A DNA stretch of 64,000 nucleotides from Alphaproteobacteria bacterium. GTDB taxonomy: Bacteria > Pseudomonadota > Alphaproteobacteria > GCA-2731375. The notes beneath the pieces are model-generated. The model was not told the origin of the DNA and searched no databases. It saw only the letters and a list, made by a program, of their open reading frames with translations. Position numbers and translations under genes: made by a program. Location: contig CBDDPY010000002.1 in assembly GCA_965232515.1 (NCBI GenBank), positions 6,208,001-6,272,000 of the forward strand, read 5' to 3'. Position 1 is the first letter of the stretch; the number at the start of each line of letters is the position of its first letter. Positions 1 to 64,000 of the stretch are shown piece after piece.

Positions 1-124
1 GGCGATCGGTGAAGGTGAATCCGCAGGGTTCGATGACGTCGAGCCCAACGCCGAGGCAGGCGGCGAGCCGGATCATGGCGCCGGCGTTCTGGGGGATATC
101 CGGTTGGTAAAGCGCCAGTCGCAA
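1..124 (-). CDS. trmL: tRNA (cytidine/uridine-34 2'-O)-methyltransferase TrmL, N-terminal part (runs off the window)
   Basis: Manual translation from TTG at 124 gives MRLALYQPDIPQNAGAMIRLAACLGVGLDVIEPCGF, which has the SpoU/TrmL motif PxIPxNxG...IEPxGF. AAGGA lies upstream. Not in the ORF track. Confidence 0.85.
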   Translation of the reverse strand, partial: MRLALYQPDIPQNAGAMIRLAACLGVGLDVIEPCGFTFTDR

Positions 125-155
125 TGTCCGCCGTCCTTTTCCCGCACGCCCGCGG

Positions 156-172
156 TGCGTCACGCTGTCGCA
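156..172. promoter_or_regulatory. Putative RegA/RegR/PrrA box upstream of petABC
   Basis: TGCGTC-ACGCT-GTCGCA matches GCGNC-N5-GTCGC. RegA control of petABC is known in Rhodobacter. Confidence 0.5.
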
Positions 173-263
173 TCGCCCGCCGGCTGGACAAAGCCACATC
201 ATCGTGACAAAAGACAGCGGTTAAGCGCCAGGGAAGTTTTCGTAAACAAGAGGTTAATACGGC

Positions 264-782
264 ATGGCGGACACGACCCATGGGGGACAGACGCGGCGGG
301 ATTTTCTCTACATCGCCGCCGGGGGGATGGGAGCGGTAGGCGTCGGTGCGATGGTCTGGCCGTTCATCAGCCAGATGAACCCCTCGAAGGATGTTCTCGC
401 ACTGTCGTCCATTGAGGTCGACCTTTCGACGATCGAGCTCGGCCAGTCGGTCAAGGTGTTCTGGCGCGGCAAGCCCGTGTTCATCCGCCATCGCACGGAG
501 GCTGAAATCTCCGAGGCGGAGGGCGTATCCATGGACGATCTGCCCGATCCGCAATCCGATTCGGACCGTGTGCAGCGGCCGGAATGGCTGATTCTGGTCG
601 GTGTCTGCACGCATCTCGGCTGCATCCCGATCGGCGAACAGGGCGACTACGACGGCTGGTTCTGCCCGTGCCACGGCTCGCACTACGATATCTCGGGCCG
701 CATCCGCCGCGGTCCGGCGCCGCTGAACCTGGAAGTGCCGGAATACGTGTTCCTGGACGACAACCGCGTGCGGATCGGCTAG
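264..782 (+). CDS. petA: Ubiquinol-cytochrome c reductase Rieske iron-sulfur subunit
   Basis: Tat motif RRDFL; CTHLGC and CPCHGS Rieske boxes. Confidence 0.98.
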
Positions 783-794
783 GGGGACGGCGAG

Positions 795-2057
795 ATGAGC
801 GAATTTCAGACGAACAGCCGGATCATCAAGTGGATCGAGTACCGGCTGCCGATCTTCAGCTACGTCAACGAGCATCTGGTCGACTATCCGGCGCCGAAGA
901 ACCTGAACTATGCCTATAACTTCGGCTCGCTGGCCGGCGTCATGCTGGTCGTGCAGATCGTCACCGGCATCGTGCTGGCGATGCACTATACGCCGCATGT
1001 CGATTACGCCTTCGACAGTGTCGAGCACATCATGCGCGACGTGAATTACGGCTGGCTGATGCGTTACATGCACGCCAACGGCGCGTCCATGTTCTTCATC
1101 GTCGTCTATATCCACATCTTCCGCGGCCTCTATTACGGCTCCTACAAGAGCCCGCGCGAGGTGCTCTGGTTCCTCGGCATCATCATCCTGCTGCTGATGA
1201 TGGCGACGGCGTTCATGGGCTATGTGCTGCCCTGGGGTCAGATGAGCTTCTGGGGCGCGACCGTGATCACCAACCTGTTCTCGGCCATACCGCTGGTCGG
1301 CGACGGGATCGTCACCTGGCTCTGGGGCGGCTTCGCGGTCGACAACCCGACGCTGAACCGGTTCTACAGCCTGCACTATCTGCTGCCGTTCGTGCTGGTC
1401 GGCATCGTCTTCCTGCACCTCTGGGCGCTGCATCACCGCAAGTCGAACAATCCGCTCGGCATCGACATCAAGGGGCCGCAGGACACCATTCCGTTCCATC
1501 CCTATTACACGGTGAAGGATGCGCTCGGCATGGCCGTCTTCGGCGTGTTCTTCGCGGTGTTCCTGTTCTTCATGCCGAACGCGCTCGGCGAGCCGGACAA
1601 CTACATCAAGGCCGACCCGCTGGTGACGCCGGCGCACATCGTGCCGGAATGGTACTTCCTGCCGTTCTACGCGATCCTGCGCGCGATCCCGGACAAGTTG
1701 GGCGGCGTGGTCGCCATGTTCGCGGCGATCTTCGTGCTGTTCGTGCTGCCCTGGCTCGACACCAGCCGGGTCCGCTCGGCGACCTTCCGGCCGATCTACA
1801 AGCAGATGTTCTGGCTGTTCGTCATCGTCTGCCTAGTGTTGGGTTGGTGCGGCGCCAAGCCGGCCGAAGGCATCTACCTCACCGTCAGCCGGGTCGCGAC
1901 GTTCCTCTACTTCGCCTTCTTCGGCCTGCTGCCGTTCATCGGCTGGTTCGAGCGGCCGCGTCCGCTGCCTGAGAGTATCAATGCCGCCGTCCTGAAGGGC
2001 GGTGGCGGCGCCGCCATGCCGGAAGGCGCGGCGGCGAAAGCGGAGGAGCGCGGCTGA
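795..2057 (+). CDS. petB: Cytochrome b
   Basis: [20 protein letters not shown] and PEWY motifs. Confidence 0.98.
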
Positions 2058-2836
2058 TGCGTGGGATCGGAAAACTTGTTGTCGCGCTTACCGTCGGTCT
2101 GGGCCTCGGCAGCGTCGTCGCGGTCACGCAAGCGCAGGCCGCGGGCGAGGCGCGGGCGCCGCTGACCCGCGATTGGTCGCACGCCGGCCCGTTCGGGACT
2201 TTCGACCGGGCCTCGATCCAGCGTGGCATGATGGTCTATCGCGAAGTCTGTGCCGCCTGCCATGGCCTGGAATACGTCGCCTTCCGCAATCTGGTCGAGA
2301 TCGGCTTGTCCGAGGACGAGGCCAAGGTCATTGCCGCCGAGTACGAGATTACGGACGGGCCGGACGAGGTGGGCGACATGTTCGAACGGCCGGGCAAGCT
2401 GTCGGACTACTACCCCAGCCCGTTTCCGAATGCGAACGCGGCGCGCGCGGCGAACGGCGGTGCTCTGCCACCCGATCTGTCCCTGGTCGTGAAGGCGCGC
2501 AAGGGCGGCGAAAACTATCTCTATTCGCTGCTTGTCGGCTACGAGGATCCGCCGGCCGATGTCGAACTCGGCGACACGCAGCACTACAATCCCTACTTCG
2601 CTGGCGGTGCGATCAGCATGGCGCCGCCGCTGGCCGAGGATATCGTCGAATATCCCGACGGCACCTCGGCCACCGTCGAGCAGATGGCCTACGACGTCAC
2701 TAACTTTCTGACCTGGACGGCCGAGCCGCGGCTCGAGGACCGCAAGCAGCTTGGCGTCAAGGTGATCATCTTCCTGGTGCTGTTCTCGATCCTGATGTAT
2801 GCGGTGAAGCGCAAGGTCTGGGCCGACCTGCACTGA
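2057..2836 (+). CDS. petC: Cytochrome c1
   Basis: Signal peptide, CAACH heme motif, PPDLS, C-terminal TM anchor; TGATG overlap with petB. Confidence 0.97.
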   Translation: MRGIGKLVVALTVGLGLGSVVAVTQAQAAGEARAPLTRDWSHAGPFGTFDRASIQRGMMVYREVCAACHGLEYVAFRNLVEIGLSEDEAKVIAAEYEITDGPDEVGDMFERPGKLSDYYPSPFPNANAARAANGGALPPDLSLVVKARKGGENYLYSLLVGYEDPPADVELGDTQHYNPYFAGGAISMAPPLAEDIVEYPDGTSATVEQMAYDVTNFLTWTAEPRLEDRKQLGVKVIIFLVLFSILMYAVKRKVWADLH

Positions 2837-2860
2837 TCGCGCCGCCCACGGCACGAAAAC

Positions 2861-2887
2861 AAGGGCCGCCTTCGGGCGGCCCTTTTT
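2861..2887 (+). terminator. Rho-independent terminator after petC
   Basis: AAGGGCCGCC-TTCG-GGCGGCCCTT hairpin with a UUCG loop, followed by a T-run. Confidence 0.85.
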
Positions 2888-2954
2888 CGCGGTTGATCGG
2901 GTCTGCGATCCTTGAAAGACTGCGCCGAAATCAAGGGAGCTTCTGGGAACGTTC

Positions 2955-3842
2955 ATGACGGATATTCATCCGAAGCCGGTGCTGGGCGTGATCGGCGGCA
3001 GCGGTGTCTACGAGATCGACGGCCTGGCCGACGTGGCCTGGCGACGTATCGAGTCGCCCTGGGGCGAGCCCTCGGACGAGCTGCTGTTCGGCAGCCTCGA
3101 CGGCGTGCAGATGGTCTTCCTGCCCCGACATGGGCGCGGCCACCGGCATTCGCCGTCGAGCATCAACTACCGCGCCAATATCGACGCCATGAAGCGGGCC
3201 GGCGTGACCGACATCATCTCGGTCAGCGCCTGCGGCTCGTTCCGCGATGAGCTGGTTCCGGGCATGTTCGTGATTGTCGACCAGTTCATCGACCGGACCT
3301 TCGCGCGCGAAAAGAGCTTCTTCGGCGACGGCATGGTCGCGCATGTCTCGATGGCCCATCCGGTCAGCCGGCGGCTGGGCGACTGGTGTGCCGCGGCCTG
3401 CGAGGCCGAGGGCATCCCCTTCCACCGTGGCGGCACATATCTGGCCATGGAAGGCCCGCAATTCTCCAGCCTGGCGGAATCGAATCTCTACCGGTCCTGG
3501 GGCTGCGATGTCATCGGCATGACCAACATGCCGGAGGCGAAGCTCGCCCGCGAGGCCGAGATCAGCTATGCCACGGTCGCGATGGTCACCGACTACGACT
3601 GCTGGCACCCGGACCACGACCATGTCGAGGTCGAGGCCATCATCGGCGTGCTGATGGGCAACGCCGACAAGGCGCGGACGCTGGTCAAACGGATCGCGCC
3701 GAACATGAAGCAGCGGCCGGCGCTATGTCCGCAGGGCTGCGACCGGGCGCTGGAGAATGCGCTGATCACCGCGCCCGACGCACGCGATCCGGCGCTGCTG
3801 GCGAAACTCGACGCGGTCGCGGGCCGTGTCTTGAATGGCTGA
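2955..3842 (+). CDS. mtnP: S-methyl-5'-thioadenosine phosphorylase
   Basis: GVIGGSG, PRHGRGH, MEGPQFSSLAES, GMTNMPEAKLAREAE and TDYDCWH motifs. Confidence 0.95.
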   Translation: MTDIHPKPVLGVIGGSGVYEIDGLADVAWRRIESPWGEPSDELLFGSLDGVQMVFLPRHGRGHRHSPSSINYRANIDAMKRAGVTDIISVSACGSFRDELVPGMFVIVDQFIDRTFAREKSFFGDGMVAHVSMAHPVSRRLGDWCAAACEAEGIPFHRGGTYLAMEGPQFSSLAESNLYRSWGCDVIGMTNMPEAKLAREAEISYATVAMVTDYDCWHPDHDHVEVEAIIGVLMGNADKARTLVKRIAPNMKQRPALCPQGCDRALENALITAPDARDPALLAKLDAVAGRVLNG

Positions 3843-3848
3843 CCCGAC

Positions 3849-4376
3849 ATGGATCTGAAAAGCCTGGTTCGGACAATCCCGGACTACCCCAAGCCCGGCA
3901 TCATGTTCCGGGACATCACCACCCTGTTGCGCCATCCCGGCGGCTTCCGCCGTGCCGTCGACGAACTGGTGCAGCCCTTCGCCGGCAGCGGCATCACCAA
4001 GGTCGCCGGCATCGAGGCGCGCGGCTTCATCCTGGGCGGCGCGGTGGCGCACCAGCTTTCGGTCGGCTTCGTGCCGATCCGCAAGAAAGGCAAGCTACCC
4101 TGGCAGACCATCGGCGTTGAATACGAGCTGGAATACGGCACCGACGAGGTCGAGATCCATATCGACAGCCTGGACAAGGGCGACCGCATTTTGATCGTCG
4201 ACGATCTGATCGCGACCGGCGGCACGGCGATGGCCTCGATCGAGCTGATCCGCGAGGGCGGCGGCGAGGTGGTCGGCTGCAGCTTCGTCATCGATCTGCC
4301 CGACATCGGCGGCCGCAAGCGCCTGGAAGACATGAACGTGCCGGTGCGGACACTGATGGAATTCGAGGGCGACTGA
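3849..4376 (+). CDS. apt: Adenine phosphoribosyltransferase
   Basis: [21 protein letters not shown] and [10 protein letters not shown] (PRPP-binding) motifs. Confidence 0.96.
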
Positions 4377-4384
4377 GGGGCGAT

Positions 4385-5242
4385 ATGGCGAACGCCATCA
4401 CCGGCATCGACCACGTCCTGATCGGGGTCGGCGATCTCGAGGCCGCGGCGGAGGCGTGGCGGCGGCTGGGCTTCACCACGGCGCCGCGCGGCGCGCATGT
4501 CGGCCGGCGCACCGGCAACTACTGCATCATGTTCCAGCGCGACTATGTTGAGCTGATCGGCATCGTCACCACGGACGCACCGCCATCGAGCCTGGAAACC
4601 CTGCTGGCCGAGCGCGGCGACGGACTGATCGGCGCGGCCATGGCGACCGAGGGCGCGCATGAGTCCTATCGGCAGATGCGCGAGGCCGGACTCGATCCGA
4701 CACCGGTGGCCGATCTGGTCCGACCGGTCGATCTGCCGGACGGTCCGAGCGAGGCGCGGTTCGCGCTCGTCGAGCTGCCGCCGGACCGGACACCGGATTT
4801 CCGGCTCTTCGTCTGCGATCACCTGACACCGGACGCGGTGCGCCAACCGGCTTGGCTGCGCCATGCCAATGGCGTGACGGGGATTCGCACCATCGCTGCC
4901 GTGGTTGCCGAGCCGGCGCGGCTGGAGCCGGCGCACGCCGCCCTGTTCGGTCCCGGCGCCACAACCATGACCGACGAGACGCTGACAGTCTTCACCGGCA
5001 GCGCCCGGCTGGTCTTCGCCAACGAGGAAGATATGTCGGCGCTCTATCCGGAGTTTGACCTGCCACTCGGCGGTCCAGTGCCGCGCGGGGCTGCCGTCAG
5101 CTTTGCGGTGGCCGATATCAACGCGACGGCAGCCTATCTCGACGGCGCCGGCGTCGCTTACGAGACCGGCCTCGACGGCGCGCTGCAGGTCGCGCCGCAA
5201 TTCGCCAACGGCACGCTGGTGGAGTTCGCGCCGGCGGATTGA
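4385..5242 (+). CDS. VOC/glyoxalase-like family protein
   Basis: GIDHVLIGVGDL...GF...H...TGN...YVEL and HANGVTGI pattern. Confidence 0.8.
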   Translation: MANAITGIDHVLIGVGDLEAAAEAWRRLGFTTAPRGAHVGRRTGNYCIMFQRDYVELIGIVTTDAPPSSLETLLAERGDGLIGAAMATEGAHESYRQMREAGLDPTPVADLVRPVDLPDGPSEARFALVELPPDRTPDFRLFVCDHLTPDAVRQPAWLRHANGVTGIRTIAAVVAEPARLEPAHAALFGPGATTMTDETLTVFTGSARLVFANEEDMSALYPEFDLPLGGPVPRGAAVSFAVADINATAAYLDGAGVAYETGLDGALQVAPQFANGTLVEFAPAD

Positions 5243-5248
5243 GCGTGG

Positions 5249-5728
5249 CTACTTTGCCGTTGCGGCATCCGCGATGCTTTTGAAGATGACGTCCAGTTCC
5301 CGCGCCATTTCGTCGAGGTCGGCGCTGTCGTAGGGGGCGAAGACGGCGCTCGGGGTGCGATAGACCAGGGTCGCCGTGCCGTCGGGGTTCTCGGTGATGT
5401 AGAAGCGCAGCGGCGCCTCGATGCCCGCCGACACGCTGGCGGCCAGCATGCGCACCGCGAAATCGTTGCGATAGACGCCGAATACGGCGTTTCCGGGGAT
5501 GGTCACGCCGCGGCGGGATGCGCCCATGCTGGCGCTGGCGCGGCCGACAAGCCCCATCTTGTTGTCCTTGATCGCCTGCTCCAACCGGTTCCACAGCGTC
5601 TGGAAGCTGTGCGGTGTGGCAATGACGTTGGTGCCGGCATGCGGGTAGTCGGCGGCCCGCGCCGGTGCGTTTGAAGCGATGATGGCGAGACCGGCCAGGA
5701 ATGCCAGAGTGGCGACGACACGGCGCAT
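5249..5728 (-). CDS. DUF302-type exported protein
   Basis: Signal peptide; AGIEAPLRFYITE...ATLVY motif. Confidence 0.7.
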   Translation of the reverse strand: MRRVVATLAFLAGLAIIASNAPARAADYPHAGTNVIATPHSFQTLWNRLEQAIKDNKMGLVGRASASMGASRRGVTIPGNAVFGVYRNDFAVRMLAASVSAGIEAPLRFYITENPDGTATLVYRTPSAVFAPYDSADLDEMARELDVIFKSIADAATAK

Positions 5729-5833
5729 GTGGCTACCTCGGATGTGATTAGCACATCGCCCGACTGTAGCGGAGACGGGCCGGCGCTTGGCCGGCCCTCA
5801 CCATCATTTGACCGCCGGTCCGGCCGGCTGACG

Positions 5834-6505
5834 TCAACTCAGATTGGCGGCGTAGAGGGCCATCGTGCGTTCGCGGGCGGTCTTGGCGGCGGCTTCGTTG
5901 TAGCTGCCGCGGTGATCGCAGTTGAAGCCGTGGTCGGCGTCATAGATGTGGACAACAGCCTCCGGATGCGCGGCCTTGATGGCGTCGACGTCGCTGAGCG
6001 GGATGCCTTTGTCATGCTCGCCGAAATGCATCAGCAGCGGGCAATTCTCCTTCTCGTCCACGTAGGGAAGGATCTGGCCGCCGTAGTAGACGACGGCCGC
6101 CTGCACGTCGAGCCGGCAGCCGGCGAGATAAGAGATCGTGCCGCCCCAGCAATAGCCCGTCGTGCCGACCTTCAGGCCTTCGGCCTTCAGCACGTCGACG
6201 GCGGCCTTGACGTCCAGCACCGTGTCGTCCCAGGAGAATTCCTCGCGCAGGTCGCGGCCGATGGCGATGTCGTCGCCCTCGTAGCCGAGCTGAACGCCCT
6301 TTTTCGACGACCGGTCGTAGAGCGCAGGCGCGATGGCGATATAGCCGTCGGCCGCGAAGCCGTCCGCGACCTCGCGGATATGCTTGTTGACGCCGAAGAT
6401 CTCCTGCAGCACGACGATGCCGCCTTTCGGCGTGCCCGCCGGATCGGCTCGGTAGGCGCCGAGCGTGTGGCCGTCATCGGCGGTTAGTGTGAGGTCCTGT
6501 CCCAT
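5834..6505 (-). CDS. Dienelactone hydrolase family protein
   Basis: QEIFGVN, GYCWGG nucleophile and HGF catalytic His. Confidence 0.92.
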   Translation of the reverse strand: MGQDLTLTADDGHTLGAYRADPAGTPKGGIVVLQEIFGVNKHIREVADGFAADGYIAIAPALYDRSSKKGVQLGYEGDDIAIGRDLREEFSWDDTVLDVKAAVDVLKAEGLKVGTTGYCWGGTISYLAGCRLDVQAAVVYYGGQILPYVDEKENCPLLMHFGEHDKGIPLSDVDAIKAAHPEAVVHIYDADHGFNCDHRGSYNEAAAKTARERTMALYAANLS

Positions 6506-6528
6506 TTTCTCCCTCCGTTTTTTCAGTT

Positions 6529-7122
6529 TCAGTTGCCGCTGTAGCTGATCCGTTCCTCAAGCAGTTGCTGCAGATCGGCCTGCTTGATGGCGAGCATCGA
6601 AATCGGGATCTGAACGGTCGGCAGCCCCTGCATCTGGCCGCGGAAATGTGCCGCGCCGCGGTTGAAGCCACCGGCGGTGAAGCGTTTCAGGCGTTGCTGA
6701 AGCTCGAGGTCGTTGTCCGTGTTGACGGCGACCAGCAACTGTTTGCGAAACGCGGTCGGCCGCGCGAAGCCCATGCCCATGACCCGGTCCCAGGGGATCA
6801 GGCCGATCGCAGGCCGGCGGCAGCGGATGCCGTCCTCACCGATGGTCAGCACCGGCTTGCGGTCGAAGCCCAGGTAGATCAGCGTCGCCGCGGTGACGAG
6901 ACCGACGAGAAACACGCCGATATCGACGCCCATGCCGTTGCTTTCCGTGATGCTGACGCCGCGACGCATCGCGTCGAGCGCGGCGAGCGAAATCAGCAGG
7001 CAGGGCAGCGCCATGCCGACATACTTGCCCTTCGAGGCCATGATCTCGATGGGCTGGACCCGGTCTCCGGGATCTGCCGGCATAGCCGGTGCGTCATCCG
7101 CCGCGCGGTCGCCGCTGCTCAT
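6529..7122 (-). CDS. Hypothetical membrane protein (two TM helices plus a PH-like soluble domain)
   Basis: Start moved to ATG 7122, which gives an ATGA overlap with the upstream MaoC gene. Two hydrophobic segments are followed by PVLTIGEDGI...IPW. Confidence 0.65.
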   Translation of the reverse strand: MSSGDRAADDAPAMPADPGDRVQPIEIMASKGKYVGMALPCLLISLAALDAMRRGVSITESNGMGVDIGVFLVGLVTAATLIYLGFDRKPVLTIGEDGIRCRRPAIGLIPWDRVMGMGFARPTAFRKQLLVAVNTDNDLELQQRLKRFTAGGFNRGAAHFRGQMQGLPTVQIPISMLAIKQADLQQLLEERISYSGN

Positions 7123-7616
7123 CCGTCGGCCGTCGTTGCCGGTCGACGGCGGTAGAAGGCGATGTTGGTGATCGTCATGACGGTCTCGCCGGCCTGGTTC
7201 AGCACCGTGTTGGCGATCTTTATGATGCCCCGGTCCGGCTTGCTTTTGGATTCGATTTTCTCGGCCACGACGGAACGCACCGACAGCACGTCGCCAGGGC
7301 GCACCGGGCGCAGCCACTTCAGGTTTTCGAAACCGGGCGAGGCCAGCACGGCCGTGCGCGGCAGGCCGTCGTCGCAGACCATGCGCATCATCATGCCGCA
7401 GGTATGCCAACCGCTGGCGATCAGGCCGCCGAACATGGTCTGCGGCGCGGCTTCTTTGTCGATGTGAAACGGTTGCGGATCGAACTGCCGGCCGAACTCG
7501 ATGACCTCTTCCTCGGTCACCGCATAGGCGCCGAATTCGCGTGTCTGGCCGATCTCGAAGTCCTCGAAATAGACCGGCTTGCCGGTGGTTGCTTTGGGCG
7601 AAGTGGCGTCGTTCAT
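7119..7616 (-). CDS. MaoC family dehydratase
   Basis: YFEDF, FDPQPFHID, GGLIASGWHT and PVRPGD motifs. Confidence 0.9.
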   Translation of the reverse strand: MNDATSPKATTGKPVYFEDFEIGQTREFGAYAVTEEEVIEFGRQFDPQPFHIDKEAAPQTMFGGLIASGWHTCGMMMRMVCDDGLPRTAVLASPGFENLKWLRPVRPGDVLSVRSVVAEKIESKSKPDRGIIKIANTVLNQAGETVMTITNIAFYRRRPATTADG

Positions 7617-8065
7617 GCCGCCGCCTCCGGCCGCCGCGCGATCATGCCCAGGCCGACGGTCGTCATCACGACCTCGCCGTTCTGGTTTATGAGATCGGTA
7701 CGACTGCGCACGAACCCCATGGGCTTACTTTTCGACGGCCAGATCTCCAGCACTTCCTGCCGGCCGGTCAGCGTATCGCCCGGGCGCACTGGGATCAGCC
7801 AGCGGCAGGATTCGACGCCGGGCGAGCCGAGGGCGGCGACGGACTCGGTCTTGAACCGCTCGACCAGCATACTGATCATCAGGGCGTTGGTATGCCAGCC
7901 GCTGGCCGCCAGACCGCCGAACGAGGTCTGTTTGGCGGCCTCCGGATCGGTGTGAAAGACCTGCGGGTCATACTTTTTGGCGAAGGCGATGATGTCGGCC
8001 TCGTTGACGTGCCGGGCCGCCAGTTCGGCGACGTCGCCGACCTTGATGTCCTCGAAATACTTCAT
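7613..8065 (-). CDS. MaoC family dehydratase (paralog)
   Basis: YFED, YDPQVFH, GGLAASGWHT and PVRPGD motifs; ATGA overlap with the next gene. Confidence 0.9.
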   Translation of the reverse strand: MKYFEDIKVGDVAELAARHVNEADIIAFAKKYDPQVFHTDPEAAKQTSFGGLAASGWHTNALMISMLVERFKTESVAALGSPGVESCRWLIPVRPGDTLTGRQEVLEIWPSKSKPMGFVRSRTDLINQNGEVVMTTVGLGMIARRPEAAA

Positions 8066-8160
8066 GATTGGTGTGCTGCGAACTGTCCCCGGTGCGATAC
8101 GGCGCGTAACATAGCTATTCTATTCGATCATGCCTACAGACAGGGAGGCCGTGCCGGCCG

Positions 8161-8535
8161 ATGCTGAAGTTGACCTTTTGCCTGCGCCGCAAGCCGGGCC
8201 TGAGCCGGGAGGAATTCCAGCGCTATTGGCGCGAGAACCATGGGCCGCTGATGCGCAAAAACATGGCCGCCATGGGGGTACGCAAGTATGTCCAGCAGCG
8301 CACGCTGGACGGCGAGGCGGCGGATTTCATCGCCAACAGCCGCGGCGGGCCGGAGCCCTATGACGGCGTCGCCGAGGTCTGGTGGGACGATCTGGCGGCC
8401 TTTCAGGCGGCGACGGGCTCGGCCGACGGTCGCGCGGCCGGCAAGGAAATGTACAAGGACGAGCTGAACTTCATCGATCTGGCGAACTCGCCCTGCTTCC
8501 TGACCGAAGAGCAGTTCGTCGCCGAGGACAACTGA
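8161..8535 (+). CDS. EthD domain protein
   Basis: LRRKPGLSREEFQRYWRENHGPL...YDGVAEVWW...DELNFID. Confidence 0.85.
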   Translation: MLKLTFCLRRKPGLSREEFQRYWRENHGPLMRKNMAAMGVRKYVQQRTLDGEAADFIANSRGGPEPYDGVAEVWWDDLAAFQAATGSADGRAAGKEMYKDELNFIDLANSPCFLTEEQFVAEDN

Positions 8536-8545
8536 GGCCGCGGGA

Positions 8546-9274
8546 ATGGCGGCGAGCCTCGACTTCAGCGGCCGGACGGTGCTGGTGACCGGCGGCTCCA
8601 GCGGTATCGGCAATGGCATTGCCCGTGCATTCCGCGATGCCGGCGCCAACGTGACCGTTACCGGCACCCGCGCGCAATCGGCGTACCAGGCCGATCTTTC
8701 CGGCATGGCGTACCGTCAGCTCGACGTCGCCGACGATACGGCCGTCGAGGCGCTGGAAGCCGACGTGCCGGCGCTGGACGTCCTGGTGAACAATGCCGGC
8801 ACGGTTGTCTACCGCGGCCGCGAGTTCGAGCCCGAAACCTTTCGCAAGGTGCTGGACGTGAACCTGACCGGCGCGTTGCATCTGGCGAACCGGTTCCACG
8901 ACAAGCTGCGCTACAGCCATGGCTCCGTCGTCAATATCGCGTCGCTGACCAGCTTCTTCGGCTCGCGCGGCAATCCGGCTTATGGCGCCAGTAAAGCCGC
9001 GATCGTGCAGCTTACCAAGTCGCTGGCCGTGGCTTGGGCGCCGGACGGCATCCGGGTCAACGCCATCGCGCCGGGCTGGGTCGAGACCAGCATGACGCAG
9101 CGGATTAAGGAGAACGCGTCCCTCGACGCGGCGATCCTGGCCCGCTCGCCCATGGGCCGCTGGGGCACGCCCGAGGATATCGCCGGTGTCGCCCTGTTCC
9201 TGGCCTCCGAGCTCGCCGGCTTCGTCACCGGCGAGACTATCGTTGCCGACGGCGGCTATTCCGTCAGCGTTTGA
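8546..9274 (+). CDS. SDR family oxidoreductase
   Basis: TGGSSGIG, NNAG, YGASK and VDGG-like motifs. Confidence 0.9.
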   Translation: MAASLDFSGRTVLVTGGSSGIGNGIARAFRDAGANVTVTGTRAQSAYQADLSGMAYRQLDVADDTAVEALEADVPALDVLVNNAGTVVYRGREFEPETFRKVLDVNLTGALHLANRFHDKLRYSHGSVVNIASLTSFFGSRGNPAYGASKAAIVQLTKSLAVAWAPDGIRVNAIAPGWVETSMTQRIKENASLDAAILARSPMGRWGTPEDIAGVALFLASELAGFVTGETIVADGGYSVSV

Positions 9275-9291
9275 GGGACGGTTGTAGACCG

Positions 9292-10392
9292 CTAGACGTT
9301 AAAACGGAACAGGATGACGTCGCCGTCCTTGACGACGTAGTCCTTGCCTTCCTGCCGCATCTTGCCGGCATCCTTGGCGCCCTGCTCGCCGCCGGTCGAG
9401 ACGTAGTCGTCGTGGGCGATGGTCTCGGCGCAGATGAAGCCGCGCTGGAAATCGGTGTGGATGCGGCCGGCGGCCTGCGGCGCGGTGGCGCCCTCGGGCA
9501 CCGTCCAGGCGCGGGCTTCCTTCGGCCCGGCGGTGAAGAAGGTGATCAGGTTCAAGAGCGCATAGCCGGCCCGGATCAGCCGGTCGAGGCCGGTTTCTTC
9601 CAGGCCCAGCTCCGCGAGAAAAGCCTGCTTCTCTTCCAGATCGTCGAGCTGGGCGACCTCGGCCTCGATCTTGGCCGAGACGACGATCGCGCCGGCGCCC
9701 TGCCGGGCCGCCATCTCGGCGACTTCGGCCGACAGCGCGTTGCCCTCGGCGGCCGACGCTTCGTCGACGTTGCAGACATAGAGCACCGGCTTGGCGGTCA
9801 GGAGTTGCAGTTGTTTGAAGACAGATGCCAGCTCGGCCGCGACCGGCACGGTACGGGCCGGCTTGCCCTCGCGCAGGGCCGCCAGCACGGCTTCGACCAG
9901 TACCAGCTGTTGCCTGGCGTCCTTGTCATTGCCGCGAATGCGCTTGTTCAGCGGCTCGATGCGCCTTTCCAGGCTTTCGAGATCGGCCAGCATCAACTCG
10001 GTCTCGATGGTCTCGGCGTCGGCCAGCGGATCGACCCGGCCATCGACATGGGTGACGTTCTCGTCCTCGAAGCAACGCAGCACCTGGACGATGGCGTCGA
10101 CCTCGCGGATGTGGGCCAGAAACTGGTTGCCCAGGCCTTCACCCTGGCTGGCGCCCCGAACCAGCCCGGCGATATCGACGAAGTCCATGGTGGTGGGCAC
10201 CACCTTGGCGGATTTGGCGAGTTCCGCCAGCCGGTCCAGTCGCGGATCCGGGATTGCCACTTGGCCGACATTCGGCTCGATGGTGCAGAACGGATAGTTC
10301 TCGGCCGCGGCCGAGGCGGTGCTTGTCAGGGCATTGAACAGGGTCGACTTGCCGACATTCGGCAGGCCGACGATGCCGCATTTGAAACCCAT
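9292..10392 (-). CDS. ychF: Redox-regulated ATPase YchF
   Basis: Starts MGFKCGIVGLPNVGKST at ATG 10392; NYPFCTIEPN, DIAGLV and a C-terminal FRFNV. Confidence 0.97.
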   Translation of the reverse strand: MGFKCGIVGLPNVGKSTLFNALTSTASAAAENYPFCTIEPNVGQVAIPDPRLDRLAELAKSAKVVPTTMDFVDIAGLVRGASQGEGLGNQFLAHIREVDAIVQVLRCFEDENVTHVDGRVDPLADAETIETELMLADLESLERRIEPLNKRIRGNDKDARQQLVLVEAVLAALREGKPARTVPVAAELASVFKQLQLLTAKPVLYVCNVDEASAAEGNALSAEVAEMAARQGAGAIVVSAKIEAEVAQLDDLEEKQAFLAELGLEETGLDRLIRAGYALLNLITFFTAGPKEARAWTVPEGATAPQAAGRIHTDFQRGFICAETIAHDDYVSTGGEQGAKDAGKMRQEGKDYVVKDGDVILFRFNV

Positions 10393-10529
10393 GGGCGGCG
10401 AACTCCGGATCAGGCGGATAGCTACGGGCGGGCTTGGTAGCGCCAAGCGCCGGCTTTGTCCAGCCCATCAGCATTGACGGGCTGGTAACCACTTTCGCCG
10501 ATCATGCCGGCCCGCGTCCGGAGACCGTC

Positions 10530-12734
10530 ATGTTGCCGATTTTCGCCGGCACGCTGTGCCTGAGCGCCCTTCTGCTGTTCTGGCTTCAGCCGATGTTCAC
10601 GAAGATGGTGCTGCCGCTGCTGGGCGGTTCGCCGGCTGTCTGGAATACCGCCATGGTGTTCTTTCAGGCGGCTCTGCTGGCCGGCTACAGCTATTCGCAT
10701 CTGACCACGCGCTGGCTGGGGCTGCGGCGGCAGAGCCTGCTGCATCTGCTGATTCTGCTGACCGCCCTGCCGTTTCTGCCGATTGCGGTGATGGCGGGCT
10801 GGTCGCCGCCGCGGGACGCCATGCCGCTCGCCTGGCTGATCGGCCTGTTCACGGTCTCGGTCGGCCTGCCGTTCTTCGCCGTGGCCACGACGGCGCCGCT
10901 ACTGCAGAAGTGGTTCGCGCATATCGGGCACCGGGACTCGACCAATCCCTATTTCCTGTATGCGGCCAGCAACATCGGCAGCATCTTCGCGTTGCTGGGT
11001 TATCCGGTCCTGCTGGAACCGTTCGTGACCCTGACCGGGCAGGGCATGCTGTGGGCCTTCGGCTACGGCCTGCTGGTCGTTCTGATCGGGGTCTGCGTCT
11101 TTCTTCTGCGACGCAACTTCACCGAGCAGGCGGCGGATGCCAAGCCGGCGGCCGCCGCCGAGGCGCGGTCGGCGCCGCCCGACTGGCGACGCCGATTGCA
11201 CTGGATGATCCTGGCGTTTGCGCCGTCGAGTCTGCTGTTGGGCGCAACCAGCCATATCAGCACCGATGTTGCCGCGGCGCCGTTTCTGTGGGTCGTACCG
11301 CTGGCGCTCTACCTGCTGACGCACGTGATCGTGTTCTCGCGGCGGCCGATCCTCAAGCACAGCTGGATGATCAAGGCGCAGCCCCTGTTCGTGCTGCTGG
11401 TCGCGATCACCTTTTTCTGGCCGACCTTTTCGCTCGGCATGGTCATGACAATGCACCTGGCGGCCTTCTTCGTGACCGCCATGGTCTGCCATGGCGAACT
11501 GGCGCGCCTGCGTCCGGCGACCAGCCATCTGACCGAGTTCTATCTGGTGATGTCGCTGGGCGGCGTTCTGGGCGGCGCCTTCAACGGCCTGCTGGCGCCG
11601 GTGCTGTTCGATTCCGTCGTCGAGTACCCACTGATGATCGTCTTGGCCTGCATGCTGCGTCCGGCGGCGGACGGCGCGGCGCCTCGCTGGCGGGCCTACG
11701 ATCTGATCTGGCCATTGGCGCTCTGCATCGTGATGCTGATTTACCGGCGCTGGTTCGAGGCCATCGACACCACGCTGGCGATCGTGCTCTGGACCGGCTT
11801 CTACGTGATCGCCAGCCTGGTCGCCTACAGCTTCAACACCCGACCCTACCGCTTCGGTCTGGGCGTGTCCGCCATTCTGCTGTCCGGCGCCGTTGTCAGC
11901 GCCGCCAACTCGAACGTGCTGCTGCGCGAACGCAGCTTCTTCGGCGTCCATCAGGTGCTGCTCGACAAATCCGGCACCTACAATGTTCTGAAACACGGCA
12001 CCACCATGCACGGCGCGCAGTTCCGCGACCCGTCGCGCCGGCGCGAGGCGGTGAGCTATTACCACCGCGCCGGCCCGCTCGGCCAGGCGATGGCGGCGTT
12101 CGCCGACGGCCCGCCCAAGCGGACCGCCGTGATCGGCTTGGGTACCGGCGCGCTGGCCTGTTATCGCAGACCGGGCGAAAAATGGACCTTCTACGAAATC
12201 GATCCGGTGGTGGCGTCGATCGCGCGCGACACGCCTTACTTCACCTATATGTCCGACTGCGCCGACAACACGCCGGTGGTACTTGGCGACGGACGCATCA
12301 CGCTCGCCCAGGCCGACGACGGCAGCTATGACCGGATTATCATCGACGCCTTTTCTTCCGACTCGATCCCGGCGCATCTGCTGACCCGGGAAGCGCTTGC
12401 GCTTTACCTCGAAAAGCTGTCGGTCGGCGGCGTGATCCTGGCGCATATCTCAAACCGCTACCTGAATCTCGAGCCGGTGCTGGCCAACCTGGCCGCCGAC
12501 GCCGGCATCCATGGTTTCAGTCAGACGCAGCTGGCCGAAGCAGGGGGCGATGAGCGGGTGCTGCGGTCGGGCGGCTCCTGGGTCGTATTGGCCCGCTCGC
12601 CCGATACCTTGGCGGCGCTTGCCGACCGGCCGGACTGGCACGCGCTGGAACGGCAGCCGCGCTTCGGCGTCTGGACCGACGATTTCACCAACATCATCAG
12701 CGTTCTGGTCTGGTGGCGCGGCGATCGCGATTAG
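10530..12734 (+). CDS. Fused multi-TM / spermidine-synthase-like SAM-dependent protein
   Basis: About 13 TM segments followed by HGTTMHG, IGLGTG, YEIDP, GDGR and DAFSSD. Start moved to ATG 10530, which follows GGAG. Confidence 0.85.
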   Translation: MLPIFAGTLCLSALLLFWLQPMFTKMVLPLLGGSPAVWNTAMVFFQAALLAGYSYSHLTTRWLGLRRQSLLHLLILLTALPFLPIAVMAGWSPPRDAMPLAWLIGLFTVSVGLPFFAVATTAPLLQKWFAHIGHRDSTNPYFLYAASNIGSIFALLGYPVLLEPFVTLTGQGMLWAFGYGLLVVLIGVCVFLLRRNFTEQAADAKPAAAAEARSAPPDWRRRLHWMILAFAPSSLLLGATSHISTDVAAAPFLWVVPLALYLLTHVIVFSRRPILKHSWMIKAQPLFVLLVAITFFWPTFSLGMVMTMHLAAFFVTAMVCHGELARLRPATSHLTEFYLVMSLGGVLGGAFNGLLAPVLFDSVVEYPLMIVLACMLRPAADGAAPRWRAYDLIWPLALCIVMLIYRRWFEAIDTTLAIVLWTGFYVIASLVAYSFNTRPYRFGLGVSAILLSGAVVSAANSNVLLRERSFFGVHQVLLDKSGTYNVLKHGTTMHGAQFRDPSRRREAVSYYHRAGPLGQAMAAFADGPPKRTAVIGLGTGALACYRRPGEKWTFYEIDPVVASIARDTPYFTYMSDCADNTPVVLGDGRITLAQADDGSYDRIIIDAFSSDSIPAHLLTREALALYLEKLSVGGVILAHISNRYLNLEPVLANLAADAGIHGFSQTQLAEAGGDERVLRSGGSWVVLARSPDTLAALADRPDWHALERQPRFGVWTDDFTNIISVLVWWRGDRD

Positions 12735-12753
12735 CCGCCGGCAGCCGGGGACA

Positions 12754-13374
12754 TCAGGCCGGACGATCCTGATCTGACGTCGGTTTTTCCGGCGGCTTTG
12801 GCGGTGGCAGACGGCGCAGCAACGCGACCTTCGTGGCAAATCCCGGATCGTCGCCGGCGGCCAGCAGCGGCGCCGCGTCGGCCATGGCGTCAATCAGGTC
12901 CTCGACCCATTCCGCATCCGACTTGGCGAAATCCGACAACGTGTACTTCGCCACCTTATGCTTGCCGCCGGGATGCCCGACGCCAAGCCGCACACGGCGA
13001 TAGTCGTTGCCGATATGCCGGTCGAGGCTGCGGATGCCGTTGTGGCCAGCGCTGCCGCCGCCGCTTTTGACCCGGATCTTGCCAGGGGCAAGGTCAACCT
13101 CGTCATGGAAGACGATGACCTCGTCCGTCGACAGCTTGTAGAAGCGCATCGCCTCGCCAACCGAACGGCCGGACTCGTTCATGTAGGTCGTGGGCTTCAG
13201 CACCATGACCCGCTCGCCGTCGAGGCGGCCTTCCGAGGTCAGGCCCTGAAAGCGTTTGCGCGGGCTCGAAAAGTTATGGCGGCGGACGATCTCATCCACC
13301 GCCATGTAGCCGAAATTATGCCGGTTGTGGGCATGCTCGGGCCCGGGATTGCCGAGCCCGACAAACAGCAGCAA
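12754..13374 (-). CDS. pth: Peptidyl-tRNA hydrolase
   Basis: GLGNPG, RHNFG, YMNESG and GHNG motifs. Confidence 0.96.
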
Positions 13375-13383
13375 AGCGATTGC

Positions 13384-14061
13384 CTATTCGGTTGACTCGT
13401 CGTCGCCGCCTTCCGCCGGGGCTTCCTCGCCCGCGGCCTCGGCCGGCGCTTCTTCCATGCCTTCCTCGCCCTCGGCCGGCGCTTCTTCCTCCTGGACCGT
13501 CGGCGCGGCGATGGTGGCGATGGTGAAGTCGCGATCGGTAATCGTCGGCTCGACGCCGTCCGGCAGCTTCACGGCGCTGATATGCACGCTGTCGCCAATA
13601 TCGGTGCCGGCGAGATCCACCTCGATCCGCTCAGGAATGGCGTCGGCACGGCAGCTCACTTCGATCTCGTAGCGAACCACGTTCAGCACGCCGCCGCGCT
13701 TCAGGCCGTCGGATTCCTCTTCGTTAACGAACTGCACCGGGACCTCGATGGTGACCCGCGCATCGGCCGACAGCCGCAGAAAGTCAACGTGCAGCGGCAC
13801 GTCGGTGACGGGATGGCGCTGCACGTCGCGGGGCAGCACCTTCTGACGCCGGTCGTCCAGCTTCAACTCGTAGAGGGTGCTGAAAAAGGCGCCGGAATTC
13901 AGCTCGCGCTCGAGCGTTCGGCGGCTCAGCGAAATGGCCGCGGACGGCTTTTTGTCGCCGTAGACCACGCCCGGCACCATGCCGGCCCGCCGCGCTGCTC
14001 GGGCCGGCCCCTTGCCGGTGCCCTCGCGCGCCTCAACGACGATCTCGTTGGCTTCTTCCAT
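13384..14061 (-). CDS. rplY: 50S ribosomal protein L25 / Ctc
   Basis: PGVVYG, HVDF, KRGGVL and an acidic tail; located between prs and pth. Confidence 0.95.
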   Translation of the reverse strand: MEEANEIVVEAREGTGKGPARAARRAGMVPGVVYGDKKPSAAISLSRRTLERELNSGAFFSTLYELKLDDRRQKVLPRDVQRHPVTDVPLHVDFLRLSADARVTIEVPVQFVNEEESDGLKRGGVLNVVRYEIEVSCRADAIPERIEVDLAGTDIGDSVHISAVKLPDGVEPTITDRDFTIATIAAPTVQEEEAPAEGEEGMEEAPAEAAGEEAPAEGGDDESTE

Positions 14062-14236
14062 CGTTCAATCCTCTCGCCATCGACGGTCCCAGGCAGCCGG
14101 CCATCGCCGCGCCCGCGAGATCGATGAATATCTCGGAAAATCCGGCGTTGATATACGCGTGCCGGCGGCAAAACTCAATCAATTTCGGACCTCGGAAGGC
14201 CCCGAAAACATGGTTAACGGGAACTTGGCGGCGATC

Positions 14237-15169
14237 CTAGTCGAACAGGCTGGATACCGACGATTCTTCGCTGATCCGGCGGATTGCCTCGCCAATCAAG
14301 GGGGCGATGGTGACGCAACGCAGATTGCCGGAGTTCTTCATCGCTTCGGTGGACTGGATGCTGTCGGTGACGGTCAACGCCTGCAGCGCCGAAGCGTTGA
14401 CCCGGGCGACCGCGCCGCCGCTCAGCACGCCGTGCGTCACATAGGCCGAAACTTCCTTTGCGCCTTCGGCGATCAGCGCGTCGGCGGCGTTGCAAAGCGT
14501 GCCGGCGGAATCGACGATATCGTCGAACAGTATGCAGCTTCGTCCCTTGACGTCGCCGATGATGTGCATGACTTCCGAGACGCCGGCCCGCTCGCGCCGT
14601 TTGTCGACAATCGCAAGATCGGCGTCGATCCGCTTGGCCAACGCCCGGGCCCGGACGACGCCGCCGACATCCGGCGAGACGATGATCGGCCGCTCGCCGT
14701 TCAGGCGTTCCTGAAGGTCGCGGGTGAATACCGGCGCGGAGAACAGATTGTCGGTCGGAATGTCGAAAAAGCCCTGGATCTGGCCCGCGTGCAGGTCCAT
14801 CGTCAACACCCGGTTGGCGCCGGCCGTCACGATCAGATTGGCCACCAGCTTGGCTGAGATCGGCGTCCGCGGCCCGGGCTTACGGTCCTGCCGGGCATAG
14901 CCGAAATAGGGCAGCACCGCCGTTATCCGGCGCGCCGATGCGCGTTTCAGCGCATCGATGCAGACCAACAACTCCATCAGATTGTCGTTCGCCGAATAGG
15001 ACGTCGACTGGATCACGAAAACGTCCTCGCCGCGAACGTTTTCGTGGATTTCGACGAACACCTCCATGTCGGAGAAACGCTTCACATCGGCGTCGGTCAA
15101 TGTCACGCCGAGATAGCCTGCGATGGCTTCGGCCAGGGGTCGGTTGCTGTTCCCGCTCAGCAACTTCAT
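14237..15169 (-). CDS. prs: Ribose-phosphate pyrophosphokinase
   Basis: Starts MKLLSGNSN at 15169; [18 protein letters not shown] and DDIVDSAGT motifs. Confidence 0.97.
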
Positions 15170-15256
15170 GCTTCGGATCCTCGTTCCGGTAGGTTTCGTC
15201 TGTTCTGTCCGATCATGGCGCCGGCCAACCGCTCCCAAGCGGATTGCGCCGGACTC

Positions 15257-16186
15257 TTAGCAAGGGGCAGGGTGGCTGTAAATCGATTCGCACGCCGCCG
15301 CGGCCCGACGTCCCGATGTGGCATTTTTGACGCGGCCGGCGCGTTGCAGCAGATCGACGATACCGACGGCGGCGCCGTCGGCGACAATCAGCGCGGCCTC
15401 GCCCCAGCGCGGCTCGAGCACCCCCGTCGGGATCTCGTCGGCCTGCTCGACCTTGCCTAGCTCCCCGCCGTCCGGGCCCAACACGGTCCAGGTAATGCGG
15501 ACGAGCTGATGGGTAGGGCCGCTGTCGGTGACGCCGACCGCGCCGAGCACGACATAAACGTCGGGCCCGACGCTTTCGGCCAGTGGCAGCCCGGCACGCC
15601 GCAAGGCCGCGCGCAGCGCCCGCGTCAGCGAGCGATAGCCGTCGCCGGGCGCGCCGGTCACGGGCTCTATCAGGATGCCGTCAAGGGCCAGCTGTGGTTC
15701 CCGGTCGTCGGCGCGGATTGCCGCGTCGATCCGCCGCGCCGTCTGACGCGCAATCTCACGCAGCAGTTCCGGCGACGCGGCGGCCGCGGTAGGGGCGGGT
15801 AGGGCCGCCGGCTGCTCGATCTTCGCGAGCGTCAGTCCATAGGGATCGACGAGCCGCCACCGCAGATCGAGCTTGCCGTCGCCATTGGCCGATTTGATAG
15901 CCGTGCCCTGGAGCAGGTAGCTGCCGTGATGGCTGCCGCGGGTGACCGCCGGAAGCTCGCGCTCGGTCAGGGCCTGGGCGACCTGACTGCTCAGGAGCGT
16001 CGGCGACTTGCCGGCCAGTCCGATGACCGGGGTGACCAGAATTCCGGCCTGCGGGCCGAAGTTGAGCGCCTGGCGCGGCGGGCTCAGCTTGCCGTCCGGC
16101 TGGAACGGCCGTGGCGGTCGTTCGCAGGCGGCGAGTCCCACCAGCAGCGCCGCCGCCAGGACGGTTGTGCAGAGCCTAGAGAACAC
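15257..16186 (-). CDS. Hypothetical lipoprotein
   Basis: Signal peptide with LAAC lipobox; two related halves (PVIGL...W.LVDP.G and PVTGA...WTVLGPDG). Confidence 0.65.
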   Translation of the reverse strand: MFSRLCTTVLAAALLVGLAACERPPRPFQPDGKLSPPRQALNFGPQAGILVTPVIGLAGKSPTLLSSQVAQALTERELPAVTRGSHHGSYLLQGTAIKSANGDGKLDLRWRLVDPYGLTLAKIEQPAALPAPTAAAASPELLREIARQTARRIDAAIRADDREPQLALDGILIEPVTGAPGDGYRSLTRALRAALRRAGLPLAESVGPDVYVVLGAVGVTDSGPTHQLVRITWTVLGPDGGELGKVEQADEIPTGVLEPRWGEAALIVADGAAVGIVDLLQRAGRVKNATSGRRAAAACESIYSHPAPC

Positions 16187-16267
16187 AGCTCACCATCAAG
16201 CCGATGATGAGCAGGGCGCTGAAGATCAGGATGTGCGGCATGGCAATACGATAAAAATATAGCCTGC

Positions 16268-17422
16268 CTAGCCGTTCACAACCAGATCGAGCGGCAGTCG
16301 ACTCAGCCGTTCACAGCCGTTCTCGGTGACCAGCATGGTCTGGCCCAGAGTCATGGCCCGGCCGGCCTCGCTGTCCATGAGAATGATATGAATGAAAAAC
16401 ACCATGTTCGGCGCCGCCTCGACCGCGTTGCCGGCATAGAACATGGGCCAATCCATCCAGCTCGGCGCAAACGTCGTGCCCAGGCTGTAGCCGCAGGCGT
16501 TCATCCGATGCGCTTCATAGCCGGCGGCGTCGAGCACGCGGGCATGCGCGTCGAACACCTCGCCGATCGGCCGGCCTGGCTTCAGGGCCTCGATGCAGGC
16601 CGCCATGGCGTCGGCGCAGGCGGCGTGCATGGCGATCTGTCCGGGCTCGGGCGTGCCGGTCAGGATGGTTCGCATCAGGGCGCCGTGATAGCGGCGGTAG
16701 ACGCCAGCAAATTCGAGCGTCAGTTGGTCCTGCGCTTCCAGGTGCCGGCGGCCGGTGAAATAACGGCAGAGCAGCGCGTTCTCGCCGGAGCCGATGATGA
16801 ACTCGTTACCGGGATAGTCGCCGCCGCCGCGGAACACGGCGCCCTGCATGGCGGCGAGGATATCGCCCTCGAAGGCACCGGGACGGGCGAGGTTGTTGGC
16901 CTGCTCCAGCGCGTCGTCGGCAAGTACCGCGGCGCGGCGCACGTAGTCGAGCTCCGCCGGGCTTTTCACCAGGCGCAGCCGGCTGACCAGATCGGAGGCG
17001 TCTTCTACTGAGCAAAATCCGTCGAGCGCCTGATCGACCCGGCGGCCGTTCTGCGCGGTCAGCCCATAGGCGTCATACTCGATCCCAAGGCGGCGACCGG
17101 CGCAGCCGTGCCCCGCCAGCATGTCGCGCAGATCGTCGGCCGGGTTCTTGCCCTCGCGGTCGACCCAGACGCGGATGTCCTCGATGATCGAGGTGTGCTG
17201 TGCCTGCCGCAGATCGGGCGCGCGCGTCAGCAGCGTCAACGTACCGTCGGCGCCGAGATAGAGGCACTGAAAGAAACAGTAGCCGAAGGTGTCGAAGCCG
17301 GTGAGATAGAACATGCTTTCCTGGCGGAAGATCAGCAGGCCGTCGAGCCCGCGTTCGGCAATCGCCGCCGTGGCGCGGTCGCGGCGCGCGGCCAGTTCGG
17401 ATTCGCTGAAATGGATCGCCAT
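16268..17422 (-). CDS. M24 family protein of the creatinase / ectoine hydrolase DoeA-like branch
   Basis: Starts MAIHFSESELAARR at 17422; YLTGFD, LVKSPAE, EFAGVYRRYH and GYSLG motifs. Confidence 0.85.
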   Translation of the reverse strand: MAIHFSESELAARRDRATAAIAERGLDGLLIFRQESMFYLTGFDTFGYCFFQCLYLGADGTLTLLTRAPDLRQAQHTSIIEDIRVWVDREGKNPADDLRDMLAGHGCAGRRLGIEYDAYGLTAQNGRRVDQALDGFCSVEDASDLVSRLRLVKSPAELDYVRRAAVLADDALEQANNLARPGAFEGDILAAMQGAVFRGGGDYPGNEFIIGSGENALLCRYFTGRRHLEAQDQLTLEFAGVYRRYHGALMRTILTGTPEPGQIAMHAACADAMAACIEALKPGRPIGEVFDAHARVLDAAGYEAHRMNACGYSLGTTFAPSWMDWPMFYAGNAVEAAPNMVFFIHIILMDSEAGRAMTLGQTMLVTENGCERLSRLPLDLVVNG

Positions 17423-17481
17423 GGGACACCTGTACGTTGGCGGACTTGCCGTTTCGATACCCGGCGCGGCATGGTTTGCCA

Positions 17482-18213
17482 ATGAAAAAGGCTGACGGCG
17501 CGATCCTGACGAGGCTGAACGAACGGCTGAGGCCGGTTGGTATGATTCCGCGGGGCGGTTTTCGTGTCTCGGCGTCCGACGATGTGCCCGCGCTGCCGGA
17601 CGGCGCGTCACCAGGCACCGTCATTCTGATCGGCAATGCCGGGCCGGCCATGTGGCGGGCCTTCGCAGCTGCCGGCGTACGCGGTGAGGATCCGCTCGAC
17701 GGCTGGACTCGTGAGGTGCTGAACGGGGTCGCGGCCGTGGTCGGGGCGTCGGCGTTTTTTCCCTTCGACGGTCCGCCCTGGTTGCCGTTCCAGCGCTGGG
17801 CGCAACGCGCCGACGATGTGCATCAATCGCCGATCGGGCTATTGATTCATCCCGTCTTCGGACTTTGGCATGCATACCGCGGCGCCCTGGCGTTCGCGGA
17901 CGTTGTCGAGCTCGCCGCGACATCGGCGGGACCGTCGCCTTGTGACGCCTGCATCGACAAGCCCTGCCTGACGCCTTGTCCGGTCGAGGCGTTGGCGCCG
18001 GGTTCGTACGACATTGCCGCCTGTGCCGGTCATGTCGCCGGGTCAGACGGCGCGGACTGCCTGAACGGCAGCTGCCGCGCACGGGCTGCCTGCCCGATCG
18101 GCGCCGCGTACCGGTACCATCCGGATCAGGCGCGGTTTCATATGTCCGCGTTCCTGCACCGGGTGTCGGCGCGCGCGACGGCAGCGGGCGGAGGCGACAG
18201 AGATCCCGGCTGA
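17482..18213 (+). CDS. Uncharacterised Fe-S ('ferredoxin') protein with a QueG/CblC-like segment
   Basis: PFQRWA...IHPVFGLWHAYRGAL followed by CDACIDKPCLTPCP...C...CRARAACP. Start is uncertain (17482 or 17542). Confidence 0.7.
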   Translation: MKKADGAILTRLNERLRPVGMIPRGGFRVSASDDVPALPDGASPGTVILIGNAGPAMWRAFAAAGVRGEDPLDGWTREVLNGVAAVVGASAFFPFDGPPWLPFQRWAQRADDVHQSPIGLLIHPVFGLWHAYRGALAFADVVELAATSAGPSPCDACIDKPCLTPCPVEALAPGSYDIAACAGHVAGSDGADCLNGSCRARAACPIGAAYRYHPDQARFHMSAFLHRVSARATAAGGGDRDPG

Positions 18214-19489
18214 CCCGCCGGCGCGCGATCCGAGGATCGGCGCGACCGAAACAGCAGCGCCCCGGCACGCGGCGCTGGCGCTGCTTGCCGATCCCCGGTT
18301 CCGCAACCTTTGGCTTGCCGGCGGTGTGCTGAACACCATGCGCTGGCTCGAAATTCTGGCTATCGGCGTCTATGTGTTCGACCGCACCGGCTCGGCGCTG
18401 ACGGTCGCGGTGGTCCAGTTGGTGCGCTGGTTGCCATTGGTGCTGTTCGGCGGTCTGATCGGCGCCTATGCCGAGCACGGACGGCGCAAGCCGTTCCTGC
18501 TGGCCGGTTTCGGTTTGGCCGCCGGCGTCAGCGTGCTGCTCGGTCTGCTGGCCCTTGGCGGGCAGATTGCGCTTTGGCAGATCGGCGCCGGAAGTTTCCT
18601 GATGGGTCTGTTGTGGTCGGGCGACTATGCGCTGCGGCGCACATTGCTTGGCGACGTCGCGGGGCCGGAGCGGCTTTCGACTGCAATGGCGCTGGACTCG
18701 GTGACAATGGCCGCCACCCGCATGATCGGCCCGCTGGTCGGCGGCGTGCTGGTCGGCGTCATCGGACTGCACGGCGCCTATTTCGCCGGGGCGGCCCTCT
18801 ACGGTCTGGCGGTGTTGCTGCTCCTGCGGCTTCACGAACCGACGCTACGCCGGGCAGCAGTCGAGCCGACGCGGGCCGGGGGCTGGCGAGAGGGGCTGGC
18901 ATACCTGCGACGCAACCGGCAGGTCACGGCGGTGCTGTTCATCACCATCGTCTTCAATCTGTTCGGCGCGCCCTATGTGGCCTTCGTGCCGGTGATCGGC
19001 AAGGAGATCCTGAACCTGACGCCGACGCTGGTCGGCTTGCTGTTGGCCGCCGATGGCTTCGGCGCGTTCTGTGGCGCCATACTGGCGACGGCATTCGGCG
19101 AGCGGCTGCGGGCCGGCCGGGTGTTCGTGTTCGGGACCGGGATATTTCTACTCGGCGTGCTGCTGTTCGCCTTGTCGGGCAGCTATCTCCTGTCGGGCCT
19201 GCTGCTGCTCGCCGCCGGATTCGGCTTCGCGGGATTTTCCGGCATGCAGAGCGGCCTGGTTCTGCGGCATAGCGCGCCGGAGGTGCGGCGGCGGATGATG
19301 GGGCTGCTGGCGACCTGCATCGGTTGTTCGCCGATCGGGATGCTGCATCTCGGCGCGCTGGCCGAGGCCATCGGCGCGGCCCCGGCGCTGCGCATCGTTG
19401 CTGCCGAAGGCCTCGCGGCGTTGATTCTGGCGGCGGTAATCTGGCGGGAGCTGCACACGCCGCCGGCTACAACGCGCCCAGGGCCCTAG
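18203..19489 (+). CDS. MFS transporter (start uncertain, possibly non-canonical)
   Basis: About 12 TM segments. The in-frame LLADPRFRNLWLAG motif lies upstream of the first GTG at 18326. GGAGG at 18190 precedes an in-frame ATC at 18203. Confidence 0.8.
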   Translation: MPADPPARDPRIGATETAAPRHAALALLADPRFRNLWLAGGVLNTMRWLEILAIGVYVFDRTGSALTVAVVQLVRWLPLVLFGGLIGAYAEHGRRKPFLLAGFGLAAGVSVLLGLLALGGQIALWQIGAGSFLMGLLWSGDYALRRTLLGDVAGPERLSTAMALDSVTMAATRMIGPLVGGVLVGVIGLHGAYFAGAALYGLAVLLLLRLHEPTLRRAAVEPTRAGGWREGLAYLRRNRQVTAVLFITIVFNLFGAPYVAFVPVIGKEILNLTPTLVGLLLAADGFGAFCGAILATAFGERLRAGRVFVFGTGIFLLGVLLFALSGSYLLSGLLLLAAGFGFAGFSGMQSGLVLRHSAPEVRRRMMGLLATCIGCSPIGMLHLGALAEAIGAAPALRIVAAEGLAALILAAVIWRELHTPPATTRPGP

Positions 19490-20298
19490 AGCGTCGCGGC
19501 AAAGTCCTTGAGCGCCGCAATGAACGGCTGTGGCGCCTCGACTGGCAGCATGTGACCGGCCTCCGGCACGTCAACGCGGCGGCCGTCGGGCAATCGCGCG
19601 AACAGCCGGTCGACGATTTCGGGATCGTAGAACACCCGGTCGTTCGGCCCCATCATCACCAGCACCGGGCAGGTGAGCTGGTCATAGGGCACAACCCAGT
19701 CTGTCTTGCCCATCCAGGTCAGCAAATTGATGGCGCCGGAATCTGGATCCAGCGGCTCGTAGGCCGTGTCCGGTTGCAGGCATTCGCCGCGATGTGTCTC
19801 GAGATAGGCCGGACCGAACAGCAGCGGCGTCATCATGTCGCGCATCAGGTTCGGGCCGCCGACCTGCATGGCCATCAGCGCCGCATCGTTGATCCAGGCG
19901 ATGCGCGGGCCGATCTCGCGCAGCGTGTTGACCAGCACCAGACCGGCGGCCGGACAGCCGGCCAGGAAGGCGCGGCAGCAATAGAGACCGCCGATCGACA
20001 GGCCCACCAGCACCGGTTTCGGCGGCGCCAGGTCCCCAACCAGCCTTCCGAGATCGCCGTAGATCACCTCGTCGGTCAGCTTGAGATCCGGCGCGTATGG
20101 GCTGTTGGCCTGTCCGCGGAAATTATAGGCCAGCGTGCCGTGGCCCGCCTCGCGCAGCGCCGGGCCGACCTCGGCCTGCCACATGCCGGCGTCGCCCGTG
20201 ATGGCGTTGACGAAGACGAAGGTGCAGCCGCCGTCGGCGGTCGGTGGGTCGTATTCGTAGTAGAGACCGTCCTGTGGTCCGAGTTGCAGCACTGGCAT
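19486..20298 (-). CDS. Alpha/beta hydrolase
   Basis: GLSIG nucleophile elbow, Asp in GPND, His in AGHM. Confidence 0.85.
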   Translation of the reverse strand: MPVLQLGPQDGLYYEYDPPTADGGCTFVFVNAITGDAGMWQAEVGPALREAGHGTLAYNFRGQANSPYAPDLKLTDEVIYGDLGRLVGDLAPPKPVLVGLSIGGLYCCRAFLAGCPAAGLVLVNTLREIGPRIAWINDAALMAMQVGGPNLMRDMMTPLLFGPAYLETHRGECLQPDTAYEPLDPDSGAINLLTWMGKTDWVVPYDQLTCPVLVMMGPNDRVFYDPEIVDRLFARLPDGRRVDVPEAGHMLPVEAPQPFIAALKDFAATL

Positions 20299-20359
20299 AT
20301 CGACCCTCCCGCGTCGTTGGAACGGCCGTTAGTTTACCGGCAACGGCGCGGCAATCAAT

Positions 20360-21130
20360 TCAGACCAAGGCAATGGCCGAAATCAGCCGGCCGTAGTCGT
20401 CCTCGCCGGCGTGGGTGGCGCGCCGGTAGCTGAAGCAGCGATCGGCCTCGGCATAGGTGTCGACGTCCAGCCGTTCGACGGCGGCGATTCCAGCCCGCGC
20501 CAGACGTTGGACCACGTAGCCAGGCAGATCGAAGCGGAAATGCGCCGGTCGGTCCGAGACAACAAAGAACCCGTCATTGGCTTCGTCGGCGGCGAGGAAC
20601 GCGTCGCGGAATTCGGGCCCGACCTCGTAGGAAGCTTGGGCGATGCAGGGGCCGAGCGCGGCTTCGATCCGCTCGATCCTTGCGCCGAGGCCGCACATGG
20701 CGTCGACCGTTGCTTCGACAATGCCATTCAGCGAGCCGCGCCAGCCGGCATGCGCCGCGCCGATGACGCCGGCCTCAGGGTCGGCGAACAGGACCGGTCC
20801 GCAATCAGCCGTGAGCACGCCGATAGCGATGCCCGGCGTGCGGCAGACCATCGCGTCGGCGCGCGGCGCCGCGGCCGGCTCCCAGCCGGCAGCGACAGTC
20901 GCGACCTCGGCGCTGTGGACCTGATGCACCGTGTTCAGCGCCTGCCTGTCGACAGCGAGTGTCCGGGCAACACGGGACCGGTTCTCGGCCACATCGTCGG
21001 TCCGGTCGCGCGAGCCGAAACCGCAATTCAGCGAGGCGTAAACGCCCCCGGACACGCCGCCCTGGCGGGTGAAGAAGCCGTGTCGGATGCCGGCGGCATC
21101 CAGGTTCCTGGCGACAATCGGCTCGGTCAT
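20360..21130 (-). CDS. pgeF: Peptidoglycan editing factor PgeF (YfiH)
   Basis: HGFFTRQGGVS, QVHS, TADC, HAGWRG and FSYRR motifs. Confidence 0.93.
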   Translation of the reverse strand: MTEPIVARNLDAAGIRHGFFTRQGGVSGGVYASLNCGFGSRDRTDDVAENRSRVARTLAVDRQALNTVHQVHSAEVATVAAGWEPAAAPRADAMVCRTPGIAIGVLTADCGPVLFADPEAGVIGAAHAGWRGSLNGIVEATVDAMCGLGARIERIEAALGPCIAQASYEVGPEFRDAFLAADEANDGFFVVSDRPAHFRFDLPGYVVQRLARAGIAAVERLDVDTYAEADRCFSYRRATHAGEDDYGRLISAIALV

Positions 21131-22212
21131 GCCATCTCGTCCTCGAATCCAGCCGGCGCCGGCATGTCTTTCGACGTGACCGCCAGAACCTTGAACAACG
21201 CGCCCATCTGCCCGGCACCGGTCAACCGCGCCGTCGCCGTCTCGATCGCGGCGGCCTGCGCCGGCGTCGCCTTGGCGCTCAACGTCGCGGCGCGCGCGGC
21301 GATGCCGAGGCGTTCCAGGAACCGGCCCTGCGGCACCGGCCCGTGGGCGGCGGCGCCCGCGCTGGTCGCCGCCTCGGCAAGCGCCTGAAAGTCGACATGG
21401 CTGGTGATGTCGGCCGTGCCGGGCGCCTGCAGCACCGGATGGCGGGCGTGTCCCTTCACGGCCTGCAAGGTATCGCCCGGCGCCGTGCGCACGTAGCCGT
21501 AGTCGACGACCAGCGCGAGGCCGCCGGCCGCGGCGATGCGCGCGGCGATCTCGGCCATAACGGACGCGCGGGCGGGCGAAGCCTCGACAATGCTGTCGGG
21601 GGGCGCCTGACGGACGGCGGGCGGCAGCGCGCTATCGGCGATGGGCTGTGGCGACAGCACGTAGGCGAGGCCGCTCGGGCCGACGTTGATGAGGCGTTCG
21701 TGCCACCGGTTCTTGTGCCGCTGAAACTGCCGTATCGGCAGGGCGTCGAAGAACTCGTTGGCGATCAGCAGCAACGGGGCGTCGGGCAGCTCGGCGATGT
21801 CGGCGTGCCAGGTGACGTCGACGCCGGCAAGCGTATCGCGCTGGCGTTCGCGAAGCGCCGGACTGACCTCGACCAGCCGAATATCGGCCGCGTCCAGGAA
21901 GCCCGGAACACCCCGGCAGGCCCGCACGGCGTCGGCCATGAGGGTGCCGCGGCCGGGGCCGAGCTCGACCAGCAGAAACGCCGACGGCCGACCGAGCTGC
22001 TGCCAGCCGTGCGCGCACCACAGACCGATCAGCTCGCCGAACATCTGGCTGATCTCGGGCGCGGTGACGAAATCGCCGTCTTGGCCGAAGGGATCGCGGT
22101 TGGCGTAATAGCCGAGGGTTGGATGGGTCAGCGCCTCGGCCATGAAGCGCGATACCGGCATCGGTCCGTCGACCGCGACCAGGCGACGAAGATGGTCGGC
22201 GAGCGCGCTCAT
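21127..22212 (-). CDS. SAM-dependent methyltransferase, MidA/NDUFAF7 family
   Basis: GDFVTAPEISQMFGE, ELGPGRG, NEFFDALP, DYG and DITSHVDF motifs. Confidence 0.92.
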   Translation of the reverse strand: MSALADHLRRLVAVDGPMPVSRFMAEALTHPTLGYYANRDPFGQDGDFVTAPEISQMFGELIGLWCAHGWQQLGRPSAFLLVELGPGRGTLMADAVRACRGVPGFLDAADIRLVEVSPALRERQRDTLAGVDVTWHADIAELPDAPLLLIANEFFDALPIRQFQRHKNRWHERLINVGPSGLAYVLSPQPIADSALPPAVRQAPPDSIVEASPARASVMAEIAARIAAAGGLALVVDYGYVRTAPGDTLQAVKGHARHPVLQAPGTADITSHVDFQALAEAATSAGAAAHGPVPQGRFLERLGIAARAATLSAKATPAQAAAIETATARLTGAGQMGALFKVLAVTSKDMPAPAGFEDEMA

Positions 22213-23030
22213 GAGGTTGTCGGCGGCGATGTCCGGGCGCGCCAGATCAAGTAGAGGCCCAGCATTAGCATGGGGATCGACAATAGCTGGCCCATGGTGC
22301 TGCCGCCGGCCAGCAGGCCGATATGCGCGTCGGGCTCGCGCAGGAGCTCGACGGTGCCGCGCGCCAGACCATAGCCGAGCAGAAAGACGCCGGTGGCAAA
22401 ACCCGGTCGTTCAAAGATCCGTCGCCGTTGCACCAGCCAGAACAGCAGCAGGAACAGCACAAGGCCTTCCAGCGCCGCCTCGTAGAGCTGGCTCGGGTGA
22501 CGCGGCAGGGGACCTCCGTTGGGAAACACCATGGCCCAGGGGACGTCTGTCGTCCGGCCGTAAAGCTCGCCATTGATGAAATTGGCGATGCGCCCGAAGA
22601 ACAGGCCGATCGGCGTCGCCGCGGCGATCATGTCGGCCAACGACAACAACGGAATCTTGCGCTGACGTGCGAACAGCAGGATGACAACGACAACGCCCAG
22701 CAAGCCGCCGTGAAACGCCATGCCGCCGCGCCAGATCGCGAACACCTCAAGGGGGTGCGCCAGATAGTAGGCCGGGTTGTAGAACAGCACCGAGCCGATC
22801 CGGCCGCCCAGGATGACGCCGATCGTCACCCAGAACAGCAGGTCGTCGACATCCTTGCGCTGCATCAGCGCGCCTGGCCGCCGATTGAGCCAGACCACGT
22901 AACGCCAGCCGCCGAACAGGCCGGCGATATAGGCGAGCGCGTACCAGCGGATCGCCACCGGGCCGATCTGCAGCAGCACGGGGTCGATGGCTGGATAAGG
23001 AAGAACGGGCAGGGTCGTCAGGCTGATCAT
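22209..23030 (-). CDS. lgt: Prolipoprotein diacylglyceryl transferase
   Basis: IRWYALAY, GGMAFHGG, GRIANFINGEL and HPSQLYE motifs; start moved to 23030. Confidence 0.96.
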   Translation of the reverse strand: MISLTTLPVLPYPAIDPVLLQIGPVAIRWYALAYIAGLFGGWRYVVWLNRRPGALMQRKDVDDLLFWVTIGVILGGRIGSVLFYNPAYYLAHPLEVFAIWRGGMAFHGGLLGVVVVILLFARQRKIPLLSLADMIAAATPIGLFFGRIANFINGELYGRTTDVPWAMVFPNGGPLPRHPSQLYEAALEGLVLFLLLFWLVQRRRIFERPGFATGVFLLGYGLARGTVELLREPDAHIGLLAGGSTMGQLLSIPMLMLGLYLIWRARTSPPTTS

Positions 23031-23160
23031 ACTCGACCGTCTCGGCGGATGCGCAGGATATAGCCGCCGTGCCGGCGGCTCGCAAGCAACGCAGATCGGC
23101 GGCCGCCATTGCCTGATGTCCGGCGGCGGGCCATATTGCCTGCGAAGGGAGTACAACGTG

Positions 23161-23475
23161 ATGGTTCCAAACCGCCGCCGCCTCGACGATATCGCCAAAA
23201 TCGCAACCAGCGCCGTCGGAATCCTGCAGGGCGCCGGTCGGGAGGCCGAGGGTCTGATGCGGATCCGCATGGAGCGGCTGCTCGACCGCATGGATCTGGT
23301 GACGCGCGACGAATTCGACGCGGTGAAAGCGATGGCGGTCGCCGCGCGGGAGGAGAATGCCGCCCTGAAGGAGCGGATCGCGGCGTTGGAAGCGGCCGCC
23401 AGGCCGGCGGCGCAACGCGCTGCCCGAGCCAAGTCGACGACCAAAGCGAAGCCGCGCGGCAAATCGACGAAATAG
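23161..23475 (+). CDS. ubiK: Accessory factor UbiK (BMFP) family protein
   Basis: LDDIAK...MDLVTRDEFDAVKAMA...AREEN coiled coil; divergent from lgt. Confidence 0.85.
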   Translation: MVPNRRRLDDIAKIATSAVGILQGAGREAEGLMRIRMERLLDRMDLVTRDEFDAVKAMAVAAREENAALKERIAALEAAARPAAQRAARAKSTTKAKPRGKSTK

Positions 23476-23478
23476 CCG

Positions 23479-24552
23479 TCAGCCGAAATGACCCATATAG
23501 GCCTTGCGCACCAGGTGGGGCAGCAGGAGACGGAGCGGCATGCGCAGCGCATGCGCCCGGACATAGAGCAGCCAGCGGGCGAGGCCGCTGAACCCGTCGT
23601 CGCAGGTCGGGTGATTCGGTCTGAGGCCGCGGTCGAAGAGAAAATCCATCAATGCCGATAGCGGCCGCGATGGCGCGCCGGCGCGCGATGCGTCGATGAC
23701 GTCGTCGGGGATCGGCGTGCCCAACACGTTGCGGGCATAGCGCAGCGCGTAGAAAAGCGGTCGGGACAGCTCGAGTTCGATCGCGCGGGGCACCAAACTG
23801 TCCCAGAACCGGACATCCGTTCCAAAATGAGAAAGCAAGGCGTCGAGGTCGCCGAGATCGCGCAGGCCCTTGTCGAACTCGCCCTCATGGAACAGATGGG
23901 TCGCCGCGTGAATGACCATGTCGGCCGGCGCCAGGGTGAACAGACCGTCGTGCGCTGGAATTGGCTGGGCGGCGGCCAACAGCTTTTGCGGGTCGGGATG
24001 GTAGGGTGCCGTCTCGGGCAATATCGTGTGGTGCACGTCCAGGTAGGTCTTGCGCTTGTAGTGCCGCAGCGGCGGCAGTTCGTGCATCCAGGTCCTGTAA
24101 TAGCGGCTGTCGTAGTCGCTGATCGGTCCGCTGGACCATCCCTTCAATGACAATTGACGTTCGACCGCGTCCAGTGATGTCTTGGGCACCAGGATGTCGA
24201 CGTCGAAGAAGATCCGACCGGCCGCCGGCGGCAATTGGGCCATGGTGTAGGCGGCGCCCTTCAACAGCACGATCGGCAGATCGAGGGGCGCGAGGGCGGC
24301 CTTGATCTGAGCCACTTCCCAGGCGACATCGATGGCCAGCCGGTCGGCGAACAGGCGGTTCGATTCGAGGTGGGCCAATGGCCGGTCCGGGACGCTGTCC
24401 AGCAGGTCCTGGTCCCGCAGGGCCAGGTAGAGCCGTGACAGCATGGCGGACTTGCGCGCCTGCCGGATCAGCCGATCCCACTCGCGACCGGTCAGATCGG
24501 CGGCGTCCAAGGGCTGGCGCAACGCGGCAGTCAGCGCGGGAACGGCGGTCAT
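23479..24552 (-). CDS. Uncharacterised nucleotidyltransferase (NTP_transf_5-like) of the HprK-related cassette
   Basis: LLKGAAY...GRIFFDVDILV (DxD), DVHH and LRDLGDL motifs; ATGA overlap with the kinase gene. Confidence 0.85.
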   Translation of the reverse strand: MTAVPALTAALRQPLDAADLTGREWDRLIRQARKSAMLSRLYLALRDQDLLDSVPDRPLAHLESNRLFADRLAIDVAWEVAQIKAALAPLDLPIVLLKGAAYTMAQLPPAAGRIFFDVDILVPKTSLDAVERQLSLKGWSSGPISDYDSRYYRTWMHELPPLRHYKRKTYLDVHHTILPETAPYHPDPQKLLAAAQPIPAHDGLFTLAPADMVIHAATHLFHEGEFDKGLRDLGDLDALLSHFGTDVRFWDSLVPRAIELELSRPLFYALRYARNVLGTPIPDDVIDASRAGAPSRPLSALMDFLFDRGLRPNHPTCDDGFSGLARWLLYVRAHALRMPLRLLLPHLVRKAYMGHFG

Positions 24553-25484
24553 GCCGACATTCGCGGCCTGGCCGCGGCGGGTGGTGTCAGAGCGTCAAAC
24601 ATGGCGATGGCGTCGTCCAGGTCGCCATAGCTGTATTCCATGCAGCTACAGCGGTCGACAAAGCCGGTCAGCGCGGCAAAGCCGGCCGCACCCAGCACAT
24701 TGGCGTTAAAGGCGCCGCCACTGAGGCGCAGCACCGATTGTCCTTTGCTGATGGGGGTCAACGCCGGCGACGCGCCGGCCGTGAATGTCGGGAAGATCAG
24801 CCAGGCCGGCGTCGCCGGTTCGGCCCAGCGCGCGACGCTATCGGTCGGCGGCTTCACATGCGCGACTGTGCCCTTGTTGGTATCGCGGGTCTCCGGGCCA
24901 ATGACAGCTTGCGGCGCGAACTGGCGCATCACGCCGATGGATTCGTTTTTCAGGCTGACCGGCCGCGGCATCGGCGACAGGCTGGCGCCGTCGTGCGCGA
25001 TCAGGCCCAGTTCGTCGGAGAACAGCCGCCAGCCACGGTTGATCAAGGCCGCGCAGAGCGTGCTCTTGCCCGAACCCGACGCGCCGGGCAGTACGGCGGC
25101 GAAGCCGTTGCGCTCGACCACGGCGGCATGCAAGACGAGGTGCTGATGCAGATGGGCGTGGGTCGCCCAGTTCAGTCCCCATTCCAGGACCGGGAACGCC
25201 TGGTTGCTGGACAATGGCGTGAACGGCACATGGCCGTCGAGATCGAAGATGACCAGCGGTCGTAGCCAGCGCCGCAGCAGCGACGGAGATCTGAGCCGGA
25301 CGTGAAAATCGACAAAGGCGTCGTCCGGTGCGATCGCATAGTCCCGGTAGAGCACGGCAATGCCGTCGACCAGTCCGTTCATTTGCGAGCGCACGCGGAC
25401 CGTGAGCGGCCCGATCCGCCAGGCCAGCCCGTCGCCGCGAAGGCGGCGGCGAATTTCGCTCTCGGTGAGGTCGGCGATCTTCAC
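24549..25484 (-). CDS. HprK-related kinase A
   Basis: LEWGLNW, LHAAVVE, Walker A GASGSGKST, WRLFSDE and PRPVSLKN motifs. Probable GTG start at 25484, just after the PqqD stop. Confidence 0.88.
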   Translation of the reverse strand: MKIADLTESEIRRRLRGDGLAWRIGPLTVRVRSQMNGLVDGIAVLYRDYAIAPDDAFVDFHVRLRSPSLLRRWLRPLVIFDLDGHVPFTPLSSNQAFPVLEWGLNWATHAHLHQHLVLHAAVVERNGFAAVLPGASGSGKSTLCAALINRGWRLFSDELGLIAHDGASLSPMPRPVSLKNESIGVMRQFAPQAVIGPETRDTNKGTVAHVKPPTDSVARWAEPATPAWLIFPTFTAGASPALTPISKGQSVLRLSGGAFNANVLGAAGFAALTGFVDRCSCMEYSYGDLDDAIAMFDALTPPAAARPRMSA

Positions 25485-25485
25485 G

Positions 25486-25782
25486 TCAGCTTCCGTCTGG
25501 CTCGACGAGGCCAAGCTTGTGAAACTCATCGATCAAGACCGCCAGATGGGCGGCCAAGTCAGGATCCGGCGGTAGGTTCAAGTCCGCGGCGACCTGTCGC
25601 GTCAGGCTGTCGACATCGGCGGGCGATTGCTGCAAGGCGCGGATCGCCGCCGCCTCGACGGGACCCAAGAGATGCGTATCGCCGGAGCCGTCGTGATAGG
25701 CGACGGACTCGTCACCCCAGCCACGCAGCTGGACGGAGAATTCGCGGGGCATGCGCCATCGAGAGTGCGACTGCGTGACCAT
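25486..25782 (-). CDS. Stand-alone PqqD/RRE-family protein (HPr-rel-A system type)
   Basis: About 98 aa; W.DE.V.Y...SGDTHLL beta strands followed by helices ending in F.KLGLVE. Directly upstream of the kinase. Confidence 0.82.
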   Translation of the reverse strand: MVTQSHSRWRMPREFSVQLRGWGDESVAYHDGSGDTHLLGPVEAAAIRALQQSPADVDSLTRQVAADLNLPPDPDLAAHLAVLIDEFHKLGLVEPDGS

Positions 25783-25911
25783 GGCCGGGAACGATCGGTT
25801 GTCGTTGGTCCCGCGCAAGCATCACGCAAGCCGGGATGATGGGTCAATCCCGGCCGTTTGTCGCAGGCAAAGGCGAAGAAATGGTAACGCGGCGGCCGGC
25901 CGCGGCATGTA

Positions 25912-26568
25912 TCAGCTGTAGTAGTTGCCGTGGCTGTCAAGCGGGCAATACTGGTTGTTGTAGTAGTCGAACTCGTTTTTGACTTCTTCCATGACGTCGG
26001 CAGTGTTGCTTTGGTAAGCCTGCACGAACTTGCTGATCACCGTCAGCACATCGAGATCGAATTTCACGTCGCAGGCCGCATTCTGCAACGCGGCGACCGC
26101 CTGCCTGCCGAGGTTGGGAAGCTGGCGGCTGCAGTTGCCATCGCAATTGGCCGGGATCACTGGATCGCAATCACCCCGGATCACCTCTTCCAGGGTCGCG
26201 CCAACCTGGCTGTTCTTGGCGTTGAAGGCCTGGATCAGGAAGATTTCCAAGAACTCCTTGTCGGGCCCGTATTGAGGGTGCCAGAGGTGCGTATGCTTCT
26301 TCCAGAAGCCCTTGCTGCAGCCCTCACCCTCACAATCGACGATTTCGGACATGTTCTCCGAGGCCATCGCCGACTCAGAACAACCGCCGGCCCAGGCCGG
26401 TCGGCCATACTGGGTCAAAATAACGGGGGCACCGATCAGGCCACCCTTGAGCAGCCGTCGCCGTGTGGCGCCGCCGGACTCGCTGGCCTGGGGGGTATCG
26501 GCGGCCTGGTCCGCGAGATTAGCGGAGTTATCGGCGCCGTTCTTGCCGTGCGATTTCATCTTGTCCAT
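25912..26568 (-). CDS. Hypothetical Cys-rich protein with twin-arginine/leader-like N-terminus
   Basis: RRRLLKGGLIGAPVILT...PAWA, then a Ser-rich CSESAMASENMS, GCSKGFWK and RQAVAALQNA; 8 Cys; ends in YYS. Confidence 0.8.
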   Translation of the reverse strand: MDKMKSHGKNGADNSANLADQAADTPQASESGGATRRRLLKGGLIGAPVILTQYGRPAWAGGCSESAMASENMSEIVDCEGEGCSKGFWKKHTHLWHPQYGPDKEFLEIFLIQAFNAKNSQVGATLEEVIRGDCDPVIPANCDGNCSRQLPNLGRQAVAALQNAACDVKFDLDVLTVISKFVQAYQSNTADVMEEVKNEFDYYNNQYCPLDSHGNYYS

Positions 26569-26782
26569 GACCCAGATACACCTGTCACTGTCCAGTCCGC
26601 CCTGCTCAACCGGCTGAACGCTAACAATGCGTCGCTTTACCGGCGAAACCTCTCCCTACGGACGGTCACCCGCTCGCTGGCGCCGAACATGACAACTGGA
26701 AGCAATCCCGTCGTATCCCCCGCGACGTGATTTCCCAGTTTGGCACGAACAACGGCCGCCCGAAGGCTCTCACCATCATACA

Positions 26783-26799
26783 AGCAAAATTCGGGCCAG
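26783..26799 (-). promoter_or_regulatory. Sigma54 (-24/-12) promoter driving the cassette
   Basis: Minus strand reads CTGGCCCGAATTTTGCT, i.e. TGGC-N7-TTGC with exact GG-N10-GC spacing. Confidence 0.8.
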
Positions 26800-26824
26800 G
26801 GGAGTCCAAACCAATAGGATGGGT

Positions 26825-26837
26825 TTTCAATGGTTTA
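26825..26837. promoter_or_regulatory. Putative IHF site
   Basis: TTTCAATGGTTTA has one mismatch to WATCAANNNNTTR and lies between the enhancer boxes and the sigma54 site. Confidence 0.5.
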
Positions 26838-26869
26838 ACGTCCCTTGCCCGGCCGGGGTTCTCCGATTC

Positions 26870-26906
26870 TGTAAAGAAACCCGACATAATGTAAGAAATC
26901 CCGACA
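26870..26906. promoter_or_regulatory. Tandem 17-bp TGT-N11-ACA enhancer boxes (bEBP binding sites)
   Basis: TGTAAAGAAACCCGACA (26870-26886) and TGTAAGAAATCCCGACA (26890-26906), 20 bp apart and about 70-110 bp upstream of the -24 element. Confidence 0.75.
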
Positions 26907-27244
26907 CTTAGCATCTGGCATTAACCATAAACGTGATTTCCGACGTACATGGCTGGCTCCGTTCGCGCTTCCTGTCGAGCACTGAACGTTACCTAACATA
27001 GAAACATGTCATAACGGTTTCTTTGTTCCCAGTGACTAGCATGAGAGCAGATGGTGTCCGGGGGTTGTGGGAGCGGCAAAACGCTTGCGCGCGGCTCGGG
27101 CTTCGTGGCACGTTAGCTTTTATGGTGTTCGAGATGGTGCTCAGCCACAAGATGTGGTCGATCAATCGGGTCCCTCGATTTTCCCCCATGGAATACCTGC
27201 GCCCAGACAACGCAATTCTGTTCCGCCGCTGAGGAGCGCTGGCA

Positions 27245-27748
27245 ATGCCGACGACCGAATTCGAAGAACCGACCGATATCGACAACCCGCTGGACGTCGT
27301 TGAGCAGATCGTGTCCGCGAACCAATGGCCGTTCGATCGCCAGGGCGAGGAAGAGCTTTCGGTCTCCATTGCCGGCAGCTGGTGCGACTACCATCTCGGC
27401 TTTTCGTTTCCGCAAGGGCAGGGCGCCATGCAGATCGCCTGTGCCTACGATCTGCGTGTGCCGCAACGGAAGCGCGAGGAGATCTACTCGTTGCTGGCCA
27501 TGGTGAACGAGCGCATGTGGCTCGGTCACTTCGACCTGTGGTCCGAGGAGGGCGTGCCGATGTTCCGGCACACCGTGCTGGTGCGCGGCGGGCCGGCGCT
27601 GACGCCGACGCAGCTCGAGGAAATGATCGAGGTGTCGATCGGCGAATGCGAGCGGTTCTATCCGGCCTTCCAGTTCGTGCTTTGGGGCGGCAAGGCGCCG
27701 GACGAAGCGATCGAGGCGTCGATGCTGGAAACCGTCGGCGAGGCCTGA
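27245..27748 (+). CDS. YbjN domain protein
   Basis: NPLDVVE...WPF...GSWCDY...NE.MWLGHFDLW...CERFYPAFQ...ETVGEA; upstream of proC. Confidence 0.85.
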   Translation: MPTTEFEEPTDIDNPLDVVEQIVSANQWPFDRQGEEELSVSIAGSWCDYHLGFSFPQGQGAMQIACAYDLRVPQRKREEIYSLLAMVNERMWLGHFDLWSEEGVPMFRHTVLVRGGPALTPTQLEEMIEVSIGECERFYPAFQFVLWGGKAPDEAIEASMLETVGEA

Positions 27749-27750
27749 CC

Positions 27751-28575
27751 ATGACGGGCGCCATCGCCGGGCCGCTGCTGCTGGTCGGTTGCGGCAAGAT
27801 GGGCGGGGCGCTGTTGCAAGGCTGGCTACGGCAGGGCGCGGATCCCGCCGATATCCTGGTCGTCGAGCCCATGGCCGATCCGCACCGCGTGCTGGCCGCG
27901 CCCGGCGTGAAGATGCTGGCCGAGCCAGAGCAGTTGCCGGCCGATTTCGAACCCGCCGTGGTGGTTCTGGCGGTGAAGCCGCAGACGATGGATGACGTGG
28001 CGGCGCACTACGGCCGGTTTGCCCAGCCGAACACGGTCTTCATGTCGATCGCCGCGGGCACCAAGATCGCTTACTTCGAACAGCATTTCGGCGATGATGC
28101 CGCCATCGTGCGGGTGATGCCGAATACGCCGGCTGCGGTCGAGCGCGGCATGTCGGTGCTATGCGCGAACGCCCGGGTGTCGGCCGCGCAGCGCGAGACC
28201 TGCACCGGTTTGATGGCGGCCGTCGGCGAGACGGCCTGGATCGAGGACGAGGCGCTGATGGACGCGGTCACGGCGGTCAGCGGCTCCGGCCCGGCCTACG
28301 TGTTCCTGCTGATCGAGTGCCTGGCGCAGGCCGGGGTCGAGGCCGGATTGTCCGTAGAGCTGGCGGCCCAGCTCGCGGCGGCGACGGTGTCCGGCGCCGG
28401 CGAACTGGCGCGGCAATCGGCGGAGACGCCGAGCCAGCTACGCGTCAACGTCACCAGCCCGGGCGGCACCACCCAGGCGGCGCTCGAAGTGCTGATGGCG
28501 GATGACGGCTTGGCGCCGCTGCTGCGGCGCGCCGTCGACGCCGCCGCCCGCCGCAGTCGCGAGCTCGGCAGCTAG
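27751..28575 (+). CDS. proC: Pyrroline-5-carboxylate reductase
   Basis: GCGKMG, AVKPQ, RVMPNTP, SGSGPAY and TSPGGTT motifs. Confidence 0.96.
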   Translation: MTGAIAGPLLLVGCGKMGGALLQGWLRQGADPADILVVEPMADPHRVLAAPGVKMLAEPEQLPADFEPAVVVLAVKPQTMDDVAAHYGRFAQPNTVFMSIAAGTKIAYFEQHFGDDAAIVRVMPNTPAAVERGMSVLCANARVSAAQRETCTGLMAAVGETAWIEDEALMDAVTAVSGSGPAYVFLLIECLAQAGVEAGLSVELAAQLAAATVSGAGELARQSAETPSQLRVNVTSPGGTTQAALEVLMADDGLAPLLRRAVDAAARRSRELGS

Positions 28576-29657
28576 GCGGCGAATTCCTCGACCTCGACCC
28601 GATTCACGCCCGCCATCTGTGCCGTATCCAGCAACTCCTGCCAGGTCGTCGCGTCGATGGGAACGCCATCGGCGAGACGCTTGTCGCGCATCTTGCGTTC
28701 GGGGTCGCCGGGCACCATGACCGCCTCGACGCCGGGCGCCGGCGGCGAGGCCTTGACCCAGTCGGTGAAGGCGTTGAGGTCCTGGCCGAAAAAGTCGCTG
28801 GCGTTGAAGACGTCGGGGTCGAGGATGATCATCAGCATGTTGTTGATGATCGTTCCGCGCTCCAACCGCTCTGGCAGGAACGTGCCGCCACCGGTGACGC
28901 CGCCGGCCAGAATGTCGCAGATCAGCGCCAGGCCATAGCCCTTGTGCGCGCCGACCGACATCAGGGCGCCCGTCGGCTCGCCGTCGCCGCGGAACATGAC
29001 ACCCGGGTCGTTGGTCGGATTGCCTTTCTCGTCGATGAGCGAACCTGTCGGCACCTCGACGCCTTTATTGTGGGCGACCCGGACCTTGCCCATGGCGATG
29101 TTGCTGGTCGCCATGTCGAGGATCAGGCGCGGATGGTCCTTGGTGGCGGGAATGGCCGTGCAATAGGGATTGGTCGTATAGCGCGCGTCGGAACCGCCGA
29201 ACGGCGCGACGAGCGCATGATAGGACGTCGAGTTCACGTAGTGGATCGAGACGAAGCCGGCGTCTGCGCACATCTCGCCCCAGGCGCCGATGCGGCCGAT
29301 GTGGTGGCTGTTCCGCAGACCGACGACGGCGACGCCGTGATCGCGCGCCTTGGCGATGCCCATCTCCGTGGTCTCTTGCGCGATCACCTGGCCATAGCCG
29401 GCATTGCCGTCGACCAGCAGGAAGCAGCCCTTGTCGATCACGATTTCGGCGTGCTGGCCGACGTTCAACCGGCCTTCGACAACGGCGCTGATATAGGCCG
29501 GCATCATCCCGACGCCATGGCTGTCATGACCGGCGAGATTGGCTTCGACGAGGCGGTCCGCGACCATCTGCGCTTCGGCTTCCTCGCTGCCGGCGCGCAT
29601 ACAGATCAGCTTGGTCAATTCGGTAAGCTTGTCGGCCTGAACCACCACATCGGCCAT
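28572..29657 (-). CDS. Ldh_2 family (malate/L-lactate/hydroxycarboxylate, HcxB-like) dehydrogenase
   Basis: GHDSHG, HHIGRIG, TNP, DMATS, HKGYGL and PGDPE motifs; start at 29657 after GGAGG. Confidence 0.88.
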   Translation of the reverse strand: MADVVVQADKLTELTKLICMRAGSEEAEAQMVADRLVEANLAGHDSHGVGMMPAYISAVVEGRLNVGQHAEIVIDKGCFLLVDGNAGYGQVIAQETTEMGIAKARDHGVAVVGLRNSHHIGRIGAWGEMCADAGFVSIHYVNSTSYHALVAPFGGSDARYTTNPYCTAIPATKDHPRLILDMATSNIAMGKVRVAHNKGVEVPTGSLIDEKGNPTNDPGVMFRGDGEPTGALMSVGAHKGYGLALICDILAGGVTGGGTFLPERLERGTIINNMLMIILDPDVFNASDFFGQDLNAFTDWVKASPPAPGVEAVMVPGDPERKMRDKRLADGVPIDATTWQELLDTAQMAGVNRVEVEEFAA

Positions 29658-29787
29658 GTTGGCGTCCTCCTTTTTGTTGTCGCGGTTTCGTTGCCGCAAT
29701 GCGCTGCGGCGACTTGTCGCCGGTTCGCCGCGTCGCTTGCCGCGTTCGTGGGCTCGCTTATATCATGCCAATCGGAGGGATACGGCA

Positions 29788-30459
29788 ATGGCCAAGCAAC
29801 CGACTTCGACCCGGCGCAGAAAATCCGGTGGCGGCAAGACGGCGGCCGATCCGCGCCAGGCGGCGTTCGCGGCGGCCATGAAGCTGGCCGGTTTGCAGGG
29901 CTGGACCGACACCACGATGGCCGATATCGCCGACGAGGCCGGCATCGGCCTCGACGAGCTGCATCGGCATTTCAGCAGCAAGCCGGCGCTGCTCGCCGCA
30001 TTTGTCGAACATGTCGACGGTGTCGTTCTGGCCGGCACCGATCCCGACATCGGCGACGAGCCCGTGCGCGACAGATTGTTCGATATCTACATGCGTCGCT
30101 TCGATACGCTGACGCCCTACAAGGATGGATTGCGCGCCGTGGCGCGGGAGCTGCCACGCGATCCCGCGGTGTTCGCCTGCTTCCTGTCGGGCCCCTATCG
30201 GCGGTCGCTGGAATGGACGCTCGAGGCCGCGCGCATCGGCAACTGGGGACCGCTGCAGCCGTTGCAAATCAAGGGACTCGGACTGATCCAGGCAGCCGTC
30301 ACCCGCACCTGGCTGGGCGACGACAGCGAGGATCTGGGCAAGACCATGGCGGCGCTGGACAAGGCGCTGCGGCGCGCCGATTCGATCGTCGCGTCGTTCC
30401 CGTTCGGTGGCGGTCGCCGAAGCGGCGAGCAGGCCGAGGCGGGCGCCGAAAGCACCTGA
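29788..30459 (+). CDS. TetR/AcrR family transcriptional regulator
   Basis: TTMADIADEAGI...LHRHFSSK helix-turn-helix; RDRLFD..MRRFD; DLGKTMAALDK. Confidence 0.85.
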   Translation: MAKQPTSTRRRKSGGGKTAADPRQAAFAAAMKLAGLQGWTDTTMADIADEAGIGLDELHRHFSSKPALLAAFVEHVDGVVLAGTDPDIGDEPVRDRLFDIYMRRFDTLTPYKDGLRAVARELPRDPAVFACFLSGPYRRSLEWTLEAARIGNWGPLQPLQIKGLGLIQAAVTRTWLGDDSEDLGKTMAALDKALRRADSIVASFPFGGGRRSGEQAEAGAEST

Positions 30460-30518
30460 CGGCACGACCAGAATTTGCTTGACCCGTCGACGCCGACGGG
30501 CGATACGACCGGCCTGAT

Positions 30519-30546
30519 TTGTGCAGTGCAGCATTTGCGTTGCGGC
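30519..30546. promoter_or_regulatory. Putative PhaR/AniA operator upstream of the phasin gene
   Basis: TTGTGCAGTGCAGCATTTGCGTTGC, a cluster of TGC-N-GCA repeats typical of PhaR targets. Confidence 0.5.
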
Positions 30547-30620
30547 GACGCCGCATTGGCTTCGCGAGGCGTGACGCGGGGCTTCACCGAATTCAGATTT
30601 CCGATTGGAAAGGCACCACA

Positions 30621-31076
30621 ATGGCCAAGGACAATCCGTTCGCCGGATTTGACGTCACCAAAATGATGACGGATTTCAAGCTACCCGGCGTCGATATCGA
30701 GAGCATGTTGAGCGCGCATAAGAAAAACATTGAAGCCTGGCAAAAGGCCAACGAGCGCGCGGCCGAGAACTTCCAGGGCATCGTCGCGCGGCAGGCCGAC
30801 ATGGTGCGCGACACCATGGGCGAATTGGCCGAGACGCTGCAGCAGATCTCGGCGTCAACCAGCCCGGAGGACAGCGCCAAGCGCCAGACCGAAGTCATTA
30901 ACCGGGCGCTCGAAACCGCGCTGAGCAACCTGCGCGAAATCGCCGAGATGACGGCCGAGTCGAACCGAGAGGTCTTCGACGTGCTGAACGACCGCATCAT
31001 GGAAAGCATGGAAGAGGTCCGCGAGCTCGGCAACGAGGCCATGCGCAAGGCGGCCGGCGGAAACGACAAGAAGTAG
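30621..31076 (+). CDS. phaP: Phasin family protein
   Basis: FKLPGVD...KKNIEA...AN...RQ...SNREVFDVLNDRI.ES.EE; preceded by a GAAAGG RBS. Confidence 0.85.
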   Translation: MAKDNPFAGFDVTKMMTDFKLPGVDIESMLSAHKKNIEAWQKANERAAENFQGIVARQADMVRDTMGELAETLQQISASTSPEDSAKRQTEVINRALETALSNLREIAEMTAESNREVFDVLNDRIMESMEEVRELGNEAMRKAAGGNDKK

Positions 31077-31160
31077 CCGCGAAGACAGACGCCGGCCGGA
31101 TTGTCAGGATCGCGGCGGCGGTGTTAGCGTGCGCCGCTGCGAAACAGGCGGGGCCGGCTC

Positions 31161-31499
31161 ATGTCCGAGATCAGTTTTGACGACTTTCTGAAAGTCGACA
31201 TTCGCGTCGGCACGATTATCCGTGCCGACGATTTCCCGGAAGCGCGCCGGCCGGCCTACAAGCTGTGGGTCGACTTCGGGCCGGAGATCGGCGAGCGCAA
31301 GACCTCGGCGCAGATCACGAAGCACTACACGCCGGAGACGCTGGTCGGCCGGCAGGTCTGTGCCGTCGTCAACTTCCCGGCGAAGCAGATCGGCAAGTTC
31401 ATGTCCGAAGTGCTGGTGCTGGGCTTTCCCGATGACGACGGCGAGGTCGTCCTGATCGGTCCGAGTCTGCAGGTGCCGAATGGCGGCCGCATGTATTGA
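31161..31499 (+). CDS. csaA: CsaA/Trbp111 tRNA-binding protein
   Basis: [16 protein letters not shown]...SAQIT..Y...[18 protein letters not shown]. Confidence 0.9.
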
Positions 31500-31621
31500 G
31501 TGCAAATCGTCCGCCGGCGGTGACATCTGCGTCGAAACGTCAACGTCGTGACATAGGTCAACGCTAAGCTCTCCAGAGCGGTGTTTTTTGTCGCCGCTAA
31601 CGCCAAATGGAGGGCATCGAC

Positions 31622-32053
31622 ATGGCGACTTCACGCAGTACAGCGTCAACAGCCAAGACGAACCAAGGCGGCGCGATCCAGGACAATCCAATGGTCGCGG
31701 TGGAGAACGGCATGAACGCGTTCGCCGGCGTCGGCGGGGCCTATTTCGGCGCCGTCATGAAGGCCAGTCAGACCATGATGAACGGCGTTGTCGAGTGGAA
31801 CCGCGAGATGGCGGACTTCGCCAGTCATCGTTTGCAGGCCGATGGCGAAACGGCGCAGGCCTTGATGCAGTGCAAGGACTGGTCGGCGGTGGCGGATATT
31901 CAGAAGGACTTCCTCGATCGCGCGGCGGCACAGTACAGCGAGGAAGCGACCAAGCTGACGAACCTGGCGACCCGGGTGATGCAGGATAGCATCGCACCAC
32001 TGCAGGACAGCCTTGTGTCGATTGGTAATGGGCCGCCTCGGCCGAACGCTTAG
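31622..32053 (+). CDS. Second phasin family protein
   Basis: E..DFASHRL....ET...LMQCK......IQ..F......Y.EE..KL pattern; GGAGGG RBS. Confidence 0.7.
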   Translation: MATSRSTASTAKTNQGGAIQDNPMVAVENGMNAFAGVGGAYFGAVMKASQTMMNGVVEWNREMADFASHRLQADGETAQALMQCKDWSAVADIQKDFLDRAAAQYSEEATKLTNLATRVMQDSIAPLQDSLVSIGNGPPRPNA

Positions 32054-32057
32054 GGCC

Positions 32058-33050
32058 TCACGACCTCCCCGGCTCGTCGACCAGTAGCACGACCTTGCCG
32101 GTCGAGCGGCGCTCGGCGATCGCCTGCATGGCCTCGGGCGCCTGACGGAGCGGGAAGCGCATTGAGACGTGCGGGCGCAGCTGGCCGTCGGCGAGCCAGT
32201 CGAGCAGCGTGGCCATATTGGTCCGGCTGGCGGCGGGATCGCGGTTGGCGAAGGTCTGGTAGGCGACGCCCACCAGGGCGACGCCCTTGAGCAGGGCGAG
32301 GTTGGCCGGCACACGAGCGATACGGCCGCCGGCGAAGCCGATGATCAACAGCCGGCCCTGCCAATTGATGCAGCGCATGGCGGCATCCGTCATGTCGCCG
32401 CCGACGGCGTCGAAGATCACATCGGCGCCGCGCCCGTCGGTCAGCGCCTTGACCTGATCGCGTAGCGGGCCCGCGGTGTAGTCGACGGTCTCATCGGCGC
32501 CGTACTCGCGGCAGAGCGCCAGCTTGTCGGCGCTGCCGGCAGCGGCGATAACCCGCGCGCCCAGCAGCTTGCCGATCTCGACCGCGTTCAGACCGACGCC
32601 GCCGGCGGCGCCGAGCACCAGCAGCGTCTCATCGGCGCGCAGCTCGCCGCGATCGATCAGCGCGTGATAGACCGTGCCGTAGGTCACGGGACAGGCAGCG
32701 GCGATGGCGAAATCGATCCCATCCGGCAGCTTGAACGCGGTCGCGGCGGGCGCCACTACCTGTTCGGCGAAACAACCGTTCCAGGGATGCGCCGCCACCC
32801 GATCGCCTGGCTTCAGATCGGTCACCCTGGCGCCGGTCTCAACGATCTCGCCGGCGCATTCCATGCCCGGCGAGAACGGAAACGGCGTCTTGAACTGGTA
32901 CTTGCCCTGCACCACCAGGATGTCGGGAAAATTGACGCCGGCCGCGCGCACGGCGATGCGCACGTCGTCGGGGCCGATCTCGGGCGCCGGCAGCTCGCCG
33001 TATTCGAGGCTGTCCGGCTCGCCATAGGCCCGGCAGATCATGGCTTTCAT
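32058..33050 (-). CDS. NADPH:quinone oxidoreductase (zeta-crystallin/MDR)
   Basis: GVNFPD, PGMECAG, GAAGGVG and GKVVL motifs; start MKAMIC at 33050. Confidence 0.9.
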   Translation of the reverse strand: MKAMICRAYGEPDSLEYGELPAPEIGPDDVRIAVRAAGVNFPDILVVQGKYQFKTPFPFSPGMECAGEIVETGARVTDLKPGDRVAAHPWNGCFAEQVVAPAATAFKLPDGIDFAIAAACPVTYGTVYHALIDRGELRADETLLVLGAAGGVGLNAVEIGKLLGARVIAAAGSADKLALCREYGADETVDYTAGPLRDQVKALTDGRGADVIFDAVGGDMTDAAMRCINWQGRLLIIGFAGGRIARVPANLALLKGVALVGVAYQTFANRDPAASRTNMATLLDWLADGQLRPHVSMRFPLRQAPEAMQAIAERRSTGKVVLLVDEPGRS

Positions 33051-33075
33051 GCACGCGCTCCCAACAACTCGGGGT

Positions 33076-33492
33076 TCAGGATTTCCCAAAAAACTCGATC
33101 TGATCCCAAGGCTCTATCCGCATGGCGGCAAGCCGGGTTCGCAGATCGCCGACATGGATTTCGAGCTTGTGGCCGTCCGGATCGCAGAAATAGAAGGAGT
33201 CGCCCTCCGACCGGTTCTCCGACCAAGTCTCGCACCTTTCGTGCCGCAGGGCCGCGACCAGCTTGTCGAAGTCCTGTCGGTCGCAGGAGAAGGCGACATG
33301 AGAATAGTCGGGCCGATGCATCGCCGAGGCGCCGTCGTCGACGACGAGCGCCAGCCAGGTTCCGCCGGCCGTCAGATAGGCGCCGGTCGACCAGCGGGCC
33401 ACGGGATCGCAGCCCAGAACGCGCACGTAGAAGTCAAAGGAGCGGTCAAGGTCGGCGACAGCGAAAGTCAGATGATTGATGCCGATGGCCAT
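33076..33492 (-). CDS. FosA-like fosfomycin-inactivating glutathione transferase (VOC)
   Basis: GINHLT, RW..GAYL..G..WL, DYSHVAF and ENRSEGDSFYFCDPDGHKLEIHVGDLRTRL follow the FosA signature. Confidence 0.82.
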   Translation of the reverse strand: MAIGINHLTFAVADLDRSFDFYVRVLGCDPVARWSTGAYLTAGGTWLALVVDDGASAMHRPDYSHVAFSCDRQDFDKLVAALRHERCETWSENRSEGDSFYFCDPDGHKLEIHVGDLRTRLAAMRIEPWDQIEFFGKS

Positions 33493-33515
33493 GACTGCCG
33501 CGCCCGCCGTGTCGC

Positions 33516-34823
33516 CTAGACCGGCAACCGCACCAGTGCCCGCAGTCCGCCGTCGGGCGAGGTGTCGAGCGTGACATCGCCGCCGTGGCTGCGGATGGTA
33601 TCGCGCGCGATGGCGAGACCCAGACCGATACCGCCGGTCTCGCGGTTGCGCGAGTCCTCGAGGCGGTAGAAGGGTCGGAACACGGCGCCGCGCTCGGCCG
33701 GCGGAATTCCGGGGCCGTCGTCGTCGACAGTGATCAGAATGGAGTCCGACAATCGCCGCGCCGTGACCCGCGTGCGCTGGGCATAGCGGCGGGCATTATC
33801 GACGAGATTGTTGACGCAGCGCTTCAGCGCCTGCCGTTTCACGGCCATGACCATGTCGCCGTCCGTGTCCAGCTCGACCGTGGCGCCGTTGCGCCGCGCC
33901 CGTTCGGCGATCTCGTTCAGCAGCGCGCCGACATCCGTGTCGACGGCGCTCTCGCCATCGGCGCCGCGGGCGAACGACAGGTAGCCGTCGACCATGCGCT
34001 CCATCTCTTCGACGTCGGCCTTCATGTCGGCGGCCTCGGGCCGGTCGCCAAGCATCTCCAGCGCCAGCTTCATGCGCGTGAGCGGCGTCCGCAGGTCATG
34101 ACTGACACCGGCCAGCATCTCCGTGCGCTGCCGGATCTGACGTTGGATGCGTTCGGCCATCTTGATGAAAGCAGCGGATGCCTGACGGACTTCGGCCGCG
34201 CCGGCGGGCTTGAAGTCATTAACCTCCTGGCCCTTGCCGAAACGGTCCGCCGCGTCTGCCAGGCGGTCGATTGGTCGGATCTGGTTGCGCAGGAACAGAA
34301 TGGCGATGGTCAGCAACAGCAGGGAGGTGCCGACCATCCAGAAGAAAAAGATGTGCGCCGTGCTGGTGGTAAAGCGATTCTGCGGCACCAGCACGACCAG
34401 AAGGCCATCGTCGACCTCGACGCGCAGACGGTAAGCCTCGAATTCCGGATGCGGCTCGACCACGAAGGGCTGCCTGATGCCGATCTCGAGGGTTCGGAAC
34501 AGCACCTTTTCCAACGGTGTCGCCGCCACCGACTCGACGTCGGTCGGCAACTTGGCGTCTGCAACGAGCGCGACGTTCATGTTCATGTAGCGGCGTGCGC
34601 TGTCGAGGAATTTGTCGCGCGCCTCGGCCCCCGGAAATTGCGCCATCGATGAAATCAGGAAACTGATATCGCCGGCGACGGCGCGGGACATGCGGCGCGC
34701 GACGGTTTCGAGATGACGGTCGTAGAAGACGATGGCGGAAACGACCTGCAGCAGGACGACCGGCGTAACGATAATGATCAGCGAGCGTCCGAACAGCGAG
34801 CTCGGCATCAGGTTTTTCAGCAT
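33516..34823 (-). CDS. EnvZ/RisS-like sensor histidine kinase
   Basis: Two TM segments, HAMP, VSHDLRTPLTR H-box, DDDGPG and GLGL; start at 34823. Confidence 0.93.
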   Translation of the reverse strand: MLKNLMPSSLFGRSLIIIVTPVVLLQVVSAIVFYDRHLETVARRMSRAVAGDISFLISSMAQFPGAEARDKFLDSARRYMNMNVALVADAKLPTDVESVAATPLEKVLFRTLEIGIRQPFVVEPHPEFEAYRLRVEVDDGLLVVLVPQNRFTTSTAHIFFFWMVGTSLLLLTIAILFLRNQIRPIDRLADAADRFGKGQEVNDFKPAGAAEVRQASAAFIKMAERIQRQIRQRTEMLAGVSHDLRTPLTRMKLALEMLGDRPEAADMKADVEEMERMVDGYLSFARGADGESAVDTDVGALLNEIAERARRNGATVELDTDGDMVMAVKRQALKRCVNNLVDNARRYAQRTRVTARRLSDSILITVDDDGPGIPPAERGAVFRPFYRLEDSRNRETGGIGLGLAIARDTIRSHGGDVTLDTSPDGGLRALVRLPV

Positions 34824-34852
34824 GATCTCAAATCGTTGTCCAGAAAGAGCGT

Positions 34853-35530
34853 CTAGTCGGGCCAAAGCACATAGCCTTGTCCCCAGACGGTTTGCAGATA
34901 GCGTGGCGCTTTCGGATCGGGTTCGATCTTGCGGCGCAGGCGCGTGATCTGAACATCGACCGCGCGACTGGTCGCGTCGCCCGATTGGGTCATCAGTTCG
35001 CTGCGACTGATGGTGTTGCCGGGATTGCGCGCGAAGGTGCGCAGCAGTTCGGCCTCGCTGGAGGTCAGCCGCACCATCTTGTTCTTGCGCCGCAACTCGC
35101 CGCGTTCGATGTCGAAATCGCAATCGCCGAGCTTGACCCGGGCCGGCGTTTCGCGGCGGTCGCGGCCGCGGCGCAGGATCGCCTCGATGCGCAGCACCAG
35201 TTCGCGCGGCTCGAACGGCTTGGCGAGGTAGTCGTCGGCGCCGGTCTCGAGGCCGGCAATGCGGTCCGCGGTCTCGCTCATCGCCGTCAGCAGCAGGATC
35301 GGAATGTCGCTGGTCGCGCGCAATCGGCGCGCCAGGTCCAGACCGCTCTCGCCCGGCATCATCACGTCGATCACCAGAAGGTCGAAGGTGAGGCCGGACA
35401 TGCGCGCCCAGGCATCCGCGGCATCCGCCGCCGTGCTGACCCGGAACCCGCACTTGGTCAGATACCGGCGCAGCAGATCCCGCAGACGGCTGTCATCGTC
35501 GACGACGAGAATGTGACTGCTGTCAATCAT
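34853..35530 (-). CDS. OmpR-family response regulator (PetR-like)
   Basis: VVDDD, DVMMPG, GADDYLAKPF and DVQITRLRRKIE motifs. Confidence 0.93.
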   Translation of the reverse strand: MIDSSHILVVDDDSRLRDLLRRYLTKCGFRVSTAADAADAWARMSGLTFDLLVIDVMMPGESGLDLARRLRATSDIPILLLTAMSETADRIAGLETGADDYLAKPFEPRELVLRIEAILRRGRDRRETPARVKLGDCDFDIERGELRRKNKMVRLTSSEAELLRTFARNPGNTISRSELMTQSGDATSRAVDVQITRLRRKIEPDPKAPRYLQTVWGQGYVLWPD

Positions 35531-35569
35531 GTTCCAGGCGCAGGGTTTAACGCGCGCCGGGCATCGTCG

Positions 35570-36073
35570 CTAGGGTTTTTCGATCGAGTCGAGGATGGTT
35601 TCTCGCTCCGCCTCGTTGATCAGCCCTGCCAGCACCTTGCGATAGGCCGCGACTGCTTCGGCGCCGGCCTCGCGGTAGGCCCGCGCGACGCGCGCGCGTT
35701 GCGGCTTCGACAGTTTCTGCTCGAGATCGATACCCTTGTCGGTGAGGTAGAGCAGACGCTGCCGCCGGTCGCGCACGCCTTTCTCCTGCCGCACGAATCC
35801 CTGCTCGACAAGCTGGCTGAGCACCCGGCTCAGGCTCTGCTTGGTAATGCGCAGAATGCCGAGTAGCTGTGCGACCGAGATGCCCGGGTTGCGGCCGACA
35901 AAATGCACGACGCGATGATGTGCGCGGCCGAAATTGTATTCCTTCAGGATGGTGTCGGGATCGCTGGTGAAGTCCCGGTAGGCATAGAACAGCAGTTCGA
36001 TGCCTTTGCGCAGTTCCTCGTCGCGCAGAAAGAGCGGGTTCGGTCCGGCCGACAGGTCCGACATGGCGGCCAT
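35570..36073 (-). CDS. MarR-family regulator (PetP-like)
   Basis: IELLFYAYRDFT, GRAHHR, ITKQSL and DRRQRLLYLT motifs. Confidence 0.9.
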   Translation of the reverse strand: MAAMSDLSAGPNPLFLRDEELRKGIELLFYAYRDFTSDPDTILKEYNFGRAHHRVVHFVGRNPGISVAQLLGILRITKQSLSRVLSQLVEQGFVRQEKGVRDRRQRLLYLTDKGIDLEQKLSKPQRARVARAYREAGAEAVAAYRKVLAGLINEAERETILDSIEKP

Positions 36074-36087
36074 GCTACACCGAGTGC

Positions 36088-36151
36088 GTCAGCTTTGCTG
36101 TCATATTTTTGGGTCAGTAGTGTTGACATATTTTCGACGGAATGTTACGTA
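36088..36151. promoter_or_regulatory. Two GTCAG-N5-(C/T)TG(A/T)C operators overlapping a sigma70-like promoter between marR and ilvE
   Basis: GTCAGCTTTGCTGTC (36088) and GTCAGTAGTGTTGAC (36113), each followed by ATATTTT. TTGACA-17 bp-TACGTA points toward ilvE. Confidence 0.55.
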
Positions 36152-36194
36152 AGGATCAGTTTCCGCGACACAAAAGAACCAGGGAAGCGCGATC

Positions 36195-37079
36195 ATGGCA
36201 ATAATCCCTTACGACGAGCTTGAGGGCTCGATCTGGTACAACGGCGCATTGACGCCGTGGAAGGACACCAAGGTCCATGTCCTGACGCACGGGCTGCACT
36301 ACGCCAGCTGCGTGTTCGAAGGCCAGCGGGTCTATGACGGTCAGATCTTCAAGCTGGAAGAGCATACCGATCGCCTGATCAATTCGGCCAGGATCCTCGA
36401 TTTCGAGATTCCGTACACGGCCGAGCAGATCAATCAAGCCAATCGCGAAGTCGTGGCAGCGAACCGCATCGTCGACGGCTACGTGCGACCGGTGGCCTGG
36501 CGCGGCTCGGAAATGATGGGCGTGTCGGCGCAGGCCAATACCATTCACCTCGCCATCGCCGCCTGGCAGTGGCCGTCCTACTTCTCGCCGGAAGCCCGGC
36601 TGAAGGGTATCCGCATGACGATTTCGCCCTGGCGGCGGCCGGCGCCCGATACGGCGCCGGTGCATTCCAAGGCGGCCGGCCTCTACATGATCTGCACCAT
36701 GTCGAAGCACGCGGCCGAGGCCAAGGGTTACGAGGACGCGCTGATGCTGGATTGGCGTGGCCAGGTCGCGGAAGCCACGGGCGCCAATATCTTCCTGGCG
36801 ATCGACGGCGTGCTGCACACGCCGACGCCGGACTGCTTCCTGGACGGCATCACCCGCCGCACGGTGATCGACATGGCCCGCGCCCGCGGTATCGAGGTGG
36901 TCGAGCGGACGATCATGCCGGAGGAGCTGACCAAGGCCGACGAGGTCTTCCTGACCGGCACGGCGGCCGAGGTGACGCCGGTGTCGGAGATCGACGACTA
37001 TCGTTTCACGGTGGGACCGATCGCGCGGCAGATGATCGAGGATTACGACGCGGCGGTGCGCCTGCGCAAGGCGGCGTAA
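36195..37079 (+). CDS. ilvE: Branched-chain amino acid aminotransferase
   Basis: HGLHYASCVFEG, YVRP, KAAGLY, LDGITR and GTAAEVTP motifs. Confidence 0.95.
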   Translation: MAIIPYDELEGSIWYNGALTPWKDTKVHVLTHGLHYASCVFEGQRVYDGQIFKLEEHTDRLINSARILDFEIPYTAEQINQANREVVAANRIVDGYVRPVAWRGSEMMGVSAQANTIHLAIAAWQWPSYFSPEARLKGIRMTISPWRRPAPDTAPVHSKAAGLYMICTMSKHAAEAKGYEDALMLDWRGQVAEATGANIFLAIDGVLHTPTPDCFLDGITRRTVIDMARARGIEVVERTIMPEELTKADEVFLTGTAAEVTPVSEIDDYRFTVGPIARQMIEDYDAAVRLRKAA

Positions 37080-37104
37080 GCACCTCGGTCACCAAGAACA
37101 ATAG

Positions 37105-37144
37105 ACGGCGTGGCCATGGAGAATTGGCCGCGCCGTTCTTTTTT
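37105..37144 (+). terminator. Rho-independent terminator after ilvE
   Basis: ACGGCGTGGCCA...TGGCCGCGCCGT stem followed by TCTTTTTT. Confidence 0.7.
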
Positions 37145-37164
37145 GCCGGTGCGCCGGCACGTGC

Positions 37165-37941
37165 TCAAAACTTGTTGTAGCCGCCGTCGATCAGGAAGGT
37201 ATCGCCGGAGTGGTAGGCGCTGGCGTCCGACATGAGGTAGACGGCAATGCCGCCGAAATCATCGGGTTGGCCCCAGCGGCGGGCCGGGATCCGCGGAATG
37301 ACGGCATCGGAGAATTTCTGCCAGTTGACCAGGCGTTCGGTCATGGCGGTCTCGATCCAGCCGGGCAGGATGACGTTCGCGGTGACGCGGTAGCGGGCCA
37401 TTTCGACGGCGAGCGCATAGATCATTGAGACCATGCCGCCCTTGGTGGCGGCATAGTGCTGGCCGCGCGCCTGACCCGACAGCGCGGCGAGGCTGGCGGT
37501 GCCGACCAGGCGGCCGCCATCGCCACGCTCGGCCATGTGCCGGCAGGCCGCGCGCAGGGTGAAGAAGGCGCCGTCCAGATTGACGCCGGTCACGCGCCGC
37601 CATTCATCCGTCGTCATCTCCATGAACGACGGCGCGTTGCCGCCGCCGCTGACGCCGGCATTGGCGAAGCAGCCGTCGACCCGGCCGAACTGCGACAGGG
37701 TGTCGGAAAACGCGTGCTCGACGGCGGCCTCGTCGGCGACATTGCATTGGATGGCCGCGACCTTGCCGCCGTGCCCCTCCAGTTTGGCAAGCGCGGCGGC
37801 GTTGTTTTCGGCGCTGCTGCCCCAGATGCACACGTCGCCACCGGCGCGCGCGATGGCCTCGGCCATGCCGAGCCCGATGCCGCGATTGCCGCCGGTGATC
37901 AATGCCACCTTGCCACTCAGATCGAAGGGGTTGTCGGCCAT
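37165..37941 (-). CDS. SDR family oxidoreductase
   Basis: TGGNRGIG, ANAG, YAATK and IDGGY motifs. Confidence 0.9.
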   Translation of the reverse strand: MADNPFDLSGKVALITGGNRGIGLGMAEAIARAGGDVCIWGSSAENNAAALAKLEGHGGKVAAIQCNVADEAAVEHAFSDTLSQFGRVDGCFANAGVSGGGNAPSFMEMTTDEWRRVTGVNLDGAFFTLRAACRHMAERGDGGRLVGTASLAALSGQARGQHYAATKGGMVSMIYALAVEMARYRVTANVILPGWIETAMTERLVNWQKFSDAVIPRIPARRWGQPDDFGGIAVYLMSDASAYHSGDTFLIDGGYNKF

Positions 37942-37960
37942 ATCGGTGTTTTTCTCCCGT

Positions 37961-38413
37961 TCAGTTTTTCGCCCATTTTTCCGCCGCCGCGTCGTCGCTC
38001 GCCCGGGCTTCGACCCAGGCCGCGCCCGTGTCGGTGTCCTCCAGCTTCCAGAACGGCGCCTTGGTCTTCAGCCAGTCGACCAGGAACATGCAAGATTCGA
38101 AAGCGGCCTGACGGTGGGCCGAGGCCGTGGCGCAGAGCACGATCCGGTCACCCGGCCGCAGCTCGCCATACCGGTGGACGATGAGCACGGCGTCGAGCGG
38201 CCAGCGGCCGCGGGCCTCCGCCTCGATCTCGGCCAGCATCTTTTCGGTCATGCCGGGGTAGTGCTCCAGCGTCATGGCGGAGACGCCGACCCCGTCATTC
38301 ATGTCGCGGACCAGGCCGACGAACGACGCCACGCCGCCGATGTCGGTGCGGCCGTCGCTCAATGCCGCGAGCTCGGCGCCGACATCGAAATCCTCACGCT
38401 GGACCCGGATCAT
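37961..38413 (-). CDS. moaE: Molybdopterin synthase catalytic subunit
   Basis: MIRVQREDFD, LEHYPGM, HR.G.L and LKTKAPFWK motifs. Confidence 0.95.
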   Translation of the reverse strand: MIRVQREDFDVGAELAALSDGRTDIGGVASFVGLVRDMNDGVGVSAMTLEHYPGMTEKMLAEIEAEARGRWPLDAVLIVHRYGELRPGDRIVLCATASAHRQAAFESCMFLVDWLKTKAPFWKLEDTDTGAAWVEARASDDAAAEKWAKN

Positions 38414-38417
38414 AGGC

Positions 38418-38669
38418 TCAGCCACCCGTGACCGGTGGGAAGAAGGCGATCTCGTCGCCTGGCGCCACCGCCGCGTCGGCCTGCGCGAAGTCCTGGTTGA
38501 CGGCGCAGCGCACGGCGCCGAGATCGGCAAACGCCTCGGCATGGCCGTCGGAGCGCTGCGTCAGCCAGTCGATCAGACCGCCGACGGTGGTCACGTCAGC
38601 CGGAGGCTCGACCGTCTCTTCGGCCAGTCCCACCTTGGTCTTCAGCCAGGCAAAGTAAAGAATCTTCAC
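38418..38669 (-). CDS. moaD: Molybdopterin synthase sulfur carrier subunit
   Basis: YFAW at the N-terminus and FFPPVTGG at the C-terminus. Confidence 0.95.
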   Translation of the reverse strand: MKILYFAWLKTKVGLAEETVEPPADVTTVGGLIDWLTQRSDGHAEAFADLGAVRCAVNQDFAQADAAVAPGDEIAFFPPVTGG

Positions 38670-38738
38670 GCCGCATCCCTATCGCGTGGTGGCTACCGGC
38701 AGAATATCAGACAAAACCATCAGACGACGTGCAAATGG

Positions 38739-39995
38739 TCAGCCGACGACCTCATTGAACGGCAGAAAGTCGACCGGGCTGCCGGGATCGAGCTGGGTCA
38801 GCTCTTCCGGCAGCTCAACCAGCCCGTCGGAATCGACCATCGAGGTCAGAACCCCGGAACCCTGGCGATCGAACTTGCGGGCGACCAGCACGCCATCGCC
38901 GCCGCGCACCAGCCGCGCGCGGACCCATTCGCGGCGGTCGCGTTTCTTCCGGTGCGCGAAGTCAGCCGGCACCCGAAACAGCGTCGGTTCGACATCGGTC
39001 GCGCCGGCGAGCCGCAGGATCAGCGGCCGGGCGAAGCGCAGAAAGCAGATCATCGCGGCGACCGGATTGCCCGGCAACCCGACGATCGGCGTGCGCCCCA
39101 CCTGGCCCAGCGCCAGAGGGCGGCCGGGCTTGATGGCCAGCCGCCAGAAATGCAGGTTGCCCAGCGCCTCGACCGCCGCCTTAACATGGTCCTCGTCGCC
39201 GGTCGACATGCCGCCCGAGGTGATCAGCAGATCATGGCCGTCCGTGGCGGCGGCAAGCGCGTGGCGCACATCGTCGGCGTCGTCGGCGAGGATGCCGAGG
39301 TCGTCGACCTCGCAGCCGAGGTTCTGCAGCAAAGCGACCAGAACCCGCCGGTTGCTGTCGAAGACGCCGCCCGGCCGGAGTGGCTGTCCCGGCTCCTGAA
39401 GCTCGTCGCCGGTCGAAAACGCCGCCACCCGCAGACGCCGGTAGAGGTGCAACCGATCGCGGCCGATTGCCGCCAGTACGCCCAGATCCTGCGGCCGGAG
39501 ACGATGTCCGCGGCGCAGCACGATATCGCCGCGGGCGATGTCCTCGCCGGCCTTACGCCGGTTGGCGCCGGTCTTCAGGCCGGGCGGGACCAGCACGTCG
39601 TCGCCGTCCCGCGCCACATCTTCCTGCATGACCACGGTGTCGGTGCCGGCCGGCATCACCGCGCCGGTGAAGATCCTGGCGGCCTCGGCCTTGCCGATGG
39701 CGGTCTTTGCGGGGTGACCGGCCGCGGCCCGGGCGCGGACGGCGAGCCTGGTCTCGGCGTCGGGGCATAGATCGGCGAAGCGCAGGGCGAAACCATCGAC
39801 GGCGGCATTGTCGTGCTGCGGCACGTCGACCGCGGATACAATATCTTCGGCCAGCACGCGTCCGCGGGCATCTGCCAACGCAACGTCGTCGATCTCGGCC
39901 ACCGGCACGACGCGCTGGTTCAGCACGGCCAGCGCATCCGCCATGGTCATCAGATTGCCGCCGAATGCAAAGCAGTCGTCGGTCAGTTGCGTCAT
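38739..39995 (-). CDS. moeA: Molybdopterin molybdotransferase
   Basis: AVDGFA, IFTGA, STGDEL, IKPGRP and LPGNP motifs. Confidence 0.95.
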   Translation of the reverse strand: MTQLTDDCFAFGGNLMTMADALAVLNQRVVPVAEIDDVALADARGRVLAEDIVSAVDVPQHDNAAVDGFALRFADLCPDAETRLAVRARAAAGHPAKTAIGKAEAARIFTGAVMPAGTDTVVMQEDVARDGDDVLVPPGLKTGANRRKAGEDIARGDIVLRRGHRLRPQDLGVLAAIGRDRLHLYRRLRVAAFSTGDELQEPGQPLRPGGVFDSNRRVLVALLQNLGCEVDDLGILADDADDVRHALAAATDGHDLLITSGGMSTGDEDHVKAAVEALGNLHFWRLAIKPGRPLALGQVGRTPIVGLPGNPVAAMICFLRFARPLILRLAGATDVEPTLFRVPADFAHRKKRDRREWVRARLVRGGDGVLVARKFDRQGSGVLTSMVDSDGLVELPEELTQLDPGSPVDFLPFNEVVG

Positions 39996-40501
39996 GCCGC
40001 CGCATCCTCGAAACCGCAAGCCCTCATTACGATGTCGGCAATTGCCGCCACATCGTCAAGAACGACAACGGGCACCGGCGCGTTCGGCAGTGGGATATCG
40101 GACGCGATCGCCTTGATGTACGGGTCATCCGCGGCGAGCAGCGGCTTGCCGACGGCGGCGCGATAAACTTCAAGCTTGTCGTGCGCTTCGTGTTTGAAGC
40201 CCTCGACCAGGACCAGATCGACCGGCGACATGTGGGCCAGCAATTCGCCGAGATCGGCCTCCGGCATGTCCCGGTTTTCATGCATCAGCGCCCAGCGTTT
40301 GCCGGACGAGACCATGACCTCGCGGGCCCCGGCCTCGCGGTGCCGGTACGAATCCTTGCCTGGTTTGTCGACATCGAACGCGTGATGCGCATGCTTGACC
40401 GTCGACACCGTCAGACCGCGGGCAATCAGCTCCGGCAGGAGCCGGATCATCAATGTCGTCTTGCCGCTGCCGCTCCAACCCGCGAGCCCGAAAACTTTCA
40501 T
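39992..40501 (-). CDS. mobB: Molybdopterin-guanine dinucleotide biosynthesis protein B
   Basis: GWSGSGKTT, KHAHH, GKDS and VEGFK motifs. Confidence 0.94.
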   Translation of the reverse strand: MKVFGLAGWSGSGKTTLMIRLLPELIARGLTVSTVKHAHHAFDVDKPGKDSYRHREAGAREVMVSSGKRWALMHENRDMPEADLGELLAHMSPVDLVLVEGFKHEAHDKLEVYRAAVGKPLLAADDPYIKAIASDIPLPNAPVPVVVLDDVAAIADIVMRACGFEDAAA

Positions 40502-41139
40502 GTATCGTCGGTTCCGGTGCGCCGCACGTGGGCCAATTCGGTATCTGGGTGCGTGTCCTGATCGGGGGCGGGCGCCGGCGGCGCCGGCTCCGTCATGTGC
40601 CGCAGACCCAGGCGCAGATAGTCGTAGCCCGTGAAGACGGTCAACGTCGCCGCCAGCCAAAGTCCGGCCACGCCGATTTCGATGACCGGAATTACGTGCC
40701 AGCCGGCGTCACCGACGATCAGAAAGCCGATGGCCAGCATCTGTACGCCGGTCTTCCACTTCGCCAGCCGGCTGACCGGCATGCCGACGCGCAGCTCGGC
40801 GAGATACTCGCGCAGGCCCGAGACCATGATTTCGCGGCAGAGGATCAGGACCGCCGGCAGAATGGTCCAGTCGTCGATCCGGCCGACATGCACCAGCATC
40901 AACAGCGTCGCCGCGACCAGCAGCTTGTCGGCGACCGGATCCAGGAACCGGCCGAGGCCCGAGACCTCGTTGCGGCTGCGGGCCAGATGGCCGTCCAGCC
41001 AGTCGGTCACGCCGGCTGCGGCGAACAGCGCCAGCGCCACCCAGTTGCCCAGCGGCGACGAGAGGTAAAAAGACGCGATCAGCGCCGGGATCACGAGGAT
41101 CCGCGACACCGTCAGCAAATTGGGCAAGCTGGTGATCAT
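40498..41139 (-). CDS. pgsA: CDP-diacylglycerol--glycerol-3-phosphate 3-phosphatidyltransferase
   Basis: LPNLLT, DWLDGHLAR and G.FLDPVADK motifs. Confidence 0.95.
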   Translation of the reverse strand: MITSLPNLLTVSRILVIPALIASFYLSSPLGNWVALALFAAAGVTDWLDGHLARSRNEVSGLGRFLDPVADKLLVAATLLMLVHVGRIDDWTILPAVLILCREIMVSGLREYLAELRVGMPVSRLAKWKTGVQMLAIGFLIVGDAGWHVIPVIEIGVAGLWLAATLTVFTGYDYLRLGLRHMTEPAPPAPAPDQDTHPDTELAHVRRTGTDDT

Positions 41140-41241
41140 GCCGTCGGTTCCCCGCGGTCGTTGGGCGCCATCCTAACGCAACAATCTTGGTCGGGCGAGG
41201 GGCGGACAACGTACCGGACCCCGCGGCCGCCGGTATAAAAC

Positions 41242-43212
41242 TTACCCGTCAGGGTGAAAAAAATCATAAACGCGTCGCGCCACGGTTTTGCTGATTCCAG
41301 CGACACCTTCAAGGTCCACGAGCGCCGCCCGCTCGACCCCCTTGGCCGAGCCGAAATGGTTGAGCAGCGCCCGCTTGCGGCCGGGTCCGATGCCGTCGAT
41401 CTCGTCAAGGGCCGACTTGCCGACCGATTTGCCGCGACGGGCGCGGTGCGTGCCGATGGCGAAGCGGTGCGCTTCGTCGCGAAGGCGTTGCAGGTAGTAG
41501 AGCACCGGACTTCGGGGGTCCAGGCTAAAGGCCGGTTTGTCGGGCAGAAACAGCCGCTCGCGGCCGGCATTGCGGTCGGGGCCCTTGGCGATCGCCGCCA
41601 CGGCGATGCCGGTGATACCGAGATCGGCGAAGACATCCAGGGCCGCGTTCAGCTGGCCCGCGCCCCCGTCGATCAGCACCAGATCGGGTCGTTCGCCGGC
41701 GACGCGGCGATTTGCCGCAATGGCCTTGTCGTCTTCATCGTCGCTGGCGTTCTCGGCCTTCAGCAAACGGGCGAAGCGGCGTTGCAGCACTTCGCGCATC
41801 ATGGCGTAGTCGTCGCCGGGGGTCAGGCTGTCGCTGCGGATATTGAACTTGCGGTAGGCGTTCTTCAGCATGCCTTCGGGGCCGGCCACGATCATGCCGC
41901 CAATGGCGGCGGTGCCCTGAATGTGGCTGTTGTCGTAGACCTCGATGCGTGCGATCGGCCCGTCCAGACCGAAGACCTCGGCGACGCCGTCCAACAACCT
42001 GCGCTGCGCGCTGCTCTCGGCCAGACGCCGGCCCAGCGCCTCCCGGGCATTCACCGCGGCGTGGCGAACGAGTTCGCGCTTGGCGCCGCGCTGCGGCCGC
42101 AGCAGCCGCACCTTGTGGCCCGCCTTGATGGTCAGCGCCTCTTCGATGAGGTCGGCGGCGTCGATCCTTTCGTCGATCAGGATTTCGCGCGGAGGCGGCT
42201 TGTCGTCGTAGAACTGGCCCACGAACGCGGCCACGACCTCGGCAGCGCTCTGCTCGCGGCCGTGGCTTGGGAAATAGGCCCGATTGCCCCAGTTCTGTCC
42301 GGCCCGGAAAAAGAACACCTGAATGCAGGTTTGTCCGGCCTCCTGGTGCGCGGCGATGACGTCGGCTTCGTCGACGCTGGCGACGTTGATGCCCTGGTGG
42401 GACTGGATATGCGCAAGCGCCCGCACGCGGTCCCGATAGTGCGCCGCGGTCTCGAAGTCGAGCGCGTCGCTGGCCGCCGTCATCCGCTGAGACAGGTCGC
42501 GTTGCACCTCCTGGCTGCGGCCCGACAGAAAGTCCGTGGCCTGGTGCACCAGGTCGATATAGTCCGACTGCGAGATCCGGCCGACGCAGGGCGCGGTGCA
42601 GCGCTTGATCTGATACTGCAGGCAGGGCCGGGTGCGGGAATAGAAAATGCTGTCCGAGCAGGAGCGCAGCGGAAACGCCTTTTGCAGCGTGTTCAACGTC
42701 TTGTTGACCGCGCCGGCGGAGGCAAACGGCCCGAAATAGCGGCCCCTGCGGCTGCGCGCGCCCCGGTGCTTCAGCAGTTGCGGCCATTCGTGGTCGCCGG
42801 TCAGCAGTATGAACGGATAGGACTTGTCGTCGCGCAGCAGGATGTTGAAACGCGGCCGCAGGCGCTTGATCAGGTTGGATTCAAGCAGCAGCGCCTCGAC
42901 CTCGGTATGGGTGGTCACCACCTCCATGGCGTGGGTCAGGCTGACCATGCGCAGGATGCGGGTCGACAGACCGGCCGGGTTCACATAGCTCTGCACCCGG
43001 TTCTTGAGGTTTTTCGCCTTGCCGACATACAGGACCTCGCCGTCGGCGCCGATCATACGATAGACGCCGGGGCTGTTTGGGATGGTCTTCAGGGCGTTGC
43101 CGATGGCGGCGCGCCCACGGTCGAGCGCGGCCATGCCGGTTTCGGCCTCGGCCGGCGCGGCGTCGCCCGGCAGATTGGCCGGCGCGTCCTCAGGTTTTCG
43201 GGCTTTCGACAT
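41242..43212 (-). CDS. uvrC: Excinuclease ABC subunit C
   Basis: PGVY...[14 protein letters not shown] domain, [15 protein letters not shown] and HhH motifs. Confidence 0.97.
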
Positions 43213-43311
43213 CCTGATCCATTCTGGCTCGAACCCGGATCACGTCAATCTCGGGGACGTTGCCACACGGATTGCCAGGCACGCGACGCGACCGTTTTTC
43301 AGATTCGGCGG

Positions 43312-43346
43312 CTATCCACCGAAGCTGTGGATAACTTTGTGGCAAA
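43312..43346. promoter_or_regulatory. Three-DnaA-box core
   Basis: CTATCCACC, 5 bp, TGTGGATAA (perfect box), 3 bp, TGTGGCAAA. Confidence 0.7.
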
Positions 43347-43496
43347 CCAACCCTCCGTTGCGACTCCCCCGCAGGAATCCGGCTTTTTCTAAGCGTTGCC
43401 GAAAAATTAGGCAATCAGGCAAGTCTTTGAAATCATTGAATTAATGTGGTGTTTTATGCGCGCAATCAGGGTGTCGGCGGAAAGGTAAATAGCCGT

Positions 43497-43512
43497 TTAA
43501 CAAAAACTTAAC
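43497..43512. promoter_or_regulatory. CtrA binding site
   Basis: TTAA-CAAAAAC-TTAAC is an exact TTAA-N7-TTAAC. More TTAA half sites occur at 43622-43640. Confidence 0.7.
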
Positions 43513-43716
43513 CGAGAATCCCGCCTGTGCACAAATTACCGATATTGACATGATGATAGCTCGATGACGTCAAATTGCGCCCCTAGACCTGGACCGTTGG
43601 CTGCTCGATGACCGTTTATGGTTAATGGAAGTTAACTTAACAATTAGCCGAATGAATTCTTGGAGGCCAAAACAAAAGCGGTTTCCGATACCGATCAGGT
43701 CTTCCGCGAATCAGCG

Positions 43717-44487
43717 TCACTCGATCGAATTGTCCGAATCGGCCGGTTTCCAAGCCAAATGTTGGCCACCATCGAGGGCGATCATCTGTCCGGTCATCGA
43801 CGGCATATCCAGAATAAAGCGGACCGCGGCGCAGATTTCCGTCGGCGTGGCGCCGCGGCCAAGCGGTGTTGCCCGGCACTGGGCTTCGAACTGGGCATCC
43901 GACTGGCGTGTCGACGGCAAGGTCGGACCGGGACCGATGGCGTTGACGCGAATTCGCGGGGCCAAGCCCATCGCCGTGGTTCGCGTCAGGGCCCAGAGCC
44001 CTGACTTCGCGGCGGTATAGGACAGGAAGTAGGGCGTCAGCCGCCATACGCGCTGATCCAGGATGTTAATTACGTTGCCTTCGACACCGGCCGGCAGTTG
44101 CGCCGAGAAGGCCTGAGTCAGCAGCGCCGGCGCGCGCAGGTTGATGTCGAGATGAGCGTGCCAGGATTCCGGCGTCACGGTCTCGACCGTATCCATCTCG
44201 AACAGCGAGGCGTTGTTGATCAGGCAGGTGAGGGGGCCGATGGCGTCGACCGCGCGCACGATCAGCGACTTGGTGTCGTCGAGACTGGCCAGATCGGCTT
44301 GAATTGCACTGGCCGTACCGCCGGCATCGGTGATTTCCCGGACGACGGCATCGGCATCTTCCGAGGACGACAGGTAGTGCACGCCCACCGTCCAGCCGTG
44401 CGCCGCCAGATCCAGGGCGATCGCGCGGCCGAGCCGTCGGCCCGCGCCCGTTACCAATACGGCCCTTTGGTCTTTCGCCGCCGACAT
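43717..44487 (-). CDS. SDR oxidoreductase, pteridine reductase/FolM-like
   Basis: TGAGRRLG, NNASLF, DQRV, YTAAK and DGGQHL motifs. Confidence 0.85.
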   Translation of the reverse strand: MSAAKDQRAVLVTGAGRRLGRAIALDLAAHGWTVGVHYLSSSEDADAVVREITDAGGTASAIQADLASLDDTKSLIVRAVDAIGPLTCLINNASLFEMDTVETVTPESWHAHLDINLRAPALLTQAFSAQLPAGVEGNVINILDQRVWRLTPYFLSYTAAKSGLWALTRTTAMGLAPRIRVNAIGPGPTLPSTRQSDAQFEAQCRATPLGRGATPTEICAAVRFILDMPSMTGQMIALDGGQHLAWKPADSDNSIE

Positions 44488-44491
44488 CGCC

Positions 44492-45475
44492 TCAGCCGGT
44501 CATGCCGGCGTGATCGGCCATCGCCGAAACGCCATGGAACAAGGCCCAGAGATAAATCGCATAGCCAACGGCCAGAACGGTTCCCGCCATCCGATTGATC
44601 GACGCGCCGCGCAGCACGAACAGCAAAAGCACGACCGACGACGCCAGCATAAGCCAGAGATCGAAGGTCAGGAACTGGTCCGGCACAGGGATTGGCCGGA
44701 CCATGGCGGTGACGCCCATGATGCCGAGAATGTTGAACAGGTTGGAGCCGACGACATTGCCGACCGCGACATCGCCGTGGCGGCGGATGGCGGCCACGAC
44801 CGAGGTCGCCAACTCCGGCAGCGACGTGCCGATCGCGACCAGCGTCAGGCCGATCACCTCTTCCGGGATGCCGGCCGCGCGGGCGAGGCCGGTGGCGCCG
44901 TCGACCAGCAAGCTGGAGCCGGCGACGAGACCGACCAGTCCGACGAGGACCAGAACCGACGAAACGAACATCGAATGCGGCCGCACGGCGATGCCTTCGA
45001 TCTCGTCGACGATGGCCTCGACGGTCTGATCGCCGTTGCGCGACGACAGGTAGGACCGAACCAGGAACCCGATCAGGAGCGCCAGCATGATGGCGCCCTG
45101 CCAGAACTGGATCAGGCCGGTCCAGCACAGCGCCACGAACAAGACGCTGACACCGACCATGATGGCGCTGTCGCGGCGAACGCTTTCCGCATTGCAGGCG
45201 ATCGGAAAGATCACCGCCGGCAAGCCCAGCACCAGCAGAATGTTGGCGATATTGCTGCCGACGACGTTGCCAATGGCGATTTCGGGAACGCCGGCGATCG
45301 CCGACTTGACGCAGACCACCAGCTCGGGCGACGAGGTTCCGAACGCCACCACCGTCAGCCCGATGACCAATGGCGGCACGCCGAGGCGTTGGGCCAGGGC
45401 GACCGCGCCGCGCACCAGAACGTCGCCGCCGACCAGCAGAATGACCAGCCCGCCGGCGACCATCAGATACATCAT
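44492..45475 (-). CDS. Calcium/sodium antiporter (YrbG family)
   Basis: Two GTS.PEL...GNVVGSN alpha repeats. Confidence 0.92.
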   Translation of the reverse strand: MMYLMVAGGLVILLVGGDVLVRGAVALAQRLGVPPLVIGLTVVAFGTSSPELVVCVKSAIAGVPEIAIGNVVGSNIANILLVLGLPAVIFPIACNAESVRRDSAIMVGVSVLFVALCWTGLIQFWQGAIMLALLIGFLVRSYLSSRNGDQTVEAIVDEIEGIAVRPHSMFVSSVLVLVGLVGLVAGSSLLVDGATGLARAAGIPEEVIGLTLVAIGTSLPELATSVVAAIRRHGDVAVGNVVGSNLFNILGIMGVTAMVRPIPVPDQFLTFDLWLMLASSVVLLLFVLRGASINRMAGTVLAVGYAIYLWALFHGVSAMADHAGMTG

Positions 45476-45588
45476 ACGAGCGCCACTCGGCGGTTACGAT
45501 CCCGCGGCGACGGTCTTCCCCAGAGATCCGAACGCCGACGCCGACTTATAAAGGTGGTGCACACGTCAGGTAAAGGCGGCGACGCGGT

Positions 45589-46011
45589 TTACGACGCGGT
45601 TGCGTCGTGCGGCGGTCCCTTAAGCTCGACCGTGTTGCCCTCGGGATCCTTCAGGTACAGGGACGGTCCGTCGCCCTCGGCGCCATAGCGGGTGCCCGCT
45701 TCGCCGATGTCGACGTCGTGAGCTGTCAGGTAGGCGGTCAGCGCGTCGAGATCGAAGGTGGCGATCCGCAGGGCGACGTGATCCATGTTGTGGCCCTCGG
45801 AACCCGGCGCGGCGCCGCCCGCGCGGCCAAGCTGGCCGTCGACCGGGACCAGGTCGATCAGCGACGCGCCGGCGCGCAGTTGCACGAGCCCAAGCTTGTC
45901 GACCCGTCGTTCCTCTCGGCAGCCCAGGACGTCGCTATAGAAAGCCAGCATTCGTGGCAGATCCCTGACACGCAGCACGACGTGATCGATGCCCTTGATG
46001 TCAATTGCCAT
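45589..46011 (-). CDS. VOC family protein
   Basis: IDHVVLRV, DH and YLKDPEGNTVEL motifs. Confidence 0.85.
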   Translation of the reverse strand: MAIDIKGIDHVVLRVRDLPRMLAFYSDVLGCREERRVDKLGLVQLRAGASLIDLVPVDGQLGRAGGAAPGSEGHNMDHVALRIATFDLDALTAYLTAHDVDIGEAGTRYGAEGDGPSLYLKDPEGNTVELKGPPHDATAS

Positions 46012-46030
46012 GGCTGCCCGATCCGTTCTG

Positions 46031-48331
46031 TTAGCGGCCCCGGCCGCGTCCGCCGCGACGGCGCCCCCGCGCGCCGTCCAGCATGTCCGGTGTCAATACA
46101 ACGGCGGCATCGGAGTCCGGTTGGGGCGCGTCATCGCGCCGTTTTGCAGTCTTGCGCCGCGATCCGCCGGCCGGCTTCGGCGCCGCGCCCTTGCCGCGCC
46201 GTCGCGGCCGCGCCTTGCCGTCGCCTTCCAGGGTTTCCAGCTCCAGTTGCTCGAGGCGCTGAATCTCGTCGCGCAGCCGCGCCGCTTCCTCGAATTCCAG
46301 CTCGGCCGCCGCGGTCCGCATCTGTTTCTCCAGGTCCTCGATATAGGCCCGGAGGTTGTGGCCGATCAGATGCGGCGTGTCGGCGTCGCCGGTGTCGACG
46401 GTCACGTGATCCGCCTCGTAGACGCTCTGCATTACGTCGGAGATGTTCTTGCGGACCGTTTCCGGCGTGATGCCGTTCTCTTTGTTGAAGGCTTCCTGCT
46501 TGGCGCGCCGGCGATCGGTCTCTTCAAGCGCCCGCGTCAGGCTGTCGGTCATCCGGTCGGCATAGAGCACGACACGGCCGTCGACGTTCCGCGCGGCGCG
46601 GCCGATGGTCTGGACCAGCGAGGTTTCCGAGCGCAGATAGCCTTCCTTATCGGCGTCCAGAATCGCGACCAGCGCGCATTCCGGGATATCGAGGCCCTCG
46701 CGCAGCAGGTTGATGCCGACCAGGATGTCGAACACGCCCAGCCGCAGGTCGCGGATGATCTCGATGCGCTCCAGCGTGTCGACGTCGGAGTGCATGTAAC
46801 GGACCTTGAAACCGGCCTCGTGCAGATAGTCGGTCAGGTCCTCGGCCATGCGTTTGGTCAGAGTCGTCACCAGGGCGCGATAGCCCATGGAGATGATCTC
46901 GCGGCACTCGGCCATCAGGTCGTCGACCTGGCTTTCGACCGGCCGCACCTCGCAGGGCGGGTCGGTCAGGCCGGTCGGCCGGATCACCTGCTCCACGAAC
47001 ACGCCGCCGGTGCGCTCCAGTTCCCACTTGCCGGGCGTCGCCGAGACGAACACGGATTGCGGCCGCATGGTGTCCCATTCGTCGAACTTCAGCGGCCGGT
47101 TGTCGACGCAGGACGGCAGCCGGAAGCCGAACTCGGACAGGGTCCATTTGCGGCGATAGTCGCCCCGGAACATGCCGCCGACCTGCGGCACGGTGATATG
47201 GCTCTCGTCGACGATCAGCAGCGCGTCGTCGGGCAGATATTCGAACAGCGTCGGCGGCGGCTCGCCCGGGTTGCGGCCGGTCAGGTAGCGTGAGTAGTTC
47301 TCGATGCCGGGGCAGGAGCCGGTGGCCTCGATCATCTCCATATCGAGCATGGTGCGCTGCTCGATACGCTCGGCCTCCAGCAGCAGCCCGCGGTCGCGGA
47401 ACCGGTCGAGCGTGATGACGAGTTCTTCCTTGATCGACTTGATCGCCTGCTGAAGGGTCGGCCGTGGCGTCACGTAGTGGCTGTTGGCGTAGACCTTGAC
47501 CTTGTCCAGCGTGTCGGTCTTCTGACCGGTCAGCGGGTCGAACTCGACGATGCCGACCAGTTCGTCACCGAACAGATCGAAGCGCCAGCCGCGGTCCTCG
47601 AGGTGGGCCGGCCACAGCTCGACAGTGTCGCCGCGCACGCGGAAACTGCCGCGACCGAAGCCGACATCGTTACGCTTGTATTGCAGGTAGACGAACTGCC
47701 GCAACAGCTCCTGCCGGTCGATGCGCTGGCCGACCGACAGACTGACAGTCATCTCGCTGTAGGTTTCGACCGAGCCGATACCGTAGATGCAGGAGACCGA
47801 GGCGACGATGACGACGTCGTCGCGCTCCAGCACGGCGCGCGTGGCGGCGTGCCGCATGCGGTCGATCTGCGCGTTGATCGACGATTCCTTCTCGACATAG
47901 GTGTCGGTGCGCGGCACGTAGGCTTCCGGCTGGTAGTAGTCGTAATAGGAAACGAAATACTCGACCGCGTTGTTCGGAAAGAATCCCTTCATCTCGCCGT
48001 AAAGCTGGGCCGCCAAGATTTTGTTCGGCGCCAGGATCAAGGCCGGCCGCTGCACGTTCTGAATAACGTGCGCCATGGTGAAGGTCTTGCCCGAGCCGGT
48101 CACGCCCAGCAGCACCTGATCCTTCTCGCCCTGGTTCATGCCATCGGTCAGCTCGACGATGGCCTGCGGCTGGTCGCCCGACGGCCGATAGTCCGATTGC
48201 AGCTCGAAGCGGCGGCCGCCGTCGCTCTTCTCCGGGCGCTCCGGACGTACCGGTACCCAGGTGACCTTTTCGGCCTGGGCCAGGGCGTATTCGAACTGGC
48301 GCTGGGTCTCTTGCAGCGAGGTGTGAGCCAT
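46031..48331 (-). CDS. uvrB: Excinuclease ABC subunit B
   Basis: [22 protein letters not shown] and GRAARN motifs plus a UVR domain. Confidence 0.98.
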
Positions 48332-48401
48332 GACCTAGTTATATCGGCACGCGTGCGCGGAACGCCAGGGGGGCATTGCCAACACGTGGGAATCTATGAC
48401 G

Positions 48402-48932
48402 TCATGCCGACGACGCAAGCAGGCCTTTCAGAACGGCCGTTAGTTCGGCTTGGGTAACGTGGGTCTTGCGGGCGCCGGGGGCATGCCGAAAACGCCAGGC
48501 CTGCCGGCCTTGACGGTCGAAAACGACGACCGTGGGAATGCGGTCGACATCGCCGAAGGCCTTCTTGGCCCGGTCGTCGCCCCTGACCAGCGGAAACGCC
48601 GGCTGGGTCCGATCGATGAACCGGTCCAGTTTCGCGGGGCTCGACAAACCGCCGAAGTCCTCGAAAAGGTTAATCCCGACGATCGCCAGATCCGCTTCGT
48701 CGAAGCCGGCTCGAATGGCGTTCAGATGCTTGAACTCGGCATAGCAGGGCGGGCACCAGCTGGCGAAAAAGGTGACGACTACCAGTCGATTCGACAGGGA
48801 TTCGGCCGTCACGGGCCCGCCCCACAGGGGCGCCAGCCCTGGCAGCAGAGAGAGTGGCGACCCGTGCGCCCGCGCAATCAGTGGCAGCGCGGTCAAACCA
48901 CAGGCGATCTGCAGGAACGTGCGACGTAGCAT
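48402..48932 (-). CDS. TlpA-like thiol-disulfide oxidoreductase with Tat-like signal
   Basis: RRTFLQ, FFASWCPPC and IPT motifs. Start is uncertain (48932 or 48953). Confidence 0.8.
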   Translation of the reverse strand: MLRRTFLQIACGLTALPLIARAHGSPLSLLPGLAPLWGGPVTAESLSNRLVVVTFFASWCPPCYAEFKHLNAIRAGFDEADLAIVGINLFEDFGGLSSPAKLDRFIDRTQPAFPLVRGDDRAKKAFGDVDRIPTVVVFDRQGRQAWRFRHAPGARKTHVTQAELTAVLKGLLASSA

Positions 48933-49048
48933 GGAAGACAATGAAGCATCCATCTGCCGGTTGCGGCAAATCACGTGTGGTTCAACGCCAATCGCCTTGC
49001 GCGCGATCAAAGCCAGCCGATGCGCGAACGCAATAGGATCCCGGAATC

Positions 49049-49840
49049 ATGCCCGACAGCCAAGGTTACGATGCCTATACGCCGGCCGAGATGGCGCGTC
49101 GCGTCGAGACAGTCGGCGTCGCCAAGGCGGATCTGCCGCTGCTGCCGCTGACGACGCTCGCTGTGCTGGCTGGCGCATTTATCGCTTTCGGGGCGCTTTT
49201 CTATACGGTGACCGTCACCGGCTCGACCTTCGGCTACGGCCCGACGCGGCTGCTGGGTGGCATGGCGTTTTCACTCGGTCTGATCCTGGTCGTGGTCGGC
49301 GGCGCCGAACTGTTTACCGGCAATGCGTTGATCGTCATGGCCTGGGCCGACGGTAAGGCGACCCTGGTGGAGCTGCTGCGGAACTGGGGTGTCGCCTATA
49401 TCGGGAACTTCGTCGGCGCGATCGCGACGGCGGTCGCGGTCTGGCAGTCGGGCGTGCTGGCGGCTGCGGGCGGCGAGATCGCCGGCACCGCAATCGCCAT
49501 CGCCGAAGGGAAGGCGGCCTTGCCGTTCGCCGAGGCCTTCGTCAGGGGCGTGCTCTGCAACGTACTGGTCTGTCTCGCCGTCTGGCTGACGTTCGCGGCC
49601 CGCCGGGTCGCCGGCAAGGTATTGGCGATCATCTTCCCGATCACCGCCTTCGTGGCGCTGGGCTTCGAACACTCCATCGCCAACATGTATCTGATGCCGA
49701 TCGGCATGCTGCTTGGCGCCGATGTCGGCCTGACCGACTTTGCCGCGAACCTGTTGCCGGTCACGCTCGGCAACATCGTCGGCGGCGGCGTATTCGTCGG
49801 GCTGGTCTACTACGTGGTCTATGTGCGGCCGGCCAAATAG
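49049..49840 (+). CDS. Formate/nitrite transporter family protein
   Basis: GAELFTGN, GN..G, CNVLVCLAVW, FEHSIANM and GNIVGG motifs. Confidence 0.93.
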   Translation: MPDSQGYDAYTPAEMARRVETVGVAKADLPLLPLTTLAVLAGAFIAFGALFYTVTVTGSTFGYGPTRLLGGMAFSLGLILVVVGGAELFTGNALIVMAWADGKATLVELLRNWGVAYIGNFVGAIATAVAVWQSGVLAAAGGEIAGTAIAIAEGKAALPFAEAFVRGVLCNVLVCLAVWLTFAARRVAGKVLAIIFPITAFVALGFEHSIANMYLMPIGMLLGADVGLTDFAANLLPVTLGNIVGGGVFVGLVYYVVYVRPAK

Positions 49841-49897
49841 CTGCGTTATAGTCGGCGCCTGATTTCGCACGAGAGTCGACAACCGGGAGGGTAAACG

Positions 49898-50713
49898 ATG
49901 TCCGAGACCGACGCCTACGACGTCAGCGCCGAGAACCTGAAGAAATTGGCCGACAAGCTGGTCCAGCTGCTGCGGATCCGCACGCTGCCGATCGGCATGA
50001 AGCTGTTCGAGGACGCCGACGAGATGTTGCAGATCCCGGGTATTCGGACGCCCAACGCGAGCTTCAAGTTCACCACCTGTCAGCTTGTGACGCAGTCGCG
50101 GATGGCCGGTTTCACGCTTGGCGTCGTGCACGACAACGTACGGCCGAACAGCAATTGCGGCGGCATTATCGGCCTGAACGTGCCGGGCGACGACTATCTC
50201 TCGGGTCAGCAGATGGACGGCGTCTGGTTCGCCGACAAGGCGACCGCCAAGCAGCACCAGGACGAAATGGTCCGGGTGACGCCGGGTCGCTACAACGGAC
50301 TCTGCGCCTCGCCGCTGCGCTCGGGCCGTCTCGATCCGCCCGATATCGTCCTGTTCTACGGCACTCCCGCCCAGACCATCCTGTTCGTCAACGGCCTGCA
50401 GTGGAAGCGCTATCGCCGCTACGACATGACCATCACCGGCGAAAGCGCCTGTTCGGATTCCTGGGGCCGGGCCCTGGAGACGGGTGAGACCAGCATCTCG
50501 ATCCCGTGTTATGCCGAGCGGCGCTATGGCGGCGTCGCCGACGACGAGATGCTGCTGGCCATGCCGCCCGACGAGTTCGCCCGCGGCATCGAGGGGCTGG
50601 AGGCGCTGTCGAAGAACGGCCTGCGCTACCCGATCCCACCTTATGGGGCGCAGATGGATCCGGCGTTGGGCATGGCCCGCAGCTATCCCTCGGGCAAGTC
50701 GGCCGCGGAGTAG
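49898..50713 (+). CDS. DUF169-type protein
   Basis: PIGMK...CQ...C...PDIVLFYGTPAQ...SAC...PCYAER...DDEM. Confidence 0.75.
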   Translation: MSETDAYDVSAENLKKLADKLVQLLRIRTLPIGMKLFEDADEMLQIPGIRTPNASFKFTTCQLVTQSRMAGFTLGVVHDNVRPNSNCGGIIGLNVPGDDYLSGQQMDGVWFADKATAKQHQDEMVRVTPGRYNGLCASPLRSGRLDPPDIVLFYGTPAQTILFVNGLQWKRYRRYDMTITGESACSDSWGRALETGETSISIPCYAERRYGGVADDEMLLAMPPDEFARGIEGLEALSKNGLRYPIPPYGAQMDPALGMARSYPSGKSAAE

Positions 50714-51354
50714 CCCGCGACATCAGCGACCGGTTCCGCGAGCACCAGATAGCGTAACGGCCCGTTCGGATCGACGGCGTCGAACGGCCAGCAGGTCACC
50801 AGCAGCAGCCGGTGCCGGTCGCCGTCGAGCCGGATGCGCGCGTCGTTTTCGTTCACAACATCGGTCGCGGTGACCCGGTAGCCGTGTAGGCGGCCCGTGG
50901 CGTCCTGCAGGCGGACGGCGTCGCCGATATGGATATCGCGCAGGGCGCGGAAGTGCGTGTCGCGATGGCCGGCGATAACGGTCGTGCCCGGCGCTCCCGG
51001 TTTGGCACTGCCAGCCATCAGGCCCGGCCCGAAGGCGAGCGCCTCGCCACTGGCGCCGGCGAGGACAATCTGGGTCGCGTCGGCGATTTGCAGGCGGGCG
51101 ACCGGCCAGGTATCGGCCCAGGGCCAGGCTTGCACGGCGGTCGCGCCGTCCAAGGTGCGGAGCCAGGCCCGGTCCAGCAGCACCTGCGCCAGCGCCGCCT
51201 TGGCGTGGATCCAGGTGCCGTTCACGACCAAGCCGAGCCCGAGCACGAGCAGCAGCCCGACGATCCAGGGTGAAGATCGCCGGGCTGCCCCCGTGATACG
51301 CCGCCCGCGTCGGGCGCCGGACGTGTGGCAGCCGGGGGAGGGATGCACCGTCAC
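50683..51354 (-). CDS. Class GN (marine proteobacterial) sortase
   Basis: WIHAKAALAQVLL, PWADTWP, LAFGPG, AGHRDTHF and LVTCWPF...R motifs. GTG start overlaps the stop of the target gene. Confidence 0.9.
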   Translation of the reverse strand: MTVHPSPGCHTSGARRGRRITGAARRSSPWIVGLLLVLGLGLVVNGTWIHAKAALAQVLLDRAWLRTLDGATAVQAWPWADTWPVARLQIADATQIVLAGASGEALAFGPGLMAGSAKPGAPGTTVIAGHRDTHFRALRDIHIGDAVRLQDATGRLHGYRVTATDVVNENDARIRLDGDRHRLLLVTCWPFDAVDPNGPLRYLVLAEPVADVAGYSAADLPEG

Positions 51355-53654
51355 GTCCGAACCCAACGCCGCCGGGCGACGTAGCTCATCAACCAGGCCA
51401 ACATCAGCAGCGCGAGGCCCGTGAGCAGCATGAGGCTGGCCGGCGTCGCGGTCTGCGGGATCGCGGCGAAACGCGCGGACCGGTCCTGCAGGGCGACCGC
51501 GCCGGCATCGGCCGACGGCGCCGCCGCCAGGTTCTGTAACGCCGCAAGTTTGGGCGCGGCCGAGGCGGTCATGGCCTGGCGGAACTGCTCCTGCATGGCC
51601 TTGCGGATCTCGGGGCTGGGCGCCGGACCGCTCTCGCCGAACACCTTGTCGAATTCCCAGCCCTTCGGCAGATTCGTCGGCACCGGCCGGGTGGTGACTT
51701 CCTCGGTGTCCGGCCGGCTCGGCGTCACTTCGACCGCGACCAGGCTGGTGAGGCGGCTGACCAGATGGAAATCCAGCGCCGTTTGCAGGATCGCCACGTC
51801 GGTCTCCGCGCGATCCTCGCCTTCGAGCCAGGCGTCCTCCAGCGCCGCGATGCGGTTGCGGGCCCACAGCTTGGCGATGCCGCTGGCCGCGTTGCCGCCG
51901 TCCAGCGTCACGGTCTGCCGCCAACGGGCGTCGCCGACGCGGCCGTCGAGCACGACGCGTTCTGCGTCCGCGCTGAGCGCGACGGCGAACACCACCGGTT
52001 CGCCGGCATAGAGGTCGGGGATCGGGTCGGGCGCGATCTCGGCCGCCGCGGCGCCGGGGAAGTAGGCCCGGATGTCGGTCAGAACCGGCTTCGAGAGCTT
52101 ATCGAACAGCTCCTGCATGCGGGTCGCGACCTGATCGATCTGACCGATATGGGTGAAGGTGCCGCGGCCGTGCCGGGCCGCGCCGCGCATGAAGTGGCTG
52201 TTCGGCGCCGAGCCGATGCCGACCGTGAACAGCCGGCTGTTGCCGAGCCGCGTGCGGATCGTATCGAACAGCGCTGTTTCGTTGCCGACCGCGCCGTCGG
52301 TCATGAACACAATCTGCCGCAGGCGGCCGGTGTCGCGGCTGCCGGCAAGGGACAGTTCCAGGGCCGGCGCCATGACCGTGCCGCCGTTGCCCTCGAGCGC
52401 GGCGATGTAGGCCCGGGCCGTGCGCAGGCTGCCGGCGTCGACCGGCTGGGCGCTGCCGAACAGCGCCGAGGTCTGCGAATTGAACTGAATGATGTTGAAG
52501 CTGTCGCCGGGCCGCAGTTGGTCGAGCGCGACCTGCAGAGCTGCTTTCGCCTGGCGGATCGACTCGCCGGCCATCGAGCCCGATGTGTCGACCACGAAGA
52601 TCAGCTCGCGGGCGCCGGTCGTTGTCGGCGTTTCGCCCCCGACATCCGGCGGCATCACCATGACCAGCAGATAGCGTTTGCCGTCCACCGTCTCGCTGAA
52701 CAGGCCGGCCGCCGGCGCATCGCCGACCGCGGGCCGCCACGTCAGCTCGAAATCGCTGTCGGCCGGGACCGTGCCGTCCTTGAGGGCGATCAGGCGAACA
52801 TGACCGGTGCCGCCCGCCTCCGACTCCTCAGACACGGTCACGGCGTGATGGTGGCTCTTGACCTCGGCCAGGGGAAAGCCGGCGTCCAGGCGCACGGCCA
52901 GCTTGACGGGATTGATCGGTCCGTCCTCAGGGCGCACGACCGGTGGGGTGATGCGGGCCGCGTCCGGCACCTGGTCGGTGCCGACGGCCCAGCCGGTGCC
53001 GCCGAAGTTCGCCACCTGGACACCGCCGGGAATGAAGCGAGGTCCCACGACCATCGGAAAGCGCAGGCTGAACTGCCCGTCATCGAGAACGATCGTCTCC
53101 TGATATTGGATCTCGACCACGATGGCTTCGTCCGGCCCGATATTGGCGACCGACGCCGTGAAGATGTTCGGCCGCTCCTGCTCGAGCAGCGCGGCCTTCT
53201 TGCCCTCGGCCCGGGCCTGCTCGTAGGTCGCCTTGGCCCTCTGCTTCTCTTCTATCTTGCCCTCGATGAAGCGCTCACCGATGCGCATGCGCAGGCGGTC
53301 GACGGCGGCGCGTTCTGGCAGGGGAAATACGTAAACGCCTTCCAGCCACTGGTCGGTCGGGTTGTGAAAACGCTGCCGAACGGTGGCGCGGGCCACCATG
53401 CCGTTGATGTCGATTTCGACATCGGTTTCGAGCTCCGGCGCGGGCAGATAGAGATCGGCCTCCTCGGTCCGGAACAGCAGCCCGCCCCGCCCGACATCGT
53501 CGAGCTTGACCGGCAGCGCCGCAGGCGCGGCGGTGTTTGCCGGCGCACTTCGGGGGAAGGCCGTCATGAAAAGCGCCGCGAGCGTGACGCTCAGCAGCAG
53601 GGTCAGGCGGGCGGCGAGGCTGGAATGTTGGCGTACGGACGACGGGTTCGGCAT
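51351..53654 (-). CDS. Marine proteobacterial sortase target protein (VIT + vWA)
   Basis: VIT domain (EGVYVFPLP), vWA MIDAS DTSGSM...TDG, and a C-terminal IPQTA followed by a TM helix and RRR. Confidence 0.9.
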   Translation of the reverse strand: MPNPSSVRQHSSLAARLTLLLSVTLAALFMTAFPRSAPANTAAPAALPVKLDDVGRGGLLFRTEEADLYLPAPELETDVEIDINGMVARATVRQRFHNPTDQWLEGVYVFPLPERAAVDRLRMRIGERFIEGKIEEKQRAKATYEQARAEGKKAALLEQERPNIFTASVANIGPDEAIVVEIQYQETIVLDDGQFSLRFPMVVGPRFIPGGVQVANFGGTGWAVGTDQVPDAARITPPVVRPEDGPINPVKLAVRLDAGFPLAEVKSHHHAVTVSEESEAGGTGHVRLIALKDGTVPADSDFELTWRPAVGDAPAAGLFSETVDGKRYLLVMVMPPDVGGETPTTTGARELIFVVDTSGSMAGESIRQAKAALQVALDQLRPGDSFNIIQFNSQTSALFGSAQPVDAGSLRTARAYIAALEGNGGTVMAPALELSLAGSRDTGRLRQIVFMTDGAVGNETALFDTIRTRLGNSRLFTVGIGSAPNSHFMRGAARHGRGTFTHIGQIDQVATRMQELFDKLSKPVLTDIRAYFPGAAAAEIAPDPIPDLYAGEPVVFAVALSADAERVVLDGRVGDARWRQTVTLDGGNAASGIAKLWARNRIAALEDAWLEGEDRAETDVAILQTALDFHLVSRLTSLVAVEVTPSRPDTEEVTTRPVPTNLPKGWEFDKVFGESGPAPSPEIRKAMQEQFRQAMTASAAPKLAALQNLAAAPSADAGAVALQDRSARFAAIPQTATPASLMLLTGLALLMLAWLMSYVARRRWVRT

Positions 53655-53812
53655 GGAAGTCCCCCTTCTTGTGGACGGGGGGATTGCAGCCGGCCCGTGG
53701 GGCGGCCGTTAGACCGAACGATGTCGATTAGAAGATTGTTTGTGGCAAAACAGCGGCACGACGACCGCTACCGCAAGGCGGCAATTTGCCCGTTTGACGG
53801 CTTGAAAGCGGC

Positions 53813-54094
53813 TCAGATGCGGTTCGGCACCTGGTAGCGTTCGATCACGCAACGCAGCACGTCGCCAGGCCAGCGCGGCGCCGGCGCGTCGCAGATGACA
53901 TTCTTGCTGGGCGTATCGAACGGTCCGTAAGCGATCACCTTCTGCGTCCAGTGCGATACGCCGAACGCGTTTCCGGTCGCCATCGCGACAAGGATCCAGG
54001 CCACCAACAGGCCGGACAGCACGAGCTTGAACAGGAAATCATCGGAACCGGTCGCGTCGACGGGCGATTTCGGAAGGTAGCGGGAGTTCAGCAC
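53813..54094 (-). CDS. Small hypothetical membrane protein
   Basis: GTG after AAAGGGG; one TM segment and two Cys in the C-terminal part. Confidence 0.5.
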   Translation of the reverse strand: MLNSRYLPKSPVDATGSDDFLFKLVLSGLLVAWILVAMATGNAFGVSHWTQKVIAYGPFDTPSKNVICDAPAPRWPGDVLRCVIERYQVPNRI

Positions 54095-54221
54095 GATTGG
54101 CCCCCTTTACTCACGACATGCAATAACCGTTCACCATACGTGGGTAATCGCTAGCACGGTTCCAATATGACGGCCTGAGATAATTCGGCGGTCGCTCTGT
54201 GACAAAAATGGGACAGAATCG

Positions 54222-54836
54222 TCAGCCGAACGCCGACTGCGTGATCAAGATATGGTCCGGTTGATCGGCCACGCGGTCGATCCAGGCCCGGATGGCCGGA
54301 TAGGCGGCGAGATCGAAGCCCCCTTCCTCGGCGACATGGGTATAGGCATAGAGCGAGATATCGGCGATCGAATAGCGGCCGCCGACGAAGAAATCGCCCT
54401 TCTCCAGGTGCTTGTCCATGACGCCGAGCGCGTGGTCGCCTTTCGGCTTGAGCTCCGCCATTCGTTCGGCGCGATCCGGTCTGTCGGGCGGGTGCTTGGT
54501 CCAGAAACGCGCCACGCCGAGATAAGGCTCCAGGCTGTACTGCTCGAAGCACATCCACTGCATGACCAGCGCCTGCTCGAACGGATCTTCCGGAAAGTAC
54601 GGCGTGTTCTGCGCAAAGAAGTAGAGGATGGCGTTGGATTCCGACAGCGTCCGGCCGTCGTCGAAGACCAGCACCGGGATCTTGCCGTTGGGATTGATGG
54701 CCAGGAAGTCGGGCGTCCGGGTCTGGCCCTCGTGGACATGGAGCTCGCGGTATTGAAAGGGGATACCGAGCTGCGTCAGCAATAGCCGTATTTTGTAGCC
54801 GTTGCCGGATGCCAGATCGTCGTAAAGGGTCAGCAT
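54222..54836 (-). CDS. Glutathione S-transferase family protein
   Basis: SGNGYK, NPNGKIP, ESNAIL and SIADI motifs. Confidence 0.93.
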   Translation of the reverse strand: MLTLYDDLASGNGYKIRLLLTQLGIPFQYRELHVHEGQTRTPDFLAINPNGKIPVLVFDDGRTLSESNAILYFFAQNTPYFPEDPFEQALVMQWMCFEQYSLEPYLGVARFWTKHPPDRPDRAERMAELKPKGDHALGVMDKHLEKGDFFVGGRYSIADISLYAYTHVAEEGGFDLAAYPAIRAWIDRVADQPDHILITQSAFG

Positions 54837-54964
54837 CGCCGGTTCTCCTGGTGGCGTCTCGACAGGACCGTTGGATAACGTGACCCGCCGACGGCGACAA
54901 ACCGGTTTTGCTTATGCTCGGATAAGAACGGCTCATGAGATGGGGGCGGAATGGAGTGGGAACC

Positions 54965-55909
54965 ATGTCGGAGATGACGCGCAACATTGGTTTTATCGGA
55001 CTGGGCGCCATGGGGGCCGGCATGGCGCGAAACCTGGTGCGCCGTCAATTCGAGGTGCGTGGCTTCGACGTCAGCCCGGCGGCGCTGACGCAGCTCGAAG
55101 CGGACGGCGGCGCCGCGACGACGAGTCCGGCCGAGGCCGCAGCCGGCGCCGACCTGCTGATGCTGGTGGTGGCGACGGCCGCCCAGATCGAAGCAGTGCT
55201 GTTCAGCGAGGATGGCGCGATCGCGCACTTGCCGGCCGGCGCCACCGTATCCGTGCATAGCACTGTGCCGCCCGATTTCGTTCGCGAGCTCGCGGATCGT
55301 CTGGCAGATAGCAGCCATTTCCTGCTCGATGCGCCGATCAGCGGTGGTGCCGCCCGGGCCGGCAGCGGCGAGCTGACGGTCATGGCATCCGGCAGTGCCG
55401 AAGCCTTCGCGGCCGCGGATCCGGCACTCGAGGCGGTTTCGGCGCAGGTCTACCGCTTGGGCACGGCGCCCGGACTGGGCTCGACCGTCAAGATGATCAA
55501 TCAACATCTGGCCGGCGTGCACATCGCCGCCGCGGCCGAAGCGGTTGCGCTGGGCACAAGGGCAGGCGCCGACCCGCGCGTACTGTACGAGATCATCGCC
55601 AACAGCGCCGGTAGCTCCTGGATGTTCGTCAACCGGGTGCCGCATATGCTCGACGACGACTTCACGCCGCTGAGCGCGGTAGACATCTTCGTCAAGGACC
55701 TCGGCATCGTGCTGGACAGCGGCCGTGGCCTGCGCTTTCCGTTGCCGCTGGCGGCCGCCGCCCACCAGCAGTTCCTGGCTGCCGCCGCGGCCGGCCATGG
55801 ACGCCTGGACGATGCGGCCGTCGTGAAGGTCTACGAGCAGCTTGCTGGGATTTCGGTGGCAGGGACAGCGGGCGGCGATGAGCCTGTCAACACGCCCAAA
55901 TCGGACTAA
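54965..55909 (+). CDS. ltnD: L-threonate dehydrogenase
   Basis: GLGAMG, DAPISGG, KMINQHLAGVHI, SWMF.NR and SAVDIFVKDL motifs; upstream of otnK. Confidence 0.85.
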   Translation: MSEMTRNIGFIGLGAMGAGMARNLVRRQFEVRGFDVSPAALTQLEADGGAATTSPAEAAAGADLLMLVVATAAQIEAVLFSEDGAIAHLPAGATVSVHSTVPPDFVRELADRLADSSHFLLDAPISGGAARAGSGELTVMASGSAEAFAAADPALEAVSAQVYRLGTAPGLGSTVKMINQHLAGVHIAAAAEAVALGTRAGADPRVLYEIIANSAGSSWMFVNRVPHMLDDDFTPLSAVDIFVKDLGIVLDSGRGLRFPLPLAAAAHQQFLAAAAAGHGRLDDAAVVKVYEQLAGISVAGTAGGDEPVNTPKSD

Positions 55910-55948
55910 ACTGCGCCACATCCGAATGGGCGTGAACGGGAGCCATTC

Positions 55949-57217
55949 ATGAGTCTGCTGCTCGGCTGCGTGGCCGACGATTTCACCGGCGCCACCGATC
56001 TGGCGAACACGCTGGTGCGCCAGGGCATGCGTACCGTGCAGCTGTTCGATGCGCCAACGGCCGATACGGCCGTTCCCGACGCCGACGCGATCGTCGTGGC
56101 CCTGAAATCCCGAACGATCGCGCCGGAAGAAGCAATTGCCCAATCGCTGGCGGCACTCGACTGGCTGCAGCGCGCGGGCGCGCGGCAATTCTTCTTCAAG
56201 TACTGCTCGACCTTCGATTCGACGCCGGAGGGCAATATCGGCCCGGTCGCCGAAGCTATGCTGGAGGCGCTGGACGCGGATTTCACGATCCATTGTCCGG
56301 CCTTTCCCGAGAACGGCCGGACGATCTGTTACGGCTATCTGTTCGTCGGAGACGTGTTGTTGTCGGAATCGGGCATGCGCGACCATCCGCTGACGCCGAT
56401 GACCGATCCCAGCCTGGTTCGGGTGCTGGCGGCGCAGTCGGAACACGATGTGGGCCTGGTGCCCTACACGATTGTCGAACGGGGGGCGGCTGCCATTCGC
56501 GATGCCTGCGACCGCCTGAAGCAGGCGGGCAAGCGGCACGCCATCGTCGACGCCCTGAGCGATGCCCATCTGTTCGACATCGGCGCCGCGGCGTCCGAGC
56601 TGGCGCTGATCAGCGGCGGTTCCGGCGTCGCCATGGGGTTGCCCGAGAACTTCCGACGCGCCGGTCTGCTGACCGTGGGGCAGGCGGCCGATGCCCTGCC
56701 GCCGGTCGACGGCTTCGCCGCCGTGCTGTCGGGAAGCTGCAGTCAGGCGACGCAGGCCCAGGTGGCCGAGATGCGAGCGACGCGTCCGTCGTTTCGCATC
56801 GATCCGACGCGCCTCGCCGCGGGCGACGATCTGGCCGTCGAGGCGCTGGACTGGGCGAGGCCGCAATTGGCCGATGGGCCGGTGCTGGTCTACGCGACCG
56901 CGCCGCCGGACGAGGTCGCGAAGACGCAAGCCCAGCTCGGGCGCGAGGCGGCTGGCGAGCTGGTCGAAGGCACCATGGCCAAGATCGCCCGCGGCCTGGT
57001 GGACGCCGGCGTGCGACGGCTGGTCGTCGCCGGCGGCGAGACCTCTGGCGCGGTGGTGCAGGGCCTCGGCATTGCCGGCATCCGCATCGGTCCGCAGATC
57101 GATCCCGGCGTGCCCTGGACATTGAGCGTTGGCGACCCGCCGCTGGCCTTGGCCCTGAAATCGGGCAATTTCGGCACCACGGACTTCTTCCTTAAAGCCT
57201 TCGAGCGACTGGCATGA
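55949..57217 (+). CDS. otnK: 3-oxo-tetronate kinase (DUF1537)
   Basis: ADDFTGATD, FKYCSTFDST, GGETSG and KSGNFG motifs. Confidence 0.92.
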   Translation: MSLLLGCVADDFTGATDLANTLVRQGMRTVQLFDAPTADTAVPDADAIVVALKSRTIAPEEAIAQSLAALDWLQRAGARQFFFKYCSTFDSTPEGNIGPVAEAMLEALDADFTIHCPAFPENGRTICYGYLFVGDVLLSESGMRDHPLTPMTDPSLVRVLAAQSEHDVGLVPYTIVERGAAAIRDACDRLKQAGKRHAIVDALSDAHLFDIGAAASELALISGGSGVAMGLPENFRRAGLLTVGQAADALPPVDGFAAVLSGSCSQATQAQVAEMRATRPSFRIDPTRLAAGDDLAVEALDWARPQLADGPVLVYATAPPDEVAKTQAQLGREAAGELVEGTMAKIARGLVDAGVRRLVVAGGETSGAVVQGLGIAGIRIGPQIDPGVPWTLSVGDPPLALALKSGNFGTTDFFLKAFERLA

Positions 57218-57849
57218 CCGAGACCATCTTGCGAGAGCAGATCTGCGCCTTTGGCAAGTCGATGTTCGATCGCGGCCTGACCCACGGCGCCACGGGCAAC
57301 ATCAGCGTGCGGTTGGAGGACGGCTGGCTGATGACGCCGACCGGCTCGCGGCTCGGCGCCCTCGACCCGGCCCGGCTGTCGCGCCTCGACGCCCAGGGCA
57401 ACCATACCGACGGCGACAAGCCGACCAAGGAATCCTTTCTGCACCTGGCGGTCTATGAGGAACGACCGCATGCGCAAGCCGTCGTGCATCTGCATTCGAC
57501 GCACTCCGTGGCGGTTTCCTGTCTCGCCGATATCGACGCCGACGATGTGCTGCCGCCGATCACCGCCTATTACGTCATGCGCGTCGGCCGTTTGCCGTTG
57601 GTGCCGTTCTATCCGCCGGGCGATCCGGCGCTGGCCGACGCGGTGCGAGGGCTCGCCGGCGCGCATCAAGCGGTTCTGCTGGCAAACCACGGCCCGGTCG
57701 TCGCCGGCAGCTCGTTGGCCGCAGCCGTCGACGCGACCGAGGAGCTGGAGGAGACGGCCAAGCTCCACCTGCTGCTGCAGGGACACCGCACCCGGCCGCT
57801 GACCCCTGAACAGGTCGCCGAGTTGCGCCGGGCCTTTCCGCAGGCCTGA
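57214..57849 (+). CDS. otnC: 3-oxo-tetronate 4-phosphate decarboxylase (class II aldolase)
   Basis: GNIS, PTKE, HLH, NHG and ELEETAKL motifs; ATGA overlap with otnK. Confidence 0.88.
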   Translation: MTETILREQICAFGKSMFDRGLTHGATGNISVRLEDGWLMTPTGSRLGALDPARLSRLDAQGNHTDGDKPTKESFLHLAVYEERPHAQAVVHLHSTHSVAVSCLADIDADDVLPPITAYYVMRVGRLPLVPFYPPGDPALADAVRGLAGAHQAVLLANHGPVVAGSSLAAAVDATEELEETAKLHLLLQGHRTRPLTPEQVAELRRAFPQA

Positions 57850-57857
57850 CGAACGCC

Positions 57858-58844
57858 TCAGAGCGCCGCGACGTCGACGATCACGTTGCCCATCGAGCCG
57901 GATTCGACCGTCTGATGCGCGGTCGCGATCTGGTCCAGCGGAAAGTGCGGGCCGATATGGTGCCTGAGGTCGCCGGCGGCCGACCAGCGCGCGATGTCGG
58001 CGATGGCATCGGCCTTCGCCGCCTCAGGCATGTTGAAGACCAGCACGTGGCGGACCGTGATGTTCTTATAGACCAGCTCATAGAACGGCACCGCCGGCTC
58101 GCGCGCCGCGTCTGACGCATAGGCGGCGATGACACCGTTCACCTTCAGGGCGGCGATGCTGGTCTTCAGATTGCCGCCGAACTCGACCTCGACGATCCGG
58201 TCGACCCCGGCGCCGTCTGTCAGGTCCATGATCCGCGCGGTCACGTCCTCGTCGCGATAGTTGATGGTATGCGCGGCGCCAAAGTTCCGCGCCAACTCGG
58301 CCTTCTCGTCGTTGCTCACGGTCGAGATCACGGTGGCGCCCGCCAGCTTTGCGAACTGCACGGCATAGCTGCCGACCGAACCGGCCCCGCCGGTCACCAG
58401 CACGGTCTGGCCGCTGACCCGGCCGTCGGCGAAGACGCTGCGATGCGCGGTCAGTGCCGGGATGCCCATGCAGGCGCCGGCGGCGAAATCCATGTTGGCC
58501 GGCAACGGCACGGCTCGTTCAGCCGGTATCGTCGTGAATTCGGCAGCGCTGCCCCGCGCCTGACCCCAGTTCGCCTCGTAGATCCAGACCCGCTCCCCGA
58601 CCCGGGTCGCGGGCACGCCGTCGCCGACGGCGGTGATTATGCCGGCGCCGTCGAAGTGCGGCACAACCCGCGCCGCCGGCATGTCGCCACGACCGCCGCC
58701 GCGCCGTTTCACGTCGACAGGGTTCACGCCCGACGCGGCAACCCGCACCTGGACTTGGCCGGCCGCCGGTTCCGGCACATCGAGCTGGCCGGTCTTCAGG
58801 ACTTCCGAGGCGGGTCCGAAACCCTCGTACCATGCCGCCTGCAT
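57858..58844 (-). CDS. NADPH:quinone reductase (MDR)
   Basis: GVNPVD, DGAG and GGAGSVG motifs. Confidence 0.9.
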   Translation of the reverse strand: MQAAWYEGFGPASEVLKTGQLDVPEPAAGQVQVRVAASGVNPVDVKRRGGGRGDMPAARVVPHFDGAGIITAVGDGVPATRVGERVWIYEANWGQARGSAAEFTTIPAERAVPLPANMDFAAGACMGIPALTAHRSVFADGRVSGQTVLVTGGAGSVGSYAVQFAKLAGATVISTVSNDEKAELARNFGAAHTINYRDEDVTARIMDLTDGAGVDRIVEVEFGGNLKTSIAALKVNGVIAAYASDAAREPAVPFYELVYKNITVRHVLVFNMPEAAKADAIADIARWSAAGDLRHHIGPHFPLDQIATAHQTVESGSMGNVIVDVAAL

Positions 58845-58906
58845 ATCGTCGTCTCCCTGTCTGCTTGTCGATCGTGACGCTACTGCTTTTTGCGGCGCCC
58901 GTTAAG

Positions 58907-58944
58907 CGACAGGGCCGGACCGCGGTTGCGGTCCGGCCCTGTCG
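58907..58944. repeat. Perfect 17-bp inverted repeat (hairpin) downstream of the small ORF
   Basis: CGACAGGGCCGGACCGC-GGTT-GCGGTCCGGCCCTGTCG. Confidence 0.85.
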
Positions 58945-58968
58945 GCTTCAGGCTCGATGGCGGCGAGC

Positions 58969-59166
58969 TTAATGCTGTGCGACGGTCTCGTGTTTGCTGC
59001 CAAACAGTCCGCGGACCTTCGCCACAAGCCCGTTGGTCAACCGTCCGATTTCGCGCGATTGTTCGCGCCGGCCTTGCGCCATCATCTCGTGCACATCCAG
59101 CTCGGAGATGTCGCCCAGCTCGCTATAGCCGGCGTACTTCGCCATGAATTTGTGCCCCTGATACAT
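58969..59166 (-). CDS. Small protein (65 aa), RSP_7527-like
   Basis: GAGGAG RBS before ATG 59166; LDVHEMMAQGRREQSREIGRL amphipathic helix; divergent from the LysR gene. Confidence 0.65.
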   Translation of the reverse strand: MYQGHKFMAKYAGYSELGDISELDVHEMMAQGRREQSREIGRLTNGLVAKVRGLFGSKHETVAQH

Positions 59167-59325
59167 CCTGATACTCCTCAATGTGCATCAACTTCGTGTT
59201 AGCTTTTCTCGTCTCTCGCGAGCCTCGGGCGTTTCCGTCGCTGTTCGGCGCTGATTGCTGTGTTGTTGGAGTGTTATTTGGGCGCCGGCGGTTGATCCGA
59301 CAAACGACTAATTCTATATGTCGTG

Positions 59326-59338
59326 TTAGATAAACTAA
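59326..59338. promoter_or_regulatory. LysR T-N11-A box
   Basis: TTAG-ATAAA-CTAA dyad in the AT-rich divergent promoter. Confidence 0.6.
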
Positions 59339-59376
59339 TTTGTCTTAACCTCTCGTAAAGGCGCGAGAATTTTTCC

Positions 59377-60321
59377 ATGACCCGCAGCCTTCCGCCCCTG
59401 AACGCGATCCGCGCCTTCGAGGCCGCCGCCCGTCATCTGAGCTTCAGCAAGGCGGCCGAGGAGCTTCATGTGACGCCGGCCGCGATCAGCCAGCAGATCA
59501 AGTCGCTGGAGCAACATCTGGGCGCGCCACTGTTCCACCGCCTCAACCGGGCGCTGACGCTCACCGAGGCCGGTAGTTCGCTGCTGCCGGGGGCCTCCGA
59601 CGGCTTGGATATCCTGGCCGTCTCCTGGCGCCGCGTGCGGCAGCAGGAGGCCGGCAGCCTCGACGTCAACACCTCGCCCGGCTTCGCGGCGAAATGGCTG
59701 ATCCCGCGCCTCGACCGCTTCCACACCATTCATCCCGACGTCGAGGTCCGTATCACGGCCAGCATGGAGCTGGTCGATTTCGACCGCGACGAGGTCGATG
59801 TCGGCATCCGGTTCGGCGCCGGCGGCTATGAGGGTTTGGAGGAAGAGCTGCTGATGGCCGAGGAAGTGATCCCGGTCTGCAGCCCGAAGCTGCTGGAGGG
59901 CGAGCATCCGCTGCGCACGCCGGAGGACCTGAAATACCACCAGTTCCTGCACGACGGCTCGCACCGGCCGGGCGTGATGACGCCGGACTGGCACATGTGG
60001 CTGGCGGCGATGGGTATCGAGGGCATCGAGGCGAACTACGGCATGACCTTCACGCCGTGGACGATGGTGATGCAGGCGGCGATCGAGGGGCAGGGCGTCG
60101 CGCTGGGCCGGCAAACACTGTGCGCCGCCGATCTGGAAGCCGGGCGGCTGGTGAACCCGTTCGACCTCAGCCTGCCGATCAGCTTCGCTCACCGGCTGGT
60201 CTATCTGCCGGGCGCGTTGGCGCGTCCGAAGGTCAAGGCGTTTCGCGACTGGATCGTCGACGAAACGGCGGAGATGCGCGAGGCCCTGAGATCGCTTGCG
60301 CCGGTTCAGGCCGCGGTCTAG
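59377..60321 (+). CDS. GcvA-like LysR transcriptional regulator
   Basis: LPPLNAIRAFEAAARHLSFSKAAEELHVT; WLIPRL..F...HP; GQGVAL. Confidence 0.92.
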   Translation: MTRSLPPLNAIRAFEAAARHLSFSKAAEELHVTPAAISQQIKSLEQHLGAPLFHRLNRALTLTEAGSSLLPGASDGLDILAVSWRRVRQQEAGSLDVNTSPGFAAKWLIPRLDRFHTIHPDVEVRITASMELVDFDRDEVDVGIRFGAGGYEGLEEELLMAEEVIPVCSPKLLEGEHPLRTPEDLKYHQFLHDGSHRPGVMTPDWHMWLAAMGIEGIEANYGMTFTPWTMVMQAAIEGQGVALGRQTLCAADLEAGRLVNPFDLSLPISFAHRLVYLPGALARPKVKAFRDWIVDETAEMREALRSLAPVQAAV

Positions 60322-60355
60322 TTTTCCGCCGAGCCGAAAACCAAAAAGCGGGTGA

Positions 60356-61564
<1,209 letters not shown>

Positions 61565-61574
61565 GGCCGGACCC

Positions 61575-62516
61575 ATGAAAATCGCCGTCATGGGGACTGG
61601 CGGTGTCGGCGGCTATTTCGGCGGCCGGCTGGCCGCCGCCGGCGCCGAGGTCAGCTTCATCGCCCGTGGCGCGCACCTGGCGGCGATCCGCGAATCCGGC
61701 CTCAGGATCGAGAGCCCGCTCGGCGACGCGCATCTGACGGACATCACCGCGACCGACGATCCGGCCGAGATCGGGCCGGTCGACCTGGTGGTGTTCGCCA
61801 CCAAGCTCTATGACGTCGAGAGCGCCGGCAATCTGTGCAAGCCGCTGATCGGCGACGGCACGCTGGTGGTCTCGTTCCTGAACGGGGTCGACTCCGAAGA
61901 GGCGCTGGCGTCGATCCTGGGCGAGCAGCATGTCGCCGGTGGCGTTGCCTACATCTCGGCCGAGATCGGCGAGCCCGGCTTGATCCGGCACCATTCGCAG
62001 TTCGCCCGCCTGGTATTCGGGACCATGGACGGCAGCGCCAGCCCGCTCCTGGAGCAGTTCCTGCAGCTTTGCCAGAAGGCCGGGATCGACGCCGCGCTGG
62101 AAGCGGATATCGCGGTGCCGATCTGGCGCAAGTTCGCCCTGTTGGCGAGCCTCGCGGCGATCACCTGTCTGACCCGGCTGCCGATCGGGCCGATCCGCGA
62201 CGATCCCGATTCCTGGCGCATGGCCCAGGACGCGATCCGCGAAGTGGTCGCCGTGGCGGAGGCCGTGGGCGTCGATATCGGCGCTGACGCGGTCGATGCC
62301 ACGATCAAGACCATGAGCGGACTGCCCGACGGCATGAAGGCCTCGATGCTGTTCGATCTGGAGCGCGGCAACCGGCTGGAGGTCGACTGGCTCTCCGGCA
62401 CCGTGTTCCGGCTTGCCCGGGCGCACGATCTCGACGTGCCCGTGCACCGGGTCGCCTATGCCGCGCTCAGGCCCTACGTGGACGGCGATAAGGTAAATTC
62501 TCCGACCAAAAGCTAG
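61575..62516 (+). CDS. panE: 2-dehydropantoate 2-reductase
   Basis: GTGGVGG, TKLY, NG, IWRK and SML.D...GNRLE motifs. Confidence 0.88.
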   Translation: MKIAVMGTGGVGGYFGGRLAAAGAEVSFIARGAHLAAIRESGLRIESPLGDAHLTDITATDDPAEIGPVDLVVFATKLYDVESAGNLCKPLIGDGTLVVSFLNGVDSEEALASILGEQHVAGGVAYISAEIGEPGLIRHHSQFARLVFGTMDGSASPLLEQFLQLCQKAGIDAALEADIAVPIWRKFALLASLAAITCLTRLPIGPIRDDPDSWRMAQDAIREVVAVAEAVGVDIGADAVDATIKTMSGLPDGMKASMLFDLERGNRLEVDWLSGTVFRLARAHDLDVPVHRVAYAALRPYVDGDKVNSPTKS

Positions 62517-62647
62517 CGGAATCGGGATTTCCGGCCGTTCACCCCGATTCTTCTTGCGCCCCCTTCGGGAAGTTTGAAAACATGACAGTCCCGTGTCGCC
62601 ACGGGACAGGGAAGGACACGTCAACGATACGAAGGAAGGGCGCACCC

Positions 62648-64000
62648 ATGAGCGTTTCGAAGCCCTCCGGTCCCCGCAGCGTGGCCCTGATCGGGCCCTA
62701 CATGAGCGGCAAAACGACGTTGCTCGAAAGCATCTTGTGGGTGACTGGCGCGACCAGCCGGAAAGGGTCGGTGACCGACGGCAATACCGTCGGCGACAGC
62801 GCACAGGAAGCGCGCGACCGCCAGATGAGCACCGAAGTGAATGTCGCGACGACGACGTTCCTGGACGACCGTTTCACGTTTCTCGATTGCCCCGGCTCGG
62901 TCGAGTTGCTGCAGGAGACGCTCAACGTGCTGCCTGGGGTCGATGCCGCGGTCCTCGTCTGCGAGCCCGACCGGGACAAGTTCCTGGGCCTGATGCCGTT
63001 GATGAAGGCGTTGGAGGATGCCGGCATTCCGCGCATGGTCTTCGTCAACAAGATCGACAAGGCGACCGGACACGTCGCCGCCCTGCTGGATTCCCTGCAA
63101 CCGGTCTCGTCGCATCCGCTGGTGCTGCGGCAGTTGCCGATCCGCGAAGGCGAGAGCATCACCGGTTACATCGATCTCGCCTCCGAACGGACGTTTGTCT
63201 ACAAGCCGAACCAGCCGTCGGAGATCGTCGAGACGCCCGATTCCATGAATGACAGCGTCGGTGAAGCCCGCTACCAGATGCTGGAGACGCTGGCCGACTT
63301 CAACGACGAGCTGATGGAGAAGGTGCTGGAGGACGTCGAGCCCGAGAAGGACGAGGTCTATCAGAACCTGACCAGCGACTATCAGAACGGCCTGATCGTG
63401 CCGGTGATCTTCGGCGCCGCCGAGATGGACCACGGTGTCCGTCGCCTGCTGAAGGCCCTGCGCCACGAGGTGCCTTCGGCGGCGAAGGCGGCCGAGCGCG
63501 TCGGCGTCAGCGGCGATGAGCCGAAGGCCCAAGTGTTAAAGACCTATCACACGCAGCACGGCGGCAAGCTGTCGATCGCCCGGATCTGGTCCGGCGGCAT
63601 CAAGGACGGCATGACACTGAACGACGAGCGGGTTTCCGGCCTGTTCCTGATGTCCGGCCACAACACCGAAAAGATTTCCGATGCGGGACCCGGCGACGTG
63701 GTCGGTCTCGGCCGGCTCGAAAGCATCGTAACCGGCGACACGTTGGGCGCGGCGAAGGAGGTCGAAGGGCTGCCGAAAGCCGAGATCCTGCAGCCGGTTT
63801 TCGCCCAGGCAATCTCGACCGATAAGCGCGAGGACGAGGTCAAGCTGTCCGGCGCGTTGCAGAAGGTCGGCGAGGAAGACCCGTCGATCATTTACGGGCA
63901 CGAAGAAGACACCCACGAGTTCGTGCTGCGTGGTCAGGGCGACATTCACCTGAAAATCGCCTGCGACCGTCTGCTGAACAAATACGGCCTGTCGGTGTCG
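62648..64000 (+). CDS. Elongation factor G-like protein (EF-G2), runs off the window
   Basis: Manual translation from ATG 62648 gives VALIGPYMSGKTTLLE, FLDCPGSVE, FVNKID, KVGEEDPS and GQGDIHL. Not in the ORF track. Confidence 0.9.
   Translation, partial: MSVSKPSGPRSVALIGPYMSGKTTLLESILWVTGATSRKGSVTDGNTVGDSAQEARDRQMSTEVNVATTTFLDDRFTFLDCPGSVELLQETLNVLPGVDAAVLVCEPDRDKFLGLMPLMKALEDAGIPRMVFVNKIDKATGHVAALLDSLQPVSSHPLVLRQLPIREGESITGYIDLASERTFVYKPNQPSEIVETPDSMNDSVGEARYQMLETLADFNDELMEKVLEDVEPEKDEVYQNLTSDYQNGLIVPVIFGAAEMDHGVRRLLKALRHEVPSAAKAAERVGVSGDEPKAQVLKTYHTQHGGKLSIARIWSGGIKDGMTLNDERVSGLFLMSGHNTEKISDAGPGDVVGLGRLESIVTGDTLGAAKEVEGLPKAEILQPVFAQAISTDKREDEVKLSGALQKVGEEDPSIIYGHEEDTHEFVLRGQGDIHLKIACDRLLNKYGLSVS

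Follow-up and report, generated by a model that had tools for sequence, protein, structure and literature searches.

A predicted sigma-54-driven operon that may phosphorylate and elaborate its own leader-bearing first gene product, compared with linear polyphosphorylated peptide clusters

The closest published system to the gene cassette analyzed here is that of the linear polyphosphorylated peptide (LPP) clusters of Bacillota (Popov et al. 2026, PMC13381572), in which the combination of an RRE, an HprK-like kinase, and an NTP transferase with linear precursors of 35 to 200 aa has been established by experiment. As described there, LppK, the kinase, polyphosphorylates its leader-bearing precursor at Ser3, which follows the leader cut by three residues; leader cleavage is RRE-assisted; and, in a heterologous host, the nucleotidyltransferase LppN showed no activity that could be detected. 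For paeninodin and pseudomycoidin (PsmK/PsmN; PMC6993621), an HprK-family kinase is described as phosphorylating a Ser of a leader-bearing precursor, and PsmN, an NTP_transf-like protein with a DxD motif, as needed for placing a hexose on the phosphoserine of pseudomycoidin. The cassette itself is a member of the HPr-rel-A system cataloged in TIGRFAMs/NCBIfam, with a TIGR04352 kinase and an adjacent TIGR04353 protein that both score above cut-offs. The catalog names the enzymes only, and neither NCBIfam nor Pfam holds a model for the precursor. An earlier note on this DNA had proposed a possible uncharacterized protein-modification system. No paper in the literature searched uses the HPr-rel-A names, but LPP now offers a close published analog.

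The window, by which we mean the whole 64-kb stretch of alphaproteobacterial DNA that was analyzed, carries four co-oriented ORFs on its minus strand: a 218-aa precursor that is the candidate substrate (25912..26568), a PqqD-family RRE, named HPr-rel-A system peptide chaperone (25486..25818), an HprK-related kinase A (24549..25529), and a 357-aa NTP_transf_5 nucleotidyltransferase (23479..24552). The earlier note had described such a co-oriented group, its last three genes tightly packed or overlapping, in whose vicinity it saw no lasso cyclase, transglutaminase-like peptidase, radical SAM enzyme, or exporter, and had called for an HMM search. Its description is borne out on each point: the three enzyme families (TIGR04352, TIGR04353, and PF14907) all score above curated cut-offs, the kinase stop and the nucleotidyltransferase start overlap by 4 nt, the PqqD stop lies 1 nt before the GTG at 25484 that is the likely kinase start, and genes for a lasso cyclase, a peptidase, a radical SAM enzyme, or an ABC exporter are missing from approximately 6 kb around the cassette in the window. 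The flanking genes are lgt, a BMFP/UbiK-like gene, a YbjN-family gene, proC, Ldh_2, a TetR regulator, and phasins. The cassette thus shares with LPP, as published, the same three enzyme types, a leader-bearing precursor, and the lack of a lasso cyclase; unlike LPP, it has neither a dedicated SipW-type (archaeal-type signal peptidase I) LppS nor an MsbA-like exporter LppD within approximately 6 kb. It also differs from paeninodin and pseudomycoidin, as described, in lacking a lasso cyclase and B2 peptidase, and in that their modified Ser is C-terminal and their hosts are Bacillota, whereas the candidate serines here are leader-proximal.

The kinase matches TIGR04352 (HprK_rel_A) over model positions 1–280 at 365.2 bits (cut-off 200), and its family profile also matches HPr kinase 1jb1 (E=3.9e-5). 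We prefer the 311-aa form that begins at GTG 25484, because its length equals that of the closest relatives, P0001 (90% identity) and P0002 (82% identity). The His, Walker A, and SDE motifs previously noticed in this protein prove strongly conserved across 30 aligned kinases, with H134, G152/G154/K155/S156/T157 of Walker A, and D172/E173 invariant and S171 of the SDE motif present in at least 90%. A weak ABC_tran Pfam match on the same protein (E=0.0036) reflects its P-loop only. The kinase family comprises >4,000 protein clusters at 90% identity, and a confirmed copy is present in at least 493 of about 185,000 species genomes. The nucleotidyltransferase scores 183.4 bits against PF14907 (cut-off 31.2); of the LKG...DxD signature recognized earlier, K98, G99, D117, and D119 are kept in at least 76 of 78 sequences, as is D172. 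With the P-loop of the one and the carboxylates of the other conserved, both enzymes look intact. The AlphaFold2 model of the nucleotidyltransferase (pLDDT 93.9) resembles minimal NMP-transferases, its nearest solved folds being MenT1 (E=1.9e-4), ANT(2'')-Ia (TM 0.67), and LnuA. Translation of the PqqD protein probably begins at the ATG at 25782 (98 aa); the protein matches TIGR04353 (PqqD_rel_X) at 55.6 bits against a cut-off of 35, and its family profile matches two lasso RREs, TfuB1 over nearly the full length (6jx3_B, E=0.0086) and TbiB1 (E=0.27). Family models assign it as a stand-alone RRE, in agreement with the original reading.

The 218-aa precursor has no family match in Pfam or NCBIfam (the latter scanned at E<=0.01), and relatives are labeled "hypothetical protein" in their sources. 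It consists of a polar N-terminus, a twin-arginine-type leader (approximately residues 35–60), a Cys63–Cys79 loop that holds Ser66, Ser70, and Ser74, and a helical C-domain (approximately residues 80–218). The leader reads TRRRLLKG-GLIGAPVILT-QYGRPAWA, against a family consensus of S-RR-x-F/L...P-V-I/L-L/M-T-L-A-S-R-P-V-L/M/W-A. This is of a different type from the LPP leader motif reported as YxxPxVLxHQxIxFETxxS, and the consensus lacks [Y/W]xxP, the motif described as the one recognized by the RREs of lasso and LPP systems (PMC13381572). Counted over non-gap rows among 79 cassette-linked members, C63 is kept in 74/77, C79 in 73/78, S66 in 76/77, and S70 in 77/77, so that near-invariant serines sit just behind the predicted signal-peptidase site; in LPP, too, the modified Ser is reported a few residues behind the leader cut, which makes Ser66 and Ser70 the candidate sites here. 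The C-domain is conserved as much as the leader (W89, W96, F110, A159/A160, and N163). In the AlphaFold2 model, pLDDT is approximately 97 for residues 80–218 and approximately 50–60 for residues 1–78; the C-domain is thus modeled as folded, with no match to a known fold, and the Ser loop as flexible. A conserved domain that is modeled as folded is a further difference from LPP as published, as is the predicted PrsR/sigma-54 control of the operon that is described below.

It could be that the twin-arginine-like stretch serves as an RRE recognition sequence only, with the modified protein remaining in the cytoplasm or leaving by another route: no Tat-signal model matched at E<=0.01, the short h-region has only mild hydrophobicity, and the strict Tat form S/T-R-R-x-F/L-x-K/R is present in only 24 of the 79 members. 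We consider this very unlikely, given that 70 of 71 aligned members retain the RR pair, that F/L, a hydrophobic stretch, and then a small-x-small site come after it, that the mature part is rich in Cys, as would befit an exported protein, and that the genome encodes TatC.

To place the cassette in a wider context, we consider 80 loci picked by kinase similarity alone, together with a precursor profile built independently of those loci. The profile matches a same-strand ORF approximately 1 kb upstream of the kinase in 76 of the 80 loci; beyond these, the precursor is truncated at a contig edge in one locus (L087) and is a weak match in another (L105). PqqD lies directly upstream of the kinase in 79/80, and the nucleotidyltransferase gene, which we take to be part of the HPr-rel-A system, lies downstream in 78/80; one locus (L097) has the kinase and nucleotidyltransferase with no PqqD or precursor upstream. 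This near-universal four-gene arrangement is far beyond chance, because it recurs in 76–78 of 80 independent loci, and the precursor gene is the most constant neighbor of the cassette. In a sample of 301 genomes, the precursor profile matched 20, of which 19 also have the kinase, and 17 of those 19 matches lie approximately 1 kb upstream of it; in the single genome lacking the kinase, the match is to the C-domain only, and the leader-bearing form was seen only in kinase-positive genomes. Co-occurrence of the 218-aa family with the cassette had been set beforehand as a test of the proposal, and the association came out strongly. In a whole-genome profile search at E<=1e-5, only 19 of the 52 kinase-positive genomes yielded the precursor, a figure that probably reflects the sensitivity limit of the search. 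The precursor family comprises 578 representative clusters at E<=1e-3.

An alternative is that the cassette makes a true RiPP: a short peptide such as the Ser loop between Cys63 and Cys79 would be excised and released, with the C-domain acting as carrier or follower. LPP precursors offer a model for this, being reported as 35–200 aa long with conserved N-termini, variable C-termini, and a released 45-aa core (PMC13381572). In the relative G003, the only leader-like ORF is approximately 70–90 aa long and has no C-domain (a weak match, E=0.0055), the present genome holds a second system with a 59-aa Tat-like peptide, and a trypsin-like peptidase is conserved approximately 2.6 kb upstream of the cassette in 26 of the 80 loci. 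However, the C-domain is as well conserved as the leader and confidently modeled, it is also found C-terminally in long proteins that have no leader, and no peptidase is encoded in the cassette or within 6 kb of it in the window. Release of a short peptide seems quite unlikely to us, and tailoring of the 218-aa protein itself remains our preferred reading. No lasso macrolactam synthetase (C) or B2 leader peptidase is present within approximately 6 kb or among the conserved neighbors in the 80 loci, and a dedicated signal peptidase is absent from the operon, from approximately 6 kb around it, and from the conserved genes directly adjoining the cassette.

Upstream of the precursor gene, we find a regulatory region that ties the cassette to PEP-CTERM genes, a link that was absent from the earlier note. 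A sigma-54-type −24/−12 promoter element, TGGCCCGAATTTTGCT (26783..26798, minus strand), lies approximately 215 nt upstream of the precursor ATG and is the only match with at most one mismatch to TGGCAC-N5-TTGCW in the 64-kb window. Further upstream on the same strand are two tandem copies of PEP-CTERM-box motif 1 (26870..26905), a predicted PrsR enhancer site: GTCGGGATTTCTTACA (26890-26905), which ends in CTTACA, one mismatch from TTTACA, and GTCGGGTTTCTTTACA (26870-26885). Motif 1 has been described as a 17-nt element with TTTACA at its end, in some cases present in repeated copies, and located in large intergenic regions at 62.8 +/- 10.6 nt from the sigma-54 motif, on its upstream side (Haft 2006, PMC1569441); the spacer here is 71 nt, so that the composite shares its spacing with that of the XrtA/PEP-CTERM regulon with PrsK/PrsR/PrsT, with which the cassette also often has its neighborhood in common. 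GTCGG-N5-TTTACA occurs 14 times in the 7.39-Mb genome, versus 0–1 for five permuted control patterns, and the same composite precedes five PEP-CTERM-type genes there. Across related loci, sigma-54 elements are found upstream of the precursor gene in 45/76 (background 0.097 per 450 nt), and TTTACA boxes in 18 of those 45 (0.016 expected). PrsK (TIGR02916, 699.7 bits) and PrsR (TIGR02915, 684.9 bits) adjoin XrtA approximately 340 kb from the cassette. On the strength of these promoter sequences, the cassette appears to belong to the PrsK/PrsR sigma-54 (PEP-CTERM) regulon.

The association with exosortase is partial. The cassette lies beside XrtA/PEP-CTERM exopolysaccharide genes in 46 of the 80 loci, recalling the reported embedding of LPP clusters in polysaccharide loci; in the other 34, this window included, no PEP-CTERM marker is present within 7 kb. 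These neighborhoods, along with the control box in common, raise the possibility that the enzymes act on PEP-CTERM proteins, on a polysaccharide, or on a lipid carrier, and that the 218-aa protein is a co-regulated periplasmic accessory. Small molecules are frequent substrates of enzymes with this nucleotidyltransferase fold, ANT(2'')-Ia and LnuA being among the nearest here, and the LPP nucleotidyltransferase was reported as inactive on peptide in the heterologous host (PMC13381572). On the other hand, a PqqD-type RRE is a peptide-docking module and is retained in nearly every locus, and the precursor gene is the most constant neighbor, its leader-bearing form having been seen only in kinase-positive genomes. 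An exosortase is detectable in only 17 of 52 kinase-positive genomes and undetected in 35; therefore, PEP-CTERM proteins cannot be the general substrate. The precursor itself ends in ...CPLDSHGNYYS, with no hydrophobic tail and no NCBIfam match, and unlike PEP-CTERM proteins as described it has no PEP motif, transmembrane helix, or basic tail at its C-terminus; because it lacks a PEP-CTERM tail, it is not an exosortase substrate. We judge a substrate other than the 218-aa protein to be unlikely.

The reading that we favor, and consider probable, is that of a sigma-54-driven operon of the PrsK/PrsR regulon that tailors its own first gene product before export. The 218-aa protein would be synthesized with its twin-arginine-type leader, on which the PqqD-type RRE would dock in the cytoplasm; the flexible Cys63–Cys79 loop behind the signal-peptidase site would thereby be presented to the HprK-related kinase A, which may phosphorylate, and possibly polyphosphorylate, Ser66 and/or Ser70, and perhaps Ser74, as their conservation and the LPP and paeninodin precedents suggest. 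By analogy with PsmN, the NTP_transf_5 enzyme may then add to the phosphoserine either a hexose or some group derived from a nucleotide. The folded, modified protein would exit via Tat, general signal peptidase would cut off the leader, and the mature phospho-(glyco)protein would work in the envelope or in the exopolysaccharide matrix. Leader-guided phosphorylation fits because the leader is conserved and the invariant serines lie just behind the predicted signal-peptidase site. The core of the earlier proposal, that the RRE binds the precursor N-terminus and that the kinase and nucleotidyltransferase modify the protein before export, is thus supported by co-occurrence, by the conserved leader and serines, and by the LPP analogy.

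Tat proofreading chaperones (TorD/DmsD/NapD-type REMPs) act in the cytoplasm, where they attach to a twin-arginine signal peptide and retain the substrate until its maturation is complete. The role proposed for the PqqD protein would be alike, although the folds of these chaperones are unrelated to PqqD and they escort cofactor insertion, not covalent modification of Ser. A bolder extension, which we offer as speculation and think rather doubtful, is that the Tat signal peptide doubles as a RiPP-style leader; that PqqD is a new kind of Tat proofreading chaperone, blocking export until the Ser loop carries a phosphodiester-linked sugar or an activated nucleotide put there by the kinase and nucleotidyltransferase; and that the exported protein serves, through its phosphoserine, as a covalent anchor or primer of PEP-CTERM-associated exopolysaccharide.

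For the HprK-related kinase A family, our analysis provides a concrete and testable candidate substrate, namely a family of Tat-leader proteins that has no name in Pfam or NCBIfam, together with candidate phospho-sites and a regulator. If the favored reading is true, RiPP-type leader-guided tailoring would reach a folded, exported protein. LPP is restricted to Bacillota according to its authors (PMC13381572), whereas the cassette is mainly proteobacterial; LPP chemistry would then extend beyond Bacillota to Proteobacteria, and LPP-type chemistry would be tied to the PEP-CTERM and floc or biofilm program.

The cassette comprises four co-oriented genes, all on the minus strand and all found where the earlier note had placed them: a 218-aa precursor ORF (25912-26568) that matches no Pfam or NCBIfam model, a PqqD family peptide chaperone of the HPr-rel-A system (25486-25818; TIGR04353, 55.6 bits, cut-off 35), an HprK-related kinase A (24549-25529; TIGR04352, 365.2 bits, cut-off 200), and an NTP_transf_5 nucleotidyltransferase (NTase; 23479-24552; PF14907, 183.4 bits). 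All three models that the earlier note had named for a check (TIGR04352, TIGR04353, and PF14907) are matched in the cassette, and the four-gene feature is real. The kinase and NTase genes overlap by 4 nt, and an alternative GTG start at 25484, 1 nt past the PqqD stop codon, would give a kinase of 311 aa, the length of its closest relatives (90% and 82% identity). The flanking genes are of housekeeping type (lgt, a BMFP/UbiK-like gene, YbjN, proC, Ldh_2, TetR, and phasins), and, as had been claimed, no cyclase, peptidase, radical SAM enzyme, or ABC exporter is among them. The cassette is a member of the catalogued HPr-rel-A system, which has no assigned function; this agrees with its earlier placement, and our literature search returned no paper on the system, that is, none naming HprK-related kinase A, HPr-rel-A, TIGR04352, or TIGR04353. 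The same search returned no paper joining at least three of the terms PEP-CTERM, HprK, PqqD, exosortase, and HPr kinase, and for PF14907/NTP_transf_5 only an unrelated phosphonate preprint.

That the precursor belongs with the other three genes is indicated by its position across genomes. A search of 1.84 billion representative proteins with the 218-aa precursor returned 578 relatives at E<=1e-3, of which 69 also pass the stricter limit of E<=1e-10; the relatives are unnamed in their sources, and none carries a precomputed Pfam domain. From these database relatives we built a precursor profile, independently of a set of 80 loci on one-genome-per-species contigs that had been picked on kinase similarity alone, in a scan that confirmed at least 493 loci. 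In 76 of the 80 loci, the profile matches a same-strand ORF whose end lies approximately 300 nt ahead of the kinase, and it has no other match within these loci (5-15 kb each); the co-occurrence of the 218-aa family with the cassette, proposed as a check on the earlier reading, is thus borne out. PqqD sits between precursor and kinase in 79/80 loci, and the NTase lies downstream of the kinase in 78/80. Among the four misses, one locus (L087) has a precursor copy that runs off the contig (C-domain profile E=6e-15), one (L105) has a divergent copy (leader profile E=0.0075), one (L094) ends at the contig edge, and the last (L097) has neither PqqD nor precursor upstream. This last locus, from a Nitrosomonadaceae MAG, keeps the kinase and NTase (6938-8985) with ruvX, pyrR, and pyrB upstream; the two missing genes may have been lost or may lie at another site in the genome.

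A rival explanation is that the enzymes act on a substrate different from the precursor, and a phylum sample of 301 genomes, scored at a precursor-profile threshold of E<=1e-5, bears on how tightly the two are linked. The kinase is present in 52 genomes and a precursor match in 20, of which 19 are also kinase-positive; 17 of these 19 have the match on the kinase strand, approximately 1 kb upstream, and the sole kinase-negative match covers only the C-domain, in a 420-aa frame. In the other 33 kinase-positive genomes the profile falls below threshold, which probably reflects its limited sensitivity, given that 76 of 80 precursors were found at the locus level. At the locus of a same-family relative (genome G003; L005, 20-292, minus), a polysaccharide-export-like gene, judged by eye, lies upstream of PqqD. 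The only leader-like ORF there (leader profile E=0.0055) is approximately 70-90 aa long, has no C-domain, and follows the NTase, so that the system may exist here in a variant with a short precursor.

Taking the precursor as the candidate substrate, we consider its anatomy. A typical family member is approximately 200 aa long and has four parts in fixed order: a polar N-terminus, an RR-x-F/L leader with a P-V-I/L-L/M-T...S-R-P-V-x-A stretch, the motif C-x-x-S-G-x-x-S-G-N-x-S, and a domain starting G-E-G-C-S-P-G-x-W. Counted on non-gap rows among 79 cassette-linked precursors, the strongest conservation includes the twin arginine (70/71), C63 (74/77), S66 (76/77), S70 (77/77), and C79 (73/78), with T52 conserved in 64, S55 in 65, S74 in 62, W89 in 66, W96 in 72, and N163 in 76 (numbering of the window protein). 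In the window protein a signal-peptidase site, A-W-A, is predicted at residues 58-60, three residues ahead of C63; cleavage there would leave the invariant serines near positions +6 and +10, possibly inside a C63-C79 disulfide loop. The twin arginine and this predicted site are the features to be set against a second rival explanation, in which the precursor leader is not an export signal. A lipoprotein role for Cys63 was ruled out, as the preceding residues are mostly N, S, R, or V family-wide, with no lipobox.

An AlphaFold2 model (90-row alignment) places residues 80-218 in a helical domain at pLDDT ~97 and residues 1-78 at ~50-60, and on this basis we model the leader and Ser loop of the precursor as flexible and the part behind them as a folded domain. 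A third rival explanation takes a small excised RiPP as the true product, and would have to be squared with this confidently predicted domain. The domain (residues ~80-211) also forms the C-terminus of leaderless proteins of 808, 1228, and 1913 aa (database proteins P0138, P0157, P0172, and others) and is for that reason called an independent module, one that matched no solved fold: Foldseek found no PDB match at E<=0.001, the best hit of a wide VIA-align search was a de novo designed helical barrel (Z 5.9, rmsd 4.2, 105 residues; below the meaningful level for helical proteins), and the ESM Atlas returned unnamed clusters only, with scores <=0.89.

The catalytic motifs that the earlier note had read by eye in both enzymes are conserved. 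In the kinase, H134, the Walker A residues G152/G154/K155/S156/T157, and D172/E173 are invariant across 30 sequences, with S171 at >=90%, and its profile matches HPr kinase 1jb1 (E=3.9e-5). In the NTase, K98-G99, D117-x-D119, and D172 are present in at least 76 of 78 sequences, and the structures nearest to its predicted model (pLDDT 93.9) are minimal NMP-transferases, among them MenT1 (E=1.9e-4, TM 0.55-0.58 on target), ANT(2'')-Ia (TM 0.67, rmsd 5.3 across 192 columns), and LnuA, a resemblance likewise reported for the pseudomycoidin enzyme PsmN (PMC6993621). A profile of the PqqD proteins extends to two RREs of lasso-peptide systems, TfuB1 (E=0.0086, over nearly its full length) and TbiB1 (E=0.27). 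A complex prediction of the PqqD alignment with precursor residues 28-82, run without controls, scored 0.01 where the mark was 0.32, and speaks neither for nor against binding.

Evidence for the control of the operon comes from the 676 nt of intergenic sequence that precede the precursor gene, where the sole match to the sigma-54 consensus with at most one mismatch in the whole window is located (26783-26798, minus). Two tandem copies of a 16-nt word (26870-26905), one ending TTTACA and the other CTTACA, lie 71 nt upstream of this element. The composite corresponds to the PEP-CTERM box described by Haft et al. 2006 (PMC1569441), in which a 17-nt motif 1 ending TTTACA, sometimes repeated, stands before proteobacterial PEP-CTERM genes at 62.8 +/- 10.6 nt from a sigma-54 motif, and which is there assigned to the regulators PrsK/PrsR. 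We located the box via this published description, after a k-mer comparison of the precursor upstream region with those of 22 PEP-CTERM genes had yielded GC-rich words only. The pattern GTCGG-N5-TTTACA occurs 14 times in this genome, versus 0-1 times for five permuted controls, and at 10 of the 14 sites a sigma-54 element follows 52-97 nt further on; these ten sites correspond to nine promoters (one element being common to two sites), of which five precede PEP-CTERM-type proteins and one the precursor. PrsK, PrsR, XrtA, and an XrtA-type export protein are encoded in the same genome, ~330-350 kb from the cassette. Of the 76 loci with a precursor match, 45 have a sigma-54 element in the 450 nt that precede the precursor (background, 0.097 per 450 nt), with TTTACA 30-120 nt further upstream in 18 of these (0.016 expected per 90 nt) and TGTC in register before it in 16 of the 18.

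The box with a sigma-54 element also stands before a LuxR-type regulator-like ORF and upstream of an NtrC-family response regulator gene (356.5 bits to TIGR02915, below cut-off), at C2:6184734 (minus) and C2:2711767 (plus), both outside the window. Since sigma-54 elements were found in just 4 of the 22 PEP-CTERM upstream regions, most PEP-CTERM genes of this genome may be without the box, or their starts may be misjudged. Scans of 23300-27300 gave no sigma-70-like site and two terminator-like hairpins, both within coding sequence, a count below that expected from shuffled sequence. A single study with four RNA-seq libraries provided contigs of 95-99% identity to the window; their depth is low and flat, and they extend over the divergent neighbour and over intergenic sequence on the upstream side of the predicted promoter. 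Given this cover and possible DNA carry-over, they are uninformative on transcription, operon structure, and start site.

At least one XrtA/PEP-CTERM-system gene lies <=7 kb from the cassette in 46 of the 80 loci, with the TIGR03027 export gene directly upstream in 31 and TIGR03007, TIGR03018, TIGR03016, PrsT, PrsK, PrsR, and TIGR03013 in 15-28 loci each. Among 41 close relatives, XrtA is present in 9 and the kinase in 4, all four with XrtA. In the 301-genome sample, where related genomes are not independent and many are fragmented MAGs, an exosortase is detectable in 17 of 52 kinase-positive versus 22 of 249 kinase-negative genomes. The association is one of enrichment, not dependence, and the kinase-positive count rules out an obligatory link. 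In 26 of the 80 loci (L035, L041, and L047 among them; 23 of the 26 also with PEP-CTERM markers), a conserved trypsin-like peptidase of ~280 aa (PF13365, 80.6 bits) is encoded ~2.65 kb upstream of the kinase, in most cases on the kinase strand, and is a candidate processing protease for the locus. A ThiF/MoeB-family adenylyltransferase-like gene lies ~4.4 kb downstream of the kinase in 19/80 loci (L066 and 18 others).

Other pairings of PqqD-like and HprK-like proteins were also seen. The same genome has a second, different system outside the window (C2 ~4149350-4152400; L002 1-2712 and downstream), in which a 405-aa PqqD-like/HprK-like kinase fusion (104.9 bits to TIGR04352, below cut-off) is followed by a GMC-type oxidoreductase-like ORF, a PEP-CTERM box accompanied by a perfect sigma-54 element, and an ORF of 59 aa that has a Tat-like leader (DRRKFLKK...) and a short tail. 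Relatives of genus g6 without the HPr-rel-A cassette have a ~95-aa PqqD-like ORF beside a ~310-320-aa HprK-like protein, with only ~25-31 bits to TIGR04352 (L012, L014, L015, L019, L021, L024, L027, L029, and L030).

Two published systems offer precedents for the chemistry. In pseudomycoidin, to which the earlier note had rightly pointed, PsmK phosphorylates the precursor, and PsmN is required for the one or two hexoses attached to the phosphate, a D134A/D136A mutant being inactive (PMC6993621). The closer analogue is the family of linear polyphosphorylated peptide (LPP) clusters, which are located in capsular polysaccharide loci and have precursors of 35-200 aa with conserved N-termini; there the kinase LppK adds several phosphates to Ser3 of the core, and the NTP transferase LppN was silent in a heterologous host (PMC13381572). 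The authors describe the family as Bacillota-restricted, though the supplement to that 2026 paper could list non-Bacillota homologues. The cassette has enzyme logic and polysaccharide context in common with LPP clusters, but a twin-arginine leader in place of their dedicated peptidase, exporter, and YxxP-type leader; with these three defining features absent, it is best described as resembling LPP in how it works, not as belonging to that family.

Our analysis shows the gene identities, the synteny, the conserved sites, and the control box, and the interpretation put forward in the earlier note is supported at the level of comparative evidence and published precedent. For the steps of binding, chemistry, and export, we infer the following course. 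The operon would be switched on by PrsR with sigma-54; PqqD would dock on the twin-arginine leader of the precursor; the kinase would act on the flexible loop, phosphorylating Ser66, Ser70, or both; the NTase would extend that phosphate; and the folded protein would be exported by Tat, with loss of the leader. Taken as a whole, we consider it fairly probable that the cassette yields such a regulated, leader-docked, Ser-tailored, and Tat-exported precursor.

Follow-up and report, generated by a model that had tools for sequence, protein, structure and literature searches.

The four-gene operon and its first-gene protein

The window, which is the whole stretch of 64,000 nucleotides that was analysed, contains a four-gene operon on its minus strand. 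The first gene encodes a protein with a predicted Tat leader, followed in order by a PqqD-type RRE, an HprK-related kinase A and an NTP_transf_5 nucleotidyltransferase. The features are as follows.

25912..26568, minus strand: first gene, Tat-leader protein (candidate substrate or precursor), 218 aa, ATG start, stop codon included
25486..25818, minus strand: PqqD-family peptide chaperone (RRE), TIGR04353 score 55.6 bits, cut-off 35
24549..25529, minus strand: HprK-related kinase A, TIGR04352 score 365.2 bits, cut-off 200
23479..24552, minus strand: NTP_transf_5 nucleotidyltransferase, PF14907 at 183.4 bits
26784..26798, minus strand: sigma-54-like −24/−12 element TGGCCCGAATTTTGC (regarded only as a lead), roughly 216 nt before the ATG

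The kinase and PqqD genes share 44 nt, and the stop of the kinase and the start of the nucleotidyltransferase share 4 nt. A 670-nt intergenic region and a divergent YbjN gene border the operon on one side, and a convergent UbiK-like gene on the other. No other conserved small ORF was found in the operon, and ORF reading and family models detected no protease, exporter, lyase or cyclase gene among its four genes. The TIGR04352 match spans model positions 1–280 of 280 and was confirmed in the genome search. A Walker A motif, GASGSGKST, was read in the kinase ORF; the protein resembled the P-loop region of HPr kinase weakly, and against the sequences of solved structures it likewise gave only weak HPr kinase P-loop matches. 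The nucleotidyltransferase ORF contains an FFDVDILV motif, and no relative was found among the sequences of solved structures. With TIGR04352 and TIGR04353 both above their curated cut-offs in adjacent genes, the four-gene operon is, by family model, a member of the catalogued HPr-rel-A system. NCBIfam names only these two enzymes of the system, whereas the first-gene protein matched no family among the Pfam and NCBIfam models.

The AF2 model of the PqqD protein (pLDDT 90.7) showed three strands and three helices, and its best PDB matches were the leader-bound lasso RRE TbiB1 (TM 0.71/0.78), PqqD and a lasso B1 protein. As modelled, the protein has the RRE fold. Its sequence profile, compared with the sequences of solved structures, retrieved only designed helical repeats and no solved RRE. 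A complex prediction of PqqD (A2) with residues 28–82 of the first-gene protein (A3) gave a score of 0.02 and a mark of 0.32, values that are uninformative both ways.

The TGGCCCGAATTTTGC element has one mismatch to TGGCAC-N5-TTGC. The pattern occurred 72 times window-wide against 69.7 expected, which is chance level, and the element is therefore not evidence by itself. No sigma-70-like site was found in 23000–27400. RNA contigs from four RNA-seq libraries of one study, derived from a 95–99% identical relative, covered parts of all four genes, and one 676-nt contig spanned 25344–26019, that is, the kinase start, PqqD and the end of the first gene. Coverage of the operon was shallow and comparable to that of its flanks, and carried-over DNA is possible; hence these contigs are no proof of transcription.

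The first-gene protein can be divided into the following parts.

26389..26568, minus strand: leader, residues 1–60, with a variable acidic n-region, twin-arginine motif, h-region and c-region (reading and conservation)
26446..26466, minus strand: twin-arginine consensus T-R-R-R-L-L-K, residues 35–41 (conservation of R36 and R37)
26413..26430, minus strand: A47-PVILT52 in the h-region, proposed RRE docking strand (Pro in 52/102)
26332..26382, minus strand: Cys-bracketed loop C63-S-E-S66-A-M-A-S70-E-N72-M-S74-E-I-V-D-C79, proposed modification site (conservation)
25927..26331, minus strand: folded, mainly helical core, residues 80–214, with motifs GEGCSKGFWK, QAVAALQNA and NNQYCPL (AF2)
25915..25938, minus strand: C-terminal tail D211-SHGNYYS218, a non-conserved extension with terminal Ser (alignment)

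The original prediction had singled out several strings in this protein, and all of them are present in the ORF: RRRLLKGG (residues 36–43), APVILTQYGRP (47–57), AWA (58–60), GGCSESAMASENMS (61–74), GCSKGFWK (83–90), RQAVAALQNA (155–164) and the C-terminal HGNYYS. Serines lie at positions 64, 66, 70 and 74, which gives four Ser in 11 residues. The eight cysteines it had counted are at positions 63, 79, 84, 134, 142, 146, 166 and 208, and by direct reading no PEP-CTERM or LPxTG tail was seen.

In the AF2 model residues 79–214 had pLDDT above 90, and the N-terminal 78 residues, including the leader (residues 1–60) and the serine loop, were below 50; the model thus has a disordered N-terminus ahead of a folded core. 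The core domain matched no Pfam family, and its model gave no PDB match by Foldseek at E≤1e-3. The wide VIA-align comparison reached a best Z of 5.4 with only generic or designed helical bundles, and the ESM Atlas returned only unnamed clusters with scores of 0.83–0.89. Large surface proteins that contain SdrD_B, DUF7507, He_PIG and PKD domains carry this domain too, at their C-terminus.

The C-terminal Ser had been proposed as a modification site, but the final residue was Ser in just 11/108 leader-bearing homologues, and we rejected it as the acceptor. The S218 column was a gap in 86/108 sequences and the last residue was Leu in 25/108; the DSHGNYYS tail is restricted to close relatives, and most homologues end in ...CPL. 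A lasso precursor was also rejected, given this low Ser count and the lack of a lasso cyclase or B2 protease gene in the operon.

Linkage of the leader and serine loop with the cassette

One sequence search returned 35 homologues of the 218-aa protein, and a second returned 578 representative clusters at E≤1e-3. The 35 were aligned with no motif selection (alignment A1). A further set of 102 leader-bearing homologues was picked and aligned ungapped on the serine motif (S66, S70, N72, S74), so the value of 100% for these four residues in that set follows from the selection pattern. By alignment, the features of the protein nevertheless exceed chance, given that positions unused for selection are conserved too.

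We then considered 77 related loci, taken from the best 80 of 155 confirmed stretches encoding relatives in genome contigs. At 47/77 loci a strict RR...C[STN]xS[GASV]xxS module was followed directly downstream by the kinase and partner genes in the same order, and three more (L007, L061 and L066) had the cassette with a variant module. All 50 cassette loci thus encode the leader and serine-loop form; many of them are closely related Thiobacillus MAGs, and the counts overstate independent events. At two of the 77 loci the module lies at a contig end, with just 183 and 441 nt of contig remaining. The other 25 loci encode core-domain-only homologues; the serine loop was absent in all of them and the cassette was present in none. 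From family models and the locus survey, the first-gene protein is the conserved opener of the PqqD/HprK-like kinase/nucleotidyltransferase operon, in line with the substrate role first suggested for it. Conservation of the leader and serine loop is unusually strong, and both are found solely before the chaperone/kinase/nucleotidyltransferase trio, so the protein is probably the target of that trio. We consider it reasonably probable that the 218-aa protein is the dedicated substrate or precursor of the adjacent HPr-rel-A cassette.

The wider cassette family was also surveyed. TIGR04352 was above its cut-off in 62/401 sampled genomes of the phylum (Pseudomonadota). By reading, a Tat-leader ORF ended about 300 nt before the kinase at 25 of the 29 best TIGR04352 loci outside our own, and most of these ORFs carry a different mature domain. 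On a quick tree, the 23 kinases beside this other substrate class formed one clade (SH-aLRT 100), and the substrate label changed 3 times, compared with 21.3 in shuffles; the labels, assigned with a loose pattern, lack precision for L066, L082, L084 and L087. Reading of the upstream ORFs also placed many TIGR04352 cassettes beside glycosyltransferase genes of polysaccharide loci.

The 218-aa protein could instead be an ordinary Tat-exported surface or periplasmic protein, with the cassette acting elsewhere, on another peptide, a polysaccharide or a lipid intermediate, within one shared envelope process. The polysaccharide neighbourhood of many cassettes agrees with such a role, as does the occurrence of the core domain without a cassette, at the 25 loci and in multidomain surface proteins. 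But the cassette includes an RRE, which is a peptide-binding adaptor, the leader and serine loop appear only with the cassette, the leader is common to unrelated mature domains, and the operon offers no further conserved small ORF. We regard this explanation as unlikely.

The serine loop and the twin-arginine leader

The family motif of the loop is C-[ST]-x-S-[GA]-x-x-S-[GA]-N-x-S ... C. In alignment A1, R36, R37, P57, A60, C63, S66, S70, N72 and S74 were each at least 90% conserved across the 35 sequences. Among the 102 homologues, the unselected columns counted relative to S66 showed Cys at −3 in 101/102, S/T at −2 in 97/102 and G/A at +1 in 98/102. C79 was not a selection residue either, and it was Cys in 108/108 leader-bearing homologues, with S74 present in 102/108. 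A Cys at most eight residues before the G(E)GC motif was found in just 28/59 proteins without the strict loop pattern. Judged by these alignments, leader-bearing forms show little or no variation at C63, S66, S70, N72, S74 and C79, and the periodicity of S66, S70 and S74 noted in the original prediction is a conserved feature of these forms.

For the LPP clusters of Bacillota, Popov et al. (Nat Commun 2026, PMC13381572) give the leader motif YxxPxVLxHQxIxFETxxS, with a Pro-to-Ser spacing of 15 in the consensus. In the query class the Pro+15 position is the invariant Cys63 and not Ser, and the acceptor residue in the serine loop is uncertain for this reason; in the other substrate class Pro+15 was Ser in 16/19 leaders. 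The serine loop may instead be structural (a C63–C79 disulfide loop) or an N-x-S sequon.

Two invariant cysteines flanking invariant serines also suggest another chemistry, in which elimination of phospho-Ser gives dehydroalanine and Cys63 or Cys79 then captures it to form a thioether (lanthionine-like) ring, with the nucleotidyltransferase-fold protein taking part in elimination or cyclisation. Class III/IV lanthipeptide synthetases use kinase activation. The invariance of C79, set against the frequency of such a Cys in proteins without the strict loop pattern, and the placement of Cys63 at the LPP acceptor spacing would fit such a ring, but no lyase or cyclase family was detected in the operon, a C63–C79 disulfide formed after export is a simpler account of the Cys pair, and the phosphate stays on the product in the HprK-type systems studied experimentally. 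A thioether product is very unlikely in our estimate.

A Tat signal consists of a [ST]-R-R-x-[FL]-L-K consensus, a moderately hydrophobic h-region and a c-region with an AxA site. By direct reading, the query leader fits this pattern with T35-RRRLLK41, the h-region G42-T52 and the c-region R56-PAWA60, and by the AxA rule a signal-peptidase I site is predicted after A60. The RR pair lies exactly 30/29 residues upstream of S66, without gaps, in 82–83 of the 102 leader-bearing homologues. The genome encodes tatC (218.8 bits, cut-off 132.7). PF10518, the short and insensitive TAT_signal model of Pfam, did not match the query at E≤1 and matched 11/108 family members, with a best E of 8.9e-4. The N-terminus reads as a Tat signal (T-RRRLLK, h-region, basic c-region and AWA), in agreement with the original prediction. 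A lipoprotein was rejected: a lipobox, [LVI]-[ASTVI]-[GAS]-C, has a small residue directly before the Cys, and no lipobox was seen here. The residue before Cys63 was N in 38, Q in 11, G in 9 and S in 7 of 102, and the residue two before it was R in 27, N in 22 and G in 17.

The leader was further compared with an HMM built from 22 leaders of the other substrate class, all from other genomes. The own genome has 63,512 six-frame ORFs of 60 aa or more, and among them the query ORF was the sole significant match (E 2.5e-8, 34.9 bits), the next-best ORF had E 0.22, and the ordinary Tat signals of the genome did not score. This specificity, far above that of a generic Tat signal, is what would be expected if the signal is also a recognition leader, and the proposed dual role gains from it at the level of sequence. 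That the Tat signal doubles as a RiPP-type leader, through which the RRE reads the signal of a folded protein and recruits the kinase and nucleotidyltransferase for phosphate-based Ser decoration, is a tentative reading that we place slightly short of an even chance.

The specific docking strand proposed for the RRE, APVIL, fared less well. In the ungapped alignment Pro was present in 52/102, the three positions after it were V/I/L, and T also occurred in 52/102. The APV proline is conserved in only about half of the homologues, and in the large group of Thiobacillus-type homologues AAVFTL replaces APVILT. RPxWA was more conserved than APV across homologues. PxhhT, similar to PVILT, was found in 19/22 leaders of the other substrate class. 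APVIL differs from the RRE motif [Y/W]xxPx[L/V/I] of lasso and LPP leaders in lacking its aromatic residue: the column three before Pro was A/S/V/I in the 102 homologues, with no Y/W.

Cytoplasmic chaperones of the TorD/DmsD/NapD type bind Tat signal peptides and coordinate maturation before export. The PqqD protein could similarly be mainly a proofreading chaperone that holds the precursor until its folding, disulfide or cofactor status is right, with the kinase and transferase as regulators. What the substrate classes have in common is the conserved Tat-like leader, which would suit this role. Such a role leaves unexplained, however, the invariant serine loop directly behind the cleavage site and the fact that two enzymes with peptide-modifying (covalently acting) relatives are strictly present; the PqqD protein also differs from these chaperones in its modelled RRE/winged-helix fold and in being tied to covalent-modification enzymes rather than to cofactor insertion. 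We give proofreading only a slight probability. The least probable explanation is that the N-terminus is a RiPP-type leader merely resembling a Tat signal and served by another protease and export route, or acting inside the cell, as the PF10518 miss and the short h-region broken by G, P, Q and Y might suggest; the exact [ST]-RR-x-[FL]-L-K fit, the basic c-region residue, the AxA site, the secreted surface proteins among the core-domain relatives and the operon without a protease or exporter gene all speak against it.

Known systems and the proposed mechanism

Literature searches returned no published description of the four-gene unit, the HPr-rel-A system or its substrate; the supplements of PMC13381572 might list proteobacterial relatives. 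Among the closest known systems is LPP, with an RRE (LppB), an HprK-like kinase (LppK), an NTP-transferase (LppN) and precursors of 35–200 aa (PMC13381572). Ser3 of the core, shortly after a signal-peptidase-type cleavage site, is polyphosphorylated by LppK, and deletion of lppN caused no change in the heterologous host. The paper confines LPP to Bacillota, and neither Tat nor Proteobacteria is mentioned in it.

[quoted passage not shown] The acceptor Ser of LPP and the serine loop here both lie just behind a signal-peptidase-type site, the leaders share a Px(V/I)L element with the Pro-to-Ser spacing of 15 recurring in the sister-class leaders, and a polysaccharide-locus context is frequent for the wider cassette family. 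The archaeal-type SipW-like peptidase (LppS) and MsbA-like pump of LPP are absent between the operon boundaries here, and the query leader, ...LIGAPVILTQYGRPAWAGGCSES, is a predicted twin-arginine signal without the Y/W of [Y/W]xxP, so that only Px(V/I)L and the spacing resemble LPP. The 'core' here would be the serine loop plus a 135-residue folded domain, with Cys63 at Pro+15; the host belongs to Pseudomonadota, and the RRE finds no solved RRE by sequence.

Lasso peptide tailoring provides the second comparison. According to a review (PMC8498205), lasso kinases phosphorylate Ser before maturation, while the precursor is still linear, and in pseudomycoidin the nucleotidyltransferase adds a hexose to the phosphate. 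The paeninodin kinase and the pseudomycoidin kinase and nucleotidyltransferase resemble the present cassette in joining an HPr-kinase homologue and nucleotidyltransferase with a PqqD-like RRE that recruits the ribosomal peptide (PMC8498205). The differences are that lasso tailoring goes with a lasso cyclase and B2 protease, both missing here, that its acceptor is the C-terminal Ser, a residue not conserved in the present family, and that our product is a protein and not a peptide of about 20 residues.

By analogy with these systems, we favour the view that the operon is the proteobacterial Tat-leader counterpart of Bacillota LPP and of phospho-lasso tailoring, with the serine loop probably phosphorylated before export and perhaps further decorated. 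In the cytoplasm, the PqqD-type RRE would bind the N-terminal leader (RR...PVILT...RPAWA), which is simultaneously the Tat signal peptide. It would then offer the flexible Cys63–Cys79 serine loop, just past the signal-peptidase site, to the HprK-related kinase A, which would phosphorylate at least one of S66, S70 and S74, possibly several times. The NTP_transf_5 enzyme may then extend the modification with a sugar or nucleotide on the phosphate (compare pseudomycoidin), or may add a group in some other way. The folded, modified protein would be exported by Tat, ordinary signal peptidase I would remove the leader after AWA, and the end product would be a helical surface or periplasmic domain with a decorated N-terminal loop. 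In this scheme we infer the RRE–leader binding, the acceptor residue or residues, the chemistry, the order of steps and the Tat export.

Under the dual-leader reading, the Cys-bracketed loop behind the signal-peptidase site might carry phospho-, polyphospho- or phospho-glycosyl/nucleotidyl-Ser, which we hold to be possible but not quite an even bet. With similar reserve, general Tat export and signal peptidase I might replace the dedicated peptidase and pump of the Bacillota LPP systems.

The four-gene unit is directly testable, with S66, S70 and S74, plus C63 and C79, as candidate acceptors and the leader peptide available for binding. The core domain is an unannotated extracellular domain family in its own right. 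If the proposal is true, an enzyme cassette that is catalogued but has lacked an explanation would gain its substrate, and the Tat signal would serve also as an enzyme-recruiting leader. RRE-guided, RiPP-like chemistry would then extend from short peptides to folded Tat-exported proteins, and the cassette would represent a new class of pre-export protein modification across several substrate families of Pseudomonadota.

The query gene and its operon

The query ORF is a real gene with an ATG start and a product of 218 aa. A homologue search returned 35 homologues of similar length, and in a wider search 578 representative clusters matched at E ≤ 1e-3 and 69 at ≤ 1e-10. Pfam and NCBIfam hold no model for the query protein. 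The PqqD, kinase and nucleotidyltransferase (NTase) genes follow directly downstream, all on the minus strand:

25912..26568, minus strand: query ORF, ATG start, 218 aa
25486-25818, minus strand: PqqD gene, TIGR04353 "HPr-rel-A system PqqD family peptide chaperone" (55.6 bits, cut-off 35)
24549-25529, minus strand: kinase gene, TIGR04352 "HprK-related kinase A" (365.2 bits, cut-off 200), Walker A GASGSGKST
23479-24552, minus strand: NTase gene, PF14907 NTP_transf_5 (183.4 bits), FFDVDILV motif

The PqqD and kinase genes share an overlap of 44 nt, and a 4-nt overlap joins the kinase stop to the NTase start. Upstream, the cluster is bounded by a lower-GC spacer of 670 nt followed by a divergent YbjN-family gene, and downstream by a UbiK/BMFP-family gene in convergent orientation. 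The four genes therefore form an operon among housekeeping genes, outside any polysaccharide locus. The spacer (26570-27245) has a GC content of 0.52-0.54, against about 0.65 around it, and may act as a regulatory region or a long 5' UTR. In RNA libraries of a close relative, contigs covered 26455-27053; they also covered the operon, but at low depth, which is weak evidence. A sigma-54-like TGGCCCGAATTTTGC was seen inside the spacer (26784-26798, minus strand), a pattern at chance level window-wide.

The PqqD protein was modelled as three strands and three helices (pLDDT 90.7). Its best PDB match was the leader-bound lasso RRE (PqqD-type peptide-binding domain) TbiB1, 5v1v_A, with TM 0.71/0.78, E 1.8e-3 and an rmsd of 2.8 over 91 columns. 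Further matches were PqqD itself, a leader-bound lasso B1 protein and RRE domains of other RiPP enzymes.

At 22209-23564 (minus strand), the longest ORF covering the neighbouring lgt-like gene, which by eye from its sequence we take to be a prolipoprotein diacylglyceryl transferase, has a far-upstream start and an Arg/Cys-rich, non-protein-like N-terminus, and crosses the UbiK-like gene antisense. Translation of the lgt-like gene probably begins at the internal MISLTTLP....

Leader, serine loop and core domain

All strings quoted in the original prediction were found in the query: T35-RRRLLKGG, A47-PVILTQYGRP, A58-WA60, GCSKGFWK and RQAVAALQNA, the Ser-rich stretch G61-GCSESAMASENMS74 (Ser at 64, 66, 70 and 74), eight Cys (63, 79, 84, 134, 142, 146, 166 and 208) and the C-terminus HGNYYS, without a sorting tail. 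The N-terminus reads as Tat-like, with T-RRRLLK, a G/A/P-rich h-region, a basic c-region residue and AWA, and tatC is present in the genome. The short Pfam TAT_signal model matched 11 of the 108 members of the leader-bearing alignment, the query not among them.

In the unselected 35-sequence alignment, R36, R37, P57, A60, C63, S66, S70, N72 and S74 were at least 90% conserved. Among 177 retained relatives, 105 carried S-x3-S-x-N-x-[ST] in their N-terminal 130 residues and 46 had neither RR nor the Ser pattern. RR without the strict pattern occurred in 26; 23 of these were shorter than 320 aa, and about half of the 23 showed, by eye, a shorter C-[ST]-x-S-[GA]-x-x-S variant. An ungapped alignment of 102 pattern-selected sequences, judged at positions outside the selection, gave, relative to the motif Ser, Cys at −3 (101/102), S/T at −2 (97/102), G/A at +1 (98/102) and G/A at +5 (94/102), with the RR pair at the exact 30/29-residue spacing upstream in 82-83 of 102.

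C79, also outside the selection, was Cys in all 108 leader-bearing sequences, C84 in 87 and C208 in 80. Where the strict loop pattern was missing, only 28 of 59 proteins had a Cys in the 8 residues preceding G(E)GC. This residue pattern suggests that C63 and C79 flank the Ser loop as part of the leader-bearing form, and that C84 and C208 are a pair of the core domain. A lipobox at Cys63 was ruled out, as the preceding residues are mostly N, Q or R.

The APV motif, proposed as an RRE docking strand, fared less well: its Pro was kept in about half of the homologues and missing from the Thiobacillus group, RPxWA being more constant, and no aromatic residue precedes that Pro, unlike in known RRE motifs. 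The C-terminal Ser, proposed as a modification site, was found in 11 of 108 sequences, close relatives only, and the S218 column was a gap in 86 of 108. The earlier interpretation is partly supported: its substrate, dual-leader and Ser-loop parts have support, docking at APVIL is putative, and the terminal Ser is not supported.

AlphaFold2 on the 35-sequence alignment gave pLDDT <50 for residues 1-78 and >90 for residues 79-214, a mainly helical domain. This core domain (motifs GEGC[ST]PG[FY]WK ... AVAALLNA ... NxQGCPL) had no Pfam model and no convincing relative among solved structures. It recurs without the leader, C-terminal in large secreted proteins with SdrD_B, DUF7507, He_PIG, PKD or Big_1, and is therefore an unannotated extracellular domain; window 25927-26331 (minus strand) is a candidate new extracellular domain family. 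The domain was single, tandem (808-aa P0048, 6 stretches) or terminal in surface proteins of 900-1900 aa, in Planctomycetota, Gemmatimonadota, Chloroflexota and candidate phyla, with P0048, P0064, P0079 and P0098 among the proteins that carry it.

Association of leader and cassette

The best 80 of 155 confirmed stretches encoding relatives gave 77 distinct loci, which were searched with the window's own four proteins. The strict leader-loop module was followed directly by the kinase (and by PqqD and NTase where detectable), order kept, at 47 of the 77 loci; three (L007, L061, L066) had the cassette with a variant module, two had the module with only 183 and 441 nt of contig after it, and 25 had the core domain alone, without a cassette. 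The module-cassette association had zero exceptions in this sample, although many of the 50 cassette loci are related Thiobacillus MAGs and not 50 independent events. The median gap from first-gene stop to kinase was ~274 nt across the 47 strict loci, which fits a PqqD gene between them.

From the enzyme side, 62 of the 401 genomes sampled from the phylum had a TIGR04352 match above cut-off; the sample takes in the genome of the window itself and an unpublished one with a weak match only. Among the 29 best TIGR04352 loci of other genomes, 25 showed, by eye, an upstream RRRxL(L/I)KGL...P(V/A)(I/V)(L/I)TL...ALA ORF ending about 300 nt before the kinase; a crude leader pattern flagged 28, with L101, L102, L104 and L105 unconvincing. 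The strict loop pattern occurred at L103 and L107 only, and variant Ser loops were seen by eye at L083, L084 and L087. The remaining leader ORFs had an unrelated mature part ending ...SCWxSF, often after a glycosyltransferase gene. What the cassette neighbours have in common is therefore the leader and not the mature domain.

This other class, seen among L081-L109, is larger, with about 130-150 aa after RR, the leader RRRRLLKGL..VPVILTL..GAALA, and a Cys a few residues after a Ser that usually sits at Pro+15. A quick maximum-likelihood tree built from 78 kinases placed its 23 kinase neighbours in one clade (SH-aLRT 100) and paired the window's kinase with its counterpart from an alphaproteobacterial MAG (87% identity). 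On that tree the substrate label requires 3 changes vs 21.3 when shuffled, with imprecise labels and non-independent relatives.

A leader HMM was built from 22 other-class leaders of other genomes (35 residues each) and run against all 63,512 six-frame stop-to-stop ORFs of at least 60 aa in the genome that contains the window (7.39 Mb). Only the query ORF matched significantly (E 2.5e-8, 34.9 bits). The next best reached only E 0.22, and ordinary Tat substrates of this genome are therefore unlike the query leader. This result is the strongest support for the predicted dual leader.

A second HprK-like gene lies outside the window in the same genome (locus L079:1495-2712, minus strand; G000:C2 about 4151180-4152397; 405 aa). 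Its N-terminus matched PqqD models (NF033530, E 1.1e-5; TIGR04353, E 1.2e-3) and its C-terminal part matched TIGR04352 at 104 bits, below the 200 cut-off; it is therefore a fused RRE-kinase. The ORF beside it is, by eye, presumably a large FAD/GMC-oxidoreductase-like protein. A weak leader-HMM match (E 0.76) lies just downstream of the gene (C2:4149227-4149631).

Comparison with phosphopeptide pathways

Linear polyphosphorylated peptide (LPP) clusters of Bacillota encode a 35-200-aa precursor with the leader YxxPxVLxHQxIxFETxxS, the RRE LppB, the HprK-like kinase LppK, the NTP-transferase LppN, the SipW-like peptidase LppS and the pump LppD (Popov et al. 2026, PMC13381572). LppK places several phosphates on core Ser3, cleavage is poor without phosphorylation, and lppN deletion had no visible effect in a heterologous host. 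That paper describes LPP as confined to Bacillota and leaves Tat and Proteobacteria unmentioned. Judged by its genes, the query operon shares the RRE, kinase and NTP-transferase types with LPP, as well as a precursor that carries a leader, but lacks a dedicated peptidase, a pump and the LPP leader motif. The Tat signal and AxA site would replace the LPP peptidase and pump via general machinery.

In the LPP consensus the YxxP Pro lies 15 residues ahead of the acceptor Ser (PMC13381572). Likewise, 16 of the 19 other-class PxhhT leaders carry Ser at Pro+15, three residues after ALA. In the query class, unlike in LPP, this position is occupied by the invariant Cys63, with S/T64 and S66 after it. 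We favour S66, S70 or S74 as the putative acceptor because they are invariant. In lasso pathways, as reviewed in PMC8498205, the kinase phosphorylates the C-terminal Ser of the linear precursor, and in the pseudomycoidin pathway a nucleotidyltransferase attaches one or two hexoses to that phosphate.

Literature searches found no publication on the proteobacterial HPr-rel-A system or its substrate. The query operon is a member of this catalogued system and, by analogy, its mode of action would be closest to LPP and phospho-lasso tailoring.
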